The notes beneath the pieces are model-generated. The model did not search any database. It was not told the origin of the DNA and was given only the letters and a program-made list of their open reading frames with translations. Source: Halarcobacter sp. (GTDB taxonomy: Bacteria > Campylobacterota > Campylobacteria > Campylobacterales > Arcobacteraceae). Taken from it: a stretch of DNA of 64,000 nt. Made by a program: the position numbers and the translations under genes. The number at the start of each line of letters is the position of its first letter. Position 1 is the stretch's first letter. The stretch is taken from assembly GCA_048571215.1 (NCBI GenBank), contig CP182352.1, positions 1,408,001 through 1,472,000 of the forward strand. The letters run 5' to 3'. Positions 1 to 64,000 of the stretch are shown here, piece by piece.

Positions 1-170
1 AAATCACTTCGATTCTCTTTATATGCCTTGTAAGCCAAAAATGCAAAAAGCATTGCAGCACCAACGGAAGTATGAGATGCTAAGATGTGTATGGTTCCAG
101 TCATCCCCATCATCCAAGCACTTCCGTATTCTGGAAAATAAAACAATGGAAATTGTCCTATTATATCCAT
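1..170 (-). CDS. 5' part of a membrane protein (possibly heme-binding / cytochrome-type), truncated by the window edge
   Basis: ATG at 170 with AGGAG RBS at 176-180. Manual translation MDIIGQFPLFYFPEYGSAWMMGMTGTIHILASHTSVGAAMLFAFLAYKAY... shows hydrophobic helices containing His residues. Not in the ORF track. Confidence 0.55.
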   Translation of the reverse strand, partial: MDIIGQFPLFYFPEYGSAWMMGMTGTIHILASHTSVGAAMLFAFLAYKAYKENRSD

Positions 171-261
171 GATAGCTCCTTATTAAAAAAATAAGTAAGA
201 ATTATAATAGACAACTGTTAATTATGTATTAGTTTTAAAATTAAGTTTTGATTAAGTTTTA

Positions 262-636
262 TTATTTTTTTAGTAAGTTTGTATATATCACACCATCGAT
301 TTCATCTTTTGAAACTTGTTCAATCTCATCACTGTGCTCAATTATAGTTAAGTTCTTAGAATCAAACATATAATTATCAGCAACCTTTTGTATATGTTTT
401 GCTAGATTTTTTTCACTAATTATATATTTTCCATTTAAACTATTTACATATATTGCCTCTTTTATAGAGTTTACAACAACTGCAAACTCTAAACTATTTT
501 CAAAACAATATTTTAATAAGCTCTGGTTATAATTAAATATCAAGGTGCTATTAGCTTTACTAGAACTAATATTCTCAATACTCTCAATAAAACAAATATC
601 TTCAAAAGGAACTAGTTTATCTCCAATCAATATCAT
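262..636 (-). CDS. conserved hypothetical protein
   Basis: 124-aa ORF co-oriented at the end of the ribA-rsmG operon, with AGGA RBS. Confidence 0.7.
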   Translation of the reverse strand: MILIGDKLVPFEDICFIESIENISSSKANSTLIFNYNQSLLKYCFENSLEFAVVVNSIKEAIYVNSLNGKYIISEKNLAKHIQKVADNYMFDSKNLTIIEHSDEIEQVSKDEIDGVIYTNLLKK

Positions 637-651
637 TTTAAATCCTTTAAA

Positions 652-861
652 TTATAAACATTCTTTAGAACAAAAAAACTTTCCATTACTTATGATAGCC
701 TCTTTTTTTGATACATATGTACCACAGCTAGGACATTCAACCATAATATCTTCTATTTTTTCATCCTCTTTTTTATTAACTTCTTTTTCTCTATCTTTTT
801 TAAACATTACAATATAAACTAAAAATAAAACTGCAAGTATCGCTAGAACTTTAAAAATCAT
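652..861 (-). CDS. PP0621-like small membrane protein with Zn/TRASH-type Cys motif
   Basis: N-terminal TM helix, then MVECPSCGTYV...FFCSKEC. Confidence 0.8.
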   Translation of the reverse strand: MIFKVLAILAVLFLVYIVMFKKDREKEVNKKEDEKIEDIMVECPSCGTYVSKKEAIISNGKFFCSKECL

Positions 862-1433
862 TATACACCTTTTAAATAGAGATAATTTCTATCTTTTCTT
901 GTAAAAATCTCTGTATTGTTTATTTTTGCTTCTTGCAGTTCATCTTCAAGAAGACTTCCTTTATAAAAAAGATAAGAACTATTATCTTTAGATATGTTTT
1001 TAGTTATATCTAATAATAACTTAGTTTTTGTAACAGCCCGTGAAGTTATTAAATCAACCTTGACACCTTCAACCTCTTCTACTCTTTTAGAAATAACTTC
1101 AATATTTTTTAAACCTAAACTATTTTTCACAAAATTTAAAAATGAAACTCTTTTTAGTCTTGGCTCAATTAAAAAACACTTAACTTCAGGTTTTGCCATA
1201 GCTATAATAAGTCCGGGATAACCAGCACCTGTTCCAATATCTGCAAAACTTTCAAACTTATTTAAATATTGCAAGGGGTATACAGAATCAATTATATTCT
1301 CTTCTATTTCATCATTTGATAATCGTGCACTTAGATTGTGTACACTACCCCACTTTTGTAATAGCTTTGTAAAAACATCGCATCTTGTTTTAAAATCATC
1401 ACCAAGATTGAGCTCTTCAATTTTATTTAACAT
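861..1433 (-). CDS. rsmG: 16S rRNA m7G527 methyltransferase
   Basis: DIGTGAGYPG SAM motif, HNLS, ITSRAV. Confidence 0.93.
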   Translation of the reverse strand: MLNKIEELNLGDDFKTRCDVFTKLLQKWGSVHNLSARLSNDEIEENIIDSVYPLQYLNKFESFADIGTGAGYPGLIIAMAKPEVKCFLIEPRLKRVSFLNFVKNSLGLKNIEVISKRVEEVEGVKVDLITSRAVTKTKLLLDITKNISKDNSSYLFYKGSLLEDELQEAKINNTEIFTRKDRNYLYLKGV

Positions 1434-1434
1434 A

Positions 1435-2010
1435 TTAAAACATATGTCCCATCTGATTTTTTTTTGTATTTATATACTTTTCATTATATTTATTCGATTT
1501 TGTAATTGCAGGAATTCTTTCAACAATTTCCACACCAAGAGATTCTACATAAATTATTTTTTTAGGATTATTAGTAATAAGTTTTATTTTCTTTAAATTT
1601 AAATCTTTAAAAATCTCTTCAACAACAGAATAATCTCTATCATCTTCTCCAAACCCTAGTTCTAGATTAGCTTCTATTGTATTTCTACCTTGATCTTGTA
1701 AGGCATAAGCATTAACTTTATTAAGTAATCCTATATTTCGACCTTCTTGTCTGTGATAAATAACTAACCCACCCTCTTGTGCTATAAATTTAAGAGCTAA
1801 ATCTAACTGATTTTGACAATCACATTTTAAACTTCCAAGAGTATCTCCTGTTAGACATTCTGAGTGAATTCTTACATAAGGTATTTCAATATTATTAAAA
1901 TTTTCACTCATGATTGCTAAGTGTTCTTGATTATTTAATTTATATGCTCTAATTTTAAATTTTCCATATTTTGTTGGAAGATTAGCAATATTTGACTTCT
2001 CTATATTCAT
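1435..2010 (-). CDS. ribA: GTP cyclohydrolase II
   Basis: VRIHSECLTGD..GSLKCDC, QEGRNIGLLNK, LITNNP. Confidence 0.96.
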   Translation of the reverse strand: MNIEKSNIANLPTKYGKFKIRAYKLNNQEHLAIMSENFNNIEIPYVRIHSECLTGDTLGSLKCDCQNQLDLALKFIAQEGGLVIYHRQEGRNIGLLNKVNAYALQDQGRNTIEANLELGFGEDDRDYSVVEEIFKDLNLKKIKLITNNPKKIIYVESLGVEIVERIPAITKSNKYNEKYINTKKNQMGHMF

Positions 2011-2070
2011 ATCTTTTTAAACCTTAAGTTGCTAAAATGGAGACGATTATATCCAACAAAGGTAAATATT

Positions 2071-3042
2071 ATGTTTAAAAGATTTAGAAGATTAAGAATT
2101 AATTCTACTTTAAGAAATTTAGTTCAAGAAACAAGCCTCTCAAAAGATGATTTTATATATCCTTTATTTGTACGAGAGGGTGAAAATATTAAAAATGAAG
2201 TTGAATCAATGCCTGGTGTATTTCAAATGAGTATTGATGAGATACTAAAAGAGTGTGAGTATATAAGAAGTATTGGTTTAAATTCAATTATTTTATTTGC
2301 TATTCCAGATGTAAAAGATTCTATAGGAAGTGAGTGTTTATGTGATGAGAGTATTATCGCTAGAACAATAAAAGCAATAAAAGCTAAATTTCCCGATATG
2401 TTTATAGTAACTGATTTATGTTTTTGTGAATATACTGACCACGGACATTGTGGTATTTTAGACCCAAAAACCCAAACAGTTGATAATGATAAAACATTAG
2501 AAATCTCAGCACAACAAGCTTTAGTTCATGCAAAAGCTGGAGCTGATATGATTGCTCCAAGTGGTATGATGGATGGTATTATTGAGTGCTTAAGAACAGC
2601 ATTAGATGAAAATGGCTTTAAAGACCTACCTATTATGGCATATTCAACTAAGTTTGCAAGTGCTTATTATGGTCCTTTTAGAGATGTAGCTGAATCAACT
2701 CCAAGTTTTGGAGATAGAAGAACTTATCAAATGAATCCAGCTAATAGACTTGAAGCTTTAGAAGAATCACTTGAAGATGAGAAACAAGGTGCTGATATCC
2801 TTATGGTTAAACCAGCTTTAGCATTTATGGATATTATTAGAGATATTAGAAACAATTCTAACCTTCCAATTTGTGCTTATAATGTAAGTGGTGAATATGC
2901 GATGCTTAAACATGCGGGAGATGTTGGATTGGTTGATTATGAAAGAGTAATGATTGAGACATTAACTGGTTTAAAAAGAGCAGGAGCTAATCTTATTATT
3001 ACATATCATGCAAAAGAGGTATGTGAAATTTTAAATAGATAG
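2071..3042 (+). CDS. hemB: porphobilinogen synthase
   Basis: DLCFCEYTDHGHCG, APSGMMDG, YYGPFRD, MVKPA. Start moved to ATG 2071 (MFKRFRRLR). Confidence 0.96.
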   Translation: MFKRFRRLRINSTLRNLVQETSLSKDDFIYPLFVREGENIKNEVESMPGVFQMSIDEILKECEYIRSIGLNSIILFAIPDVKDSIGSECLCDESIIARTIKAIKAKFPDMFIVTDLCFCEYTDHGHCGILDPKTQTVDNDKTLEISAQQALVHAKAGADMIAPSGMMDGIIECLRTALDENGFKDLPIMAYSTKFASAYYGPFRDVAESTPSFGDRRTYQMNPANRLEALEESLEDEKQGADILMVKPALAFMDIIRDIRNNSNLPICAYNVSGEYAMLKHAGDVGLVDYERVMIETLTGLKRAGANLIITYHAKEVCEILNR

Positions 3043-3060
3043 GATATAAAAAGAGAGAAT

Positions 3061-5625
3061 ATGTTAAATAAATTTGAAAAAAAGCTTATATATTCAATTA
3101 GAATTGTTCCTCTAATTGTATTAATTATTTTTTCAATGACAATTACATATGTTCTCTCATCACAAAACAAGACATATTTTAACTTAGAAGAAAAAAGAAT
3201 AAAAAAAGAGTTTATTGAATCCCAAAAAGAGAATGTTAAACGGGAAGTTCATGCAGTATATGACTTAATAAATTTTGAAAAAAACCAAACTATAAACAAT
3301 CTAAAAATTGATTTAAAAAAAAGAGTATACGAAGCTTACGATATTGCAAATAGCATTTATACAAATAACTTAGATAAAGACCCAAAAGAAATTATAAAAC
3401 TAATCAAAGATGCTTTAATAAATATAAGATTTAATGACAAACGTGGCTATTTTTTTATTTATGATTTAAAGGGTGTTAATATTATGCATCCTATAAATAA
3501 AAATCTTGAAGGCAAAAATCTTTATGAATATGAAGATTTAAGAGGCAAAAAAGTTATTAAAGAATTAATAAATATAGTCAAAACGTCAAATGAAGGATTT
3601 GATACTTGGCATTGGAATAAACCTAAACATCTTAATCAAGAGTATAAAAAACTAGGTTTTGTAAAAAAATTCGAACCATTTAATTGGGTGATAGGTACTG
3701 GTGAATATATTAGTGATTTCGAAAAAGATGTTAAGTCCAATGTCTTAGAAAGAATTTCTCAAATCAAATATGACAAAAAAGGCTATGTATTTATAATTGA
3801 TTACAATGGTGTTTTTTTAAGTCATATAAAAAATGATTTAATAAATAAGAATCTAATAAACCTAACAGATACAAATGGAATAAAAATTACAAAAGAGATA
3901 ATAAATACTGCAAAAAATGGGGATGGATATATGAATTATATCCCACTTAAAGGTACTACAAAAAATAATGATTCTAAAAAAATATCTTATATAAAAGGTT
4001 TTGATGACTGGAAGTGGGCTATTGGTTCAGGTTTTAACCCAGACTCTATTAATGAAAATATTAAACGGCAACAAAAAGTAATAGAACAAGTATATAATAA
4101 AACAAAAAATAAGATTTATTTAATTATGGCTATAGTTTTAATTATAATGATTATATTGTTAATAGTTTTTTCTAAAATAATTGAAGATTTATTTGTGATG
4201 TATAGAAAAAAGAATGAAAACTATCAATCAAGGTTAAAAGAACTATTATTAGAAAAAACAAAAAGATTAGATTCATCTTTAGATACCATAGATAAATATA
4301 TATCAATATCTAAAACTGACCCTAATGGAATAATAACTTATGTTACAAAAAACTTTTGTGATAGTGTTGGTTATACAAAAGAGGAACTTATAGGTAAAAA
4401 TCACAATATAGTAAGACATCCTGATACAAAACCTGAATTATTTAAACAGATGTGGAGCACAATCAAAAAAGGAAAAGTTTTTCAAGGTGCACTTAAAAAC
4501 AAAACAAGAGATGGAAAAGAGATTTGGTTTGAAGTAATTATTCATCCAGATTATGACTTAGATAATAAGCTCTTAGGTTACACTGCTATTAGAAGAAATA
4601 TTAGCGATAAAAAAGTGATTGAAGAGTTAAAAGTCAAATTAGAACATCGAATAGAAAAAGCAATAATTAAAAATAGAGAAAAAGACTCAATTATGGCTCA
4701 TCAGTCAAAAATGGCTGCAATTGGTGAGATGTTAGAAAATATTTCTCACCAATGGAGACAACCCCTATCTATAATATCAACAGCAGCAAGTGGTCTTCAG
4801 CTTCAAAAACAGTTTGAGTTATTAAATGAAAAAGAGTTTGAAAGTAGTATGGAGCTAATATTAAAAAATACAGAATACTTATCTCATACTTTAGACAATT
4901 TTAGAGATTTTTTCACCTCTTCAAATGAATTGGTTTTATTAAATCTTAAAATTATTTATACAAAGATAAAAACATTAATTCAAAATGAAAATGAAACAAA
5001 TAATATTGAATTTATTGAAAATATTGAAGATACTGAGCTAATTGGTTTAGAAAATGAATTAAATCAAATATTCCTAAATATTATAAATAACTCAAAAGAT
5101 GCCTTTAACAAATTAAATAAAAATTCCAAAAAATATATATTTGTAGATATGTACAAGGAAAATAAAAAAGTAATAATAAAAATAAAAGACAATGCAGGTG
5201 GGATACCAATTAACTTAATAAATAAAATATTTGACCCATATTTTACAACTAAACATCAATCTATAGGTACAGGAATTGGTCTTTATATGTGTTCTGAGAT
5301 AATTACAAAACACCTACATGGTAAGATTACAGTTAAAAATGAAACTTATAATCACAAAGGAACCATATATGAAGGAGCTGAATTTAAGATTGAATTGCCT
5401 ATAAATCCTAAAGAAAAATTGTTAAAAAAGATTAAAAGACAGTTTTCAGATTTAAACTGCTATAAGTGGGATGAAGATAAAAATATTTTTATAAAAGCAG
5501 ATGATTGCAATGAAGGTGAACAATCCATTGATATTGAAGAAATTACAAACTTTTTAGATCAATTTAATATTTATTATAAAATTTCTGAAACACAAGATAT
5601 CAAAGTTGATTTTAATAAACTTTAA
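3061..5625 (+). CDS. Cache-domain / PAS sensor histidine kinase
   Basis: TM, tandem Cache repeats (GYFFIYD, WVIGTG; GYVFIID, WAIGSG), TM, PAS (GKNHNIVRHPD), H-box ISHQWRQPL, DNAGG, GTGIGLY. Confidence 0.9.
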   Translation: MLNKFEKKLIYSIRIVPLIVLIIFSMTITYVLSSQNKTYFNLEEKRIKKEFIESQKENVKREVHAVYDLINFEKNQTINNLKIDLKKRVYEAYDIANSIYTNNLDKDPKEIIKLIKDALINIRFNDKRGYFFIYDLKGVNIMHPINKNLEGKNLYEYEDLRGKKVIKELINIVKTSNEGFDTWHWNKPKHLNQEYKKLGFVKKFEPFNWVIGTGEYISDFEKDVKSNVLERISQIKYDKKGYVFIIDYNGVFLSHIKNDLINKNLINLTDTNGIKITKEIINTAKNGDGYMNYIPLKGTTKNNDSKKISYIKGFDDWKWAIGSGFNPDSINENIKRQQKVIEQVYNKTKNKIYLIMAIVLIIMIILLIVFSKIIEDLFVMYRKKNENYQSRLKELLLEKTKRLDSSLDTIDKYISISKTDPNGIITYVTKNFCDSVGYTKEELIGKNHNIVRHPDTKPELFKQMWSTIKKGKVFQGALKNKTRDGKEIWFEVIIHPDYDLDNKLLGYTAIRRNISDKKVIEELKVKLEHRIEKAIIKNREKDSIMAHQSKMAAIGEMLENISHQWRQPLSIISTAASGLQLQKQFELLNEKEFESSMELILKNTEYLSHTLDNFRDFFTSSNELVLLNLKIIYTKIKTLIQNENETNNIEFIENIEDTELIGLENELNQIFLNIINNSKDAFNKLNKNSKKYIFVDMYKENKKVIIKIKDNAGGIPINLINKIFDPYFTTKHQSIGTGIGLYMCSEIITKHLHGKITVKNETYNHKGTIYEGAEFKIELPINPKEKLLKKIKRQFSDLNCYKWDEDKNIFIKADDCNEGEQSIDIEEITNFLDQFNIYYKISETQDIKVDFNKL

Positions 5626-5691
5626 TTTTATAATTTATTTAAGGCAACAGTCGATATAATCTTCTCTTTTTTAAAATATAAAGGTTAAATC

Positions 5692-6618
5692 ATGAGACAC
5701 TTTTTAACACTTAGAGACTATACAAAAGATGAAATACTAGAGATACTAGAGTTAGCGCATAAAATAAAATTAGAAACTAAAAATAGAGTTTTTAAAGAGT
5801 ATATGCCTAAACATACCCTAGGTATGATTTTTGAAAAAAGCAGTACAAGAACTAGAGTTAGTTTTGAAACTGGTATTTATCACTTAGGTGGTGTTGGACT
5901 ATTTTTATCTTCAAATGATATCCAATTGGGTCGTGGTGAACCCATGAGTGATACATCTAGAGTAATATCTAGAATGGTAGATATGGTTATGATTAGAACA
6001 TTTGAACATACAAAAATTGAAGAATTTGCAAAATACTCAAAAGTGCCAGTGATAAATGGACTTACAAATGAATACCATCCAGTACAACTTATGGCAGATT
6101 ATATGACTATTCAAGAGGCAAAACTAGATAAAGATTTAGTTGTAGCTTATGTTGGAGATGGAAATAACCTTGCTCACTCTTGGCTGATGTTAGCTTCAAA
6201 ACTTGGATTTGAACTTAGAATTGCTACTCCAAAAGGGTATGAAGTAAACCAAGAGATATTAAATGATGCTTTAACTTTTGCAAAAGAATCAGGTGCTAAG
6301 ATTATTATAGGCAATGACCCAAGAGAAGCTGTAAAAGATGCTACAGTTATTACTACAGATACTTGGGTATCTATGGGACAAGAGGATGAGAAAGACAAAA
6401 GAATAAAAGATTTTGAAGGTTATATAGTAGATGAAGATATGATGAAACTAGGCAATTCAAATGCAATCTTTTTACACTGTTTACCTGCCTATAGAGGTTA
6501 TGAAGTAAGTGAAGAGGTTATAGAAGGTAAACAAAGTTTAGTTTTTGAAGAAGCAGAAAACAGACTACATGCCCAAAAAGGTGTAATGGTTTGGTTAAAT
6601 AAAGTTAATAAAAAGTAG
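5692..6618 (+). CDS. argF: ornithine carbamoyltransferase
   Basis: STRTR, HPVQ, WVSMG, FLHCLP. Confidence 0.96.
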
Positions 6619-6626
6619 ATATAGAT

Positions 6627-7994
6627 ATGATTGATTTTAAAAAATTTGAAAAATATTCAAAACCAGGACCCAGATATACTTCATATCCAACGGCACCTGA
6701 ATTTAGTGAAGATTTTACACAAGAAGATTTAATAAACTATTATAAAAATCAAGATAGCAATAGAAACTTATCACTTTATATCCATCTTCCCTTTTGTAGA
6801 AGTGCATGTTATTTTTGTGGATGTAATGTAATTTTCACCTCAAAAGAGGATAAAAAAGTAAGATATTTAGAGTATCTACAAAAAGAGTTAGATATATTAA
6901 AAAATCATCTAGACACCTCTAGAGTTGTAAGCCAAATGCATTTTGGTGGAGGTACACCAACCTACTTTAGTCCAGAGCAACTTGATGATGTTATATCTAT
7001 GCTGAAAACAACTTTTCCAAACTTTAGTAGTGAAGCTGAAATCTCTTGTGAAGTTGATCCAAGACATTTCACAAAAGAACATATGGATGTACTTAAAAAG
7101 GGTGGCTTTAATAGATTAAGTTTTGGAGTTCAAGACTTAAATGAACAAGTACAAAAAACTATCCATAGAATCCAACCCTATGAAACAACACAAAATGTAA
7201 TGAATATTGCCCGTGAAGCTGGTATAAACTCTATAAATATTGATTTGATTTATGGACTTCCTTTCCAAAATAAAAAGACCTTTCATGAAACAATTGAACA
7301 GATTATAAAGTTAAATCCAGATAGATTGGCTGTATTTAATTATGCCCATGTACCATGGCTTATGAAAACAATGAGAAAATTTGATGAATCAACATTTGCA
7401 CCGCCAACAGAAAAACTTGAAATATTAAAAGATACAATCGACTTTTTTACAAGTAATGGTTATAAAATGGTAGGTATGGATCACTTTGCAAAACCTGAGG
7501 ATGAACTATTTAAAGCTATCGAAAAAGGTGAACTTCATAGAAACTTTCAAGGGTATACAACTAAAGGTGGGGCTGATTTAATAGGAATTGGTGTTACATC
7601 TATTGGAAATGGTGTTGATTATTATGCACAAAATTTCAAAGATTTAAAAACCTATGAAGAAGCCCTTGATAAGGGAGACTTACCAGTATTTAAAGGTTAT
7701 AGATTAAGCCCAGATGATATCTTAAGACAATTTGTAATCATGGAGCTTATGAGTAATTTTAGTCTAAATATAAAAAGAGTTGAAAATAGATTTAATATAA
7801 ACTTTAATGAGTATTTTAAAGATGCCTTAAATGATTTAAATGAATTTATTGATGCAGAGTTAGTTTCAATTAATGATGATAAAATTGAAGTATCTCAAAC
7901 AGGAACAATGTTAATAAGAAATATATGTATGCCTTTTGATGCTTATTTAAAAAAGATTCCTGAAAATAAAAGAAGGTTTAGTAAAACAATATAA
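6627..7994 (+). CDS. hemN: oxygen-independent coproporphyrinogen III oxidase
   Basis: GPRYTSYP, CRSACYFCGC radical-SAM motif, GGGTP, HRNFQGY. Confidence 0.96.
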   Translation: MIDFKKFEKYSKPGPRYTSYPTAPEFSEDFTQEDLINYYKNQDSNRNLSLYIHLPFCRSACYFCGCNVIFTSKEDKKVRYLEYLQKELDILKNHLDTSRVVSQMHFGGGTPTYFSPEQLDDVISMLKTTFPNFSSEAEISCEVDPRHFTKEHMDVLKKGGFNRLSFGVQDLNEQVQKTIHRIQPYETTQNVMNIAREAGINSINIDLIYGLPFQNKKTFHETIEQIIKLNPDRLAVFNYAHVPWLMKTMRKFDESTFAPPTEKLEILKDTIDFFTSNGYKMVGMDHFAKPEDELFKAIEKGELHRNFQGYTTKGGADLIGIGVTSIGNGVDYYAQNFKDLKTYEEALDKGDLPVFKGYRLSPDDILRQFVIMELMSNFSLNIKRVENRFNINFNEYFKDALNDLNEFIDAELVSINDDKIEVSQTGTMLIRNICMPFDAYLKKIPENKRRFSKTI

Positions 7995-9292
7995 TGAATA
8001 TATTAGATAAATTTGATTATACAGAAATTAGTGATGATTGTATAAAATGTGGTAAATGTAAACCCGTTTGTACAATATTTAATATAAATCAAGATGAGAC
8101 AACATCTCCAAGGGGATTTATTGATCTTTTAGGAGCATATAAAAGAGATGAGTTAGAACTTGATAAAAATGCAAAAGATATTTTCGAGTCATGTTTTTTA
8201 TGTACAAACTGTGTTGAAGTTTGTCCAAATGACTTGCCAACAGATATGATAATAGAGCAAGTTAGAAGTGATATTGCTAAAAAATATGGAATAGCTTGGT
8301 ATAAAAGATTGTTTTTCTATCTTCTTAGACATAGAAAAACAATGGATTTTTTATCAAAACTTGGTTGGATGTTCCAAACTTGCGCCTTAAAGCTTGACAA
8401 TAAAAAACAATCAGGACTTCCAAGGTTTTCACTTCCAATAGTAAAAAAAGATAGAACTTTGCCATATGCTGATAGTAGAAGTTTTCTAAATAAATATCCG
8501 GAAAATATCCTTGCAAAAGATAAAAAAGTTCTTGATGACAAAAAAAATAAAGTAGCTATTTTTATAGGTTGTATGAGTAACTATACATATACAAAAACAG
8601 GTGATTCTTTAGTAAAAATACTTAAAAAACTTGAACTTGATATTTTTATCCCTAAAAAACAATTGTGTTGTGGTGCACCTGCATATTTTACAGGTGATTT
8701 CGATACAGTTGATTTTTTAGTTAAAAAAAATATAGAATATTTTGAAACCTGGATAGATGATGTTGATGCAATAATTATCCCTGAAGCTACTTGTAGTGCA
8801 ATGATCAGTCAAGATTGGGAACACTACTTACATAATCAACCAGAGTGGAAAAAAAGAGCTACAAAAATATCTAAAAAAGTATTTATGGCAACAAAATGGC
8901 TTGAAAATAGTACAGACTTAAAACAATTACTATCAAAATCTAATAAAAAATTTGATGATTTAGTAACTTATCATGACCCATGTCATGCTAAAAAGATGCA
9001 AAATGTATGGCAAGAGCCAAGAAGTCTTTTATCTCAAAACTACTCTTTAAAAGAGATGAGTGATTCAAATAGATGTTGTGGTTTTGGTGGAGTTACAATG
9101 CAAACTGAAAAATACCATTTTGCAAAAGCAGCAGGTACTCCAAAAGCTGCAATGATAAAAGAAACAAAAGCACAAATTGTAAGTGCTGAATGTAGTGCTT
9201 GTAGAATGCAAATCACTAATTCATTACATCAAGCTGATGTAGATGTTGTATTTAAAAATCCTATTGAATTAATTGCGGATGCTTTAGACTAA
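7994..9292 (+). CDS. GlcF-like Fe-S / CCG-domain oxidoreductase subunit
   Basis: Two 4Fe-4S motifs (CIKCGKC..VC; CFLCTNC..VCP), two CCG motifs, YHDPCH. Confidence 0.85.
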   Translation: MNILDKFDYTEISDDCIKCGKCKPVCTIFNINQDETTSPRGFIDLLGAYKRDELELDKNAKDIFESCFLCTNCVEVCPNDLPTDMIIEQVRSDIAKKYGIAWYKRLFFYLLRHRKTMDFLSKLGWMFQTCALKLDNKKQSGLPRFSLPIVKKDRTLPYADSRSFLNKYPENILAKDKKVLDDKKNKVAIFIGCMSNYTYTKTGDSLVKILKKLELDIFIPKKQLCCGAPAYFTGDFDTVDFLVKKNIEYFETWIDDVDAIIIPEATCSAMISQDWEHYLHNQPEWKKRATKISKKVFMATKWLENSTDLKQLLSKSNKKFDDLVTYHDPCHAKKMQNVWQEPRSLLSQNYSLKEMSDSNRCCGFGGVTMQTEKYHFAKAAGTPKAAMIKETKAQIVSAECSACRMQITNSLHQADVDVVFKNPIELIADALD

Positions 9293-9293
9293 A

Positions 9294-10112
9294 ATGGAAT
9301 TTTGGCAAAATATCTATTCCCATTTTAATCCAATAGCTTTTCATTTGGGTTCCATAGCAGTGCACTGGTATGGAATCATGTACGCCCTTGCCCTACTCTT
9401 TGCTATATTTACTGCAAAATGGTTAATCAAATACGACAAACTTCCCATAACAAATGAACTTTTTGATTCATATATTTGGTGGGTAGAGATTGGTGTAATT
9501 TTAGGTGCAAGACTTGGTTATATTATCTTTTATGATACCCACACAGCATATTATCTAACACACCCCTGGCAAATATTTAACCCCTTTGTTAATGGTGAGT
9601 ATACAGGTATCTCTGGAATGAGTTATCATGGTGCAATTATAGGATTTTTGATAGCAGCACTTCTTTTTTGTAGAAAAAATAAAGTCTCTTTTTGGTTTTT
9701 AGCCGATATTTCAGTTTTAGGGATATCAGCTGGTTATGTCTTTGGTAGATTGGGAAATTTCTTCAATCAAGAGCTAGTAGGAAGAGTTACTGATGTACCT
9801 TGGGGGATTTATGTAAACAATACTTTAAGACACCCTTCACAACTCTATGAAGCATTTCTAGAGGGTATTTTAGTTTTTATAATACTCTTTATAATAAGAA
9901 AAAGAAAAAGTTTTGATGGAGAACTTGCAATTCTTTATGGTATATTATATTCAATTGCAAGAATAATAGCTGAATTTTTTAGACAACCTGATATCCAAAT
10001 TGGGTTTATATATGGGGGTTGGTTGACAAAAGGGATGTTGTTATCTAGTATTTTTGCTTTTATAAGTTTTTTATTATTAATCTATTTAAAAAAAAGAAGT
10101 ATTAATTCTTAG
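9294..10112 (+). CDS. lgt: prolipoprotein diacylglyceryl transferase
   Basis: HWYG, GARLGY, GMSYHG, GRLGNFFNQE, RHPSQLYE. Confidence 0.96.
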   Translation: MEFWQNIYSHFNPIAFHLGSIAVHWYGIMYALALLFAIFTAKWLIKYDKLPITNELFDSYIWWVEIGVILGARLGYIIFYDTHTAYYLTHPWQIFNPFVNGEYTGISGMSYHGAIIGFLIAALLFCRKNKVSFWFLADISVLGISAGYVFGRLGNFFNQELVGRVTDVPWGIYVNNTLRHPSQLYEAFLEGILVFIILFIIRKRKSFDGELAILYGILYSIARIIAEFFRQPDIQIGFIYGGWLTKGMLLSSIFAFISFLLLIYLKKRSINS

Positions 10113-11397
10113 ATAAAGGCCCATGTTTTGCCTCAAATGCTGCAATAACATCCTCTAAATCATGAATCTTAGCTCTATACTCATCTATATAACCTTGCAA
10201 TGTTATGATAGCTTCTTGAGATTTGGCTAACTTATCAGTAATTACCTCATTTTTCTTTTTATATTTATGGTATTGTTCTATAGATACAGTTGTAGCTTCG
10301 TTTAATTTTTCTATTCTTTTTTGATATGATTTTTGTAACTCCTCATTTTTATCTAAAGACTCTTTTAGTTTTTTCTCCAAAGATAAAACTCTACCTTTTT
10401 CATCACTATTTTTAGATCTTAAAAGTTTTATTTGTTCATTTAATTCATGCATAAATTTAGCTATTTGCTCATCTTTTTGCATTTTAGCATAGTGTAAAGC
10501 TTCATCAAACTGCTCTTGCAAATCTTTTTCATGCTTAATTTGTGCACTTTTTTGATGCATTATATATTTTTTTAATTTATGTTTTTCTTCTTCTATCTCT
10601 GTTATTAAATATCTATAACCAACATATTTTCTAATCTCACCATGTTCATCGAGTATAGGGAAAATAGTTGATTGGACATAATAAGCACTTCCATCTTTTG
10701 CTTTATTTTTTATTTTCCCTCGCCAAATCTTTTTATTAGTAATAGTTTGCCACAAATTTTCATAAACTTTTGCAGATACATCCGGATGTCTTACTATATT
10801 ATGATTTTTTCCTATGAGCTCTTCTTTTGAATATCCAGAAACTTCACAAAAAATATCGTTTGCATAGGTTATGATACCATTTAAATCTGTTTCACTTATT
10901 AGATTCTCTTGGTCTAAAATCTCTTTATATATTTTTAATTCACTTTGTTGTTTTGATATTATTTTTTGATTATAATTATCTTGTAAAATTCTATGTAATA
11001 CTTTCAAAGTGGTATTAATCTGCATAGGTTTTACTATATAATCAGAAACTTTTAGTTTTATTGCTTTTATTATTTGGTCTATATCGTTAAAAGCGGTAAC
11101 AACAAGTAGTGGTATTTGAGAATCCATAGCTCTAACCTCTGTCATAAAGCCAATTCCATTTAGGTTTGGCATATTTATGTCAGTTAAAATTATATCTATT
11201 TCATCTTTTTTCTCTTTATAAAGTTTTAAACCCTCATAACCATCAGGTGCAGTAATTACCTTTTCAAAAAACTTTTCAAAAATAGAAGTTGTTTCATTTC
11301 TAATAATCTCATCATCTTCTAAGTAAAGAATAGTAGAATTATTTAAAATACAATTAGAGAAATCAATTTCTTCAGTTTTTTGATTCGTTGTATCCAT
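10102..11397 (-). CDS. response regulator: receiver + PAS + long coiled coil
   Basis: LYLEDD...ILTDINMP receiver; PAS (GKNHNIVRHPD); K/E/Q-rich C-terminus. Confidence 0.85.
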   Translation of the reverse strand: MDTTNQKTEEIDFSNCILNNSTILYLEDDEIIRNETTSIFEKFFEKVITAPDGYEGLKLYKEKKDEIDIILTDINMPNLNGIGFMTEVRAMDSQIPLLVVTAFNDIDQIIKAIKLKVSDYIVKPMQINTTLKVLHRILQDNYNQKIISKQQSELKIYKEILDQENLISETDLNGIITYANDIFCEVSGYSKEELIGKNHNIVRHPDVSAKVYENLWQTITNKKIWRGKIKNKAKDGSAYYVQSTIFPILDEHGEIRKYVGYRYLITEIEEEKHKLKKYIMHQKSAQIKHEKDLQEQFDEALHYAKMQKDEQIAKFMHELNEQIKLLRSKNSDEKGRVLSLEKKLKESLDKNEELQKSYQKRIEKLNEATTVSIEQYHKYKKKNEVITDKLAKSQEAIITLQGYIDEYRAKIHDLEDVIAAFEAKHGPLSKN

Positions 11398-11635
11398 ATT
11401 CCACAGCTAATTCATCTATTTTCTTTTGTAATAAATCTATTCTCCAACCATGTCTATTTGCAAAATTTTCTATTTCTATTTCTCTTTGTTCAGGAGTACA
11501 AAAAATATATATCCTTTTTAAAAATGGTCTTGGTACTTGTATTGCAATTAGTTGAAAATAGTTCTCCTTACAATTTCTAGAGCAAAATGCTTTACTCATT
11601 GCTATTTTCTTCCCACAATATGGACAGTGTGACAT
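11372..11635 (-). CDS. small Zn-ribbon protein (DUF2116-like)
   Basis: HCPYCGK...FCSRNC. Confidence 0.75.
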   Translation of the reverse strand: MSHCPYCGKKIAMSKAFCSRNCKENYFQLIAIQVPRPFLKRIYIFCTPEQREIEIENFANRHGWRIDLLQKKIDELAVEYGYNESKN

Positions 11636-11830
11636 TTATCTTCCTTTCTTAATTATAAGTTTATAAAACTTTGCATTGGTAATATCTTGTAAAAATTTCG
11701 GATCTACTTCGTGCAGTGCTACAATTTCAATCTCTTTGTCACCCATTTTCCAGGCTTTTCCTGTATCAAGTACTTCTTGATTCTCAAACATCTCAATTAG
11801 CTCTTCTTTGGATACTATTTTTTCTTCCAT
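11636..11830 (-). CDS. hypothetical protein
   Basis: 64-aa ORF abutting the downstream gene in a co-oriented operon. Confidence 0.65.
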   Translation of the reverse strand: MEEKIVSKEELIEMFENQEVLDTGKAWKMGDKEIEIVALHEVDPKFLQDITNAKFYKLIIKKGR

Positions 11831-11851
11831 GCATGTTTCTTATGTTGAATT

Positions 11852-12553
11852 TTACTTTTTTGATTCGTCTAAAGTATACCCTCTATTCGAATGATTTCTA
11901 ATAATTTCATAATAAGTTTTTTGTCTAATTTTATTTACAATATTTCTCATTGTATAAATAGACATATTCTTACCTTTCCAAACTACATCTTTAATTGTAT
12001 CATAATCTACAACCTCTCCTCTTTTAGAAATAAGAAGTTTCATAAACCCTTTTTCTAATCTTGTAAAGTCTATTAAAACTCCACCAGCTTTAAAGAACTG
12101 ATCTCTATACTCATCAAAATAAATCCCTTTTTGGAATTCAACTTTATCACCTCTTTTTGTTTGATTTAAACACATAATAACAGATAACTTAATATCCTTT
12201 GCTCTAAGTGGCTTACTTAAAAATGTATATGCATTATTGTTAATAGCTACAACTATATCATCATTACTATCTCTATTTGAGATAATAATTTTTGGTAAAT
12301 TTGGAGATGTGTTTGTAACAACTGAACAAACTTCTTCAAACTCTTTTGAACCAATTTGTGTATCTATAACAACTAAATCATAGTTATGTTCTGATATTGA
12401 TGAAATAGCTTCCTCTAAAGAAGGTACTAAAGTAAGTTCTTTAAAATATTCATCAAATTCATTTTCAATACTATTTTTAACCTCTTCATCACTACTAATA
12501 AACAACAACTTTGCATTGTATAGTTTTCTTATGTTCTTTAATGTCTTTAACAT
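11852..12553 (-). CDS. OmpR-type response regulator (receiver + winged helix)
   Basis: YDLVVID, FLSKP, C-terminal VNKIRQK...RGY. Confidence 0.85.
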   Translation of the reverse strand: MLKTLKNIRKLYNAKLLFISSDEEVKNSIENEFDEYFKELTLVPSLEEAISSISEHNYDLVVIDTQIGSKEFEEVCSVVTNTSPNLPKIIISNRDSNDDIVVAINNNAYTFLSKPLRAKDIKLSVIMCLNQTKRGDKVEFQKGIYFDEYRDQFFKAGGVLIDFTRLEKGFMKLLISKRGEVVDYDTIKDVVWKGKNMSIYTMRNIVNKIRQKTYYEIIRNHSNRGYTLDESKK

Positions 12554-12659
12554 GGTTTTCTCTTTTTATAGTTAAATTTTTTATTATTTTATCAAAATAA
12601 AATATAAATGTCAAAATAAAATTATTAAATAATAAGTGAAAATCATATATTTAGTTAAT

Positions 12660-15365
12660 TTATTTTAACTCTTGCCAACTATTGCCGATAGTTTGAGATA
12701 CTTTTAATGGTACATTTAATTTATAAATATTTTCCATTATATCAACTAATTTTTTAGTTATTTTATCAAGATGTTCTTCTTTTACTTCAAAAATCAGTTC
12801 ATCATGTATCTGTAAAAGCATTTTTACATCATTAGTATTACTTATATTTTTTAAAATCTCTACCATTGAAAGTTTAATTAAATCAGAAGCACTTCCTTGA
12901 AAAAGGGTATTTACTGATTCTCTTAAAAATGCGGCTCTCATCATAGCATTTGCAGAATCAAAATCAAAAAGTCTTCTTCTTTTTAATAAGGTTTCCACAT
13001 ATCCATTTTCTAAAGCACTATCTTCTATAGATTTTAAATAATCTTTAACACTTTTAAAACTCTCAAAATATGATTCAATATATTTTTTGGCTTCTTTTGA
13101 TGGAATACCTAAAGTATCTCCAAGTTTCTTACTTCCCATACCATAAAGTAAACCAAAATTTATTGATTTTGCAACTGCTCTTTTACTAGATGCCTCTTCT
13201 TCTCCAAATATCTTAACTGCTGTTTGATAATGTATATCCAGATCATTATTAAAAGCATTTACTAAAGCTTCATCTTGTGAGAAATGAGCTAACAATCTTA
13301 ATTCTATTTGTGAGTAATCAATTCCTACAAACTTATAACCATCTTTTGGTATAAATGCTTCTCTAATTTGTATCCCATTTACACCTTTTACAGGAATATT
13401 TTGCAAGTTTGGATTCTTTGAGCTCAATCTTCCTGTAGCAGTACCTGTTTGTAAAAATGAGGTATATACCCTATTTTCTTCATTTTTTAATCCCAAATCT
13501 AAAAGTGGTTCTATATAAGTTGATTGAAGCTTAAAAGCCTCTCTATATTGTAAAATCGAAGGGATTATTTCATGTTCATCAAAAAGTTTTTGCAATACAA
13601 ATTCATTTGTACTATAACCACTTTTAGTTTTTTTAGATGGTGGTAACTTTAAGGTATCAAATAAAATCACACCTAATTGTTTAGGAGAATTTATATTAAA
13701 CTCAGTTCCTGCAAGCTCATAGATTTTTGAAGTTAATTGTTGAATATGTTCACTATTTGTTTGTTTTAACTCTTTTAATTTCTCTATATCAACTTTAATC
13801 CCATTGTTTTCCATCTCAGCTAATACATAAATAAAATCAAACTCAACATCATGGGCTATTTTTAAAAGATGTTCACATTCTTGTTTTTTAAACTCTTCTA
13901 ATAATTTATTATAAATTTTCAAAGTAAAAAGAGCATCCTCAGCTGCATAATTACAAGCTTCATTTATATCAACATGAGAAAAATTTTCACCCTTTTTAAC
14001 TGTTTGCTTAAAACTAATCATTTTATGTTCAAAATATTTTTCTGCTAAAAAATCCAAACCAACCTTAGAACTGGTATCTAACATCCAAGCCATAATCATT
14101 GTATCAGCATATAGTTTTAACTGTAAATCTAAACAGTTTTTAACTACAGAATAATCATACTTAAAATTTTGAAGTACCAGTTTTGTTCCATTTAAAATCT
14201 CTATAGCTTTTTTTGCAACTTCTAGGCTAACTTGTTGTGGTACACCAAGGTAGTTATGATCTATTGGAACATAATAAGCTTTATTTTCATCATAACAAAA
14301 AGAAAAACCAACTAATTTCGCATGTTTAGTATCTAAATCTGTAGTTTCAGTATCAAAAGCCACTATAGCATCACTTGAAATTGAACTTACTAACTCTATA
14401 AGTTTTTTTTCATCGTTTAAAAGTATATATTCAAATACTTCTACTTTTTTTTCAACTTTTACACTAGCCACATAATCTTCAGGTACCTTGGTTTTATAGT
14501 TTAAACCCTCTTTATGAACCCTATCAATTATTCTATTTAAATCATAATCTCTTAAAAGCTGTTCTATTTTTAATATAGGATTTTCTTGTGGAAGGGTGTA
14601 GTGTTCGATTGTATCAATACAGTGACAATCTTTTTCTAAGGTTACTAACTGTTTAGAAATATATGCCATCTCTTTTCCTTCAGTTAATAGATTTTTCCAT
14701 CTTGTTTTTTCTATATTTTCTAAGTTTGCATAGATATTATCCAAGGTTCCATACTCTTTTATTAAAGCCTCTGCTGTTTTAGCACCAACTCCTTTAACCC
14801 CTGGTACATTATCCGCACTATCACCTATAAGAGCTTGATAATCTGTAAATTGTTTTGGGGTAATACCATATTTATTTATACATTTTTCTTCATTTACCAC
14901 ATCTTTTTTTATTGGGTCAAAAAGATATACCTTATTGTCATCAATTAATTGATAAAGATCTTTATCATGAGATACTATTCTAACTTCTAAATCTTTTTGA
15001 ACAGCATCATGGGTAATTGAAGCTATAAGATCATCAGCTTCAAATCCAGTTTTCATTGCAGTTTGGAAACCCATTTTTTCAATCCACTCTATGGCAATAG
15101 GTAATTGTTTTAATAAATCTTCTGGTACGTCTGGTCTATGGGCTTTATATTGATCATAAATCTCATTTCTAAAGGTATCACCCTTTGCATCTAAGGCAAA
15201 TACTAAGTAATCTGTTTGAAAATCTTTTCCTATATTTGAAACAAAATTCATAAATCCTGTTAAAAGTCCAGTGGGAAATCCCTCTTTTGATTTTAATGGA
15301 GGCAAAGCATAAAAACTTCTAAATAAAAACCCAAAGGTATCGATAATTGTTATAGTTTTTTTCAT
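12660..15365 (-). CDS. polA: DNA polymerase I
   Basis: 5'-3' exonuclease (FEADD, GDSADNVPGVKGVG), DTETT exonuclease, TGRLSS.NPNLQNIP, DYSQIELR, QIHDEL. Confidence 0.98.
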   Translation of the reverse strand: MKKTITIIDTFGFLFRSFYALPPLKSKEGFPTGLLTGFMNFVSNIGKDFQTDYLVFALDAKGDTFRNEIYDQYKAHRPDVPEDLLKQLPIAIEWIEKMGFQTAMKTGFEADDLIASITHDAVQKDLEVRIVSHDKDLYQLIDDNKVYLFDPIKKDVVNEEKCINKYGITPKQFTDYQALIGDSADNVPGVKGVGAKTAEALIKEYGTLDNIYANLENIEKTRWKNLLTEGKEMAYISKQLVTLEKDCHCIDTIEHYTLPQENPILKIEQLLRDYDLNRIIDRVHKEGLNYKTKVPEDYVASVKVEKKVEVFEYILLNDEKKLIELVSSISSDAIVAFDTETTDLDTKHAKLVGFSFCYDENKAYYVPIDHNYLGVPQQVSLEVAKKAIEILNGTKLVLQNFKYDYSVVKNCLDLQLKLYADTMIMAWMLDTSSKVGLDFLAEKYFEHKMISFKQTVKKGENFSHVDINEACNYAAEDALFTLKIYNKLLEEFKKQECEHLLKIAHDVEFDFIYVLAEMENNGIKVDIEKLKELKQTNSEHIQQLTSKIYELAGTEFNINSPKQLGVILFDTLKLPPSKKTKSGYSTNEFVLQKLFDEHEIIPSILQYREAFKLQSTYIEPLLDLGLKNEENRVYTSFLQTGTATGRLSSKNPNLQNIPVKGVNGIQIREAFIPKDGYKFVGIDYSQIELRLLAHFSQDEALVNAFNNDLDIHYQTAVKIFGEEEASSKRAVAKSINFGLLYGMGSKKLGDTLGIPSKEAKKYIESYFESFKSVKDYLKSIEDSALENGYVETLLKRRRLFDFDSANAMMRAAFLRESVNTLFQGSASDLIKLSMVEILKNISNTNDVKMLLQIHDELIFEVKEEHLDKITKKLVDIMENIYKLNVPLKVSQTIGNSWQELK

Positions 15366-15436
15366 AAATAAGCTCTTTTCTAGTGTTGTTTAAAGATATT
15401 ATATTATAATAATATCACTAAAAATAAGGTTTTATA

Positions 15437-16927
15437 TTGTCAAATGAAGATATTGAAAAAGTAAAAAGAAATAACCAAGAACTACAAGAGATAATTAATA
15501 ACTCATGGGATGGTATTGGGATAATTGACAAAAATACAAAGTTTATTTATATCAATAATGCCTTTATGCCTATGCTTGGTTTTTCAAAAGATGAAATTAT
15601 CAAAAAAGATTTTATATCTTTTATGGAAGAGGCATATATAGATAAATTTAAAAAACTTTTAAAATTTGAAGAAAAAGTAAAAAAATATAAAGCAGAGATA
15701 GATATCGCTTGTATAAGAAAAGATAAGATGAAAATCTATCTTAAAATAACAATCTCAACAATGTTAAATAAAAACCTTTTTGTTATAAATGCAAAAGATA
15801 TTACACATCAAATAGCAGATGATGAAATTTTAGATGATTATGTTATCTCTATGCATATGGATTTACATGGTCATATTACAAAAGTTAGTTCTGCTTTTTT
15901 AAAACTCACAAAATTTAGTAAAAGTGATATTATAGGCAAACACTACACCCATATAGCCCATACAGATACAGATTCTATTGTTTTTAAAAATATTGATAAG
16001 AGTTTAGATAGTTTTCAAGAATGGAATGGAAAACTTAAAAATATAAAAAAAGATGGCAGTTCTTTTTGGGTAAGTATAAAAATAAAAGCTATTTATAACA
16101 AATATGGGGATGTTATTGGTTATACCTCACTTATGTTTGATATAACAAAAGAATTAAATCTAAACGATGAAACTACAATGTTACAAAATCAAGTGCTACA
16201 AGCAAAAGATGAAATAGTACAAAAAGATACAATTTTAATCCAGCACTCAAAATTAGCAATTATGACAGAAACCCTTAAAACTTTGTCCCACGAGTGGAGA
16301 CAGCCTTTAAATCTTATCTCTATTCAAGCCCAAAAATTAGAATTAGATTATAGTATTAACGGAGATCTTAAACAAGAAACAGTTATAAACACTTTAGAAA
16401 ACATCCAAAAAGAAGCAAATGAACTATCCTCAACAATTGAACAATTACAAAACTTTTTATCTCCTAAACTTCTTTTAGAAAAGTTTAATCTAAAAGAGTT
16501 TATAGAGGAGATTGTAAAAATATTTAAAAATGATTTAGAATCTAATATTATAATAAAAACAGATATTCCTAATGAGATAACTATTAATTCTTATAAAAAT
16601 GAGTTTAAAACTCTTTTATTGAATATCTTAATTAATTCAAAAGAGGCAATATTAAAAAATTCGATATCAAAGGGGATTATAACTATTAACTCTTATGTAG
16701 ATAATGATAACCTCTTTATAGAGATAAAAGATAATGGTGGGGGTATAAATTCAGAAGTTTTACCAAAAATTTTTGAACCCTATTTCTCTACAAAAGAGAT
16801 AAAACATGGTGTTGGATTAAGTCTATATACATCAAAATTAATAGTTAATATACATTTACATGGGCAAATTAGTGCATCAAATTTTGAAAATGGAGCACAA
16901 TTTAAAATTTCAATACCAATAGATTAA
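15437..16927 (+). CDS. cytoplasmic PAS-PAS histidine kinase
   Basis: Two PAS domains, LSHEWRQPL, DNGGG, GVGLSLY. Confidence 0.88.
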   Translation: MSNEDIEKVKRNNQELQEIINNSWDGIGIIDKNTKFIYINNAFMPMLGFSKDEIIKKDFISFMEEAYIDKFKKLLKFEEKVKKYKAEIDIACIRKDKMKIYLKITISTMLNKNLFVINAKDITHQIADDEILDDYVISMHMDLHGHITKVSSAFLKLTKFSKSDIIGKHYTHIAHTDTDSIVFKNIDKSLDSFQEWNGKLKNIKKDGSSFWVSIKIKAIYNKYGDVIGYTSLMFDITKELNLNDETTMLQNQVLQAKDEIVQKDTILIQHSKLAIMTETLKTLSHEWRQPLNLISIQAQKLELDYSINGDLKQETVINTLENIQKEANELSSTIEQLQNFLSPKLLLEKFNLKEFIEEIVKIFKNDLESNIIIKTDIPNEITINSYKNEFKTLLLNILINSKEAILKNSISKGIITINSYVDNDNLFIEIKDNGGGINSEVLPKIFEPYFSTKEIKHGVGLSLYTSKLIVNIHLHGQISASNFENGAQFKISIPID

Positions 16928-16946
16928 AAAATAAAAAGGAAAATAT

Positions 16947-17669
16947 ATGATAATTATACCTGCTAGATTAAACTCAAGTAGATTTGAAAATAAAATTTTA
17001 GTTGATATTTTAGGTTTACCTATGGTTATAAGAACAGCCAAACAAGTTAGTACCTTAGATAAGGTTGTAATTGCTACAGATTCACAAGAGGTGATAGAAC
17101 TTGCAAAAGAACATGGCTTTGAAGCTGTTCTAACTTCAAAAGAGCATCAAAGTGGTACAGATAGAATAAATGAAGCTGTTAATATTTTAGGTTTAGATGA
17201 AGATGAGATTATTATAAATGTTCAAGCAGATGAACCATTTATAGAAACAGAAGTTATTCAAGCTGTTATAAATAGAGTTAAAAAAGTAATAAATAACAAT
17301 GAAGATATAATGATAACAAGTTGTTATAAAAAAATCACTTCTGAATTAGCAGATGATCCAAACCATGTAAAAGTTATATTAGATGAAGACTCAAATGCAA
17401 TCTATTTTTCAAGGGCTAAAATCCCATACCATAGAGATCATTACGAATCATCACTTTATTGTGGACATCTAGGTATATATGGGTTTACAAAAAAATCATT
17501 AAATGATTTTTGTGCCCTAAGTATGTCAAAACTAGAAAAGATAGAAAAACTTGAACAACTAAGAGCAATAGACAATGCTTATAAAATAGCAATGGTTCAA
17601 GTTGAGTCAAAATCTTTTGGTATTGATACAGAGGATGATTTGAAAAATGCACTAAAAATTTTCATATAA
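16947..17669 (+). CDS. kdsB: 3-deoxy-manno-octulosonate cytidylyltransferase
   Basis: IIPARLNSSRF..K, SGTDR, NVQADEP, EKLEQLR. Confidence 0.95.
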   Translation: MIIIPARLNSSRFENKILVDILGLPMVIRTAKQVSTLDKVVIATDSQEVIELAKEHGFEAVLTSKEHQSGTDRINEAVNILGLDEDEIIINVQADEPFIETEVIQAVINRVKKVINNNEDIMITSCYKKITSELADDPNHVKVILDEDSNAIYFSRAKIPYHRDHYESSLYCGHLGIYGFTKKSLNDFCALSMSKLEKIEKLEQLRAIDNAYKIAMVQVESKSFGIDTEDDLKNALKIFI

Positions 17670-17724
17670 TTTTAATTTTGATATAATTATATTTAATTTT
17701 GTCTAATAATTTCTAAGGTTAAGA

Positions 17725-19041
17725 ATGAATAAAGAAATACTTAAAAATATTAATGTTTTATATGTCGAAGATGAGCAAGATGTTAGAGAGTTTACTAGTA
17801 AAACAATAAGTACTATTGTAAATAAAGTTGTTGTAGCTGAAAATGGTAAAGAGGGTTTAGAAAAATTTTATGAAAACCCTGATTTAAATCTAATCTTAAC
17901 AGATATTAATATGCCTAAAATGGGTGGTTTAGATATGTGTGCTAAGATTAGAGAAACAGATGAAGAGATACCAATAGTAATTACTAGTGCCCATAGTGAC
18001 CCAGATTTTTTAAAAAAAGCTATTGAGGTAAAAGTTAGTGCTTATGCTATGAAACCTATTGACTTATACCACTTAATTGATAGTATGATAAAAGCTGTAG
18101 AACCAATATTTTTAAAAAAAGAGCTTGAAAAAATCAATGAAACTTTAGAAAATAGAGTTGAAGAAGCGACAAGATTAACAAAATCAATTTTAGATGCACA
18201 AGACAATATAGTATTTTTAGCTGATTTAAATAATATACTAGAGGTAAATAAACGATTTTTGGAATATTTTAATGTTTCTTCACTTGAAGAGTTTTTAAAA
18301 AACAGCAACTCAATTTTAGAAAACTTCTTAATTGAAGATGGCTTTTTTAATAAATCAAAACTAAATGAAAATGAAAATTGGATTAAACATATATTAGAAC
18401 TAAGTGAATTAGATAAAACTGTTAAAATGTTAAATAAAAATAATGAAAAAAGAGTTTTTGCCGTTAATATTGATGATTATGAAAAGAAAGGTGAACATTA
18501 TGTTATCTCTTTTACTGATATTACAGAATTAAAAGAGAAATCAAATCTAATGGAATACCAAGCAACACATGATCCCTTGACAGGCTTATTCAATAGACAA
18601 AAATTTGATGATATTTTTCAAAAAGAATTAAAAAGAGAGAAAAGATATCAAAATTCCCTTTCACTAATTATTTTTGATATAGATGATTTCAAAATATTTA
18701 ATGATACTTATGGGCATAATATTGGCGATGAAGTATTAAAGGTTATTGCAAAAATAGTTACACAAAATGTTAGAGAGCATGATACTGTAGTTAGATGGGG
18801 AGGTGAAGAGTTTATAGTTCTTTTACCTCAAACTGAAACCTTAGGAGCAAAAAATGTTGCAAATAAAATAAGAGTTGCAATTGAGGAGTATCAAGATGAT
18901 AAAATTCCTGCAACTATTAGTGCAAGTTTTGGGATAGCTACACTCACAACAGATGATGATGAAATTTCATTTATCAAAAAAGCTGATAAAGCTCTATATG
19001 AAGCTAAAAAAAGTGGGAAAAACTGTATAAAACTATACTAA
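17725..19041 (+). CDS. response-regulator diguanylate cyclase (REC-PAS-like-GGDEF)
   Basis: Receiver; HDPLTGLFNR, DIDDFK..NDTYGH, intact RWGGEEF. Confidence 0.92.
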   Translation: MNKEILKNINVLYVEDEQDVREFTSKTISTIVNKVVVAENGKEGLEKFYENPDLNLILTDINMPKMGGLDMCAKIRETDEEIPIVITSAHSDPDFLKKAIEVKVSAYAMKPIDLYHLIDSMIKAVEPIFLKKELEKINETLENRVEEATRLTKSILDAQDNIVFLADLNNILEVNKRFLEYFNVSSLEEFLKNSNSILENFLIEDGFFNKSKLNENENWIKHILELSELDKTVKMLNKNNEKRVFAVNIDDYEKKGEHYVISFTDITELKEKSNLMEYQATHDPLTGLFNRQKFDDIFQKELKREKRYQNSLSLIIFDIDDFKIFNDTYGHNIGDEVLKVIAKIVTQNVREHDTVVRWGGEEFIVLLPQTETLGAKNVANKIRVAIEEYQDDKIPATISASFGIATLTTDDDEISFIKKADKALYEAKKSGKNCIKLY

Positions 19042-19760
19042 AAGTTAAAGTTTTCTCCCAAATAGTGTTCTCTTACACTACCATCACTTTTAATATCTTC
19101 ACTATTACCTTGAGCTAATAAAGAACCACTCTTCATTACATATGCTCTATGACAAATCTCTAGGGTCTCTCTTACATTATGATCAGTTATTAAAACCCCT
19201 ATACCCAATTTTGTTAATTCATAAATAATCTCTTGTATATCTTTTACAGCAATCGGATCAACTCCTGCAAATGGTTCATCAAGAAGCAAAAATTTTGGTT
19301 TTGATACCAGTGATCTAGCTATTTCTGTTCTTCTTCTCTCTCCACCTGATAAAGAAACACCTTTTCTTTGTCTTATTGGTTCAATATTAAATATTTCCAA
19401 TAATTCTTCAACTCTTTTATGTTGCTCTTTTTTATCATTTGTAACAATTTGTGCAGCTAACATTAGGTTCTCTTCAACTGACAAATCCTTGAAAATAGAA
19501 GATTCTTGAGGTAGATAACCTATCCCTTTTAAAGCTCTTTTATGTAAAGGCAAAGATGTAATCTCATCCTCATCAAAAAAAACTTTTCCACTTGTTGGTG
19601 AAACTAAACCACAAACAGTATAAAAAGTTGTAGTTTTACCTGCTCCATTTGGACCTAATAAACCAACTATCTCACCTGAGTTAACCTCTAAAGAGATTCC
19701 GTGGAGGATTTGTGTTTTTTTTATACTTTTTTTAATATCTTCTATTCTTAATTTACTCAT
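19038..19760 (-). CDS. lptB: LPS export ABC transporter ATP-binding protein
   Basis: GPNGAGKTT, GYLPQE.SIF, LSGGERRR, DEPFAGVDP, ITDHNVRETL. Confidence 0.95.
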   Translation of the reverse strand: MSKLRIEDIKKSIKKTQILHGISLEVNSGEIVGLLGPNGAGKTTTFYTVCGLVSPTSGKVFFDEDEITSLPLHKRALKGIGYLPQESSIFKDLSVEENLMLAAQIVTNDKKEQHKRVEELLEIFNIEPIRQRKGVSLSGGERRRTEIARSLVSKPKFLLLDEPFAGVDPIAVKDIQEIIYELTKLGIGVLITDHNVRETLEICHRAYVMKSGSLLAQGNSEDIKSDGSVREHYLGENFNF

Positions 19761-20163
19761 TTATTGTATATTGCCTTTTATCATCTAACTTATTTATCTC
19801 TAACACTTTCACTTCATATCCATAGGATTTTAATAACTCTTCAAGTCTTTTATCTCCCCACTCTACAAAATGAATCCCTTTTTTATCAAACTCTTCAAGT
19901 AAACCTAAAGATATAAACTCTTCTAAGGTTTTGTTATATACATCGTAATGATAGATATTATTTGAATATATAGATTGCAAAGAAAAAGTTGGTGAAGTTA
20001 CAACATCATCTAAGCCAAGAGATTTAACATAGTTTTTAACAAAAGTTGTTTTACCACTAGCTAAATCACCCCTTAATATAACAATACAATCATCCGATAA
20101 AACAGATTTTAATTTTTCAACAATAGTATCGATTTTATCTAAACTAAGTGTATATGAATTCAA
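19753..20163 (-). CDS. tsaE: tRNA threonylcarbamoyladenosine biosynthesis ATPase
   Basis: GDLASGKTT, VTSPTF, HYDVY, VEW. Confidence 0.92.
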   Translation of the reverse strand: MNSYTLSLDKIDTIVEKLKSVLSDDCIVILRGDLASGKTTFVKNYVKSLGLDDVVTSPTFSLQSIYSNNIYHYDVYNKTLEEFISLGLLEEFDKKGIHFVEWGDKRLEELLKSYGYEVKVLEINKLDDKRQYTINE

Positions 20164-20170
20164 AGTTAAC

Positions 20171-21154
20171 CTATGAAAGTTTATTTGATATTTCTATTAA
20201 TTCTTTTAGTTTAGCTTTTGTTTTTCCTGAAACTATAGCTTCCCTTGCCATATCAATACCATCTTTAAAATCTCTAGCTTTTTCATCTACAATAAGTGCT
20301 GCTGCTGTATTTATTAAAACTATATCAAGTTTTGCACCTGTAATTTCATTTGATAGTATCTCTTTTGTTATAATTGCATTATCTTTTGCATCAGCACCTA
20401 AAATCTCATCTTTAGAATATAGTTTTAAACCATGATCTCTTGGGTCAACTATAAAATCATTTGTTCTTTGATTTTCTAATGTTGTTATATATGTTATATC
20501 ACTTATAGATATCTCATCCATACCATCTTTTGAACTAACAACCATTGCCCTTTGGGTATCTAATAAAGTTAAAGCTGTTATCATTCTATTGATATAACTT
20601 TCACTAAATACACCTATTAACTGTTTTGATACAGTTGCTGGATTTGATAAAGGACCCAAGATATTAAAAATAGTTCTGTGGGGTATAGATTTTCTAATAG
20701 GCATTATGTATTTCATTGCTGGATGATGATTTTGTGCAAACATAAAACAAAATCCTGCATCTTCAAGCATCTTAGCTGTATTATCAAAGGATAAATTTAG
20801 ATTTATACCCAATGCTTCAAGCATATCTGCACTACCAGATTTACTTGTAATACTTCTATTACCATGTTTTGCCACATAAGAACCACAAGCACTCAATACC
20901 AAAGAAACAGTTGTTGAGATATTAAAAGAGTTTGAATGATCTCCACCTGTACCACAATTGTCAATTATTTTCTCTTTTAAACTATAATGAACAGGTAAAG
21001 GGATGAGATGATCCCTCATAGCACTTGCTGCTGCTGCAATCTCTGCTGCTGTTTCTCCCCTGTTATGTAATTCAATTAGGTATTCTCTAACTTCTTCTTC
21101 AGGCAATTTATTCTCAAAAATATCATCAAATTTTAATTTCGCCATATTAAACAT
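20171..21154 (-). CDS. trpD: anthranilate phosphoribosyltransferase
   Basis: DNCGTGGD, FNIST, KHGNRS.TSKSGSAD, GMDEIS. Confidence 0.95.
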   Translation of the reverse strand: MFNMAKLKFDDIFENKLPEEEVREYLIELHNRGETAAEIAAAASAMRDHLIPLPVHYSLKEKIIDNCGTGGDHSNSFNISTTVSLVLSACGSYVAKHGNRSITSKSGSADMLEALGINLNLSFDNTAKMLEDAGFCFMFAQNHHPAMKYIMPIRKSIPHRTIFNILGPLSNPATVSKQLIGVFSESYINRMITALTLLDTQRAMVVSSKDGMDEISISDITYITTLENQRTNDFIVDPRDHGLKLYSKDEILGADAKDNAIITKEILSNEITGAKLDIVLINTAAALIVDEKARDFKDGIDMAREAIVSGKTKAKLKELIEISNKLS

Positions 21155-21157
21155 CTA

Positions 21158-21409
21158 TTATCCTTCTATCTTTTTTACATATTCAAACATTTTTGATTTA
21201 GGAGTTGATTTCGTAGTTGGTATTTGTAATACTTCAAATTTTTCAATTCGTTCTAAATATTGTATTTGAATTATATCCCCTACTTTAACCTCTTTGGATT
21301 TTTTTACCACTTGTTCATTTATATAAACTACATTATGGGCTAGCATATCTTCTGCAACCGCTCGTCTTTTTGTAATATTAACTGCATTTAAATATTTATC
21401 TATTCTCAT
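21158..21409 (-). CDS. S4-domain RNA-binding protein (Hsp15/RqcP-like)
   Basis: MRIDKYL...KRRAVA...KEVKVGD. Confidence 0.88.
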   Translation of the reverse strand: MRIDKYLNAVNITKRRAVAEDMLAHNVVYINEQVVKKSKEVKVGDIIQIQYLERIEKFEVLQIPTTKSTPKSKMFEYVKKIEG

Positions 21410-21476
21410 AAACGAGATTATAGCTAAGTTTAGATAAAATACACTTCAAAAAATAATCAATATTTTAGGATAAGTT

Positions 21477-22712
21477 ATGAATAAAAAAGAAGTTAAAAAA
21501 GTTGTACTAGCTTACAGTGGAGGCTTAGATACATCAATTATTTTAAAATGGTTACAAGATGAATATAATGCAGAAGTTATAACATTTACTGCTGATTTAG
21601 GCCAAGGTGAAGAGGTTGAACCAGCAAGACAAAAAGCGCTTGCTTGTGGAATAAAACCAGAAAATATTTTTATTTTAGATATAAAAGAAGAGTTTGTAAA
21701 AGATTATGTTTTCCCAATGTTTAGAGCTAATGCTATATATGAAGGTGAGTATCTATTAGGTACGTCAATTGCAAGACCATTAATCTCTAAAAAACAAATA
21801 GAAATAGCAAATAAAATGGGGGCAGATGCGGTATCACATGGTGCTACAGGTAAAGGGAATGATCAAGTTAGATTTGAACTTGGATATTTATCATTAAATC
21901 CAGATATTACTGTTATTGCTCCTTGGAGAGAATGGGATTTAAACTCAAGAGAAAAACTTTTAGCATATGCTAAAGAAAATGGTATTGAGATCTCTAAAAA
22001 ACATCTTGATGAAGATGGAAATCCAAAAGTAAGTCCATATTCTATGGATGCAAATCTATTACATATTTCATATGAGGGATTACATTTAGAAAATCCAAAT
22101 AATGAGCCAGAAGATTCTATGTGGTTATGGACTACATCTCCTGAAAAAGCTCCAGATGAAGCTGAGTATATTACAATTGGATATAAAAATGGAGATCCAA
22201 TCTCAATAAATGGTGAAGAGATGTCTCCTGCAACTATTTTAAAAACTTTAAATGAGTATGGAAATAAACATGGTATAGGAAGAGTTGATATTGTTGAGAA
22301 TAGATATGTGGGTATGAAAGCTAGAGGTTGTTATGAAACTCCAGGTGGAACTATCATGTTAAAAGCTCATAGAGCAATTGAATCTATTTGCTTAGATAGA
22401 GAAGAAGCTCATTTAAAAGATGAACTTATGCCAAAATATGCAAAACTTATCTATCAGGGATACTGGTTCTCTCCTGAAAGAGAGATGATGCAAGCAGCAA
22501 TAGATGCAACTCAAAAAAATGTTGAAGGTACAGTTAAACTTAAACTTTACAAAGGTAATGTAATGGTTGTGGGTAGAGATTCTAATAAATCTTTATACAA
22601 TGATGCTTACTCAACTTTTGAAGAGGATGAAGTTTATAATCAAAAAGATGCAGAAGGATTTATTAGACTTAATGCACTAAGATTTATAATCGCTGGAAAA
22701 ACAAGAAAATAA
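21477..22712 (+). CDS. argG: argininosuccinate synthase
   Basis: [29 protein letters not shown]. Confidence 0.97.
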
Positions 22713-22758
22713 ACTTAATAAGAAATCTATATTATTTAATTACTTTTTTTATAAGCCT

Positions 22759-22779
22759 AGTGGGTATATAATCCCACTA
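22759..22779 (+). terminator. hairpin downstream of argG
   Basis: TAGTGGG...CCCACTA inverted repeat. Confidence 0.45.
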
Positions 22780-22815
22780 TTGGCACTTACTCAATACCTT
22801 TTTTAAAGGAGACTT

Positions 22816-23940
22816 TTGAACTACTTAGATGATTTAAAAACTATAATAAATATTAATTCCTATACCCACAACAAATATGGTGTAGATGAAGTTGGAAAAT
22901 ATATGTCTTTATGGTTAAATCAATTGGGATTTAAACAAACTGTATTCAAAAGAGAACTAATTGGAGATCATTTATTATTTCAAAGTGAAAAAATGCCAGG
23001 TTCTAAAATACTTTTTTTAGGTCACAATGACACAGTATTTCCAGAAGGATACTTTGAAGGGTTTCATGAAGATGATGAGTGGGTATATGGACCAGGTGTT
23101 TGTGACATGAAAGGTGGTAATATAGTTGCCTTGCAAGCTTTACGAAATATATATAAAAAAAATAAACAAATTTATAATATAGATTTTCTACTTGTATCAG
23201 ATGAAGAAACAGGAAGTGATGACTCTAAAGTTTTAACAGAATCAATAGCTAAAAATTATGATTATTGTTTTGTATTTGAAGCAGCAGGAGAGAACTTAGA
23301 ACTAGTAACAGCTAGAAAAGGTCTTGGAAGATATATAATAAAAGTTGAAGGGAAAGCTGCTCATGCAGGGACCTCATACAACAAAGGGATTAATGCTAAT
23401 TTAGAAGCTGCAATTAAACTTCAAAAATATTCAAACTTAACAGATATAAAAAAAGAAACAATTGTTAATATAGGTACAATCAATGGAGGTATGGGAATAA
23501 ATACTGTTTCTCCACACTGTCAAATGGAGATGGAATTTAGATTTAATTGTTATAAAGAACAAGAAAGAATTGTAAATGAAGTTGAAAGAATCACAAATAC
23601 CTCATATATAAAAGGAACTAAATCTTATGCTCATGGTTTAGTTCAAAGATCTGTTATGGAAGAAACAAAAGAACAATTAGATTTAATATCTTTAATAGAA
23701 TCAATCACAAAAGAGAAAATCTTGATTGAACATCGTGGTGGAGTAAGTGATGCTAATATTGTAGCTTCTTGTGGTACTACTACTTTAGATGGCTTTGGTC
23801 CTTTTGGGGACAATGACCATACTCTAAATGAAAGAGCCTTAAAAAGTTCATTTGAACAAAGAATAGATATGGTAACAAAAATTTTAAACTATTTTCAAAA
23901 AAATATAGAAAAAGGGATTATATATGATTATGAAATTTAA
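22816..23940 (+). CDS. M20 family metallopeptidase (glutamate carboxypeptidase-like)
   Basis: GHNDTVF, GPGVCDMKGG, DEETGS, FE, GKAAHAG, GGVSDAN. Confidence 0.88.
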   Translation: MNYLDDLKTIININSYTHNKYGVDEVGKYMSLWLNQLGFKQTVFKRELIGDHLLFQSEKMPGSKILFLGHNDTVFPEGYFEGFHEDDEWVYGPGVCDMKGGNIVALQALRNIYKKNKQIYNIDFLLVSDEETGSDDSKVLTESIAKNYDYCFVFEAAGENLELVTARKGLGRYIIKVEGKAAHAGTSYNKGINANLEAAIKLQKYSNLTDIKKETIVNIGTINGGMGINTVSPHCQMEMEFRFNCYKEQERIVNEVERITNTSYIKGTKSYAHGLVQRSVMEETKEQLDLISLIESITKEKILIEHRGGVSDANIVASCGTTTLDGFGPFGDNDHTLNERALKSSFEQRIDMVTKILNYFQKNIEKGIIYDYEI

Positions 23941-24424
23941 AGAGTTTTATCCAAAAATCGATTCAAAAGCTTGGATAGCACCAAGTGCTGATCTAATTGG
24001 AGATATACAAATAGGTGAAGACTCTTCTGTTTGGTTTGGCTGTGTATTAAGAGCAGATGTAAATCAAATTAGAATTGGAAAAAGAACCAATATTCAAGAT
24101 TTGTCTATGATTCACACAGATACACATACTAAAACAATTCTTGGAAATAATGTAACTATAGGTCATAAAGTGATGCTTCATGGTTGTGAGGTGCAAGATA
24201 ATTGTCTTATTGGTATGAGTGCAACCATTTTAGATAATGCAGTTATAGGTGAAGGTTCAATAGTTGGTGCAAATTCACTTGTAACACAAGGAAAAAAATT
24301 CCCTCCAAGAAGCTTGATAATGGGAAGTCCAGCAAAGGTAGTAAAAGAGCTAACACAAGATGATGTTGATGGTTTAATTAAGCATGCTGCACATTATGTG
24401 GAGTATAAAAACGAGTATTGTTAA
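23924..24424 (+). CDS. gamma carbonic anhydrase family protein
   Basis: Hexapeptide repeats, LRAD, NIQD...H, GHKVMLHGC. Confidence 0.92.
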   Translation: MIMKFKEFYPKIDSKAWIAPSADLIGDIQIGEDSSVWFGCVLRADVNQIRIGKRTNIQDLSMIHTDTHTKTILGNNVTIGHKVMLHGCEVQDNCLIGMSATILDNAVIGEGSIVGANSLVTQGKKFPPRSLIMGSPAKVVKELTQDDVDGLIKHAAHYVEYKNEYC

Positions 24425-24425
24425 A

Positions 24426-24617
24426 TTATTTTGAGTGTGATTTAACACAAATAAGTTTTATTTCATACTCTCCTGTTCTAAAATTAAGTCTTTTTTCTAT
24501 TTTAAAATCATCTCCATTTTTAATACATTGTTCTTTTTGAGACTCCATAGATTCAGCACAAGCACTAAATAAAATTACTATAAAAAAAGATAAAAATATA
24601 TAGATAATTTTTTTCAT
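24426..24617 (-). CDS. small lipoprotein
   Basis: MKK plus hydrophobic stretch plus lipobox FSAC; GGAG RBS. Confidence 0.75.
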   Translation of the reverse strand: MKKIIYIFLSFFIVILFSACAESMESQKEQCIKNGDDFKIEKRLNFRTGEYEIKLICVKSHSK

Positions 24618-24627
24618 AATAGCTCCT

Positions 24628-25014
24628 TTATAATCTGTTGTCTAATATCTCCATAGAATAATTAACTAATTTTTTTATATCAAAGGGTTTAGGTAAGCAT
24701 TTTGTAACACCAAGTTTTTCTAATTGTGCTATAACTTCTGTATTATATGCAGATGTAACTATTGTTGGCATATTAGGAGATAATTCTTTTATATCTTCTA
24801 ACATTGAGATTCCATCTTTAATTGGCATTACAATATCAGTAATAACCAAGTCGATATTGTCATTTGCAAATTTTTCAAATCCATCATGTCCATTTTTTGC
24901 AACAATAACATTAAAAATATATTTCAAACAACCCTCAACATTTTGTCTAATAATATCTTCATCTTCTACATACAATAATGTAAATTTTTTAGGGGTATTA
25001 GATATATTATTCAT
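24628..25014 (-). CDS. single-domain response regulator
   Basis: LYVEDE, ITDIVMP, PKPFD. Start set at ATG 25014, downstream of AGGAGG (25021-25026). Confidence 0.88.
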   Translation of the reverse strand: MNNISNTPKKFTLLYVEDEDIIRQNVEGCLKYIFNVIVAKNGHDGFEKFANDNIDLVITDIVMPIKDGISMLEDIKELSPNMPTIVTSAYNTEVIAQLEKLGVTKCLPKPFDIKKLVNYSMEILDNRL

Positions 25015-25061
25015 GATAAACCTCCTAGTCATAATTCAATTATAATCTAAAAAGGTATCAC

Positions 25062-25121
25062 AATAGTATTATTTTATATTAAATAGTATTATTTTATATT
25101 AAATAGTATTATTTTATATTA
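25062..25121. repeat. perfect 20-bp tandem repeat x3 (AATAGTATTATTTTATATTA)
   Basis: Copies at 25062-25081, 25082-25101 and 25102-25121. Confidence 0.95.
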
Positions 25122-25852
25122 AGTCGATAGCCAAAACCATAAATATTTTCAATATCAAGTTCTGGGATCTTTTTTCTTAGCCTTGAAACAATGTTTTTTA
25201 AGTTTGAGATTGTTGGAGAACTATTATCATCATCCATCCACAAATAGTTTAAAAGCTCTTCAAGAGTGTGGGTTTTTTCACTATATTTTAGTAGTAGCTC
25301 AAGTAGCATTATCTCTTTTTTTGTAAGTTTAATATTTTCATCATTCAAAAAAATCTGTTTTGTTTGTTTATTCCAATATAAATTTTTATCTATATAAACT
25401 ATATTTTTTTCAACTCCATCATCAGTATCTTTGGCTTTTATATCTTTTAACTTTAAATATATTGTATTTACAAACTTATCATAATCTAAAGGTTTAGTAA
25501 TAAATTGTGATATTCCTAAATTTATTAACTCTAAGAGATAGTGCGATTCACTATGGGCTGACAAGACTATCAACACTTGCTCGTCATTTTGCTTATATAC
25601 AAGTTTTGTAAACTCAATTCCATCAAGTATTGGCATTTGGATATCTGTTATTACAAAATCATAATAGCTATTTGTCTCTTTTTTATAATTAAGATACTTT
25701 TCAAAGCCCTCTTGCCCATTTTTTGCAGTATCAACTTTAGGAAAAATCAATCCAAGAAGTTCAGAAGTTTCTTTTAAAATATTTTCATCATCTTCAACAA
25801 AAAGTACACTTTTATCTTTTGCAAACTCCTCTAATAAAATATAATCAATCAA
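25109..25852 (-). CDS. OmpR-family response regulator
   Basis: LFVEDD, ITDIQMP, LTKKE..LL, VSRLRKK, IYGFGY. Confidence 0.92.
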   Translation of the reverse strand: MIDYILLEEFAKDKSVLFVEDDENILKETSELLGLIFPKVDTAKNGQEGFEKYLNYKKETNSYYDFVITDIQMPILDGIEFTKLVYKQNDEQVLIVLSAHSESHYLLELINLGISQFITKPLDYDKFVNTIYLKLKDIKAKDTDDGVEKNIVYIDKNLYWNKQTKQIFLNDENIKLTKKEIMLLELLLKYSEKTHTLEELLNYLWMDDDNSSPTISNLKNIVSRLRKKIPELDIENIYGFGYRLNIK

Positions 25853-25911
25853 TTTTATCTCCTAACAAGTAATTTTTAATTATACTAAAAATAATATTTT
25901 ATTCTTTTTAG

Positions 25912-26961
25912 TTGGTAAATACAATGGCTAGTAAACTTTTTAGTAATTTTTTTAATAATACAATTGAAGGTATTATAATCATAGAAGATGGTTTTATAGT
26001 TGATTTAAATGAATCTATGTTAAATATATTAAATTATAATTCAAAAGATGATTTGATAGGAAAGCTTGCTACTGGTATTTTAATGCCTACAATTAACCAC
26101 AAGTTTATGCAATACAACAACTCAACTTTTGAAGAGATATCTTTAGTATCAAAAGATGCAAATATAATCCCTGCAATAATAAAAATCAAAGATATACAAG
26201 ATGATGATAAGTTTTATAAAATGGTTTTTGTTTTAGATTTAACAGACTTAAAAGAGAAAGAAACACTACTTTTAGAACAATCAAGAATGGCGGCAATGGG
26301 TGAGATGATATCTATGATAGCCCACCAGTGGAGGCAACCTTTATCCTCTATTGCAGCAGCTATTTCAACACTTAAACTAAGAATCAAAATGAAAAAAATG
26401 CATACAGAGGATTTTGAAGAAAAAGTAACAGATATAGATAAATACCTCTATTATATGTCAAAAACAATAGATGATTTTAGAAATTTTTTTAAAACAAATT
26501 CTGATAAAAAAGAGTTGATAAGTATAAATAGTGTTGTTGATATGTCTTTAGAATTGATAGAAAAAGTTTTCATAAATAATGGCGTAAAGATAATAAACTC
26601 TAAAAATAGACTACAAGCACTACTTATATATAAAAGTGAACTTCTACAAGTTATTTTAAATATCTTAAATAATTCAAAAGATGCTTTTAAAGAAAACAAT
26701 ATCACAAATGCAATTATCAATATAGATTATAAAGAGAATGAAAACTTCCAAGAGTTGATTATATCTGATAATGCTGGAGGAATCCCTACAAATATAATTG
26801 ACCACATATTTGACCCATATTTTTCAACAAAAGATAAGAAAAATGGTACAGGTTTGGGTTTATATATGTGTAAGATTATTATTGAAAAACATTTTGATGG
26901 AACAATAATAGCTTCAAATAGTAAAGAAGGAGCTAGCTTTACTATAAGTATAAAAAAATAA
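25912..26961 (+). CDS. PAS histidine kinase
   Basis: IAHQWRQPL, DNAGG, GTGLGLY. Confidence 0.9.
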   Translation: MVNTMASKLFSNFFNNTIEGIIIIEDGFIVDLNESMLNILNYNSKDDLIGKLATGILMPTINHKFMQYNNSTFEEISLVSKDANIIPAIIKIKDIQDDDKFYKMVFVLDLTDLKEKETLLLEQSRMAAMGEMISMIAHQWRQPLSSIAAAISTLKLRIKMKKMHTEDFEEKVTDIDKYLYYMSKTIDDFRNFFKTNSDKKELISINSVVDMSLELIEKVFINNGVKIINSKNRLQALLIYKSELLQVILNILNNSKDAFKENNITNAIINIDYKENENFQELIISDNAGGIPTNIIDHIFDPYFSTKDKKNGTGLGLYMCKIIIEKHFDGTIIASNSKEGASFTISIKK

Positions 26962-26980
26962 AAAGAGAAAATCTCTTTTT
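26961..26980. terminator. probable bidirectional terminator
   Basis: AAAAGAGA-AA-TCTCTTTT between convergent genes. Confidence 0.6.
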
Positions 26981-27911
26981 ATTTAGGGTAAGCTTCACCT
27001 AGTTTTCTATAAAGTTCTTCAAAACTAACATTTTCCATATCATCTAAGATTCTCACCATAACAACATTATCTTCATCCCCATTCCAAACTTTTATATAAG
27101 TACCCTCTTTATATCCATGATCTTGTCTAAATTTATTTAAACAATTTTTACCAATATATAATTTTTGTAGCCAAGTAAAAGATAAGCCAGATATTTTACA
27201 ACATCTAAAAAATTGGTCAATAAACCTTTCAATTCCACTAAAGGTTGGCATATTTCCAGTTTCAATAGCCAAAGAGATATAAGATAATTTTTCAGCCTCT
27301 TTAACCATAAGTTTAACATCAACATCAACAACAGGTTCATATATACAATGGGTATTTACTAAAGATACAGCTCTTGGTACATTTGTTTCTTGTAATATAT
27401 ATGACATCAAGAAGTGCCAAATATCAACAAGTTCAACATGAATATTATTCATGTCAGGTGCAGAGTTAATATTTTTCCAGTGTTTCCAAGGTGTTGAGTC
27501 AATAAGTTCAGCTACTTCCATATGGATACATCGAAGCCAATTAATATCTTTTTGAAATTTATTTACACCCAATTCCCAATTTTTACCATTTGTAGAATCA
27601 TTTAATTGTTTTTGTAATAAAAACATCTCTTCTAATTTATGGGGAAATGATGATGCCTCTTCTAAAAGTTCTGCTAAAGGAAGACACTCTTCAATCAAAC
27701 TATCTAAGGTTGCATTATTTGGAAGGTCATGCTCCCCTTTTAAAAGATGAATTATTAATGATACTATATAAGGTACTTCATCTTTTTCTTCCCATTCTAA
27801 AATATCAGATGGTGTAACACCAATATATCGTACAAAATCCTCAATACTTAAAAAACCTAATATTCTAATACTATCTTTTAACTCTTTATATAACAAACTA
27901 CTCTCCTGCAT
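26979..27911 (-). CDS. dut: dimeric (all-alpha) dUTPase with N-terminal HTH-like extension
   Basis: Q..LND, EVAELIDS.PWKHWK, ELVDIWHF, Y.GKN.LN.FRQDHGYKEG.Y.K.W...EDN (Campylobacter-type dUTPase). Confidence 0.88.
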   Translation of the reverse strand: MQESSLLYKELKDSIRILGFLSIEDFVRYIGVTPSDILEWEEKDEVPYIVSLIIHLLKGEHDLPNNATLDSLIEECLPLAELLEEASSFPHKLEEMFLLQKQLNDSTNGKNWELGVNKFQKDINWLRCIHMEVAELIDSTPWKHWKNINSAPDMNNIHVELVDIWHFLMSYILQETNVPRAVSLVNTHCIYEPVVDVDVKLMVKEAEKLSYISLAIETGNMPTFSGIERFIDQFFRCCKISGLSFTWLQKLYIGKNCLNKFRQDHGYKEGTYIKVWNGDEDNVVMVRILDDMENVSFEELYRKLGEAYPK

Positions 27912-27981
27912 TACAAAAAATGAAAATACATTTTACATAAAAAATGCTTTACAACAAATCTTTTAATTTAGTTTTAACTAA

Positions 27982-29466
27982 TTAAAGGGGAAGTTCAATA
28001 GTAAAAATAGCTCCAAGCTTAGAGTTACTTACACTTAGTTTTCCTAAACAATGTTTTTCAATAATTGTTTTACACATATAAAGCCCTAAGCCAGTTCCAT
28101 TTTTATCATTTTTTGTTGAAAAATATGGTTCAAAAACCTTTTTTATAAAAGCTTTATCAATTCCACCTGCATTATCTTCAATCTGTAAAATTAGATTATT
28201 TTTTTCTTTATAATATTTTATATTAATAATTTTATCTTTTATATCTCTATGTAATAATACATCTCTAGAATTTTTTAAAATATTTATTAATACTTGAATT
28301 GTTTCATTAACATAAAGTTCAAGTACAATATCCTTTTGCTTTTCTACATTAATTTTAATACCATCAGTTTTAAACATAAAAGCCATAAAATCTAAAGTTC
28401 TATTGATAATCTCTTGAATACTAATTTTATCTTTTATCTTATTTGGCATAAAGAAATCTCTAAAATCATCAATAGTTTTACTCATATAATTAAGTTGCTT
28501 AGCAATATCCCCAATTACTTGATTTAATAACTTTTCAGAAATTTTTCCATCTGTCATCATACTTATAGGAAGTTTTTGACTTAAGATTGAAACAGCTTGT
28601 AAAGGTTGTCTCCATTGGTGGGCTATCATAGATATCATCTCACCCATAGCAGCTGATTTTGATTGTTCTATCAAGATATCTTGCTGCTCTTCTAATTCTT
28701 TTTGTGGTGTGATATCCTGACTTACTGCATGAAAAGACTCTATTATAGAATCTTCATTAAACTGAGGCATCACTCTTATATCTACCCAAAAAGAGCTTCC
28801 ATCTTTCTTTTTATTTTTGATTTCACCATGCCAAATATCACCTTTTGTAATAGTGTTCCAAAGCTCTTTAAATACTTCTTCTTTTGTATCAGGATGATTA
28901 AGGATATTATGATTTTTACCTATCAACTCATCTTTTGTATAACCTGAAATATCACAAAAAGCTTGTGTAACATCAGTTATAATCCCTTTAGTATCAGTTG
29001 TAGAAATAATTATATATTCATGGATAAGGCTTTCTGATTTGTTTAATTTTATTTCAAAATCTTTTATTCTTCTTGAATAAGATTTTAAAACTTTTACAAA
29101 ATTTTTTTCATGTATACATGTGATTTCATCAATCAACTCATATGAGAGTACCTCTTTTTGATTAAAACAATAAATAATTGAGTTTTTAAAAGCAGAAAAA
29201 AATAAAAAAAACTCAGAAGTGCTTATACCTCTATCTTTTAACAAAACTAAAAAATCTTCTAGTACTTCACACTCAATTATATCTTTATTATTTTCTATAC
29301 TTTTTATATATGAATTTAAAATAAGCAAAGCATATTGTTTTAAAAAAACCTTTAAACTAATATCATGCTTTTCAAGTATTTCAGAAACCTCTTTATCTTT
29401 AACCCAATGCCTTAAAATATCAATTTTTTTTTCTTTTAATATATAGCTATATTTGGATAGCATCAT
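27982..29466 (-). CDS. PAS histidine kinase with N-terminal helical domain
   Basis: PAS (GKNHNILNHPD), IAHQWRQPL, DNAGG, GTGLGLY. Confidence 0.9.
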   Translation of the reverse strand: MMLSKYSYILKEKKIDILRHWVKDKEVSEILEKHDISLKVFLKQYALLILNSYIKSIENNKDIIECEVLEDFLVLLKDRGISTSEFFLFFSAFKNSIIYCFNQKEVLSYELIDEITCIHEKNFVKVLKSYSRRIKDFEIKLNKSESLIHEYIIISTTDTKGIITDVTQAFCDISGYTKDELIGKNHNILNHPDTKEEVFKELWNTITKGDIWHGEIKNKKKDGSSFWVDIRVMPQFNEDSIIESFHAVSQDITPQKELEEQQDILIEQSKSAAMGEMISMIAHQWRQPLQAVSILSQKLPISMMTDGKISEKLLNQVIGDIAKQLNYMSKTIDDFRDFFMPNKIKDKISIQEIINRTLDFMAFMFKTDGIKINVEKQKDIVLELYVNETIQVLINILKNSRDVLLHRDIKDKIINIKYYKEKNNLILQIEDNAGGIDKAFIKKVFEPYFSTKNDKNGTGLGLYMCKTIIEKHCLGKLSVSNSKLGAIFTIELPL

Positions 29467-29639
29467 TATTTTTTATTTTTTTGTTGAAAGAAAGTACAAT
29501 CAATTCCACTACTATTTTTTACAACAACAGAGGGTAATTGTTTTGATTTAAATCCATACGCCTTGCAACCATGGGGCTTCATTGGTTGCCAAGTAACAAA
29601 ATAATAAATACATCTTTGACAAACTATTCTTTGTGTCAT
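29466..29639 (-). CDS. 57-aa four-Cys small protein (not in ORF track)
   Basis: Manual translation MTQRIVCQRCIYYFVTWQPMKPHGCKAYGFKSKQLPSVVVKNSSGIDCTFFQQKNKK. Fills the recR-kinase gap with a TAATG overlap. Confidence 0.8.
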   Translation of the reverse strand: MTQRIVCQRCIYYFVTWQPMKPHGCKAYGFKSKQLPSVVVKNSSGIDCTFFQQKNKK

Positions 29640-29654
29640 TAATTCTTTTCCTAC

Positions 29655-30227
29655 TTAAATATTTACTTTACTTTGAATCGCTTTTGCTAAAGATAAAATA
29701 TCAACATTTTCTAAACTAACCCCAGTGGGTACACCTTGTGCAATTTTACTAAAAGTGATATTTTTATCTTTTAATTTATCTTCTATATATAAAATAAAAG
29801 CATCATTTGATAATGAAGGTGTGATTGCAAAAAGAACATCCTTTACAAGATTTTCTTTTGTAAATTCTAATAATCTCTCTATATTTGATGGTTCTAACTC
29901 CTCTATTACAAAATAAACCCCATCAAACTGTCTAGACTCTTCAATAATAAAAATATCTTTTGCACTTTGTACTATACAAACTTTTGTATGATCTTTATTG
30001 TCATCTAAACAAATTTCACATATTTCATGTTCACTCATAGAACCACACTTGATACATTTTTTTATATTTTTTAGTGCATTTTCAATACTATGAGCTATTT
30101 TTATACCTGCATAATTATCATTCATAACTATATGATATGCTAATCTCAATGCTGATTTTTTACCAATAGTTGGTAATGATTCAAATGCATCAACTAAATC
30201 ATAAAATTTTTCTAATCCTTTTTTCAT
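29655..30227 (-). CDS. recR: recombination mediator RecR
   Basis: LPTIGKKSALRLA, C4 zinc finger, IAQGVPTG. Confidence 0.95.
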   Translation of the reverse strand: MKKGLEKFYDLVDAFESLPTIGKKSALRLAYHIVMNDNYAGIKIAHSIENALKNIKKCIKCGSMSEHEICEICLDDNKDHTKVCIVQSAKDIFIIEESRQFDGVYFVIEELEPSNIERLLEFTKENLVKDVLFAITPSLSNDAFILYIEDKLKDKNITFSKIAQGVPTGVSLENVDILSLAKAIQSKVNI

Positions 30228-30297
30228 TGTGGAATTATATCAAATTTTAATGGTAAATTAGATAAAATCGCGAAAAATAATATTTAGGAGCTGTTAA

Positions 30298-31428
30298 TTG
30301 ACTGAAATAGATTATTATGAATTATTAGAGATAAGTAGAGACTGTGACAAGGGTACAATTAAAAAAGCTTATAGAAAAATGGCTATGAAGTATCATCCAG
30401 ATAAAAACCCTGGAGATAATGAAGCTGAAGATAAGTTCAAAGCCGTAAATGAAGCTTATCAAGTACTTAGTGATGATGAAAAAAGAGCTATCTATGATAG
30501 ATATGGAAAAGCAGGACTTGAGGGTCATGGACAAAGAGCTGGTGGATTCTCAGGTGGTTTTGATGACTTAGGTTCAATCTTTGAAGAGATGTTTGGTGGT
30601 TCTGGATTTGGTGGTTTTGGCGGCGGGTCAAGAAGACAAAGAAAAACATATAACTATAACCTAGATATTGCAGTAGAACTTGTAGTTGAATTCAATGAAG
30701 CTGTATTTGGATGTAAAAAAGAGGTATCATATAAGTACAAAGATGCTTGTACTGATTGTAAAGGTACTGGAGCAAAAGATGGGAAACTATCAACTTGTCC
30801 TCACTGTCAAGGACAAGGTCAAGTTCACATGAGACAAGGATTTATGACATTTTCTCAAACTTGTCCACACTGTGGCGGTTCAGGGCAATCTGTTGGTTCA
30901 AAATGTAACTCATGTTCTGGAACTGGGTATAAAGAGGTTAAAGATAAATTTGAGGTTAATGTTCCAGAGGGTGTAAATGATGGAAATAGAATCAGAGTTT
31001 CAAACAAAGGTAATATTGCACCAGATGGAACAAGAGGAGACTTATATCTACAAATTAAAGTAAATGAAGATTCTCATTTTGTTAGACATGAAGATGATAT
31101 ATATCTTGAAGTACCAATTTTCTTTACACAAGTTGCGCTTGGTTCTTCAATTAAAATCCCTAGCCTTAGAGGTGAATTAGAACTTGAAATACCAGCTGGA
31201 ACTAAAGATAAAGAGCAATTTAAGTTTAAAGGTGAAGGTGTTAAGTCTGTACAAGGGTATGGAAAAGGTGATTTAATAGTACAAATAAAAATAAATTATC
31301 CAAAAACTTTAAATGAAGAACAAAAAGAGTTACTTGAAAAACTTCAAGAATCTTTTGGTGTAGAGAGTAAACCACATGAAAAAAGCTTTGAAAGTATGTT
31401 TGACAAAGTTAAAAAGTGGTTTTCATAA
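30298..31428 (+). CDS. dnaJ: chaperone DnaJ
   Basis: HPD J-domain, G/F-rich region, four CxxCxGxG repeats. Confidence 0.97.
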
Positions 31429-31436
31429 TCTAAGTT

Positions 31437-31464
31437 AAAAGCCTACCTTTTTAGGTAGGTTTTA
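31437..31464 (+). terminator. intrinsic terminator after dnaJ
   Basis: GCCTACCT-TTTT-AGGTAGGT followed by a T-run. Confidence 0.75.
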
Positions 31465-31555
31465 CTAATATATCTTAAATCAATTCAATTAAATATTTTT
31501 TTAATACAAATATCAAACTGCTTATTGTATAAATATAATCAAAAAAGGTCTAATT

Positions 31556-31942
31556 TTGTTATATAGTTCACAAAGAATGGTAATGTATCCCCACTTAAAT
31601 GCTGCAGGGATACTTTTTGGTGGTCAGGCTTTATCTTGGGTTGATGAAGAAGCGATTATCTTTGCAGCACAACTTTTAGATACTCAAAGACTTGCAACTG
31701 TTAAAATGAGTGAGGTATGCTTTAAAACCCCAGCAAATATTGGTGATATACTTGGTATTGGTACAGAACTTGTTAAGACAGGACGAACTTCAATCACTGT
31801 AAGATGTGAAATAATAAATAAAACCACAGACAAAATTATTCTTTCAGTTGATGAGATTGTAATTGTTGCTTTAGATTTCAATAAAAAACCTACAAAACAT
31901 ATTTTAGCCGATAGAAATAAGATATTTACTAAATCCACTTAA
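31556..31942 (+). CDS. hotdog-fold acyl-CoA thioesterase
   Basis: HLNAAGILFGG..LSWVDE, GRTSI. Confidence 0.88.
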   Translation: MLYSSQRMVMYPHLNAAGILFGGQALSWVDEEAIIFAAQLLDTQRLATVKMSEVCFKTPANIGDILGIGTELVKTGRTSITVRCEIINKTTDKIILSVDEIVIVALDFNKKPTKHILADRNKIFTKST

Positions 31943-31969
31943 GAAAAACTCTTAAGTAGATTTATTTGC

Positions 31970-33604
31970 CTAATCTTTAAAACACATATTAATATGTTTT
32001 TTATCCATTGGTTTAGTTAATAAAGAGACTATTATAATAGCTGCTATTGATAATGGTAAGGCAATAATTAAGGCATCTACAAATATGATCTTACCACTTA
32101 ATATAGAATTTGTTCCAAATAAGGCCTTAGCAACACCTAACTCTTTTGCTTCTTTAAAATGAACAAATAATAACCAAAAAGATGAAACAAAAAGTCCAAC
32201 AAGCATTGAAACTATAGCAGCTGTTTTTGTAACTCTTTTCCAAAATAAACCTGCAATAAATGCTGGTAAAAATATAGAAGCACAAAGGGCAAAAAAGATA
32301 GCAGTACTTCTTGCTATAATAGCAGGTTGTTTATCAAAGGCATAGGCTAATGAAACAGATACAATAATCATAATAACAATCCCAAATCTTGTTATCATCA
32401 CTGAGTTTAGATTTGGTTTTATTTGTTCTATCAAATCTCTTCCTACAGCGGTTCCCATAGTATGAAATTGTGAAGATAGTGTTGACATAGCAGCACTAAT
32501 AAGTGCAAAAAGGAAAATAAAAGCAAACCATTTTGGCATAGCAGTATTTATAAAATGTGGTATAACTTTTCCAATACTTCCTGCACTTTCTAAAGCATTT
32601 TTCCCCTCATTGAACTCATAATACCAAGCATTAGTTAAAGAACCAACAATAAAAACAACTCCAGTCATTGCGACTATAAATATACCACCAATTAAAACTG
32701 CTCTATTTAGTTCTTGTTTTGATTTCACAGTCATAAATCTTACTATCAATTGAGGTTGAGCCAAAACCCCTATTCCCACACCTAATGTAATAGTTGTAAT
32801 TACAAACAACCATCCAGGACCCATAAAAGAAGGCATTTGATTCCAACCATTAAATCCCCACATTGTTGATAACTTCATCATAAAATCAGCACTTCCAGGC
32901 TTATACTCTTTTAAACTATGTGTTGCTAAAGGTTCAACAGTAGCTTGCCATACCTTATCAAGTTTTATAAAAGCTTGTTCAACCCCACCTAAAGAATCAA
33001 AGGTAAAATATAAAAGAAGTATCATAGCAAGAAACATTATACTTCCTTGTAAAGCATCTGTTAGCATTACACCCTTTAATCCACCTGCTATAACATATGC
33101 TGTGATTATCACAGAAAAAACCAATAAGGCAGTATGATAATCAATACTAAAATAAAGAGTTATAAAATGTGTTCCACCAATTAATACAGCAGTTGCATAC
33201 AAAGGCATAAACAGCAATATAATCAAAGCACCAAAAATTTGAACAAATTTAGAATCATATCTTTTTCCTAAAAGTTCAGGAAAAGTATGAGCATTAAGTC
33301 TGTAACCTAATTTTCTTGTTGGATTTCCTAAAAAAACAAAGGCTATAAAAATACCAACAAATATATTAAAAAAAGTCAACCAAAGCAAAGAGTTACCAAG
33401 CCAGGCTGCAACTCCACCAAATCCAACTATAGCAGCAGTTGATATAAAAGTAGCCCCATAAGATAAAGCCATAATAAAAGGATGAGTATCCCTACCTGCA
33501 ATTAAATAATCTGTAGTATTTTTAGTTTGTTTGTATCCCACAAAACCTAAATACCCAACAAAAGCAAGGTATAAAATGATAATTATATTTTCATAAATAT
33601 CCAT
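31970..33604 (-). CDS. sodium:solute symporter family protein
   Basis: DYLIAGR, ATFIS....VG..G, GGLKGV..TD..QG, AAMSTLSS; many TM helices. Confidence 0.93.
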   Translation of the reverse strand: MDIYENIIIILYLAFVGYLGFVGYKQTKNTTDYLIAGRDTHPFIMALSYGATFISTAAIVGFGGVAAWLGNSLLWLTFFNIFVGIFIAFVFLGNPTRKLGYRLNAHTFPELLGKRYDSKFVQIFGALIILLFMPLYATAVLIGGTHFITLYFSIDYHTALLVFSVIITAYVIAGGLKGVMLTDALQGSIMFLAMILLLYFTFDSLGGVEQAFIKLDKVWQATVEPLATHSLKEYKPGSADFMMKLSTMWGFNGWNQMPSFMGPGWLFVITTITLGVGIGVLAQPQLIVRFMTVKSKQELNRAVLIGGIFIVAMTGVVFIVGSLTNAWYYEFNEGKNALESAGSIGKVIPHFINTAMPKWFAFIFLFALISAAMSTLSSQFHTMGTAVGRDLIEQIKPNLNSVMITRFGIVIMIIVSVSLAYAFDKQPAIIARSTAIFFALCASIFLPAFIAGLFWKRVTKTAAIVSMLVGLFVSSFWLLFVHFKEAKELGVAKALFGTNSILSGKIIFVDALIIALPLSIAAIIIVSLLTKPMDKKHINMCFKD

Positions 33605-33775
33605 TTATAGTCCTTTTTCTATATTATCTTCAACTTTTGCCCATTTTTTAGCACTCTTATCAACTTTTACTTGACTATCTTTATTCCAGTTTACTGAACC
33701 ATACCAAATACAAAGTACTGAAGATGCGATAGTTAAACCAAAAGCTAAACTAACTCCAAAATCTGCTCCAAACAT
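33605..33775 (-). CDS. 56-aa single-TM symporter accessory protein (not in ORF track)
   Basis: Manual translation MFGADFGVSLAFGLTIASSVLCIWYGSVNWNKDSQVKVDKSAKKWAKVEDNIEKGL. GGGAG RBS; the stop abuts the symporter ATG. Confidence 0.8.
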   Translation of the reverse strand: MFGADFGVSLAFGLTIASSVLCIWYGSVNWNKDSQVKVDKSAKKWAKVEDNIEKGL

Positions 33776-34235
33776 ATATCTTCTCCCAAAAATAAATTTT
33801 AACTTAAGATAATTCTATATTATAAGTAATTATATAAAACTAAAGAAAATTAAATTATTAGTATATGGTATAAAAATAGACTTTTTTTTACTAAATTATT
33901 AGATTTTTTAAAACTTTATTTTTCTAATTATTTTATTAATATCAATAAATTATTGTAATTTAGAATCAAAAATTAAAATAAAGTATATTTTTTAATAAAT
34001 TTTAAAATTTTTATACAATTTATTTTTAAAGAAATATTAAAACTGAAAAATTTTGTATAATTATTATAAATATTAGTGAAATATATTTAAATATTTTGAC
34101 TTAGAACTTATATTTATTAGAATATATCTCAAATTATTTAAATTTTGTACAATATTTATAAAAAAATATCTATTAATGCTTAATAAATAAAATTATATGT
34201 ATAATATTTGTAAAATTTAATATTTTAGGAAAAAA

Positions 34236-36050
34236 ATGAAACAAACATTAATGGGAAACGATGCAATTGCATTGGGGATGATTCATTCAAATATTGATAT
34301 GGTTTCAGGATATCCTGGAACTCCATCAAGTGAGATTTTGACTAATGTTCAAAAATTAAAAACTCAATTAAACCTAGATTTGTATGCACAATGGGCTACA
34401 AATGAAAAAGTTGGCTATGAAGTAGCTTATGCTGGTGCTATTACAGGAAGAAGAGCTGCTGCAACTATGAAACAAGTTGGTTTAAATGTTGCTGGTGATG
34501 CTTTAATGAGTTCAGCATATATTGGAAATATTGGGGCATTTGTATTAGTAGTTGCCGATGATCCGGGATTTCACTCTTCTCAAACTGAACAAGATAGTAG
34601 AGTATTTGCAAAATTTGCAAAAATACCAGTATTAGACCCAGCAACTCCACAAGATGCTTATGATTTTGTAAGTTTAGCTGTTGAGATATCTGAAAAGTTC
34701 CAAACACCAACAATGCTAAGACCTGTAATGAGAGTTTGTCATGCAAGACAAATAGTTGAAGTAAAAGAGGATGTAAAATTTACTCCAACAAAAGGGGAAT
34801 TTAAAAGAGATATTCCAAGATGGGCAGCAGTACCAAGAGCTGGTAGATTAGGTCAAGGTTATGAGATGATTGATAGAATCAATGCTATCAAAGAGTATAA
34901 CTGGGAAAACCTTATCAAACCAGAGTTTGATAAATGCAAAGGTGGAAAACTACTTGTTTTAACTTCAGGGACAGGATATGGTTTTGCAAAAGAGGCTTTA
35001 GATGACTTAGGAATTGAAGCTGATATTGTTAAATTTAAAATGCCTTACCCTCTTCCTGAAAATAAAATTAGAGAGCAGTTTAATAATTACGAAAAGGTAT
35101 TGGTTATAGAAGAGCCTATGGCATGTATTGAAGAGCAAGTACTTACAGAAAAAGTACATGGAAAACTTGATAATACAATGCATGTAATTGATGAACTACA
35201 AAAGGTTTATATCCAAGATGCTTTGATTAAGATGGAAATATATAAAGGTGAAAACCTTTACCCTGTAATACCTTTTAAAGAAGAGATACCAGCTCGTCCA
35301 CCAAACCTTTGTCCTGGTTGTCCACATAGAGATGTTTATTATTCTATTATGAAGGTATTTAAAAAAAGAAAATCAATCTACCCTTCTGATATTGGGTGTT
35401 ACACCTTAGCTATAAATCAAGATGCTATTGATACTGTTTTATGTATGGGTGCTTCTGTATCTATGGCAAGTGGTTTTTCTATTGCCGATCCAGATAAGTA
35501 TACAGTTGCAACCATAGGAGATAGTACTTTTTTCCATGGAGGAATTCCCCCACTTATAAATGCAGTTTATCAAAAACATAAATTCTTACTTGTGGTTTTA
35601 GATAATTCAGTTGTAGCTATGACAGGAAGGCAACAACCACCACAAAGACAAAATGGGGAAGTTGATATTGCAAAAATTGCTCAAGGTTGTGGTGCTCAAA
35701 CCTTTGAGTATGTTTACTCGAATGATTTAAATAATACTATTGATTTCTTCAAAAATATGAAAGAGGAATATGATAAGGCAACAGGTCCTATAGTTGCAGT
35801 TGTAAGAGAGTTTTGTGTTTTAGATAAAGAGGTAGTAAATGATCATATTCCAGGTGAGTTTTCAACTGTTATTGCTGAAAACTGTGTTGCTTGTGATCAA
35901 TGTACAACTGTATATAAATGTCCTCCAATGGCATACAATAAAGATGAAAAAGTTGAAATAGACCCATTTTTATGTATAGGTTGTGGTTCATGTTTAAATG
36001 TTGTTTGTCCAACAGAAGCCTTCACCCTAGATGAAGAAAGGAGTAAATAA
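34236..36050 (+). CDS. iorA: indolepyruvate:ferredoxin oxidoreductase alpha subunit
   Basis: GYPGTPSSE, NEKV..E, MKQVGLNVA.D, SSQTEQD, LCPGCPHR, DIGCY, GDSTF.H.G, C-terminal ferredoxin motifs. Confidence 0.93.
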   Translation: MKQTLMGNDAIALGMIHSNIDMVSGYPGTPSSEILTNVQKLKTQLNLDLYAQWATNEKVGYEVAYAGAITGRRAAATMKQVGLNVAGDALMSSAYIGNIGAFVLVVADDPGFHSSQTEQDSRVFAKFAKIPVLDPATPQDAYDFVSLAVEISEKFQTPTMLRPVMRVCHARQIVEVKEDVKFTPTKGEFKRDIPRWAAVPRAGRLGQGYEMIDRINAIKEYNWENLIKPEFDKCKGGKLLVLTSGTGYGFAKEALDDLGIEADIVKFKMPYPLPENKIREQFNNYEKVLVIEEPMACIEEQVLTEKVHGKLDNTMHVIDELQKVYIQDALIKMEIYKGENLYPVIPFKEEIPARPPNLCPGCPHRDVYYSIMKVFKKRKSIYPSDIGCYTLAINQDAIDTVLCMGASVSMASGFSIADPDKYTVATIGDSTFFHGGIPPLINAVYQKHKFLLVVLDNSVVAMTGRQQPPQRQNGEVDIAKIAQGCGAQTFEYVYSNDLNNTIDFFKNMKEEYDKATGPIVAVVREFCVLDKEVVNDHIPGEFSTVIAENCVACDQCTTVYKCPPMAYNKDEKVEIDPFLCIGCGSCLNVVCPTEAFTLDEERSK

Positions 36051-36051
36051 G

Positions 36052-36585
36052 ATGAAGTATCAAATTGTAATTGCAGGTTTTGGTGGTCAAGGTTCTGTTT
36101 TTTTAGTAAAAATATTAGCCCTATGTGCAGGGAATAAAAATGTAGCATGTTTAGGTACAGAAAATCATGGAATGTCACAAAGGGGTGGTGCTGTTTCATG
36201 TACTATTAAATTAGGTGATTATACAAACCCTGTGATTGATGCAAATCAAGCTGATTTGCTAATTGGTTTGGAAAAAAATGAAGCCTTAAGAAATCTAAGT
36301 TTCTTAAAACAAAATGGTACTTTAGCTGTAAACTCAGATAACTCTTTTCCAAATGATGATTTAAATGCAAATGTTATCCAAATAGATGCCTTTGAAAAAG
36401 CAAAGAAAAATGAGTTTCCAATTCAAGGACTAAATGTATATATGTTAGGGGTAGTATTGGCAAAATGTGATGATTTTCCTTTCTCTCTTGAAGATGTAGA
36501 AGAAGCCTTAGTTCAGTTTAACCCGAAAGTTGCCCAACAAAATATTGAGGTATTAAAAAAAGCTATTTCTGATATTAAAGGATAA
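36052..36585 (+). CDS. iorB: indolepyruvate oxidoreductase beta subunit
   Basis: AGFGGQG, ENHGMSQRGGAV, EALR. Start set at ATG 36052 after AGGAG. Confidence 0.9.
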   Translation: MKYQIVIAGFGGQGSVFLVKILALCAGNKNVACLGTENHGMSQRGGAVSCTIKLGDYTNPVIDANQADLLIGLEKNEALRNLSFLKQNGTLAVNSDNSFPNDDLNANVIQIDAFEKAKKNEFPIQGLNVYMLGVVLAKCDDFPFSLEDVEEALVQFNPKVAQQNIEVLKKAISDIKG

Positions 36586-36587
36586 AA

Positions 36588-37883
36588 ATGGTTTGGAATC
36601 AAATAGAAACTAGTCCTCTTGAGGAGATTACAGCTCTTCAATCGAAAAGATTAAAAGATACAGTCCAAAGAGTATATACTCTTACCCCTTTTTATAAAAA
36701 ATGTTTTGATGAACTTAATATCAAACCAAGTGATATTAAATCAATCAAAGATATATCAAAACTACCTTTTACAAAAAAACAAGATTTAAGAGATCACTAT
36801 CCTTTTGGACTTTTTACAGTTCCTATGAGTCAAGTTATTAGAGTTCATTCTTCATCGGGAACAACAGGTAAACCAACAGTTGTAGGTTATACTAAAAAAG
36901 ATTTAGATATTTGGGATGAAGTTATGGCAAGGGTTTTTACCATGGCTGGAGCAAACCAAGAAGATATAGTACATAATGCTTATGGATATGGACTTTTTAC
37001 TGGAGGCTTAGGCTTACATAATGGTGCTGAGAAAGTTGGAGCAACTGTGATTCCAAGTTCTGGTGGCTTTACTGAAAGACAAGTTATGCTTATGAAGGAT
37101 TTCAAAGCTACAATTTTAGCCTCAACTCCCTCTTTTGCTTTACATATTGCAGAAGTTGCTTCAAGATCTGGAGCTTGCTTTAAAAATGATTTCAATCTAA
37201 AAGCAGGTGTTTTTGGAGCAGAACCAACATCAAAAGGTCTAAAAGAGGAGATATCAAAAGTTTGGGGAATTGATTATCATGAGGTTTATGGATTATCTGA
37301 AGTAATTGGACCAGGAGTTAGTTGTTCGTGTAAACACTCAGAACTACTTCATGTTTTTGAAGATCATTTTTATCCAGAAATTATTGACCCAAAAACTAAA
37401 GAACAAGTTCCCGATGGTCAAAGGGGAGAACTTGTAATAACCTCTTTAACAAAGCAAGCCTTGCCAATTATTAGATATCGAACTGGAGATATAACTTCAC
37501 TTACAAGAACTCCATGTAAATGTGGAAGAACTATGGTTCGAATGGAAAGTGTAGTTGGAAGAGTTGATGATATGATTATAATAAATGGAGTAAATGTATA
37601 TCCATCACAAATTGAACATGTGATTTCTCAAACAGAGGGCTTAACATTAAACTATCAAATAGTTATTGACAAAAAAGGTCATTTAGACCAATTGGAGATA
37701 TTAATAGAGATAAGTGATGAGATTATGATAGATTCAATTGGTGAAATGGAAAAGATTAAAAAAACTATCCAACATGACCTATTAAGTAATTTATATATAA
37801 AAACAAATGTTAAATTAGTGGAACCTAGAAGTATAGAAAGAAGTGTTGGTAAAGCTGTAAGAATAGTTGATAAAAGGAAATAA
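36588..37883 (+). CDS. paaK: phenylacetate-CoA ligase family protein
   Basis: HSSSGTTGKP, YGLFTGGLG.H.G, YGLSE..GPGV, RYRTGD. Confidence 0.92.
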   Translation: MVWNQIETSPLEEITALQSKRLKDTVQRVYTLTPFYKKCFDELNIKPSDIKSIKDISKLPFTKKQDLRDHYPFGLFTVPMSQVIRVHSSSGTTGKPTVVGYTKKDLDIWDEVMARVFTMAGANQEDIVHNAYGYGLFTGGLGLHNGAEKVGATVIPSSGGFTERQVMLMKDFKATILASTPSFALHIAEVASRSGACFKNDFNLKAGVFGAEPTSKGLKEEISKVWGIDYHEVYGLSEVIGPGVSCSCKHSELLHVFEDHFYPEIIDPKTKEQVPDGQRGELVITSLTKQALPIIRYRTGDITSLTRTPCKCGRTMVRMESVVGRVDDMIIINGVNVYPSQIEHVISQTEGLTLNYQIVIDKKGHLDQLEILIEISDEIMIDSIGEMEKIKKTIQHDLLSNLYIKTNVKLVEPRSIERSVGKAVRIVDKRK

Positions 37884-37884
37884 T

Positions 37885-38307
37885 ATGAAATATTCTATAA
37901 AACAACTCTCAATTTTTATTGAAAATAAAAAAGGGGAATTAACACAAATCACTGATGTTTTATCTATAAATAAAATATCAATCAAAGCTCTAAACTTAGT
38001 TGATGGAAGTGATTTTGGTATTTTAAGAATTTTAGTGGATGATAGTGATTCTACAAAAAGGATTTTAGATGACAATGGATTTTCTTTAACAATAAGTGAA
38101 GTATTCGCTGTATTGATTGATGATCATATAGGTTCATTTAACGAAGTTTTATCCATCTTATCTCAAAATGATATAAATATAGAGTATACATATACTATTA
38201 ATTCATCAAATAAAGGTGCCTTTATTTTTAAGGTTTCAAGTGAAGATTTTGCTAAGGCAACAAAATTATTATCAAAATCAAAAGTGAAACTTTTAGAAAA
38301 TATATAA
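37885..38307 (+). CDS. tandem ACT-domain protein
   Basis: QLSIFIENK.G.L, DFGILR, INIEY.Y; typical companion of paaK/ior. Confidence 0.88.
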   Translation: MKYSIKQLSIFIENKKGELTQITDVLSINKISIKALNLVDGSDFGILRILVDDSDSTKRILDDNGFSLTISEVFAVLIDDHIGSFNEVLSILSQNDINIEYTYTINSSNKGAFIFKVSSEDFAKATKLLSKSKVKLLENI

Positions 38308-38366
38308 AAATAAATTTATATTTAACAAGTAATAAAATATAATATTAGCCAAAATAGGAATGTTCA

Positions 38367-38819
38367 ATGTTAACTCCAAAAGAGATAAGTGATTTATTTG
38401 AAGTACAAGTTAATACCCTGTATAACTGGAAAAAAAGTAAACCAAAATTATTTGCTTATCTACAAAATGCAGATTATAATTCAAAAATAAATAATGAAAT
38501 AAATGCATTATTAGACTATTTTTCTAAAACTATACAAAAAGATTTTACTTTAAAAGAGATAGATTTTTTGATTATTAGTGATTTTGAATTAAACTCTATA
38601 GAAGAGGTAAATGAATTTCAAGAGTATTTTATAAAAGCAAACTATAAAATACTTATTACAAAACATAAGTTTGTATTAAATATTTATGACAAACTAAAAG
38701 TATTGAATGTAGTAGAAAAATACCTTTTATATAAAAAAATATTCAAGGTTAGAAAATTTGGGGATAAAAACAGAGCAGAATTTTTTAGTGAATTTATAAA
38801 AAACGAGGAGAAGAGTTAA
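38367..38819 (+). CDS. putative DNA-binding protein with N-terminal HTH
   Basis: [21 protein letters not shown]; stop overlaps the trpB start. Confidence 0.65.
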
Positions 38820-40033
38820 TGTCTGATTATTTAAGCAATCATCCAGATAAAAATGGATTTTTTGGAAGATTTGGTGGTTCATTTATTCCACCTGTGTTAG
38901 AAGAGCCCTTTAAAAAAATAATTAAAGCTTATGCAGATTTAAAAGATGATGGAAAGTTTATTGAAGATTTAAAATATGTTAGAAAACACTACCAAGGAAG
39001 ACCCACACCAATAAGTTATGCTAGCAACCTTACTAAGTATTGTGGTGGTGCAAAAATCTATCTTAAAAGGGAAGATTTAAACCATTCTGGAGCTCATAAA
39101 CTAAACCATTGTATGGCAGAAGTTATTTTAGCTAAACATATGGGATTTAAAAAAGTTATAGCAGAAACAGGAGCAGGACAACATGGGGTTGCCCTAGCAA
39201 CAGCTGCAGCTTACTTTGGCTTGGAGTGTGAAATACATATGGGTGAAGTTGATATTAAAAAAGAGCACCCAAATGTGGTAAGAATGAAAATTCTAGGTGC
39301 AAAAGTAGTTCCTGCAACACATGGATTAAAAACTTTAAAAGAAGCTGTTGATAGTGCCTTTGAAAGTTATATTTCCCAAGCAGATACTGCAATATATTGT
39401 ATAGGTTCAGTTGTTGGTCCACATCCATTTCCTATGATGGTAAGGGATTTTCAAAGTATTGTTGGAATTGAAGCAAAAGAGCAGTTCTTGGAACATGAAA
39501 AAAATTTACCAGATAATATAATTGCTTGTGTTGGTGGTGGTTCAAACTCAATGGGTATATTTGCCCCTTTTATAGATGATGAGGATATCAATCTATATGG
39601 AGTAGAACCTATGGGAAGAGGAGAAAAACTAGGAGATCATGCTGCAACCTTAAGCCATGGGGAAGAGGGAGTTATGCATGGATTTAATTCTATCATGCTA
39701 AAAGATGAAAATGGGGAACCAGCACCGGTATATTCTATTGGTTCGGGGATTGATTATCCCTCAGTTGGACCTGAACACGCATATTTAAAAGATATAGGTA
39801 GAACAAAGATTGGTTTATGCAATGATATAGAAGCAGTTGATGCTTTTTATAAACTCTCTCAATTAGAAGGGATTATCCCAGCGCTAGAATCAGCCCACGC
39901 AGTTGGATTTGCTATGAAACTAGCAAAAACTTTATCAAAAGATAAAACTATTTTGATAAATCTAAGTGGTAGAGGGGATAAAGATATTGATTTTGTTGTA
40001 GAAAACTACCCTATTCCTAACGCAAAATTTTAA
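38819..40033 (+). CDS. trpB: tryptophan synthase beta chain (no adjacent trpA)
   Basis: [53 protein letters not shown]. Confidence 0.95.
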
Positions 40034-40036
40034 ATA

Positions 40037-40056
40037 AAAGAGAATTTTCTCTTTTA
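40037..40056. terminator. probable bidirectional terminator
   Basis: AAAAGAGAA/TTCTCTTTT palindrome between convergent genes. Confidence 0.55.
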
Positions 40057-40713
40057 TTTAAACTGATTTAAAAGACTATTGTTTTTATTTTTTTGCTCAT
40101 TATATTTATACTCTAGTTCCTGATACTTTAGATAAAAATCATTATATAAAAATGCATATTGATCATCCTCATCTTTATATCTATCATTTAAATCCTTATA
40201 GCCTGTAGATAAGGCTTCTACAAAGTTAAAAGAGTTAACAACAGTTAAAATCTCATTTAGTTTTGTTTGTGAAATTTTATCTGTAATCTTTTTATCTCCA
40301 TCATCTAGTTTTGTACTAATTGATTTTTGAAGTAGACTTGCTAAACTTGTTTTTGAAGAGTTTAAATAACTACTTTTATCTTCATACATATCAAATAAAT
40401 AACTGTAGCCCAAATCAAAAGGTTTTCCCATTACTGTATTAAATAAAGCTTTTGATAAATTATCATCAGTTGAAAACATTGTTGCTAGTTTTAAGTTTTT
40501 TGCTAGAGATTTTTTATCTTCATCTTCAAATAAAATTTCAATTTGTTCTAAAGATACACTTTTTATATTTTCATATGTTAGTTTGGCTGTTTGTGTATGA
40601 TTTTTTTTATCTGCTATTAGAGTATCTACAAACTCATTATTTGTAGTTTTATTGTTAATCTTATTTTCTATTTGATTTTTTATTAGTATCTCATTTATAT
40701 TTGAAGTTATCAT
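40054..40713 (-). CDS. hypothetical protein
   Basis: 219-aa ORF with no recognised motif. Confidence 0.65.
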   Translation of the reverse strand: MITSNINEILIKNQIENKINNKTTNNEFVDTLIADKKNHTQTAKLTYENIKSVSLEQIEILFEDEDKKSLAKNLKLATMFSTDDNLSKALFNTVMGKPFDLGYSYLFDMYEDKSSYLNSSKTSLASLLQKSISTKLDDGDKKITDKISQTKLNEILTVVNSFNFVEALSTGYKDLNDRYKDEDDQYAFLYNDFYLKYQELEYKYNEQKNKNNSLLNQFK

Positions 40714-40723
40714 AATTTACCCC

Positions 40724-41542
40724 TTAATTGCAATTATCCCTTTTAGATAAAAATTTAAGTTCATCACAGCTAAAACCTGCTTTTTTTCTTGCATCTATAT
40801 TTAAATCATATTTTTTAGAAGTACTTCCAGGATAAACCCGTTCCAAAATCTCAATATATGTATTTTCATGATTTAACTTTAATCTTTCACACTCATATTT
40901 AAACCATTTGTCACCTTTTAACACATGATCGATCTCCTCTTCAAGTATTACATTTAGTGCCTTAATTATCTTTTTATTAAACTCATCAGGGTTAGAATTT
41001 AATTTATCCATAATCTTTGGATTTTGTTCTAAGCCATTTGCTTCTAAAAACCTTGGAACAACTGCCATTCTTGATAAAAAATCAGGAGTCTTTTTCATTG
41101 CTTCAAAAAGATTTGTGTGAACCTCTAAACTACCATAAGATGAGTCTAACTCATTTAGAAGTTGTTCAATCATCTCAAAATGTCTAACTTCATCATTGGC
41201 AACCTCTAACCAATCATTATAATACTCTTTTGGAAGATTTTGAAACCTTAATGCAGCATCTAAAGCTAAATCAATAGCACTATATTCTATATGGGCTATT
41301 GTATGTAAAAGATTTATTTTACCCTCTTTTGTATTCATATATTTTCTTTGTTTAAGCCCTTTTGGAACTACAATATTAAATATTTTATTATAAGAGGGTT
41401 CATACATTATATATGGTTCATAATTAGATTCTTTTATATAATCTTCATTTAAATAATTTTTATAAAAGCTCTTAAACATCCCTATTTTTTCCTTCGGATT
41501 TGCCTCTAATATGATATTTTCTATATTTTTATAATATCTCAT
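40724..41542 (-). CDS. ferritin-like DUF455 family protein
   Basis: LHTIAHIEYSAIDLALD, DEVRHF, VPRFLEANGL, EEIDHV..G.KWF. Confidence 0.9.
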   Translation of the reverse strand: MRYYKNIENIILEANPKEKIGMFKSFYKNYLNEDYIKESNYEPYIMYEPSYNKIFNIVVPKGLKQRKYMNTKEGKINLLHTIAHIEYSAIDLALDAALRFQNLPKEYYNDWLEVANDEVRHFEMIEQLLNELDSSYGSLEVHTNLFEAMKKTPDFLSRMAVVPRFLEANGLEQNPKIMDKLNSNPDEFNKKIIKALNVILEEEIDHVLKGDKWFKYECERLKLNHENTYIEILERVYPGSTSKKYDLNIDARKKAGFSCDELKFLSKRDNCN

Positions 41543-41608
41543 AAACTACCTTACAGCTTCAATAATATATACTTAGATAGATTCTATCTAAGTAAGGATT
41601 AAAAAATA

Positions 41609-42202
41609 ATGGAAATTAAAATACATCCTATGGGAGAGTATAGAACAAATTGTTATATTATAACTATTAATGAAAAAGATTTAATAATAGACCCAGGAGT
41701 TGGTGCAACACCTTGGGTAAAACAAAATGTTGAAAATCCTATAGCAATATTAAATACTCACGGACATTTTGATCATGTTTGGTCAAATAAAGAGTTAAAA
41801 GATTTACTAGATATAAAAATTTATACACCTAAGAATGATGAATTTATGTTACAAGGTGATCCATTTGGACTTGGTCTTCCAAGTTCTATACCTGATGTTT
41901 TAGTGGAACCTGATCAAGAACTTGACATAGATGGAATAAAAGTAAAATTTCACTTTTTCCCTGGTCATACTCCTGGTTGTTCTGCAATAGAGATAGAAAA
42001 CACTTTATTTAGTGGTGATTTTATATTTAATGGTTCAATTGGTAGATGTGATTTACCTCACTCAGACCCAAGCCTTATGATAAAAAGTATTGATAAGATT
42101 TTAAAATGGGATAAAAATATTCGAATTTATCCTGGACATGGAGACTCTACTACACTAAAAAGTGAAAGGACGTCATTGAATAGTTGGAAAAATTACTTAT
42201 AG
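41609..42202 (+). CDS. MBL-fold hydrolase (glyoxalase II-like)
   Basis: THGHFDH, PGHTPG, SGDFIF, PGHG. Confidence 0.92.
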   Translation: MEIKIHPMGEYRTNCYIITINEKDLIIDPGVGATPWVKQNVENPIAILNTHGHFDHVWSNKELKDLLDIKIYTPKNDEFMLQGDPFGLGLPSSIPDVLVEPDQELDIDGIKVKFHFFPGHTPGCSAIEIENTLFSGDFIFNGSIGRCDLPHSDPSLMIKSIDKILKWDKNIRIYPGHGDSTTLKSERTSLNSWKNYL

Positions 42203-42210
42203 GATTTCAG

Positions 42211-43128
42211 ATGGATGATTTACTAAAATTAAATGTAACTAGTGTTCAAACAATATTAGAGTTAAATGATGAATTAAAAAAAACAAATAACTTTGATAAA
42301 ATGTTTAAACTAATTTCTAACTTTATAAGTGAACAATATAATGTGCATCACTATTTAGTAACTATAAATGAAAACTTAATCTATTCAAACTTTGAATTAT
42401 CAAATGGTTTAAGTTTCAAAGACTTTAGTATAGAACTAACAAGTGAAAATCTTCTAAAAGTTTCTATATTTTATGAAGATAGTAAACAAAAAGAAAATCT
42501 ATTAATGAGCAATATTGAGATAATAAAACTTCTTTTTAATCTAATTTCCCAAACAATTTATTCAAAGTTTTTGGAGTTCAAAATAGATACACTTGCGCTA
42601 AAAGATTGTTTAACAGGTCTTTATAATAGACAATATATAGATGAATACCTAAAAACAACCCTTCCTTTATCAAATAGAGAAAGAAAAAAGATGGCATTTA
42701 TTAAAATAGGAATTGACCATTTCAAAGCCGTTATAGATGAATTTGATTATAATGTTGGTGATAAAGTTTTAAAAGAACTAGCAAAAAGTGTTCAAAATAG
42801 TGTAAGAAAATCAGACCTAGTTGCAAGAATAGAAGCTGATGAATTTTTTGTAGTACTACACAATGTTATTAATGAAGAAAATGCTATAAATATAGCAAAT
42901 AAAATAGTTGAAAATTTTAAAAACACAAAAGTTGTTGTAAATGATGTGACCAAACAAATATTGATGAAAACTATTTGTACTGGTGTTTCAATGTATCCTG
43001 ATGATGCAAATAAAATTGAAGAGATATTTAGATCTTCTGATATAGCTTTATATGAAGCTAGAAATAAAGGTAGAAGTCAAACCTTTAAATTCAGAAAAGA
43101 AGATACAAATACAATTGATTTATTTTAA
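42211..43128 (+). CDS. degenerate GGDEF-domain protein (EADEF)
   Basis: DCLTGLYNR, GIDHFK, RIEADEF, ALYEAR.KGR. Start set at ATG 42211. Confidence 0.85.
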   Translation: MDDLLKLNVTSVQTILELNDELKKTNNFDKMFKLISNFISEQYNVHHYLVTINENLIYSNFELSNGLSFKDFSIELTSENLLKVSIFYEDSKQKENLLMSNIEIIKLLFNLISQTIYSKFLEFKIDTLALKDCLTGLYNRQYIDEYLKTTLPLSNRERKKMAFIKIGIDHFKAVIDEFDYNVGDKVLKELAKSVQNSVRKSDLVARIEADEFFVVLHNVINEENAINIANKIVENFKNTKVVVNDVTKQILMKTICTGVSMYPDDANKIEEIFRSSDIALYEARNKGRSQTFKFRKEDTNTIDLF

Positions 43129-43136
43129 GGAAAAAT

Positions 43137-44114
43137 ATGAGTAATAGTATATTAAAATTAATAAAAGCTTCTGCAACTGATGATAAATCCTATAAAGCAT
43201 TAGAAAAAATTTATAAATTATATGACCAATTACAATATTCTTCAAATATAAAACAAATGGCTGAGGATATATTTCTTTGGTTAAATACTAATTTTAATAT
43301 TGATAATGTTACCTTCTCTTTATTTGATATAGAAAGAAATAATAGAGAAAATATTTTTATAGAGGGGGAAGAGTTTAACTTAGATGATAACTTATCTTTT
43401 TTCTTTATTATAAATACACATACTAATCTTAATGCAATTGTATCTTTTGCAGCAAATACAAAAGAACACTATAAGATAATAAACTCACAATATGACACAA
43501 TTGAATCAGCACTATTTCAAATATCACCTATAATACAAAATGGTATTATCAAAAAGAATTTTATTGAATCATTATCTTTAGATTCAGTTACCCAAGTGTA
43601 CAACAGACACTATTTAATAGAAAATCTAAATAAACAAATACACTTATCAAGAAAAAACTACGACTATATATATTTTTTAATGATTGGTATAGACCATTTT
43701 AAAGCAGTTATTGATGAGTTTGATCATGATATTGGGGATCAAGTTTTAGTAGAATTAGCAAAGATTATACATACAAATATTTCAGAATTTGATATGGTTG
43801 CTAGACTTAGCGGAGATGAGTTTCTAATCTCTGTTTTAAGCACAACAAATAAAAAAGATATTATAAAAATGGCTGAAAATATTATCAAAGATTTTAGTGA
43901 GGTAAAGGTTTTAGTTAATCCAGAAATAAAACAAACACTTCAAAAAACTGTATGTATTGGAATAGACCTTTATGAAATTAGTAATAGTAGTGATAATATT
44001 GATAAAACAATTAAAAATGCAGATATTGCCCTATATGAAGCAAAAAACAAAGGTAGAAGTCAGTATTTTTTTTATAACCAACTTCAACCAGAGGATACTA
44101 TAGATTTATTCTAA
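43137..44114 (+). CDS. degenerate GGDEF-domain protein (SGDEF)
   Basis: GIDHFK, RLSGDEF, ADIALYEAKNKGR. Confidence 0.85.
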   Translation: MSNSILKLIKASATDDKSYKALEKIYKLYDQLQYSSNIKQMAEDIFLWLNTNFNIDNVTFSLFDIERNNRENIFIEGEEFNLDDNLSFFFIINTHTNLNAIVSFAANTKEHYKIINSQYDTIESALFQISPIIQNGIIKKNFIESLSLDSVTQVYNRHYLIENLNKQIHLSRKNYDYIYFLMIGIDHFKAVIDEFDHDIGDQVLVELAKIIHTNISEFDMVARLSGDEFLISVLSTTNKKDIIKMAENIIKDFSEVKVLVNPEIKQTLQKTVCIGIDLYEISNSSDNIDKTIKNADIALYEAKNKGRSQYFFYNQLQPEDTIDLF

Positions 44115-44117
44115 TAA

Positions 44118-45032
44118 TTATAGTATCTTTCTAGCTTTCATATAAACTCTTTTGGGAGCTGGATACCCTTCAACCGTTTTAGTTTTATCATTTGGGTCTA
44201 AAAAGTCCTCTAAACTTTGATCAAAAGACCATTTAGTTTTTCTTTGCTCCTCAGATGTAGTTGTAGTAGTTGCAATCACCTCAATATTTTCAAAACCTGC
44301 CCTACTTAGCCAATTTTTGAGTGCAGATATTGTTGGAATAAAATATATATTTGGGATCTTTGAGTATCTTTTATTTGGTGTTAAGCAAATCTCATCTTCC
44401 CCATCAATCATAAAAGTATCAATTAAGATTTCCCCTTTACTATTTAATCCCTTTGCTAGCGATTTTAAAGTACCTACAGGATCAGGTCTATGGTATAAAA
44501 CCCCCAGCATAAAAATAAAATCAAAACTATGGTTATAGTACTCTAAATGTTCAACACCCAACATCTCATAAACTATATTTGACTTTACAAAATGGTTTAT
44601 AAATTCAAATTGGTGCAAAGTCAAAGCAGATGGATCAAATCCAACAATTCTTTTTGGTTTATCCTCAAGCATTCTAAACATATAATAGCCATTGTTGCAC
44701 CCAATATCTGCAACAACCTTATCTTTTAGATTAAAATGTGGTCTTATTAGATTATATTTTATATTACTTTGCCATTCACTATCTATTTCAAGACCAAAGA
44801 TATTAAAAGGTCCTTTTCTCCAAGGTATAAGTTTTTTAGCAGTCTCCTCTATTAGATCATACTCTGTTTTAGTAAGATTCTTTTTTTCTCCTATACTAAA
44901 CCAATCCCCATAATCAATTTTTAACTTATCTTTATTTAGCTCAAATACTTTTAATAATTGTTCATACCAAGGTTGTACATTTTTCCATGACCTACAGTCA
45001 TCTTTTTTTTTCTTTAATTCTTCTAAGTTCAT
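44118..45032 (-). CDS. cmoB: tRNA cmo5U34 carboxymethyltransferase
   Basis: PWRKGPF, IDSEWQS, DIGCNNGYY, GVLYHR, TVEGYPAPKR. Start set at ATG 45032. Confidence 0.95.
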   Translation of the reverse strand: MNLEELKKKKDDCRSWKNVQPWYEQLLKVFELNKDKLKIDYGDWFSIGEKKNLTKTEYDLIEETAKKLIPWRKGPFNIFGLEIDSEWQSNIKYNLIRPHFNLKDKVVADIGCNNGYYMFRMLEDKPKRIVGFDPSALTLHQFEFINHFVKSNIVYEMLGVEHLEYYNHSFDFIFMLGVLYHRPDPVGTLKSLAKGLNSKGEILIDTFMIDGEDEICLTPNKRYSKIPNIYFIPTISALKNWLSRAGFENIEVIATTTTTSEEQRKTKWSFDQSLEDFLDPNDKTKTVEGYPAPKRVYMKARKIL

Positions 45033-45210
45033 AAGTGCAATTATAATCATAAATTATTAAATAGAAGTTTACAGCAAAAGAGATAATAAAGTTTTTTAGT
45101 TATAATTACGGAATTTTTATGTTTTGAATTCTTTAGGAGTATAAACTCCACGTTAAGTTTACATTTGAAATGTATAATATAGAAATATAATAGATAAAAA
45201 AGGATTTATA

Positions 45211-48018
45211 TTGAAAACTATTTGGGATTTTATATCCTCATTTAAATTAACACTAGTTTTATTTTTAATTTTAGCTATAGGAGCCGGTGTTGCAACTTTT
45301 ATTGAAAATGACTTTGGAACATCAACTGCTAGAGTTTTAGTTTATAATAACCTGTGGTATGAGGCAGCATTAGTATTAATTACAATAAATCTAATGGCAG
45401 TTATCTACAAATATAAAATGTGGAAACATAAGGCAAGGTTTTTGTTTCACCTTTCATTTGTAATAATTTTATTAGGAGCAGGTGTTACAAGATATATTGG
45501 ATATGAAGGAATTGTTCATATAAGAGAGGGTCAAACTCAAGATAAAATGATCTCACTAGAACCTTATTTACAAGTGAAAATCAAACAAAAAGATGCAACT
45601 TACTACAAAGAATACCCTTTGGAATTTGCAGCTTCAAGTTTTAGAAAAGGTATGTCAGAAGGTTCAAAAGGTGGAATTGTTCAATTATTTTCAGAAATGT
45701 TAAATAGATTTAATTATGATGTTAAATTCAATAATAAAAATTTAAATATAAAATATGATGATTACCTTGTAAGTAAAAAAGGTAAGGCAGAGATGGGAAT
45801 TTTAACTGTTGATTTAACTTTAAATGGACAAACTAAAACCGTCAGACTTCCAGGAAAAAGAGGGATGAAAGGTATTTCAAAAGTTGAAGATTTTGGAGAT
45901 ACAATTGTAACGCTAGAATATGGTTCAAAAACATTACAACTACCTTTTGCAATAAAACTAAGAGATTTTCAACTTGATAGATACCCAGGAAGTATGGCAC
46001 CATCTTCTTATGCCTCTGAGGTTACAGTTATTAAAAAAGATGGCGAGAATTTTGACTATAGGATATTTATGAATAGAACACTACACCAAGGAAACTTTTT
46101 ATTCTTTCAAAGTTCATACGACCCAGATGAACTAGGAACTGTACTTTCTGTAAATAACGACCCAGGGAAATGGCCTACTTATTTAGGATATTTTTTATTA
46201 ACTCTTGGTCTAATTTTAAACCTTTTTGATAAGAAATCTAGATTTTGGAAACTAACAAAATATGTTAGTAGTAAAAATGCAGCAGCTTTTATCATCTCAT
46301 TATTCTTTGCTTTATCTTCACATAACTTAGAAGCAAATGACAATGTTACTACACAACAGCAAGATATTAAAAAAAATATGGCAGAGTATTTAGTACGATT
46401 TAAAGAGAATTCGAAAGCAACAGCAGAACAGTTCTCAAAAATAGTAGTACAAAGTCATGGTGGTAGAATGAAACCTCTTAATACTCTAAACAGAGAAATA
46501 TTAAGTAAACTTAGTTCTAAAACTTCAATGTTTGATATGAATGCTGATCAAATCATCTTAGGAATGTTAACAAGACCTGAAATTTGGCGAAATTTTAGAA
46601 TGATTAAGATAAAAACACCTAAATTGAAAAAACTCTTAAGCATAGATCAATCAAGAAAATATATCTCGTTTACTGAAGTATTTAAAGATGGTAAATATCT
46701 ACTTCAAAAAGAGGCACAAAAAGCTTCAATGACTCAACCTAACCAAAGGGGTACTTTTGAAAAGGATATTATAAAATTAGATGAAAAACTAAATGTTGCT
46801 TATATGGTTTATAATGGAAACCTATTTAGAATGTTTCCACAAACCAATGCAAATGACAATAATAAATGGTATCCGCCACTTGAAGCTATGGAAACCTTTA
46901 AAGGGGATAATCAAAAAGCTATAGAAGCCCTAGTTAGAGGTTTTATTAACTCTGTTATAGAAGAGGATTGGAACCTAGCAAATAAATTTATAGATATGAT
47001 AAAACAATACCAAGCACAAGTTGGTAAAGATATTATGCCTCCTCAAAGTCAAATTGACAATGAGATATTTTTTAATAAAATAGATATTTTTCCTAAGCTA
47101 ACCTTAGCATATGTATTTTTTGGTCTAATTATGTTGATTGCTGCTTTTGTAGTAGTATTTAACCCAAAAATAAAACCTAGAAAAACAACTTTATTTTTCT
47201 TTGTTATCTTAGCTTTACTTTTTGCAGTTCATACTTTTGGAATGGGATATAGATGGCTTATATCAGGACATGCACCTTGGTCTAATACATACGAATCCCT
47301 TTTATATATCTCTTGGTCTGCAGTATTTGCGGGAGTAATATTTTTTAGGAAATCTTTACTTGCCTTAAGTGCTGCAATTATTGTTGCTGGTATATTTATG
47401 TTTACAGCACATTTAACAAGTATTGACCCACAAATTACAAACTTAGTACCGGTTTTAAAATCATATTGGTTAACAATACATGTTTCAATTTTAACAGCCT
47501 CATATGGTTTCTTTGGACTTGGTGCAATATTGGGATTTATGTCACTTATAATGTTTATTTTTAGAAAAAATAGACCTCACTTAGATGAGACTATTAAGCA
47601 TATAGCAGCTATTAATGAAATAGCACTTATTATTGGTCTTAGTGCTATTACAATAGGAAACTTCTTAGGTGGTGTTTGGGCAAATGAATCATGGGGTAGA
47701 TATTGGGGTTGGGACCCTAAAGAGACTTGGGCATATGTATCAATAGTTACTTATGCTTTAGTTGTGCACCTTAGATTTGTAAAAAAATTCAATACACCTT
47801 TTGTATTCTCTACTGCATCACTTTTGGCATTTGGAACAATCTTAATGACCTACTTTGGTGTTAACTTTTATCTATCAGGACTTCACTCTTATGCAACAGG
47901 TGATCCAGTACCAATTCCAGCATGGGTATATGTTGTAACAGGACTAGTTTTCGTTACTATTGCACTTGCTTATAGAAATAGAGACTTAAAAGATACAATC
48001 TGTCATTCAAAAGGGTAA
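45211..48018 (+). CDS. ccsA: fused system II cytochrome c synthase CcsBA
   Basis: ResB-like N-terminus (YPGS..PSSY.SEV, FFQSSYD); WWD domain GGVWANESWGRYWGWDPKETW; GLHSYA. Confidence 0.93.
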   Translation: MKTIWDFISSFKLTLVLFLILAIGAGVATFIENDFGTSTARVLVYNNLWYEAALVLITINLMAVIYKYKMWKHKARFLFHLSFVIILLGAGVTRYIGYEGIVHIREGQTQDKMISLEPYLQVKIKQKDATYYKEYPLEFAASSFRKGMSEGSKGGIVQLFSEMLNRFNYDVKFNNKNLNIKYDDYLVSKKGKAEMGILTVDLTLNGQTKTVRLPGKRGMKGISKVEDFGDTIVTLEYGSKTLQLPFAIKLRDFQLDRYPGSMAPSSYASEVTVIKKDGENFDYRIFMNRTLHQGNFLFFQSSYDPDELGTVLSVNNDPGKWPTYLGYFLLTLGLILNLFDKKSRFWKLTKYVSSKNAAAFIISLFFALSSHNLEANDNVTTQQQDIKKNMAEYLVRFKENSKATAEQFSKIVVQSHGGRMKPLNTLNREILSKLSSKTSMFDMNADQIILGMLTRPEIWRNFRMIKIKTPKLKKLLSIDQSRKYISFTEVFKDGKYLLQKEAQKASMTQPNQRGTFEKDIIKLDEKLNVAYMVYNGNLFRMFPQTNANDNNKWYPPLEAMETFKGDNQKAIEALVRGFINSVIEEDWNLANKFIDMIKQYQAQVGKDIMPPQSQIDNEIFFNKIDIFPKLTLAYVFFGLIMLIAAFVVVFNPKIKPRKTTLFFFVILALLFAVHTFGMGYRWLISGHAPWSNTYESLLYISWSAVFAGVIFFRKSLLALSAAIIVAGIFMFTAHLTSIDPQITNLVPVLKSYWLTIHVSILTASYGFFGLGAILGFMSLIMFIFRKNRPHLDETIKHIAAINEIALIIGLSAITIGNFLGGVWANESWGRYWGWDPKETWAYVSIVTYALVVHLRFVKKFNTPFVFSTASLLAFGTILMTYFGVNFYLSGLHSYATGDPVPIPAWVYVVTGLVFVTIALAYRNRDLKDTICHSKG

Positions 48019-48033
48019 TATCCCCTTTTGAAT
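48006..48033 (+). terminator. terminator-like hairpin at the end of ccsBA
   Basis: ATTCAAAAGGG...CCCTTTTGAAT. Confidence 0.65.
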
Positions 48034-48119
48034 ATTCAAAAAAATTATTTATTCTTAACTTCTAATTAATTAATTTTAAACATTAATTCATATATAATTC
48101 CCTTAAGGATTTATTTAGT

Positions 48120-48857
48120 ATGATTAAAAATAGGTTACAAGAGATAATTGCATTTACAAAAAATTTAAAAGTATTATATATTGAAGATAATGTAGATGTA
48201 AGAGAACAAACACTTAAGATGTTAAATATCTTTTTTCATAATATTATTGTTGGCTCAAATGGCGATGAAGGATTAATTATCTTTAAAGCTAATAATAACT
48301 ATGAAAATAAAAACTTTGATTTAATTATTACAGATATTGAAATGCCTGTTATTGATGGTATCTCTATGATTAACTCTATTAGACAAATCAATAGACATAT
48401 TCCTATTTTAGTATTTTCTGCCCATAGTAATCCTGATTATATGTTACAAACAATAAATGCAGGGATAGATGGCTATCTTTTAAAACCATACAATATAGAA
48501 CAAATTTCAAACACACTAATGAATGTAATTGAAAAAAATAAATTAACTAAAATCAATGATAATAGAGTTAATCTAGATTTTGATTTTTCTTGGGATAGTG
48601 ATAACTCAATTTTATATAAAAATGGTGAAGTGGTTAAACTTACAAAAAATGAAATAATGCTATTTAAACTATTTATAAACTCTAAAGGCTTATTAAAAAC
48701 TTATGATGAAATAGAAAACTTTATTTTTGATGGAAATAGTTCTAATAATAAAAGGGTTAGAAACTTAGTTTCAAGACTAAAAACTAAACTAAACCATGAA
48801 CTTTTTGAAGCTATATACTCACATGGTTATAAACTAAGATATAAAAGATTTGATTAA
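48120..48857 (+). CDS. OmpR-family response regulator
   Basis: LYIEDN, ITDIEMP, LTKNE, VSRLK.K, HGYKL. Confidence 0.92.
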   Translation: MIKNRLQEIIAFTKNLKVLYIEDNVDVREQTLKMLNIFFHNIIVGSNGDEGLIIFKANNNYENKNFDLIITDIEMPVIDGISMINSIRQINRHIPILVFSAHSNPDYMLQTINAGIDGYLLKPYNIEQISNTLMNVIEKNKLTKINDNRVNLDFDFSWDSDNSILYKNGEVVKLTKNEIMLFKLFINSKGLLKTYDEIENFIFDGNSSNNKRVRNLVSRLKTKLNHELFEAIYSHGYKLRYKRFD

Positions 48858-48863
48858 ATATTA

Positions 48864-51698
48864 ATGCACTTCTTAAAAATATTTATTCTAATTTTACTAG
48901 TAAGTAATATATATGCAAAAACTGATATTGAACTAACAGATAAAGAGATAGAGTTTTTAAAAAACAACTCCCCTATTAGACTACACAACGAACAAAATTG
49001 GCCCCCATATAACTACTTTGAAAATGGAAAACCAAAAGGTTTTTCAATCGATTATATGAATCTTTTAGCAAAAAAACTTGATATAAAAGTGAAATATATA
49101 ACTGGTCCATCTTGGGATGAGTTTATGCAAATGTTACAAAATGATCAACTAGATGCTATTATTAATATCTCTAAAAATGCTCAAAGAGCTAAAAATATCT
49201 CTTTTACATCCATATTTCATACAGCAGCAAATGCTATTTATGTAAAAAAAGGCAATGAGAGTATAGATTCATTAGATAAATTAGAGGGAAAAACAATAGT
49301 TATGCCAAAGGGTTTTTTTGCTCAAAAAGCTATAGAAAAGTATTATCCTAAGATAAAACAAATTCTAGTTAAAGATTCCCTAGAAGCACTTAAGTTTCTC
49401 TCTTTGGGGAAAGCTGATGCAACTATTGGGAAAAAAAATGTATTAGACTATGTAATTGCCTTAAACAATATCTCAGGAGTTGTTCCTACAAACTTTATTT
49501 ATGATAATAGAATGATAAGTTTAATAAGAATTGGAACATCAAAAGATAAAACTATCTTAAGAGATATTTTTGAAAAAGCCATGCAAACAGTTAGTGATGA
49601 AGAACTTCTAAGCCTAAAAAGAAAATGGTTTGGCGTAAGAAAAGTGGAAAAAAAAGAAAATAATAAGCTTTTATCAAATGAAGAAAATGAATTTATTCAA
49701 AATAAAAAAGTGATTACAGTTTGTACAAGAAAAAATTTAAAACCTATTGATTATTATGAAAATGGTAATTATCTAGGTATCTCAATAGATATTTTAGAAA
49801 AAATTGAAGAACTTACAGGAATAGAGTTTCAAACATTAAAAGTAAAATCATTATCACAACTAAAAAGTTATTTGAAACTAGGTCTTTGTGAGGTGGTATC
49901 TTCGGTGACAAATACTCAAGATATATTAGAATATGTCAAATTTACAGAACCTTATTTAGACTATAAATTAGCAATAATTACAAAAAAAGATAAACCTGTA
50001 GTTTCTAGTTTAGAATCTATTTTAGAAAAAAAAGTTGCAGTTAAACAGAACTCTCAGATTGAACACTTGCTTAAATTATCAAATAAAAACCCAAATATTA
50101 TTTATACAAAAAATGACAAGGATAGTTTTAACTTAGTTAATTTGGGACAGGTTTATTATACAATACAACCACTTCCCATTGCTTCATATTACATGTCAAA
50201 TTATGCTTTAAATGACCTTTATATCTCCAGATATACAAATATGTCATATAAAGTAAGTATGGCTGTAAATAGAAACTCTGATGAAAGATTATTAAATATT
50301 TTAAATAAATCATTAAACCACCTATCTCAAAAACAAATAAATGAGATATCAAATAAATGGACTGCCATCAATATAAGTTCAATATTTGATTATAAATATT
50401 TTTGGCAACTATTTTTTTCTATGATTCTTATCCTAATAATCTTTATATATAGACAAACTATTTTAAATAGACATAATAAAGTACTACAAAAAGCAAAAGA
50501 AGAGATAGAGAATAAAACAATAGAATTAGCAAAACAAAAAAAATTGTTTGAAAATCTATATATTAAATCAGCAGATGGGGTTCTACTAATAAAAGATAAT
50601 ATAATCATTAACTGCAATGAATCCTCACTTAAAATACTAAACAGAACAAAAGATAAAATTCTAAATTCAAAACTTTATGAACTTTCACCAGAATACCAAA
50701 CAATAAATATTTTATCAAAAAAGCAATTTGAAGAGAAAATAAAAGAAACTAAAAAGAATGGTGTTAGCTCTTTTGAATGGATAATATTAGATGGTAAAGG
50801 GAAAAAAATAGATGTAGAGATAGTTTTAACTTTAATACAAATAGATAACAACGATGTTATTCATGCAGTGATAAGAGATATAACTATTAGAAAACATTTA
50901 GAAAAAGAACTTGCTCAACTTAACTCTACATTGGAAAATAGAGTAAAAGAAGAGATCAAAAAAAATGAATTAAATACAAAACAATTAATAGAAAAATCAA
51001 GACTTGCTCAAATGGGGGAGATGCTTGCAATGATAGCCCACCAGTGGAGACAACCATTAACAGCAATTTCTGCTACAACTAATAATCTCATTATGAAAAC
51101 ATTAATACATAATAATCTTGATAAAAAAACCTTTGAAGAGGAATTAAAACTAATAGCTAACTATTCAAACCACTTATCTACTACTATAGATGATTTTAGG
51201 AATTTTTTCAAGAATAATAAAGAAAAATCAAATTTTAACCTGGAACAATTAATATTTAAATCTATCGATTTAGTAAAAAACTCATTAACTCAAAATAGTA
51301 TAGACTTAAGAACTAAATTTAATTGCTCAATTAATCTTATCTCATATCCAAATGAGATACAACAAGTTTTATTAAATCTAATAAAAAATTCCGAAGATAT
51401 TCTTATTGAAAATAATAAAGAAAAGAGAATTATAGAGATTGAAACATCAAAAAAAGATAATAAATTTGCTATTATAAGGATATATGATAATGGTGGAGGT
51501 ATAGATGAAGAGGTTATTGAAAAAATTTTTGATCCATACTTTTCAACAAAACTTTCTAAAGATGGTACAGGTTTGGGGCTTTATATGAGTAAAATAATTA
51601 TAAATGATCACTGCAAAGGTAGTTTATTTGCAAAAAATGAATACAATGGAATAAGCTTTTATATCCATTTACCACTAGATGATAAAGAGTTATTATGA
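48864..51698 (+). CDS. sensor histidine kinase with tandem periplasmic solute-binding domains and PAS (BvgS/EvgS-like input)
   Basis: NWPPY..GFSIDY and second GISIDI SBP repeats, TM, PAS, IAHQWRQPL, GTGLGLY. Confidence 0.9.
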   Translation: MHFLKIFILILLVSNIYAKTDIELTDKEIEFLKNNSPIRLHNEQNWPPYNYFENGKPKGFSIDYMNLLAKKLDIKVKYITGPSWDEFMQMLQNDQLDAIINISKNAQRAKNISFTSIFHTAANAIYVKKGNESIDSLDKLEGKTIVMPKGFFAQKAIEKYYPKIKQILVKDSLEALKFLSLGKADATIGKKNVLDYVIALNNISGVVPTNFIYDNRMISLIRIGTSKDKTILRDIFEKAMQTVSDEELLSLKRKWFGVRKVEKKENNKLLSNEENEFIQNKKVITVCTRKNLKPIDYYENGNYLGISIDILEKIEELTGIEFQTLKVKSLSQLKSYLKLGLCEVVSSVTNTQDILEYVKFTEPYLDYKLAIITKKDKPVVSSLESILEKKVAVKQNSQIEHLLKLSNKNPNIIYTKNDKDSFNLVNLGQVYYTIQPLPIASYYMSNYALNDLYISRYTNMSYKVSMAVNRNSDERLLNILNKSLNHLSQKQINEISNKWTAINISSIFDYKYFWQLFFSMILILIIFIYRQTILNRHNKVLQKAKEEIENKTIELAKQKKLFENLYIKSADGVLLIKDNIIINCNESSLKILNRTKDKILNSKLYELSPEYQTINILSKKQFEEKIKETKKNGVSSFEWIILDGKGKKIDVEIVLTLIQIDNNDVIHAVIRDITIRKHLEKELAQLNSTLENRVKEEIKKNELNTKQLIEKSRLAQMGEMLAMIAHQWRQPLTAISATTNNLIMKTLIHNNLDKKTFEEELKLIANYSNHLSTTIDDFRNFFKNNKEKSNFNLEQLIFKSIDLVKNSLTQNSIDLRTKFNCSINLISYPNEIQQVLLNLIKNSEDILIENNKEKRIIEIETSKKDNKFAIIRIYDNGGGIDEEVIEKIFDPYFSTKLSKDGTGLGLYMSKIIINDHCKGSLFAKNEYNGISFYIHLPLDDKELL

Positions 51699-52108
51699 AT
51701 AATGATTTAGCAGAACTGATTAAATACACAAAAAATTTAAAAATTTTATTTATTGAAGATAATAAAGAGGTAAGAAATCAACTTATAAAATTCCTTAACA
51801 ACTTCTTTTTAGATATAGATGTAGCTTGTGATGGCTCTGATGCCCTTGATATATATATAAATAACAACCATCAATATGATTTAATAATCACAGATATCAG
51901 CATGCCAAAACTTGATGGTATTGAGTTTAGTAAAAAAGTCAAAGACCTAAATAAAGAGCAAACTATTTTAATCATATCTGCCCATACAGAAACTGATAAA
52001 TTAAATACCTTAAGGCAATTAGGGGTTTTTGATATTATTCAAAAACCTGTAGGATATGAAAAACTAATTGAAGTCTTAGGGAGTGTTAGAAAATCTGTGT
52101 CAGTCTGA
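51695..52108 (+). CDS. single-domain response regulator with C-terminus altered by IS256
   Basis: LFIEDN, ITDISMP, QKP. The last 9 residues are encoded by the IS left end. Confidence 0.88.
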   Translation: MNNDLAELIKYTKNLKILFIEDNKEVRNQLIKFLNNFFLDIDVACDGSDALDIYINNNHQYDLIITDISMPKLDGIEFSKKVKDLNKEQTILIISAHTETDKLNTLRQLGVFDIIQKPVGYEKLIEVLGSVRKSVSV

Positions 52109-53408
52109 TATAATAAATATTATAAGGATTGATATAGATGGAAAAGAAAAAACAATTTGATTTTAATGAAGCTGTACAAGATTTACTTGCAGGTAAAAAT
52201 ATCAATGGTAAAGATGGAGTACTTGCTCCATTAGTAAAACAATTAGTTGAAGCTGCTTTAGAAGCAGAATTAGATTCTCATATAACTCAAGATGTATTTG
52301 CAGGAAATAAAAATAGAAAGAATGGTAAAAGCTCTAAAACAATAAAATCAACAAGTGGTTCCTTTGAATTGAATACTCCAAGAGATAGAACAGGTTCTTT
52401 TGAACCACAACTTGTAAAGAAAAACCAAACAACAATGTCTAATGAAATAGAAGAAAAGATATTATCTATGTATGGCTTAGGATTAAGCTATAGAGATATT
52501 ATAAAACATATTGAAGAGATATATCAAATACAATTATCAAGTGCAACAATAAGCACTATTACAGATAAAATTATAGATAAGGTAAAAGCTTGGCAAAGTA
52601 GACCTTTAGAAGCTATTTATCCATTTGTATGGCTTGATGCGATACATTATAAAATAAAAGATGGTGGGAAGTATGTGAGTAAAGCAGTTTACACAGTTTT
52701 AGGGATGGGAATTGATGGTAAAAAAGATATATTAGGATTATATTTATCCCAAAGTGAAGGAGCAAACTTCTGGCTTAGTGTTCTTACTGATTTAAATAAT
52801 AGAGGATTAGAAGATATACTAATTGCATCAGTAGATGGTCTTAAAGGCTTTCCTGAAGCTATTAAAACAATATATCCAAATACCGAAGTACAACTTTGTG
52901 TTGTACATCAAATTCGTAATTCATTGAAGTATGTAGCTTCTAAAGACCAAAAAGAGTTTATGAGAGATTTAAAACTTGTTTATCAAGCAACAACAAAAGA
53001 ACTTGCAGAAGATGAGCTTTTAAAACTAGATGAAAAATGGGGGAAAAGATATCCCATAGTACTTCAATCTTGGCAAAATAAATGGGAGAATTTATCTTAT
53101 TATTTTAAATATCCAAAAGAGATAAGAAAGATTATGTACACTACAAATATTATTGAATCTGTACATAGGCAATTTAGAAAATTAACCAAAACAAAAGGAG
53201 CTTTCCCTAATGAGAATTCACTTTTAAAATTGTTGTATATGGGAATATTAAATGCAAAAGTAAAATGGACTCAGCCAGTGCATAATTGGAGTTTAACAAT
53301 CTCCCAACTTGCTATATTTTTCGAAGGGAGATTGGATAATTATTTAGAGTTGTAACAAGTATGGATTTGTTACTTTAGGTGACTTGACACAGATTTTTGA
53401 ACGGTCTC
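52079..53408 (+). mobile_element. IS256-family insertion sequence, 1330 bp, 8-bp TSD
   Basis: Imperfect IRs GGGAGTGTTAGAAAATCTGTGTCA (52079-52102) and TGACACAGATTTTTGAACGGTCTC (53385-53408). Direct repeat AAGTCTTA at 52071-52078 and 53409-53416. Confidence 0.96.
52138..53355 (+). CDS. IS256-family (Mutator) DDE transposase
   Basis: PRDR.GSFEP, WQSRPL, WLDA, VDGLKGF, QLCVVH..RN, YTTN.IES. Confidence 0.96.
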   Translation: MEKKKQFDFNEAVQDLLAGKNINGKDGVLAPLVKQLVEAALEAELDSHITQDVFAGNKNRKNGKSSKTIKSTSGSFELNTPRDRTGSFEPQLVKKNQTTMSNEIEEKILSMYGLGLSYRDIIKHIEEIYQIQLSSATISTITDKIIDKVKAWQSRPLEAIYPFVWLDAIHYKIKDGGKYVSKAVYTVLGMGIDGKKDILGLYLSQSEGANFWLSVLTDLNNRGLEDILIASVDGLKGFPEAIKTIYPNTEVQLCVVHQIRNSLKYVASKDQKEFMRDLKLVYQATTKELAEDELLKLDEKWGKRYPIVLQSWQNKWENLSYYFKYPKEIRKIMYTTNIIESVHRQFRKLTKTKGAFPNENSLLKLLYMGILNAKVKWTQPVHNWSLTISQLAIFFEGRLDNYLEL

Positions 53409-53439
53409 AAGTCTTATTAAAACTAATGAATAACTAAGC

Positions 53440-55269
53440 TTACAGCTCTTCAAGTTTTTTATCATACTCATGTATGATTTCATCAAGTTTTAATTGACTC
53501 TCTTCCAATAATTCAAATTTTTCTTCAACCTCTTTTTCATATCTTAAAATTATTTGAGATAGTTCTATTATCTTACTATTATCACCTATATTTGAAGCTT
53601 GTATAAGTTCAGCTTGCTCTTTTTCTATCAAATCTTCTAACTCTATAATTGCATTTTCTAGTTTCTCCACCTCTTTTTTAAAAGGAGTTGCCAATTTATT
53701 TTTCTCTTGAATTAAAGAAGCTCGTAGTTTTTTGTTCTCTTTTTTATTTACTTTTGGGGCAATTTTTACTTTCTCTTCATCCTCTTCTTCATCCCAACCA
53801 ATCTTTTCTAAAAACTCATCATATGTTCCATCAAAATAATCTGCACCATCTTTTGCGAACACAATCAACCTATCGCAAACTTCTCTTAAAAGTTTTTCAC
53901 TGTGAGTTACAATTATACAAGAGCCTGCAAAGTTTTTTATAGCTTTAGTTAAAGAATCAATAGATTGCATATCCAAGTGATTTGTAGGCTCATCTAGAAA
54001 CAGCAGATTTACATCTTTTGCTAAGATTTGTCCTAACATCACCCTACTTTTCTCTCCCCCTGATAATAAAGATATTTTTTTCTTAACATCATCTCCACTA
54101 AACATCATAGAACCACAAATGCCCCTAACTGTAGCTTCTGGTAATTTTGAGTTTGAAACATAAATTTCATCCATGATATTATTGTTTGGATTAAGATGGG
54201 ATATATTAGTTTGTCCAAAATGACCAAATGAAGTAGTTCCATGATAATCCACTGTTCCATTTATTTGTTTTAATTCACCTGCAATAACATTTAATAAAGT
54301 TGATTTACCCTTACCATTTTTTCCAATAATTCCTAAGGTTTCCCCTTTTTTTAAAGTAAATGAAATATCTTTAAAAAGAATATTGTCTTTTGTATATCCA
54401 AAAGATAAATCTTTTACATCAAGTAAAACTTTTGCTGGTGTGTCTTTATAATTAAAATCAAAATCTATAGTAGCCTCATCTACAAGGGAATCCATATTAT
54501 CCATTTTTTCCAATAACTTAACTTTTGACTGGGCTTGTGATGCTGTTGAAGCCCTTGCTTTATTTTTAGCTATAAATTCCTCCAACTCTTTTCTTTTTTT
54601 ATCTTGTGCCTCTTTTTGCTTTTCATAATGTTCATCATTTGCTGCTAACTGCTCATAAAACTTATAAGTACCACCTGATAAAATAAATAAAGATTTTCTA
54701 ACAATACCCATAGTATGTGTTGTAATACTATCCATAAAATCCCTATCATGGGTGATTAAGATAACCTCTCCATCAAAGTTCTTTAAAAATATTTTCAACC
54801 ATCTTAAAGATAAGATATCTAAGTAGTTTGTAGGCTCATCAAGAAGTAATAGGTTTGGTTCAGTAATCAATAGTTTAGCAAGATTTATACGAATTTGATA
54901 ACCCCCAGAAAAAGACAAAGGGTCTTTTTCTAAATCTTCATGGGAAAAACCTAAACCAAATAAAATCTTCTCAACCTTGTAAATACTAAACTTGTCATCA
55001 ACACTCAAAGCAAGAGCAGTTTCATCCCTAAGTGTTTTCTCACTAAATTCCAAGTGTTGTTTAAGTGCCCCTATTTTATACCCTTTAGGTATTAAAATCT
55101 CACCATCATCAACTACCTCTTCACCAAGTATTAGTTTAAAAAGTGTAGATTTTCCTGTACCATTTCTCCCTACAAGCCCTATTCTTTGTCCTTGTCCTAA
55201 AATAAGATTCAGATCTGTAAAAAGTGTTTTCTCACCATAATGTTTTGAAAGATTTTTTAGTTGTATCAT
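53440..55269 (-). CDS. ABC-F family ATPase
   Basis: Two ABC domains (GRNGTGKST, FSGG, LDEPTN; GKNGKGKST, LSGGE, LDEPTNH), no TM, C-terminal coiled coil. Confidence 0.93.
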   Translation of the reverse strand: MIQLKNLSKHYGEKTLFTDLNLILGQGQRIGLVGRNGTGKSTLFKLILGEEVVDDGEILIPKGYKIGALKQHLEFSEKTLRDETALALSVDDKFSIYKVEKILFGLGFSHEDLEKDPLSFSGGYQIRINLAKLLITEPNLLLLDEPTNYLDILSLRWLKIFLKNFDGEVILITHDRDFMDSITTHTMGIVRKSLFILSGGTYKFYEQLAANDEHYEKQKEAQDKKRKELEEFIAKNKARASTASQAQSKVKLLEKMDNMDSLVDEATIDFDFNYKDTPAKVLLDVKDLSFGYTKDNILFKDISFTLKKGETLGIIGKNGKGKSTLLNVIAGELKQINGTVDYHGTTSFGHFGQTNISHLNPNNNIMDEIYVSNSKLPEATVRGICGSMMFSGDDVKKKISLLSGGEKSRVMLGQILAKDVNLLFLDEPTNHLDMQSIDSLTKAIKNFAGSCIIVTHSEKLLREVCDRLIVFAKDGADYFDGTYDEFLEKIGWDEEEDEEKVKIAPKVNKKENKKLRASLIQEKNKLATPFKKEVEKLENAIIELEDLIEKEQAELIQASNIGDNSKIIELSQIILRYEKEVEEKFELLEESQLKLDEIIHEYDKKLEEL

Positions 55270-55425
55270 ATTGCTCTTTGTTTTAATAAATTTATATTTT
55301 TTTTGAATATGGATTATATTATAATATGGGTTATAGAATAGTTTAGTATTCCTTTTCAGAGCACTTTAATTTTATATTTGACAATTATGTTTAAATGATA
55401 TATATTCATATATAAAGGAGTCATT

Positions 55426-56178
55426 ATGGAAAACTATTTTGATAAAGAGTTTGAATTAAGATTTTTTGAAATGAATAGATTAGGTGAAGCTTCGGCTATT
55501 TCTATATTAACTCTACTTCAAGAAACTGCCGCTGAACATTGCCGATATGCTGGGCATGACCTTTTATCTTTAATGTCTGAAAACCTTGGGTGGGTACTAC
55601 TTGCTGGTGCAATGGAAATGGAACGCTACCCACTTTATAAAGAAAAGATAATTATAAGAACATGGATATCAAAATATCATGCCATTAGGGGATTTAGAGA
55701 AAATATAATTTATGATGAAAACTACAATATAATAGGTAGAGCTAGAGGTTTGTGGGTATTTTACGATATAAAAAAAAGAAGACCTAAAAAAATACACCCT
55801 GATTTTTTAAAAAAATGGTCATCTTGTAAGACAATATCTCTTGAACATGATATAAGTAATAAGATTGAACCTCTTAATTCTTTTGAATGCAAAAAAGAGT
55901 TTAAAGTCAATATGTATGATACAGATACCAATAAACATGTTAATAATCTTAGATATCTACAATGGCTTATGGAATCAATTCCAGATGAGATATTAGACAA
56001 TTACTACTTGTATTTTATTGATGGACGTTTTATTTCAGAAGCTAATTATGGTGATTCTATTTTATCTTTAACAAATAAAGATGTTGAGGAAAACTCTTTT
56101 ATTCATACTATTCAAATAAAAGAAAGTGGCAAAGTTTGTGCTACTGGTAAATCAGTTTGGAAAAAAATACGAAAATAG
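55426..56178 (+). CDS. acyl-ACP thioesterase family protein
   Basis: LQETAAEH, WVL, DTDTNKHVNNLRY..W. Confidence 0.9.
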   Translation: MENYFDKEFELRFFEMNRLGEASAISILTLLQETAAEHCRYAGHDLLSLMSENLGWVLLAGAMEMERYPLYKEKIIIRTWISKYHAIRGFRENIIYDENYNIIGRARGLWVFYDIKKRRPKKIHPDFLKKWSSCKTISLEHDISNKIEPLNSFECKKEFKVNMYDTDTNKHVNNLRYLQWLMESIPDEILDNYYLYFIDGRFISEANYGDSILSLTNKDVEENSFIHTIQIKESGKVCATGKSVWKKIRK

Positions 56179-56233
56179 GTTTTTCTAGAAGTTGAACACT
56201 TCTATAATCTCGCTTGTACTCACTGCGTAAGAA

Positions 56234-56440
56234 CGCTTTCTTTACTTTTAGTGGTAAAAGTAAAACAAAAGCCACCAGACGCGTTGTTGAAGCTAAAGTT
56301 CCCTCCCACTTCACTTTTTAAAGCTAGCCTGCAAAACTCCTCGAAAAAGTGACATCTAGTCACTTTTCTCTCGTTAGACAGTTTCGGCTTTTTCCGCTTT
56401 AAAAAGCGAAGTACTCGGCTTCAACAAAGTCTGGACTAAA
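56234..56440 (-). repeat. divergent, inverted copy (R0) of the structured intergenic repeat
   Basis: Minus strand reads ...GAAGCCGAGT...AACTGTCT...GAGTTT...GAGGGAAC...GCTTC... then a terminal hairpin TTTACTTTTA-CCAC-TAAAAGTAAA. Motif order matches R1-R3. Confidence 0.75.
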
Positions 56441-56467
56441 ATTCCCTAGCCTTGAACTTTCTCATAC

Positions 56468-56848
56468 TATTTGAGTATTACACAAATCCAAACAAAATGG
56501 TACCAAAAAATGAAAAGGTCATTATCCCACCTTCCCGCATTTGAGAAGCCGAGTGTTTATTTTTGCTTTTCGGATGTAATCCTGCTTGCAGGCAAAAGTT
56601 TTTTAACTGTCTGAGTGTCAAAAACGTAACTAACTTACGTTTTAGCGAGTTTTGAAAAACAGAAAAGTGAAATAATAAGCGAGGGAACCTTCGGCTTCGA
56701 AACCCGCGGGATAATTTCTTTGCTACTTTCTTTTTCACAAAAGAAAGTCGGAATAAGTTAAAACGTACTGCAAAAGTTTATTTATACTCAAATATTTTGA
56801 TAATAGTATTACCCAAATATACATAATATATTTATCATTTTGTTAAAC
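56468..56848 (+). repeat. structured intergenic repeat copy R1 (intact; candidate ncRNA or MITE-like element)
   Basis: Homologous to 59272-59505 + 60806-60936 and to 63895-64000. Nested inverted repeats. Outer IR TATTTGAGTAT (56468-56478) / ATACTCAAATA (56784-56794). Confidence 0.9.
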
Positions 56849-57064
56849 AATAAAATGTTATTTAAAGTTAAGTTTTTCACCTTTAACATACATTATGTAT
56901 ATTAAAGTACTAAATATAAACATAAAATATATATAAAGATTATAACTTATAATAAAAATATATAGAAAAAAATATCATATTATGTAATGTTTTTTCTATA
57001 AAGATGTATAAGATGAGCTTTCTTTGTAAATATATAATAAAGTAGTATATTTAAGTACTTTATT

Positions 57065-57095
57065 TATATAATGTATATTCAATAAATAGTTAGAC
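57065..57095 (+). other. attI-like cassette entry site with TATAAT (module 1)
   Basis: TATATAATGTATATTCAATAAATAGTT, 22/27 identical to the sequence ending at 61159. Ends in core GTTAGAC. Confidence 0.55.
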
Positions 57096-57109
57096 ACAAA
57101 GGAGTAGTA

Positions 57110-57757
57110 TTGCCATTAAAGCCAGATATAATAGAACTGATTGACAATTATTGTACTAAAGATTTGCCAGGAGATTTACAGTGGCATATTGATAGATTTA
57201 ATTTCATTAAAAATACAGATTTACAAAATAAAATAGGCAGAGCATATTATAGTTCTCGTTATATGAGTAAATTAATGGAAGCACTAAGAGGAACTGGGGA
57301 TGAACTTCATCCATTTGTTAAATTCCAAATATTACAATATGCATCTATTTATGAAGCGGTTATAACTTACTTACTTTGGGATACATTTAAAGAACATGAT
57401 GAAGTAATACAATTACAAACACATAAAACATATAAACCAGTTCATGCTTTAGGAAGTAAAACTAGCATAAAATATGATGGAGAGGATGTTTTCACTTGTG
57501 TATATCGTGATGTAAAAACACATAAAAACTCAATTTCTTTTCCAAGCAAAGTAGATTGTGCAGTTAGAATTGGTTTTTTAAATGAAACATATGCTGAGGA
57601 TATTAAACATATTTATATGCTTAGAAATTTAGCACACATTGAAACAGAAGCTGATAAAAAAATTGAAGTTGAAATTGAACATTCAAAACTAGGATATTGG
57701 AGATTAAAACCTTTTCTTGATGATATTGTAGCTTTTTTTGAAGAAAACAATAGCTAA
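57110..57757 (+). CDS. cassette 1 gene A, hypothetical (possible HEPN-like)
   Basis: AGGAG RBS plus TTG start; helical, YASIYE and C-terminal LRNLAH. Confidence 0.7.
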   Translation: MPLKPDIIELIDNYCTKDLPGDLQWHIDRFNFIKNTDLQNKIGRAYYSSRYMSKLMEALRGTGDELHPFVKFQILQYASIYEAVITYLLWDTFKEHDEVIQLQTHKTYKPVHALGSKTSIKYDGEDVFTCVYRDVKTHKNSISFPSKVDCAVRIGFLNETYAEDIKHIYMLRNLAHIETEADKKIEVEIEHSKLGYWRLKPFLDDIVAFFEENNS

Positions 57758-57776
57758 TGAACATTAAAGAGATAAT

Positions 57777-58577
57777 ATGACAATTGAAGATATTCAGAAG
57801 CTAATTAACATTTATAATAAAGGTATAAAAACCTATAAAGAAATGTGCGACCATATTTTAAAACAAGATACAAAAATTAATAATGAATTATTTTTACTAT
57901 TATTAGCAGTATCAGACTCAATGGAATCATTAGCAATATTAGGCAACTTCAATAAAATGAGAGATTGTTATGTTGTCTCAAGAACAATTTATGAAACTAC
58001 TTTAAATATTCTGCTTATTTTATCCACAGATTTTGAATCAATGGATGAAATGACTAAATATACATATGATGAAATTGAGCAAGAAGATTCTCGTTCAATT
58101 ACTACCGACAGTGAAGCAGTATTTTTTGCTTTTGATGGAATAAAGCATACTGTTGGATTTGCTAAAAATAATCCTTTTAAAGTAAGAAATCCACGTTCTT
58201 GGACAAAACATAAAATACAGAATAGAATAAATCTTATTGATAAAAAATATGGAAAAGTTGTATCTCGTTCTTTACAAGTAGCTCACTTGACAATTTATAG
58301 AACAAGCTCAAATATTGCTCATGGAACTCTTTATGGAATGCTTCAAGCTATGGGTTTAATTCATGAAAAAGAGATCAAAGAGTTTACAGATATTAGTATG
58401 ATAGAACATAATTTTCAAGTAATTACTACGTTATTACTAACTATATCTCAAAGTGTTTATGGATTGACATATGCATTAGATAAAGAACTAGGGTTAGAAG
58501 AATTTGAAAAAAGTTTTTATACTAGTTTAGAAGAATTTATAAATGAAGGCAAACAATTATTGTCTAACAAAACCTAG
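57777..58577 (+). CDS. cassette 1 gene B, DUF5677-like protein
   Basis: SRTIYE and IYRTSSNIAHG motifs; 3' end overlaps attC. Confidence 0.65.
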   Translation: MTIEDIQKLINIYNKGIKTYKEMCDHILKQDTKINNELFLLLLAVSDSMESLAILGNFNKMRDCYVVSRTIYETTLNILLILSTDFESMDEMTKYTYDEIEQEDSRSITTDSEAVFFAFDGIKHTVGFAKNNPFKVRNPRSWTKHKIQNRINLIDKKYGKVVSRSLQVAHLTIYRTSSNIAHGTLYGMLQAMGLIHEKEIKEFTDISMIEHNFQVITTLLLTISQSVYGLTYALDKELGLEEFEKSFYTSLEEFINEGKQLLSNKT

Positions 58578-58632
58578 GAGAGAAATAAGTTACCCTAGCG
58601 GGCAAACTTATTTCTCAAGTCAAACGTTATAA
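58562..58632 (+). other. integron attC site 1 (71 bp)
   Basis: GTCTAAC...GAGAAATAAGTT-ACCC-TAGC-GGG-CA-AACTTATTTCTC...GTTATAA: inverse core, central palindrome, core. Confidence 0.85.
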
Positions 58633-58643
58633 ATAAGGAATAA

Positions 58644-59204
58644 TTGATGAATAAAAAATATTCAATTGTTATAGTGATTTGTTTTTTAATTTTTTGGTTT
58701 GTAAAACTTTTAGATTCTACGGGAACAATAGATACTATAAAATTAGCTATGAATGATAAATTTAATTATAAAATAGAAACATTACTTACACAAGCGGATG
58801 ATGAGGATATGGTAAAAATATTAAATAGTTTTATGAAAAAAGTTCAAAAAGATTATGCCAATAAAACTACAAGTGAAACGGTATTATTAAGTGCAAATCA
58901 AAAAAACAAACATGTAGTGTATAAATTTCAAATGAATTATGATGACCTATTACAATCTGTACCAAATAAAAGAAAGTTATCAAATAAAATTAAAAATTTA
59001 GTATATAAAGATATATGTTCCCAAGGAATATTATCCTTTATTGTTGAAAATAAGGCAGTAAGTTTTGAGTATATTTATTATGATTCTTTATCAAAAGAGC
59101 AAAATAGATATTTGATTCAGAGTGATGATTGTAAAATATGGGAAGATAATAATTTAGTATTTTCATTAACTAAAAAAGCGAAAAATTTTATAAATAGTCT
59201 TTAG
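58644..59204 (+). CDS. cassette 2 gene, N-terminally anchored or exported hypothetical protein
   Basis: AAGGA RBS right after attC; N-terminal hydrophobic segment. Confidence 0.7.
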   Translation: MMNKKYSIVIVICFLIFWFVKLLDSTGTIDTIKLAMNDKFNYKIETLLTQADDEDMVKILNSFMKKVQKDYANKTTSETVLLSANQKNKHVVYKFQMNYDDLLQSVPNKRKLSNKIKNLVYKDICSQGILSFIVENKAVSFEYIYYDSLSKEQNRYLIQSDDCKIWEDNNLVFSLTKKAKNFINSL

Positions 59205-59514
59205 ATATAATATTTATAACGAATCAGTGAAATAACACCCCCAGAGAATGAATTTCCACTTTTATAATAATTATTGAGTATCACACCAATTCAAATAAAA
59301 TGGTATCAAAAAATGCAAAGGTCAATTTCCTACCTTTCCGCATTTTAGAAGCCGAGTGTTTATTTGTCTCTTTTGAAAACAAGTGACTAAACTGTTTGAA
59401 GCGTAAAGAAACGTTCTGGGAGAACGTTTTAGCAAGTTTTTAGGCACTCAAAAGGGATGAATAATAAGCGAGGGAACCTTCGGCTTCGAAACCTGTGGGA
59501 TAATTCGTATAATA

Positions 59515-59740
59515 AAATATTGGAAATATGATAGTATATTTTCATAGAGTTCAATAGAAGATGATATATTGTGTGGGTGGTTGAAGCAATTAAAAATAAT
59601 TTTAATTAGCTTGTAAAGAAGTTCAATAGTTATACTTCAAATTTGAGTGGCAACAAGAACAGTTTTATAACTAGTTCGTATTTACGAGTCTAAAGTTTGT
59701 ATGACGAAATATCAGGTAGGAATTTTATTCCTACCCTAAC
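59515..59740 (+). ncRNA. predicted IS110 bridge RNA (ends approximate)
   Basis: 5' hairpin; target loop with GGGTGGTT (59575-82) and AAAGAAGTT (59615-23); donor loop with GTGGCAAC (59647-54) and TACGAGT (59683-89); 3' hairpin GGTAGGAAT/ATTCCTACC. Confidence 0.85.
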
Positions 59741-59772
59741 GAACTCTTTATATTAATACAAAGGTTCTAGAT

Positions 59773-60756
59773 ATGTATTCTATCGGATTAGATATAAGTA
59801 AGTCAACAATTAATATTTATATCCCTATCAATGATTTAGATATTCAAATATCAAATAATTTGAAATCACTTAAAGGTTTTTATTCTAAGTTAAAAAAACT
59901 TTATAAAAAAGATATAGATAAACTTGTATTTGTTTTTGAACCTACAGCTAATTATTCCTTTTTAATTAAAAAGTTTTGTTCTGAAAAAAGTATACACTGT
60001 TTTATTGTTAATCCAAAGAAAAGTGCTAACTTTGCTAAAGCAATTGGTCAAAGAAATAAAACTGACCTTTTAGATGCTAGAATGTTATCTCAGATGATAG
60101 TTACTGCAAGAAAAAATCAGATTAAAATACCCATTATTAATCCTTATGCCGAGGAATTAAAAGAGCTTATTACATATTATAAATTTATATCAAAAATTAA
60201 AACTCAAAATAAAAATCATTTGGAAGCTTTAGTTTCAAAAGATGCTTCATCTATTATAATTAAATCATTAAGAAAAGATATAAAATCATTTGAAAAAAAA
60301 GAAAAAGATATTCTTATTGAGATAAAAAAAGTTATTGCAAAAGACAAAAATTTACATAATGCATTTTTAAATATCCAAACTATAAAAGGCATAGGAGAAT
60401 TATCTTCAATTATATTATTACACCATTTTATACAATATCCTGATACAAATCAAAAGCAAATTGTTTCATTAGCTGGATTAGATCCAGTTAGTAGAGATTC
60501 TGGTTCATCAATAAAAGGAAAAACAAAAATATCAAAATCTGGTTCAAAATTATGTAGGGGTACATTATTTATGGCAGTAATGACAGCGATACAATACAAT
60601 GAAGAATTAAAAATATTTTATAATAGATTAAAAGAGAATGGCAAACATACTACTGTAGCACAAATTGCTGTAATGCGAAAAATGATTGTAATTGCTCACT
60701 CATTATATAAAAATAATAATATATATGACCCTAATAAATTTAAAAGTATATCATAA
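59773..60756 (+). CDS. IS110-family DEDD recombinase/transposase
   Basis: IGLDISK (D), FEPT (E), KTDLLDA (DD), TIKGIG, GLDP..RDSGSS (catalytic Ser), ISKSG, AVMRK. Confidence 0.96.
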   Translation: MYSIGLDISKSTINIYIPINDLDIQISNNLKSLKGFYSKLKKLYKKDIDKLVFVFEPTANYSFLIKKFCSEKSIHCFIVNPKKSANFAKAIGQRNKTDLLDARMLSQMIVTARKNQIKIPIINPYAEELKELITYYKFISKIKTQNKNHLEALVSKDASSIIIKSLRKDIKSFEKKEKDILIEIKKVIAKDKNLHNAFLNIQTIKGIGELSSIILLHHFIQYPDTNQKQIVSLAGLDPVSRDSGSSIKGKTKISKSGSKLCRGTLFMAVMTAIQYNEELKIFYNRLKENGKHTTVAQIAVMRKMIVIAHSLYKNNNIYDPNKFKSIS

Positions 60757-61132
60757 ATATTAGATTTAAATATTTTATATTTTATCATTTTTTAAGGTGG
60801 CAACTTCTTTGCTACTTTCTTTTTAGAAAAGAAAGTCGAGAAAACCAAGAGGTACAGCAAAAGTTTATTTACACTCAAATATTTTGAAAATAGTTTTACC
60901 CAAACACAACATAATATATTTATCATTTTGTTAAACTATCAAGATTTTCACCAAATAGTCATACAAAATGATAAGATATTAAGGATATACCTTGATAATC
61001 TAACATAAAAAATGTTCTACTTTTTCTTATATTATTTTGTATTTTATTAAATTTAGACTATTTAAGGCTTATTTGAGCTAATATCTTTACATTTTTAATG
61101 TTAAGATATTAGATGTTTTTATATATTATTTA

Positions 61133-61163
61133 TATATAATGTATTATTAATAAGAAGTTGTAT
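61133..61163 (+). other. attI-like cassette entry site with TATAAT (module 2)
   Basis: TATATAATGTATTATTAATAAGAAGTT followed by GTAT; homologous to 57065-57091. Confidence 0.55.
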
Positions 61164-61192
61164 GAACATATAAAATTAACTGAAGAGTATAG

Positions 61193-62362
61193 ATGAACAA
61201 TCATATAGAAATTTTTATAAATAATAAGTCTAATCAAATTCCGAGTAATGATATTGACTATATAAATAGTTTTTTACCATTTTATGCAGATGTTAAAAAT
61301 GACAATATAGCTTATTTATTCGCTTATTATCATTATAAATTTAACAGTTTATTTAGTTTTATGAATTCTAAATTAAATTCTGATAACCATCATTATAATG
61401 CTGACCCAAGTCGAGAACTAATAGCAATAATCGATGACTTAGAAAATGTATCAAGGGAACTGAAAAATACAGAATATAATTTTAACATTGATACTAATTA
61501 TCTAGAAATCATTAAATTATGTAAGACATTTTTATTAGGTAGTGGGGGAAGTCCTATTCCAGATGACTTCAAAAAAATTAATATCATTGAAGCTAAACCA
61601 ATTTTTCACATAAATACAACTATTACAGTTGAAAATGTAAAACTTGGTTTAAAATTAATAGGTGAAGGTTCATATGCACAAGTACTAAAATATAAAGACC
61701 AATTTTACAATAAAACATTTGCTTTAAAAAGAGCAAGACATAATCTTACTGATAAAGAATTAAAACGATTTAGAAGAGAATACGAAAGTATGAAGAGTTT
61801 AAATTCTCCTTATATTTTAGAAGTATACAAGTTTGATGAAAAAGAAATATCGTACATAATGGAATATGCTGATTTCACATTAGCTGATTACATAAAACAC
61901 AATAATACTAAATTAACTTATAATCAAAGAAAAAATATTATAAATCAAACTTTCAAGGCTTTTGAATACTTAGAAAGTAAAGATATACTACATCGAGATA
62001 TTAGTATAAATAATATACTTTTAAAACAATATGATGACTTATTTGTTGTAAAAATTTCTGATTTTGGACTTGTAAAACTAAAAAATAGTGACTTGACAAG
62101 TCAAAACACAGAATATAAAGGCTCACTAAATGATCCAAAGCTAGATATAGTTGGTGGATTTAAGAACTATGAAATACATCATGAAACATATGCATTAACT
62201 AGATTAATATACTTCATTTTAACTGGTAAAATTCGTATAGATAACTATAAAAAAAATGAACAACTAGAAACATTCATAAAAAATGGGATTTCTGATAATA
62301 TAGACCTTAGATATCATTCTATTAAAAAGATGCGAAAAGCTTTTAATGACCTTGTGTTTTAA
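61193..62362 (+). CDS. cassette 3 gene, Hanks-type Ser/Thr protein kinase with N-terminal helical domain
   Basis: IGEGSYAQV, ALKR, F.RE, YIMEY, LHRDISINNIL, KISDFGL. Confidence 0.92.
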   Translation: MNNHIEIFINNKSNQIPSNDIDYINSFLPFYADVKNDNIAYLFAYYHYKFNSLFSFMNSKLNSDNHHYNADPSRELIAIIDDLENVSRELKNTEYNFNIDTNYLEIIKLCKTFLLGSGGSPIPDDFKKINIIEAKPIFHINTTITVENVKLGLKLIGEGSYAQVLKYKDQFYNKTFALKRARHNLTDKELKRFRREYESMKSLNSPYILEVYKFDEKEISYIMEYADFTLADYIKHNNTKLTYNQRKNIINQTFKAFEYLESKDILHRDISINNILLKQYDDLFVVKISDFGLVKLKNSDLTSQNTEYKGSLNDPKLDIVGGFKNYEIHHETYALTRLIYFILTGKIRIDNYKKNEQLETFIKNGISDNIDLRYHSIKKMRKAFNDLVF

Positions 62363-62372
62363 GGCGTTATTC

Positions 62373-62442
62373 ATACAACAAAAACGAGGAGACCAATAAT
62401 TTACCCTTGCGGGAAAATTATTGCTCACGACAAACGTTAACT
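62373..62442 (+). other. integron attC site 2 (70 bp)
   Basis: ATACAAC...GAG-AC-CAATAATTT-ACCC-TTGC-GGG-AAAATTATTG-CTC...GTTAACT; homologous to attC 1 with compensatory changes. Confidence 0.85.
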
Positions 62443-62461
62443 CAACAGTAAGGAAAATAAA

Positions 62462-63448
62462 ATGGAATCTAAGCATATAATTTATCTTGACACTTCAGGA
62501 TTAAATTATTTAGCTGATAAAGTCAAAAATTTTGATGATTTTTCTAAAATTAAAAATCATTTAAATTTTGAATTCTATTTATCTCCAATAACACTATGGG
62601 AAATCTTACTTAATGGGAATGATGAAAGAAAGGACTACTTAATTTATTGGTCTCAATTTAACTGTGCTAATAATCTAATAAAATCACCAACAGAAATAAT
62701 TTTAGATTTTATTAAATTGGACTGTCCATTAAAGGACAGAAAAGAATTCTATACTGATCCATATACAAAAATGGACTTAGGTATTACTTGGCAGAATATC
62801 CATCGTAAAATTGATAAAACTATTCCAATAGATTTAAATGAACTAAAAGAAAAAACTAAACCAATCAGAGATTTTTCAAAAAAGTTAAAAAAGATAATAA
62901 CTGATATGTGTAACGAAGAATATTCAAACTATAACAACGACCCATTTCATAAAGCTATGTTAAAAGTATGTAAAAATCTTGACTACTCTGACTCTCAAAT
63001 TAGTAAATATGAAAAACTTATAAAAATAGCATTAGTTTTCTTATTTTTCATTATCTGTATTGGAATCGAACTTCAAAATAATTTACTTAGAGCATATTGG
63101 AAAGAACTAAAGATAGAGGACCCATTTGATAAATTAGATTATTTGATAGATAATTATCCAATGTTATTAAATAGAGGACCTTTAATCGAAATGGCTAAGA
63201 TGTCTGATGAACAATTGAAAATGAGTAATTCTAAAAGTAGAGGTCTCCTTCATGATTGTTTTCATGCAATTTATTGTTACTATACAGATAATGTAATTAC
63301 AGGTGACGAACATTTCAAATCATTGAGAGAAAATGAAAAAGATACAATTTTTAGTCGTATTTTAATGACTGAAGAGATAGAACTGATATGGGAAGAAACA
63401 CTAAATGAGCTAACAAATCAGTCAGACTGTGAATTTAGTCCCAAATAA
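62462..63448 (+). CDS. cassette 4 gene, PIN-like domain protein
   Basis: IYLDTS, LSPITLWE, HDCFHA, VITGDEHF match the acidic pattern of PIN folds, split by a helical insert. Confidence 0.65.
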   Translation: MESKHIIYLDTSGLNYLADKVKNFDDFSKIKNHLNFEFYLSPITLWEILLNGNDERKDYLIYWSQFNCANNLIKSPTEIILDFIKLDCPLKDRKEFYTDPYTKMDLGITWQNIHRKIDKTIPIDLNELKEKTKPIRDFSKKLKKIITDMCNEEYSNYNNDPFHKAMLKVCKNLDYSDSQISKYEKLIKIALVFLFFIICIGIELQNNLLRAYWKELKIEDPFDKLDYLIDNYPMLLNRGPLIEMAKMSDEQLKMSNSKSRGLLHDCFHAIYCYYTDNVITGDEHFKSLRENEKDTIFSRILMTEEIELIWEETLNELTNQSDCEFSPK

Positions 63449-63860
63449 ACTAAATTTACAGTAAAAATCCAAATTAATTTCCAGAATATCTGATATTTTT
63501 TCTTAAATTTTTTAGATATAAAAATTTTTGTAAAAAATAAACCAAATAAAGTCCAAACACTAAGATATATTCCTCTATATCTTTTGTAATTTGGGTTAAA
63601 TCTTTATTTTTTATGGCTAAACACAGTTTTTTAAACAGAGTTATCCCTATAAGATTTAAAAGTCTTCTAAAATTATATGTAAACATAATAAGAGCATTTT
63701 CACCAAGTACCTTTTCTTTAGAACGAACTAAAAAATGATCCCAACTTAAAGTTCTTTTAATTGTATCATAGAGTGAAACGGAATCTACTTGCAAAATGTA
63801 TGTTCTACTATTAAAGATCTTTTTTTAACTATATCTTTAGCTTTTTTGCTATTTATTATT
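63423..63860 (-). pseudogene. IS1182-like transposase 3' remnant with one terminal end
   Basis: Minus strand KDIVKKRSLIVEHTF / DTIKRTLSWDHFLVRSKEKVLGENALIMFTYNFRRL, interrupted. Putative IS end CAGACTGTGAA at 63423. Confidence 0.75.
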
Positions 63861-63894
63861 ATACGAGAGAATTAATCTCCACTTTTAAAATAGT

Positions 63895-64000
63895 TATTGA
63901 GTATTACACCAACAAAAACAAAATGGTACCAAAAAATGCAAAGGTCAATTTCCCCTCTTCCCGCATTTGAGAAGCCGAGTGTTTATTTGTCTCTTTTGAA
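63895..64000 (+). repeat. structured repeat copy R3 (5' part, cut by the window edge)
   Basis: TTGAGTATTACACC...AAAATGGTACCAAAAAATGCAAAGGTC...CCCGCATTTGAGAAGCCGAGTGTTTATTTGTCTCTTTTGAA. Confidence 0.92.

Follow-up and report, generated by a model that had tools for sequence, protein, structure and literature searches.

What is the large structured repeat at positions 56468-56848 of this Halarcobacter chromosome, and in what form is its fold selected? An earlier note took the repeat for a structured RNA, a possible ribozyme or a non-autonomous mobile element of no named family. We have analysed the 64,000-nucleotide stretch that contains it (the window; G000:C1:1408001-1472000, where G000 is the genome, one contig of 3.61 Mb), together with copies in the rest of this genome, in relatives and in distant bacteria. 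The flagged stretch belongs to a non-coding folded repeat that has about 50 full copies here and whose presence is polymorphic.

Results

A multi-domain module with many copies in one genome

The modules of the window and the parts of R1 are as follows; the beta/gamma model is a covariance model of distant copies that is described below.

56234-56441, - strand: R0, an A-type module, inverted homologue of R1 (beta/gamma model match at 56232-56411, E 1.2e-7)
~56236-56285, - strand: pseudoknot tail within R0
56442-56515, + strand: spacer and B leader separating the head-to-head R0 and R1
~56471-56498, + strand: sigma70-like hexamer pair in the spacer and B leader, found by eye; the promoter scan flags none
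56516-56750, + strand: R1, a B-type module with closing stems, three-way junction, rod and tail
56575-56594, no strand assigned: optional 20-nt mini-insert, present at several different positions in 8 module loci
56577-56753, + strand: match of R1 to the beta/gamma model, E 2.3e-6
56605-56651, + strand: conserved internal loop enclosing the variable tip hairpin; invariant columns in 36 distant copies
56621-56643, + strand: tip hairpin, 96% paired with 61 compensatory cells in 28 B copies
59230-59505, + strand: 5' part of R2, a solitary-B-type leader and B module as far as an IS110 insertion
59362-59506, + strand: match of the R2 5' part to the beta/gamma model, E 4.9e-5
60806-61160, + strand: 3' part of R2 (pseudoknot hairpin and tail), AT-rich segment and second attI-like site
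63866-64000, + strand: R3, the start of another B module, which runs past the window into a B-A-B array

The repeat described earlier is real, but its unit is larger than the flagged stretch: the inverted homologue R0 lies directly upstream, and a pseudoknot takes in the 3' hairpin. Each module is a multi-domain unit of 200-240 nt. The element was also rightly called GC-richer than its surroundings, with 32% GC in the flagged span and 39-40% in module cores versus 28% in both window and genome. Iterated profiles gave 71 non-overlapping matches in G000, and 22 A-type modules (including R0) and 28 B-type modules (including R1) were full length. Median identity is 76% among A and 73% among B modules, and no pair exceeds 96%. 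The two types adjoin in alternating inverted, BIME-like arrays of up to six modules that lie between genes; solitary B copies with their own leader are also present. The roughly 50 full copies, their polymorphic presence and their lack of coding capacity support the suggestion of a non-autonomous repeat. At G000:C1:267653-267900, upstream of rpsL, a truncated A module passes into the apparent left end of an IS110-type element that has no recombinase.

By BLAST, the element is present in 17 of 24 genomes of the same genus and in 0 of 16 genomes of other families, and a named Arcobacter record (L075) holds a B module with the same tail as R1. Directly behind rplT, a module was found in three of 22 genomes, namely G000, G012 and G002 (the last by eye, at a contig end). 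The thioesterase site of the window was located in two of the five relatives searched. One of them (G002) retains the B leader alone and the other the tail hairpin alone; the relatives are too diverged at orthologous sites to yield clean empty sites.

Folding and covariation of the rod

All 16 stem strings of the earlier note are present in R1 and R2, and those that had been given a position are found there. The + strand of 56460-56850 folds more stably than its shuffles (z -4.25; 0 of 100 shuffles equal it), and the - strand gave a z of -1.89. Across the 28 B copies, pairing was 89% for the closing stem, 90% for the 3' hairpin and 94% for the 3-bp knot stem. The rod helix reached only 57% because three arm types align out of register. 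Matching by arm type is therefore the fairer test, and here both arms match in 27 of 27 classifiable B copies. Since the arms of G000 are limited to three matched types, they count as about three events. It is the distant relatives that supply the real support for covariation. A single arm type is found with three different tip hairpins among the B copies, so modules are mosaics.

Two details of the earlier description fared less well. The outermost stem, 56468/56794, is not conserved: it is paired in 73% of cells with one compensatory change, and is near-intact in 6 of 28 B copies. The constancy of the linker motifs in R0, R1 and R2 stood in part: GMRAGTT is inexact in R0, and the core has diverged in many A copies.

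In the alignment of 28 distant sequences behind the beta/gamma model, 86.9% of cells were paired versus 72.4% after shuffling. Both sides changed in 32 of 41 pairs, and slid partners gave at most 55%, a comparison in which the structure, drawn from one member, is favoured over the slid controls. The folding excess of the + strand, the distant covariation and the triad covariation described next all support selection on a folded single strand, as had been proposed.

A 3' pseudoknot with a third strand

The tail of R1 has the following parts.

56712-56748, + strand: H-type pseudoknot with third strand
56712-14/56735-37, + strand: knot stem 1, with one mismatch in R1
56715-21, + strand: knot third strand
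56725-34/56739-48, + strand: knot stem 2

The loop of the 3' hairpin pairs with bases upstream of a pyrimidine run, and many covarying stem types are seen. Stem 1 measures 4-7 bp in 70 of 88 distant tails, and the third knot loop, which crosses it, is 0-3 nt long in 68 of the 88. The lower knot stem is 5-6 bp in 29 of 40 distant tails. The pyrimidine run mirrors the purine strand in parallel register, with C opposite G and T opposite A, and this fits the requirement of a major-groove triple helix.

Among 20 tail types we counted 13 C.G-C triads versus 5.2 expected, and the antiparallel register gave 5. With 26 tail types (87 parsed tails) the count was 13 versus 4.5 expected (p 1.5e-4); A-type tails were omitted from this test because they have no internal G. 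An independent metagenome set, with 84 parsed of 129 distinct matches and 22 tail types, gave 19 triads versus 5.4 expected (p 5e-5). These p values overstate the case because related tail sequences are not independent; the support comes from the G shifting among several positions and the C following it. Evidence for selection on a triplex of this kind, whether in RNA or in DNA, is rare, and the covarying base triples of this natural pseudoknot in a bacterial repeat provide it.

The module is widespread

A pattern scan of named genomes returned 127 stretches, of which 43 parse as full modules, in Gallionella, Sulfuricella, Azonexus, Noviherbaspirillum and gammaproteobacterial MAGs, among others. 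The remainder either match by chance or are divergent forms, for example Blautia copies without a tail. At L027, L028 and other Blautia loci, a rod core without the pseudoknot tail is followed by short tandem repeats.

The covariance model was built from 28 beta- and gamma-proteobacterial copies and contains no Arcobacteraceae sequence. When it was run on 40-64 kb of the window, R0, R1 and R2 ranked first (E 1e-7 to 5e-5) and the next match had an E value of 0.25. As a model without any Arcobacteraceae sequence recovers all three, the family is widespread. The same model matches 33 of 141 genomes in the class draw of G045 and 2 of 101 in the own-phylum draw, and it finds at least 150 places in G041 alone.

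In metagenomes, 118 of 122 pattern loci contained a module and 87 of 108 adjacent module pairs were head-to-head; in G041 the pairs are tail-to-tail. Head-to-head pairs of Gallionellaceae are either empty or placed around 0.8-2.2 kb of cargo, for instance an AAA/RloB pair or a RelA/SpoT-domain gene. T-rich spaced repeats lie upstream of 44 of 96 distant copies. Plasmid and phage collections held no similar DNA, and viral contigs gave three pattern matches, two of them full modules. Three Gallionellaceae doublets (L219, L220 and L231) bear small REP-like palindromes on their inner sides and share a 12-nt motif, possibly a promoter, upstream of the cargo gene. At L218 and L237 of G041, long hexamer tandem repeats stand immediately 5' of modules.

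Terminal B modules lead into attI-like sites

Downstream of R1 and R2 the window holds the following features.

56751-57048, + strand: B tail linker, then AT-rich segment up to the attI-like site
57049-57096, + strand: attI-like site with crossover core 57089-57091; the motif is as beside the genome's single intI
57110-59204, + strand: three co-directional cassette-like ORFs (215, 266 and 186 aa)
58562-58632, + strand: attC-like site
61157-61159, + strand: core of the second attI-like site, at the end of the R2 3' part
62368-62442, + strand: attC-like site 3' of a kinase-like ORF

Terminal B modules lead into an AT-rich segment that ends in an attI-like motif. The motif also stands upstream, divergently, of the single integron integrase of G000 (TIGR02249, 398 bits); across the genus, 7 of 9 integrase loci have it upstream of intI. 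G000 has 20 attI-like sites: 14 lie 213-366 nt behind a B module, one lies beside intI and five are elsewhere. By chance, about 0.2% per site would be expected to fall behind a B module. In relatives, 6 of 18 module loci show this order of B module and attI, as does the rplT locus of G012. The attI-like site is retained in both relatives at the orthologous thioesterase position, and different genes follow it there. The mutual relationship of the attI-bearing segments was judged by eye.

An attC-like fold follows 8 of 61 ORFs downstream of attI-like sites versus 4 of 400 controls; an attC scan with settings that were too strict gave 0 sites. None of the nine intI loci of the genus contains a module, and 13 of 22 genomes, including the module-rich G012 and G023, have no full intI match. 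The module itself was considered as an attC site and rejected, as inspection of the alignment found no paired outer core boxes, no 5-6 nt spacers and no inner boxes. Five sequencing runs covered a small share of the region, all of them as contigs, with depth at or near zero over the modules. Contigs that diverge in sequence near 57097-57103 hint weakly at cassette exchange. Additionally, serial attI-like sites without modules occur in cassette-like regions at G000:C1:896499-904745 and 1938556-1940116.

IS110 elements and other insertions target the modules

R2 is interrupted by an IS110 element, the parts of which are these.

59506-60805, + strand: IS110 element, inserted at the start of the R2 pseudoknot
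59506-59772, + strand: non-coding left end
~59572-82 and 59613-23, + strand: target guides
~59646-55 and 59681-89, + strand: donor guides
59773-60756, + strand: recombinase

All seven full IS110 copies of G000 lie inside modules, four at the start of the knot and three in the conserved internal loop. Their non-coding left ends have a common scaffold, in which short variable segments match the element's own target flanks and donor junctions. The guide segments of bridge RNAs match target and donor likewise, and IS621 is described as inserting in REP (PMC11208160). Among 21 further IS110 loci of the genus, eight are in modules and two target a small palindrome of the B-leader type. Two more guide programmes directed against the module core were found in G002 (L399 and L412). 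G000:388000-388165 is a hybrid module: its left target belongs to one IS110 and its right target to another. The IS110 set provides natural examples of one bridge scaffold reprogrammed for several sites in the same repeat. L411 and L415 of G021 are IS110 relatives, and one further guide programme of the set is aimed at the small solitary-B-leader palindrome.

Could IS110 be what mobilises the repeat? This was ruled out, as it interrupts modules and is an intruder that targets them. Nor is the module an IS110 bridge RNA: its loops are conserved rather than variable, and the bridge region is the separate segment 59506-59772.

A 35-kb island with a tyrosine integrase (G000:C1:2205763-2240383) splits another module. 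Mini-inserts of two kinds, 20 and 23 nt long, are found repeatedly at differing module positions, each after a T run. Modules draw other mobile DNA of several kinds: IS110 elements, mini-inserts, an integrative island and cargo genes, to which Arcobacteraceae add attI-bearing segments. The right end of the island carries a tRNA 3' fragment, ORFs resembling a nucleotidyltransferase and a relaxase were picked out in it by eye, and its integration spot in the module resembles a tRNA anticodon loop. It also contains an ORF nearly identical to an IS256-family transposase at 52138-53355 of the window. The two mini-inserts share a short hairpin core and are inserted without duplication; the 23-nt form also occurs at three sites outside modules.

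No recurrent enzyme accompanies the modules

The earlier note proposed a search for a transposase or reverse transcriptase gene at other copies, and none recurs. Searches for Y1 genes covered 30 genomes; five beta-proteobacterial genomes gave 18 Y1 loci and the genus gave 19, and none of these has a module within 1.5 kb. The flank of the only Y1 gene in G000 is of another, TIR-like kind. In TIRtrons, long repeats box a Y1 gene (PMC3733652), and no such arrangement was seen among the Y1 loci examined. Reverse transcriptase genes are absent from G000; among 15 such loci of the genus, one lies about 1.2 kb from a module. Finally, 170 ORFs neighbouring modules (95 of 129, 7 cargo ORFs and 68 of 124) contained no recurring enzyme, only isolated IS481-like, DDE, XerC-like and HNH matches.

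Loop types of the distant copies

Among 212 distinct core matches, a set that includes chance matches, the central hairpin carries a GNA triloop in 99 and a GNRA tetraloop in 2, the side hairpin carries them in 78 and 3, and a UUCG loop was seen once. GNA triloops are about 30-fold commoner than RNA tetraloops in distant copies; the module alignments show none in Arcobacteraceae copies. Such triloops are specially stable in DNA, and a knot loop of 0-3 nt is short for A-form RNA. Together, the triloops and the very short knot loops favour folded single-stranded DNA. The + strand is the better folder in 46 of 50 copies when treated as RNA and in 43 of 50 when treated as DNA, a result that does not discriminate. 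We lean towards a single-stranded DNA fold as the selected form rather than RNA, with DNA ahead, not decisively.

Discussion

We have proposed a model that builds on the fold, the knot, the triad covariation, the doublets, the polymorphism, the IS110 targeting and the attI linkage. We give about even chances to the reading that R1 is a module of a widespread, non-autonomous extragenic repeat of REP/REPIN-like kind, which acts through a single-stranded DNA form and serves as a docking site. The selected form would be a transient fold of single-stranded DNA. A trans-acting enzyme for such DNA, likeliest of the HUH type and encoded away from the copies, may recognise the conserved loop and the junction, and it may copy or move modules and doublets, sometimes together with flanking DNA. 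The triplex knot could mark or stabilise the end of the module, for instance by stalling DNA synthesis. Behind B modules of this lineage an attI/promoter segment may hitch-hike, which would give a single chromosomal integrase many dispersed landing sites. Against this model stand the failure to find a mobiliser and the Arcobacteraceae copies without GNA triloops; a 5-bp lower stem that a single base would have to cross also suits RNA geometry better than DNA.

The last point belongs to the most serious competitor, a multi-copy RNA, which we regard as possible but somewhat doubtful. Here each copy would be transcribed from its own 5' promoter, a host protein would bind through the internal loop, as the TwoAYGGAY tips may bind CsrA, and a telomerase/ENE-like pseudoknot triplex would protect the 3' end. 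Recombination or carriage as cargo would account for the spread, as a secondary matter. Folding is strand-asymmetric, G-U-type variation is seen, and U.A-U and C.G-C triads both occur in the H-type topology, as this reading would have it. The AYGGAY loops of sibling elements presumably resemble CsrA sites, an RNA-level signal. Moreover, sigma70-like hexamers can be seen by eye in B leaders, the leader alone persists at the orthologous site of G002, and ffRNA-1 (see below) was handled as RNA by Stav 2019 (PMC6429828). However, the promoter scan flagged nothing at the heads of R0 or R1, the promoter-like hexamers are not retained in G106 (by eye), the triloops outnumber RNA tetraloops in distant copies, and copies tolerate disruption by IS110, the island and the mini-inserts. 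The suggestion of a ribozyme has nothing to support it, and a self-cleaving ribozyme was set aside since Rfam gives no match to a known catalytic core.

Two further explanations seem improbable to us, each to a similar degree. Modules might be passive cargo of DDE-type miniature transposons, whose terminal repeats would suffice for movement while the fold was kept for another reason. An 11-bp inverted repeat does bracket R1, and solitary B copies have a sharp left boundary in common. However, only 6 of 28 copies keep the bracketing repeat intact and a single compensatory change was seen in it, the right end passes into either an A module or an attI segment, and distant copies share no terminal repeat (by eye); the module itself was rejected as a DDE-type MITE because it has no conserved terminal inverted repeats and its outer stem is near-intact in those 6 of 28 copies. 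Alternatively, the integron integrase might be what moves modules, which it would treat either as non-coding cassettes or as a folded recombination site of an unusual kind. The tight linkage to attI-like sites speaks for this, as does a word like the attI core that ends B tails where downstream sequences diverge, and complex single-stranded DNA folds could be unusual attC sites (Weinberg 2017). Against it, modules do not have the attC box spacing, genomes rich in modules have no full intI match, no intI locus contains a module, and cassettes do not stack as head-to-head doublets.

A wider form of our preferred model, which we put forward only tentatively, is that modules are the ends of an undescribed gene-docking system, a single-stranded DNA pseudoknot-triplex with tips that can be swapped across phyla. 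In Arcobacteraceae this system may have captured an attI/promoter segment and spread it to at least 14 satellite sites around the chromosome. Together these sites would form a distributed integron on which a single integrase acts in trans, and IS110 elements with at least four different programmes would use modules as safe harbours. Many attI copies behind a repeat would alter the view of the integron as a single locus, and would matter for the way in which Arcobacteraceae gain defence and accessory genes. Integron mobilisation units, MITE-flanked integrons and CALINs also link non-coding repeats to integron segments without an integrase. The present case differs in that at least 14 attI-like copies lie each behind one repeat, on one chromosome with one intI.

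Is the module already known? No Rfam model matched in the window, with only chance-level matches on 56150-56900, and none matched the module at 20 distant loci. Even so, the statement that it belongs to no named family is probably too strong. It is probably a motif that has been described but barely characterised, and we consider it rather likely, from the description and not from sequence, that this motif is ffRNA-1 of Stav 2019. In that paper (PMC6429828), ffRNA-1 comes from an intergenic region of Arcobacter sp. L and has 4460 examples, often in multiple copies, mostly in beta- and gamma-proteobacteria with few in epsilon-proteobacteria; it has no gene association and is a likely part of a selfish element, and its structure is a long stem, in which internal loops are conserved, and a second stem. 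The module likewise is multi-copy, has no common gene context, is found mainly in beta- and gamma-proteobacteria with few epsilon-proteobacteria, and has a long stem with conserved internal loops and a second stem. It differs in its pseudoknot, triplex, inverted doublets, attI linkage and targeting by IS110, none of which is mentioned in the published text consulted. HRC-4 of the same study (14 examples, Arcobacter only) fits less well. A term search of the main texts of PMC11109978 and PMC8632094 did not find the ffRNA name. In the literature searched, which mostly excluded subscription papers, no paper on IS110 targeting of modules or on the attI link was found, and these two are the parts for which we found no precedent.

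The outer scaffold is also common to TwoAYGGAY (RF01731; PMC2864571): closing stems, junction motif, side hairpin and pseudoknot-triplex tail were common to all four loci inspected. TwoAYGGAY-type loci with the module scaffold comprise L052, L450 and L451, which match RF01731, and L449, a model match; L052 is a head-to-head doublet of a TwoAYGGAY-type and a module-type element. The module differs at the tip of the rod, where it has a conserved internal loop and not two AYGGAY hairpins. RF01731 gave 0 matches at E<=1 in G000, as in the control genomes, and none in the window. Two unexplained motifs (TwoAYGGAY and, probably, ffRNA-1) can thus be tied to one scaffold, and an orphan repeat with thousands of copies across Proteobacteria has a testable anatomy.

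By its behaviour the module is of the REP/BIME kind, but by its defining features it is not a member. Like REP, BIME and REPIN sequences (PMC3733652), it is extragenic, has a high copy number, forms alternately inverted mosaic arrays with linkers and is a target of IS110-family elements. Unlike them, it is 5-10 times longer, has several domains with a pseudoknot and carries no GTAG/CGTC tag; it is therefore not a 20-40 bp palindrome tagged GTAG or CGTC. Nor does it flank a cognate Y1 (RAYT/TIRYT) gene, as none of the 18 and none of the 19 Y1 loci shows this. BoxC/PIT/TMECO (PMC4666352) offers another likeness, that of a multi-copy bacterial repeat with three tracts in intrastrand triplex register, linked to variable loci. 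However, TMECO is short, G/C-rich and of the purine motif, whereas the tracts of the module are A/T-rich with covarying C.G-C positions and are embedded in a pseudoknot that ends a 200-nt fold.

Matches to Flavo-1 (RF01705) and to the Betaproteobacteria toxic sRNA (RF02278) were rejected as candidates because they fall on other sequences. Three Flavo-1-like sequences, unrelated to the module, lie at G000:C1:2217803-2217866, 721735-721797 and 2215815-2215877; the best scored 41.7 bits with a cut-off of 42.

Follow-up and report, generated by a model that had tools for sequence, protein, structure and literature searches.

Orphan attI platforms behind a large folded repeat in Halarcobacter sp. 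probably form a distributed integron

The window, a 64,000-nt stretch of Halarcobacter sp. contig CP182352.1, ends in two modules and the start of a third, all on the forward strand apart from one insertion remnant. The original prediction had described them as tandem units of a structured repeat, an attI-like site and two cassettes without an integrase, and they are real, with all the named parts confirmed in position. Module 1 begins with the repeat, here called R, of which half A lies at 56200 to 56465 (the start is approximate; positions 40-274 of the half A HMM match 56234-56465) and half B at 56468 to 56812 (HMM B 2-331); R1 thus starts near 56200, and position 56468, previously taken as its start, opens half B only. 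R1 is joined at junction J1 to platform 1 (56813 to 57064), a former intI-attI intergenic region (the PintI/Pc region) from which intI is gone, and this is followed by the attI core (57065 to 57091; crossover G at 57089), in which an L-box-like heptamer stands 5 nt before the GTT. Cassette 1 (57090 to 58626) carries two ORFs and ends in a complete attC (58562 to 58632) that belongs to the attC family of the genome, and cassette 2 (58627 to 59229) ends in a cut attC (59214-59229), severed about 9 nt past R''. The leader L (59230 to 59262), a REP-like motif of about 30 nt that heads internal R copies and also occurs alone, precedes R2. R2 had been read as uninterrupted, but the 5' part of its half B (59273 to 59505; HMM B 4-237) is separated from the 3' part (60803 to 60900; HMM B 231-332) by an overlooked IS110 element at about 59506 to 60802, with a transposase at 59773-60756 and an upstream non-coding region of about 270 nt. 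There follow platform 2 (60901 to 61132), which belongs to a separate lineage, P2, and is likewise joined at J1, the attI core of module 2 (61133 to 61159; crossover G at 61157), cassette 3 (61158 to 62436), which encodes a Ser/Thr kinase and ends in a complete attC (62373 to 62442), and cassette 4 (62437 to 63422), which ends in a second cut attC (63408-63422; cut past R'' and the spacer). R3 had been listed after this cut; what cuts the attC is not R3 but an IS1182-like remnant on the reverse strand (63423 to 63857), beyond which a degenerate leader and the start of R3 (63866 to 64000, arranged B-A-part B) lead to a third platform and an attI at C1:1472866. A third unit does begin here, as predicted, and continues past the window end as a third module.

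On the bottom strand, each of the two complete attC sites folds better than all of 200 shuffles (58562, z -5.3; 62373, z -4.9), and the cut attC at 59214 shows no fold (z -0.4). Cassette 2 recurs, 97% identical and with a whole attC, behind an orphan attI in another genome (G174), where it begins at the GTT of that attI; the attC at 59214 has therefore truly been cut. The start of each cassette is complementary to R'', at 10, 10 and 11 of 12 bases for cassettes 1, 2 and 3 and, read from the sequence, at 8 of 9 bases for cassette 4. Cassette 1 encodes a 215-aa protein of no known family (57110-57757) and a 266-aa DUF5677-like protein (57777-58577; 25.4 bits, below the cut-off of 27.1), and cassette 2 a 186-aa protein of no family (58644-59204). 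The 389-aa kinase of cassette 3 (61193-62362) matches Pkinase at E 1e-30 and, as its best PADLOC model, Stk2 at E 6e-36, with no NCBIfam family above its cut-off. The 328-aa product of cassette 4 (62462-63448) has a weak PIN match (20.5 bits, below cut-off).

The element within R2 matches the IS110 model NF033542 at 159.9 bits (cut-off 140) and, as judged from its transposase, upstream non-coding region and specific target, belongs to the IS110 family. It has four copies in the genome, all at the identical point of half B. The IS1182-like remnant has 82-94% matches to five other places (the copy at C1:631512 matches NF033551 at E 3e-25, the window remnant at E 0.013), and the same IS1182-like end lies inside attC at three other loci. 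These insertion points show that the IS110 elements target R and the IS1182-like elements attC, and the two insertions account for the split R2 and for one of the cut attC sites.

Its position and layout identify the 27-nt site as the putative attI of Arcobacteraceae integrons. The motif lies upstream of and divergent to intI in this genome (G000) and in seven relatives, and the attI of module 1 has 1 mismatch to the intI-facing site at C1:896469. It has the simple attI layout of L box, 5-bp spacer and R box GTTRRRY given in PMC12901181, the heptamer ahead of the spacer being ATTCAAT in 26 cases, TACTAAT in 22 and TATTAAT in 11. A position weight matrix found 23 matches above 21 bits (15 of them seeds, with leave-one-out scores of 23.7-34.8); two shuffled genomes scored 16.8 at best, so the motif does not arise by chance. 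Altogether the genome carries 24 attI-like sites, grouped in 12 clusters, and one intI. The site had been called the same in both modules, but the two copies differ at 5 positions and their platforms are only 62% identical. Conservation of the attI sequence stops at the GTT, and the same 27-mer precedes 15 different starts. The motif contains TATAAT, which is not among the 6 sites returned by a sigma-70 scan (4.8 in shuffles). Four sequencing runs of a single study contain 88-89% of the sequence words and may be the source. Contigs from sequencing runs confirm the unique parts of the locus and break at repeats; where contigs join at attI, the joint most likely stems from another locus and thus shows neither excision nor strain variation.

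Homology shows that the platforms descend from intI-attI intergenic regions. Over the 240 nt that end at the first attI, identity is 89% to the intI-linked platform of G024 and 88% to that of G019, both from other species, and 65% to the intI-linked platform of this genome. The P2 platform has six copies here, 85-98% identical. The sole intI of the genome (C1:895245-896189, no stops, 398 bits) lies 569 kb from the window modules, in which no intI adjoins attI as in a complete integron. On the position of intI and the comparison of platforms, a local duplication that has decayed, its intI lying right beyond the window, is rejected; this was one of the outcomes that would have overturned the original prediction. 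Genes at every stage of intI decay occur (full, frameshifted, amino acids 1-71, 1-34 and 1-27, and none), the intI locus differs among species, and G006 has a partial intI. The complete genomes G012, G018, G010 and G023 have 2-4 attI sites and no intI match, so some arrays may be frozen. Such decay would be expected if each platform were the relic of a separate integron that loaded its cassettes and then lost intI, with the REP-like R promoting the deletion and the orphan sites now inert. The shifting intI loci and the guaA locus, which holds intI and platform P1 in G024 and R and P1 in G016, are in line with this idea, and intI loss is one of the published, proposed origins of CALINs and SALINs (Cury et al. 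2016, PMC4889954; Loot et al., bioRxiv 10.1101/2022.09.11.507474), the others being rearrangement by IS elements and insertion at attG sites of the genome. Nevertheless, we regard it as improbable: if intI had been lost 23 separate times, the platforms would not have two junction types in common (J1 or J2 is found in 31 of the 38 R-linked platforms, against a background of at most 1 in 1500) or yield platform pairs 96-98% identical, and cassettes 97-98% identical across species or genera lie at the GTT on platforms that share their R junction between species.

This last observation implies that loading continued after intI was lost. A cassette at C1:2822874 is 98% identical to one in G015, and in G015 the intI-linked and orphan arrays share cassettes that are 97% identical. 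Of 48 orphan sites in the genomes compared, 30 have a first cassette whose start is complementary to the following R'' (mean under permutation 4.3, maximum 12), and in G000 alone 10 of 12 do; of the 84 sites, 27 had no detected attC and 3 were dropped, and the positive control was weak, with 2 of 6 intI-adjacent sites (one parsing error; the others probably reflect missed attC). At the window's locus, five species carry an attI whose first gene differs from species to species, and in 13 of the 18 relatives compared the locus showed no attI, attC or R. The suggestion in the original prediction that multiplied platforms are served in trans is thus supported by the true attI, the intI-attI-derived platforms, the sole intI elsewhere, the GTT joins and the differing cassettes at one locus.

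Overall, we consider it probable that the modules form a distributed integron, in which orphan attI platforms are loaded in trans by one IntI and R serves as a homology handle. As the homology shows, each module starts at a true attI together with the promoter region upstream of it, derived from an intI-attI platform whose intI was deleted to at most its first codons. There is strong reason to think that IntI made elsewhere, here from the sole intact gene, would insert cassettes into any of these sites, recombining attC with attI at the GTT, so that each site would act as a short array of its own in which the first position is close to the promoter. Early in the genus, an old extragenic R may have become fused to intI-less platforms through the two junction types, and the R-platform unit would then have been copied and re-assorted, most likely by homologous recombination among R copies and conserved platform ends. 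Such recombination would give chains of R-attI-cassettes-R-attI-cassettes and place differing platform types behind R at one locus, with R a portable homology handle that is helpful and not required. Against the distributed integron, cassettes could come already attached to their platform by horizontal transfer of whole blocks, and G000 and G002 share a 3.2-kb block at 98% identity. The mosaicism described below shows that R copies recombine and does not imply that platforms move by that route, and the sharp left end of internal modules at L is not explained by simple homologous recombination.

R is about 600 nt long, and its half B lies within 500 nt upstream of attI, on the same strand, at 16 of the 24 attI sites, against a background of 0.32%; no R was seen in the orientation opposite to attI. 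The repeat is thus strongly enriched in front of platforms. The proposal that each unit is delimited by the repeat is only partly supported, since R occurs without attI in 7 of 19 clusters of this genome and 27 orphan attI sites in relatives have neither R nor intI nearby; R is not required. As single-stranded DNA, half A of R1 folds with z -7.1/-10.7 against doublet shuffles and shows weak homology (62% over 134 nt) to half B in reverse complement. Half B folds with z -3.9, and 11 of its 46 predicted pairs have changed on both sides over 20 copies. R copies are on average 70-82% alike (over 135 nt, R1 is 73% and R3 89% identical to R2) and have ragged ends, the left ends differing between copies. 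They are mosaic, with similarity correlated between adjacent segments (r 0.28-0.56) and not between distant ones (r -0.23 to 0.08), and the halves form tandem A-B-A-B arrays, alternating extragenic palindromic units of the kind that make up BIMEs. R looks like an old, mosaic, BIME-like repeat. REP units measure a few tens of bases, whereas R units reach about 270-330 nt and no intact RAYT is flanked by R. The repeat otherwise resembles the REP/BIME-RAYT systems and the targets of REP-targeting IS110 elements (IS621, ISPa11; PMC3184786, PMC11187229) in being extragenic, palindromic, arranged in alternating inverted tandem units, mosaic and hit by IS110 at a fixed point. R matches no known structured RNA in Rfam, where the one chance match, at E 0.95, lies outside it. 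An exact 23-nt R motif occurs in 28 stretches of the contig collection, all in records labelled Arcobacter or Halarcobacter.

The constant orientation of R to attI and its folding on both strands, with covariation, also fit a different view, in which R, alone or together with L, would serve as cis element for a mobile unit that is not autonomous, and an enzyme acting in trans, such as a RAYT/HUH transposase, would recognise the folded single strand and copy R and the platform 3' of it to new sites while truncating the DNA upstream. L is matched loosely at 23 places in the genome. It flanks, in inverted orientation, a broken RAYT gene of G014 and adjoins a RAYT 5' fragment in G000; most internal modules start sharply at L, preceded by a cut attC, an IS or platform DNA; P2 copies 2.1 Mb apart are 98% identical; and one site is filled in L112 and L106 and empty in G000, a comparison between different species. 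However, neither half of R lies near any of 19 PF01797 loci, which rejects RAYT as the partner of R, and the L motif does not adjoin the only intact RAYT of G000. At the ends and sites compared, the filled and empty sites coming from different species, neither a target-site duplication nor a dedicated transposase turned up, and this together with the ragged ends argues against a MITE or IMU. At two of the apparently empty sites R has collapsed to remnants and is therefore old; species often have R-platform loci in orthologous positions; and blastn found no R or platform in plasmid and phage collections. We therefore think this view rather unlikely. That R is a dedicated mobilisation element, the unit of R and an intI-less promoter-attI being copied by an enzyme on the folded single strand to breed docking sites that one IntI fills in parallel, is doubtful. 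The related suggestion of a repeat-bounded unit moving cassette pairs is partly supported by the enrichment of R, but arrays carry one to five or more cassettes.

It is very unlikely that IntI builds the chains itself, with R or L acting as an unusual att site or the platforms being carried in attI-bearing cassettes like delta-attI cassettes. The inverted arms of half B begin AAC/CAC and end GTT, the start of L resembles an attC left half, and tandem attI sites without R occur in G016, G052, G088 and G096 (in G052, as in G047, on the second contig); in addition, PMC12901181 describes attI-ORF-attI arrangements that recombine in class 1 integrons. Yet the box spacing of half B is unlike attC and the attC HMM misses R, so R is not a giant attC; the bases before L are not complementary to the start of the upstream cassette in the cases read; and the inner platforms are whole regions of 250-300 nt. 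The delta-attI-type cassettes of PMC12901181 likewise place extra, still recombinogenic attI sites in arrays, but there short attI pieces replace attC in mobile integrons, whereas here whole platforms of several lineages are spread over the chromosome.

With two whole and two cut attC sites and no neighbouring intI, the window modules contain the two or more attC sites of a CALIN, and like CALINs and SALINs they are short clusters possibly served by a distant IntI. A CALIN is defined by attC alone, whereas here a real attI and promoter region head each cluster, in 23 copies, marking an entry point and not a stranded array; IntegronFinder seeks only exact class 1-3 attI, near an integrase (PMC4889954). 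A complete chromosomal integron (intI, PintI, Pc, attI and array) shares the attI, the attC family, the GTT joining rule and the cassette pool, but here there is one intI to 24 attI-like sites, with short parallel arrays in place of one long queue. Defective class 1 integrons flanked by IMUs or MITEs (Poirel 2009; Gillings 2009; as described in PMC3575428 and PMC3184786) similarly have, next to an integron with a truncated intI, a folded repeat that is non-coding and some hundreds of bases long. In those accounts, however, the copies are identical, bear terminal inverted repeats, flank both sides and generate a 5-bp duplication on transposition, whereas R is mosaic, is built of two inverted halves and always lies on the intI side; R1, R2 and R3 differ and do not make up a near-identical flanking pair that bears terminal inverted repeats.

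The model of an integron is a single queue in which one position is well expressed. With some two dozen attI heads and one integrase, many cassettes could be expressed from first positions simultaneously, and current tools would score such a genome as scattered CALINs and SALINs. For one family, these findings give a concrete answer to the origin of small CALINs, supply an attI consensus for the whole family and make in-trans loading of orphan attI directly testable. They also describe a large folded repeat outside Rfam, against which two IS110 elements appear to be programmed. If R were indeed a mobilisation element, the cell would breed new promoter-equipped docking sites for cassettes.

The tandem modules in the window, described in the original prediction as a folded repeat (R), an attI-like site and two cassettes each, are real. 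The genome (G000) is a single 3.61-Mb contig, C1, of 28.5% GC, on which the window spans C1:1408001-1472000, and all of the named parts were found in its sequence; half A of the first repeat copy, an IS110 element in the second, the IS1182-like remnant interrupting the attC at 63408 and a third module past the window had been missed. The two whole attC sites (58562 and 62373) form bottom-strand folds (z scores -5.3 and -4.9), and the R'' ends in the window are complementary to the starts of their cassettes.

The possibility had been raised that an ordinary integron, with its intI just outside the window, had been duplicated and had decayed. However, G000 has a single intI: the only match over the TIGR02249 cut-off, stop-free, lies at C1:895245-896189, and tblastn revealed nothing else besides a 12-codon remnant. 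The 27-nt site is an attI. Opposite the G000 intI lies the same motif, with 1 mismatch to the window site at 57065, and it also lies opposite whole or frameshifted intI in G002, G003, G015, G016, G017, G019 and G024; no such motif was found next to intI in G020 or G027. Its layout (an L-box-like heptamer, five bases, GTT) is that of a simple site as given in PMC12901181. The 240 nt that end at window site 1 share 89% identity with the intI-linked region of G024 and 88% with that of G019, which places their origin in the former intI-attI intergenic region (the "platform"), and 65% with that of G000; their identity to window site 2 is only 62%, so neither module is a copy of the other. A perfect palindrome, a candidate regulator site, lies between intI and attI (G000:C1:896340-896370). 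The attI beside intI is followed by a 33-nt, ORF-less first cassette, whose start also follows an orphan attI in G022, and then by a GC-rich, foreign-type attC of ~160 nt (G000:C1:896493-896680, L181). An IS256-family transposase (window 52138-53355) occupies the position of the complete integron of G019, between the response regulator and ABC-F genes.

A position weight matrix gave 23 hits above 21 bits in G000 (15 of them seeds), against a best score of 16.8 in two shuffled genomes; with one site from blastn, this makes 24 attI-like sites in 12 clusters. A strict pattern occurred in 82 of 184 family genomes (its reverse in 1), most often in G000 (16 sites); intI at an E value of 1e-50 was found in 52 of the 184, mostly as one copy. 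There are several platform lineages, most with intI-linked members, although none was seen among the sampled platforms of P2, the lineage of window module 2. Every stage of intI decay is represented. In a genus represented by 44 genomes, none with an intI match, the attI motif is present in 15, and some of these have tandem attI-headed arrays on second contigs of 100 to 140 kb, adjoining a resolvase-like gene (L147 [G052:C2], L148 [G047:C2], L150 and L151). In an order-wide sample the same motif appeared in three further families (13 genomes), often in 2 to 3 copies.

Of 84 sites examined, 48 were orphan (no intI beside them), 6 intI-adjacent, 27 without a detected attC and 3 unparsable. At 30 of the 48 orphan sites (permuted mean 4.3, maximum 12 in 5000), including 10 of 12 in G000, the three informative bases of the core are complementary to the R'' that follows; the intI-adjacent sites, with 2 of 6 and one affected by a parsing error, are a weak control. 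Cassettes are joined at the GTT, and 15 different starts follow one identical 27-mer. At the window locus, between the ABC-F gene and lpdA, G002, G006, G016 and G023 have attI with other first genes and G012 has R alone, and no attI, attC or R was found there in 13 of 18 relatives; one of these 13, G020, gave a weak hit of 22 bits in a region that is not syntenic. Cassette 2 has a 97% identical counterpart in another genus (G174), which is joined precisely to the GTT of an orphan attI and closes with a whole attC. In G015, an orphan array has as its second cassette one that is 98% identical to the first cassette at C1:2822874, and one cassette occurs in both the intI-linked and the orphan array (97% identity). 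Because R-platform junctions are common to species whose cassettes are nearly identical, we infer from these comparisons that orphan sites were loaded after intI loss. IntI would act on them in trans. Transfer of whole blocks was also seen (3.2 kb, 98% identity, G000 versus G002) and may explain some shared cassettes. The TATAAT inside attI would be the -10 element of Pc; a sigma-70 promoter scan did not call it, and Campylobacterota promoters generally lack a -35 box. Among PADLOC models Stk2 fits the kinase cassette at window 61193-62362 best, so the cassette may have an anti-phage role; its relatives (68 to 72% DNA identity) lie outside recognizable arrays.

R consists of half A (~270 nt) and half B (~330 nt), alternating in tandem, with weak homology between A and the reverse complement of B. 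Each folds as a single strand. In an alignment of 20 B copies, 97.4% of cells are paired, with two-sided changes in 11 of 46 pairs; none of 500 shuffles attained the covariation score, but 169 of them reached the number of two-sided pairs, the structure was itself obtained from this alignment, and the changes are clustered in blocks. No Rfam family matches R. Records carrying the exact motif are labelled Arcobacter or Halarcobacter, in line with which G000 is treated as a member of the Arcobacteraceae, and R-like DNA occurs in 46 of 184 family genomes and 8 of 22 genera. R is mosaic: between window module 1 and its counterpart at C1:963134, identity is 88 to 100% over most of B but 77% in one 60-column stretch, 90% for the platform and 45 to 83% for half A. 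Palindromic inserts of ~20 nt, in several copies (e.g., window 56577-56597), recur at different R loops in both orientations.

R is enriched at attI in G000: at 16 of 24 sites a same-strand B lies no more than 500 nt upstream, versus 0.32% of positions. However, 7 of 19 clusters contain R but no attI. For the sites of relatives the counts are 22 with R, 11 with intI or part of it and 27 with neither; these shares are not unbiased, since loci were picked by R and attI searches. In 20 loci of other genera, no attI was headed by same-orientation R and no R copy had an attI. One of two junction types, J1 or J2, occurs in 31 of 38 R-linked platforms, across lineages, and J2 retains the first codons of intI. 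At one locus, empty in G000, R is followed by platform P1, P2 or P4 depending on the species. R ends are ragged, and neither the ends nor comparison of empty and filled sites in different species revealed target duplication; of the apparently empty sites, two contain collapsed remnants and one is truly empty. Recombination between R copies would be what multiplies the R-platform units, and this is the least certain step. Most internal modules begin at a separate 30-nt leader, L, and this sharp junction favors an enzyme-driven process instead. In G014 a broken RAYT gene is flanked by L, but neither A nor B was found near any of 19 PF01797 loci. L (C1:548400-548541; L138:1345-1718) behaves as the REP of a RAYT family would, a family of which only fragments were seen, and it also lies between Rhs-like orphan modules at C1:809-810 kb and 2554-2558 kb.

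Insertion sequences target both R and attC. Four copies of one IS110 subfamily (window 59506-60802; C1:1705108, 2521627 and 2826742) share one point of half B, and three of a second (C1:383537, 424877 and 969584), on the opposite strand, share one point of half A. Their upstream noncoding regions have a common core, and each holds short copies of both its target flank and the right end of the element, as would be expected of a bridge or seek RNA. At four loci (window 63423; C1:631396, 959838 and 1937010) attC carries an IS1182-like element at one and the same position, just after R'' and the spacer; attC targeting has been described for IS1111-type elements.

CALINs, intI loss, action in trans, attG insertion, delta-attI cassettes, MITE-flanked defective integrons, and IS110/IS1111 targeting of REP and attC are published (PMC4889954, PMC8618304, bioRxiv 10.1101/2025.06.18.660453, PMC3575428, PMC12901181, bioRxiv 10.1101/2022.09.11.507474, PMC9668308, PMC11187229, PMC3184786). 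Our search, which covered few subscription papers, found no account of an Arcobacteraceae attI (supplements may list Arcobacteraceae CALINs), of many attI-headed arrays around one intI or of R. The fusion with R, in a role that is hypothetical, is the new part, and the system is probably a distributed integron.
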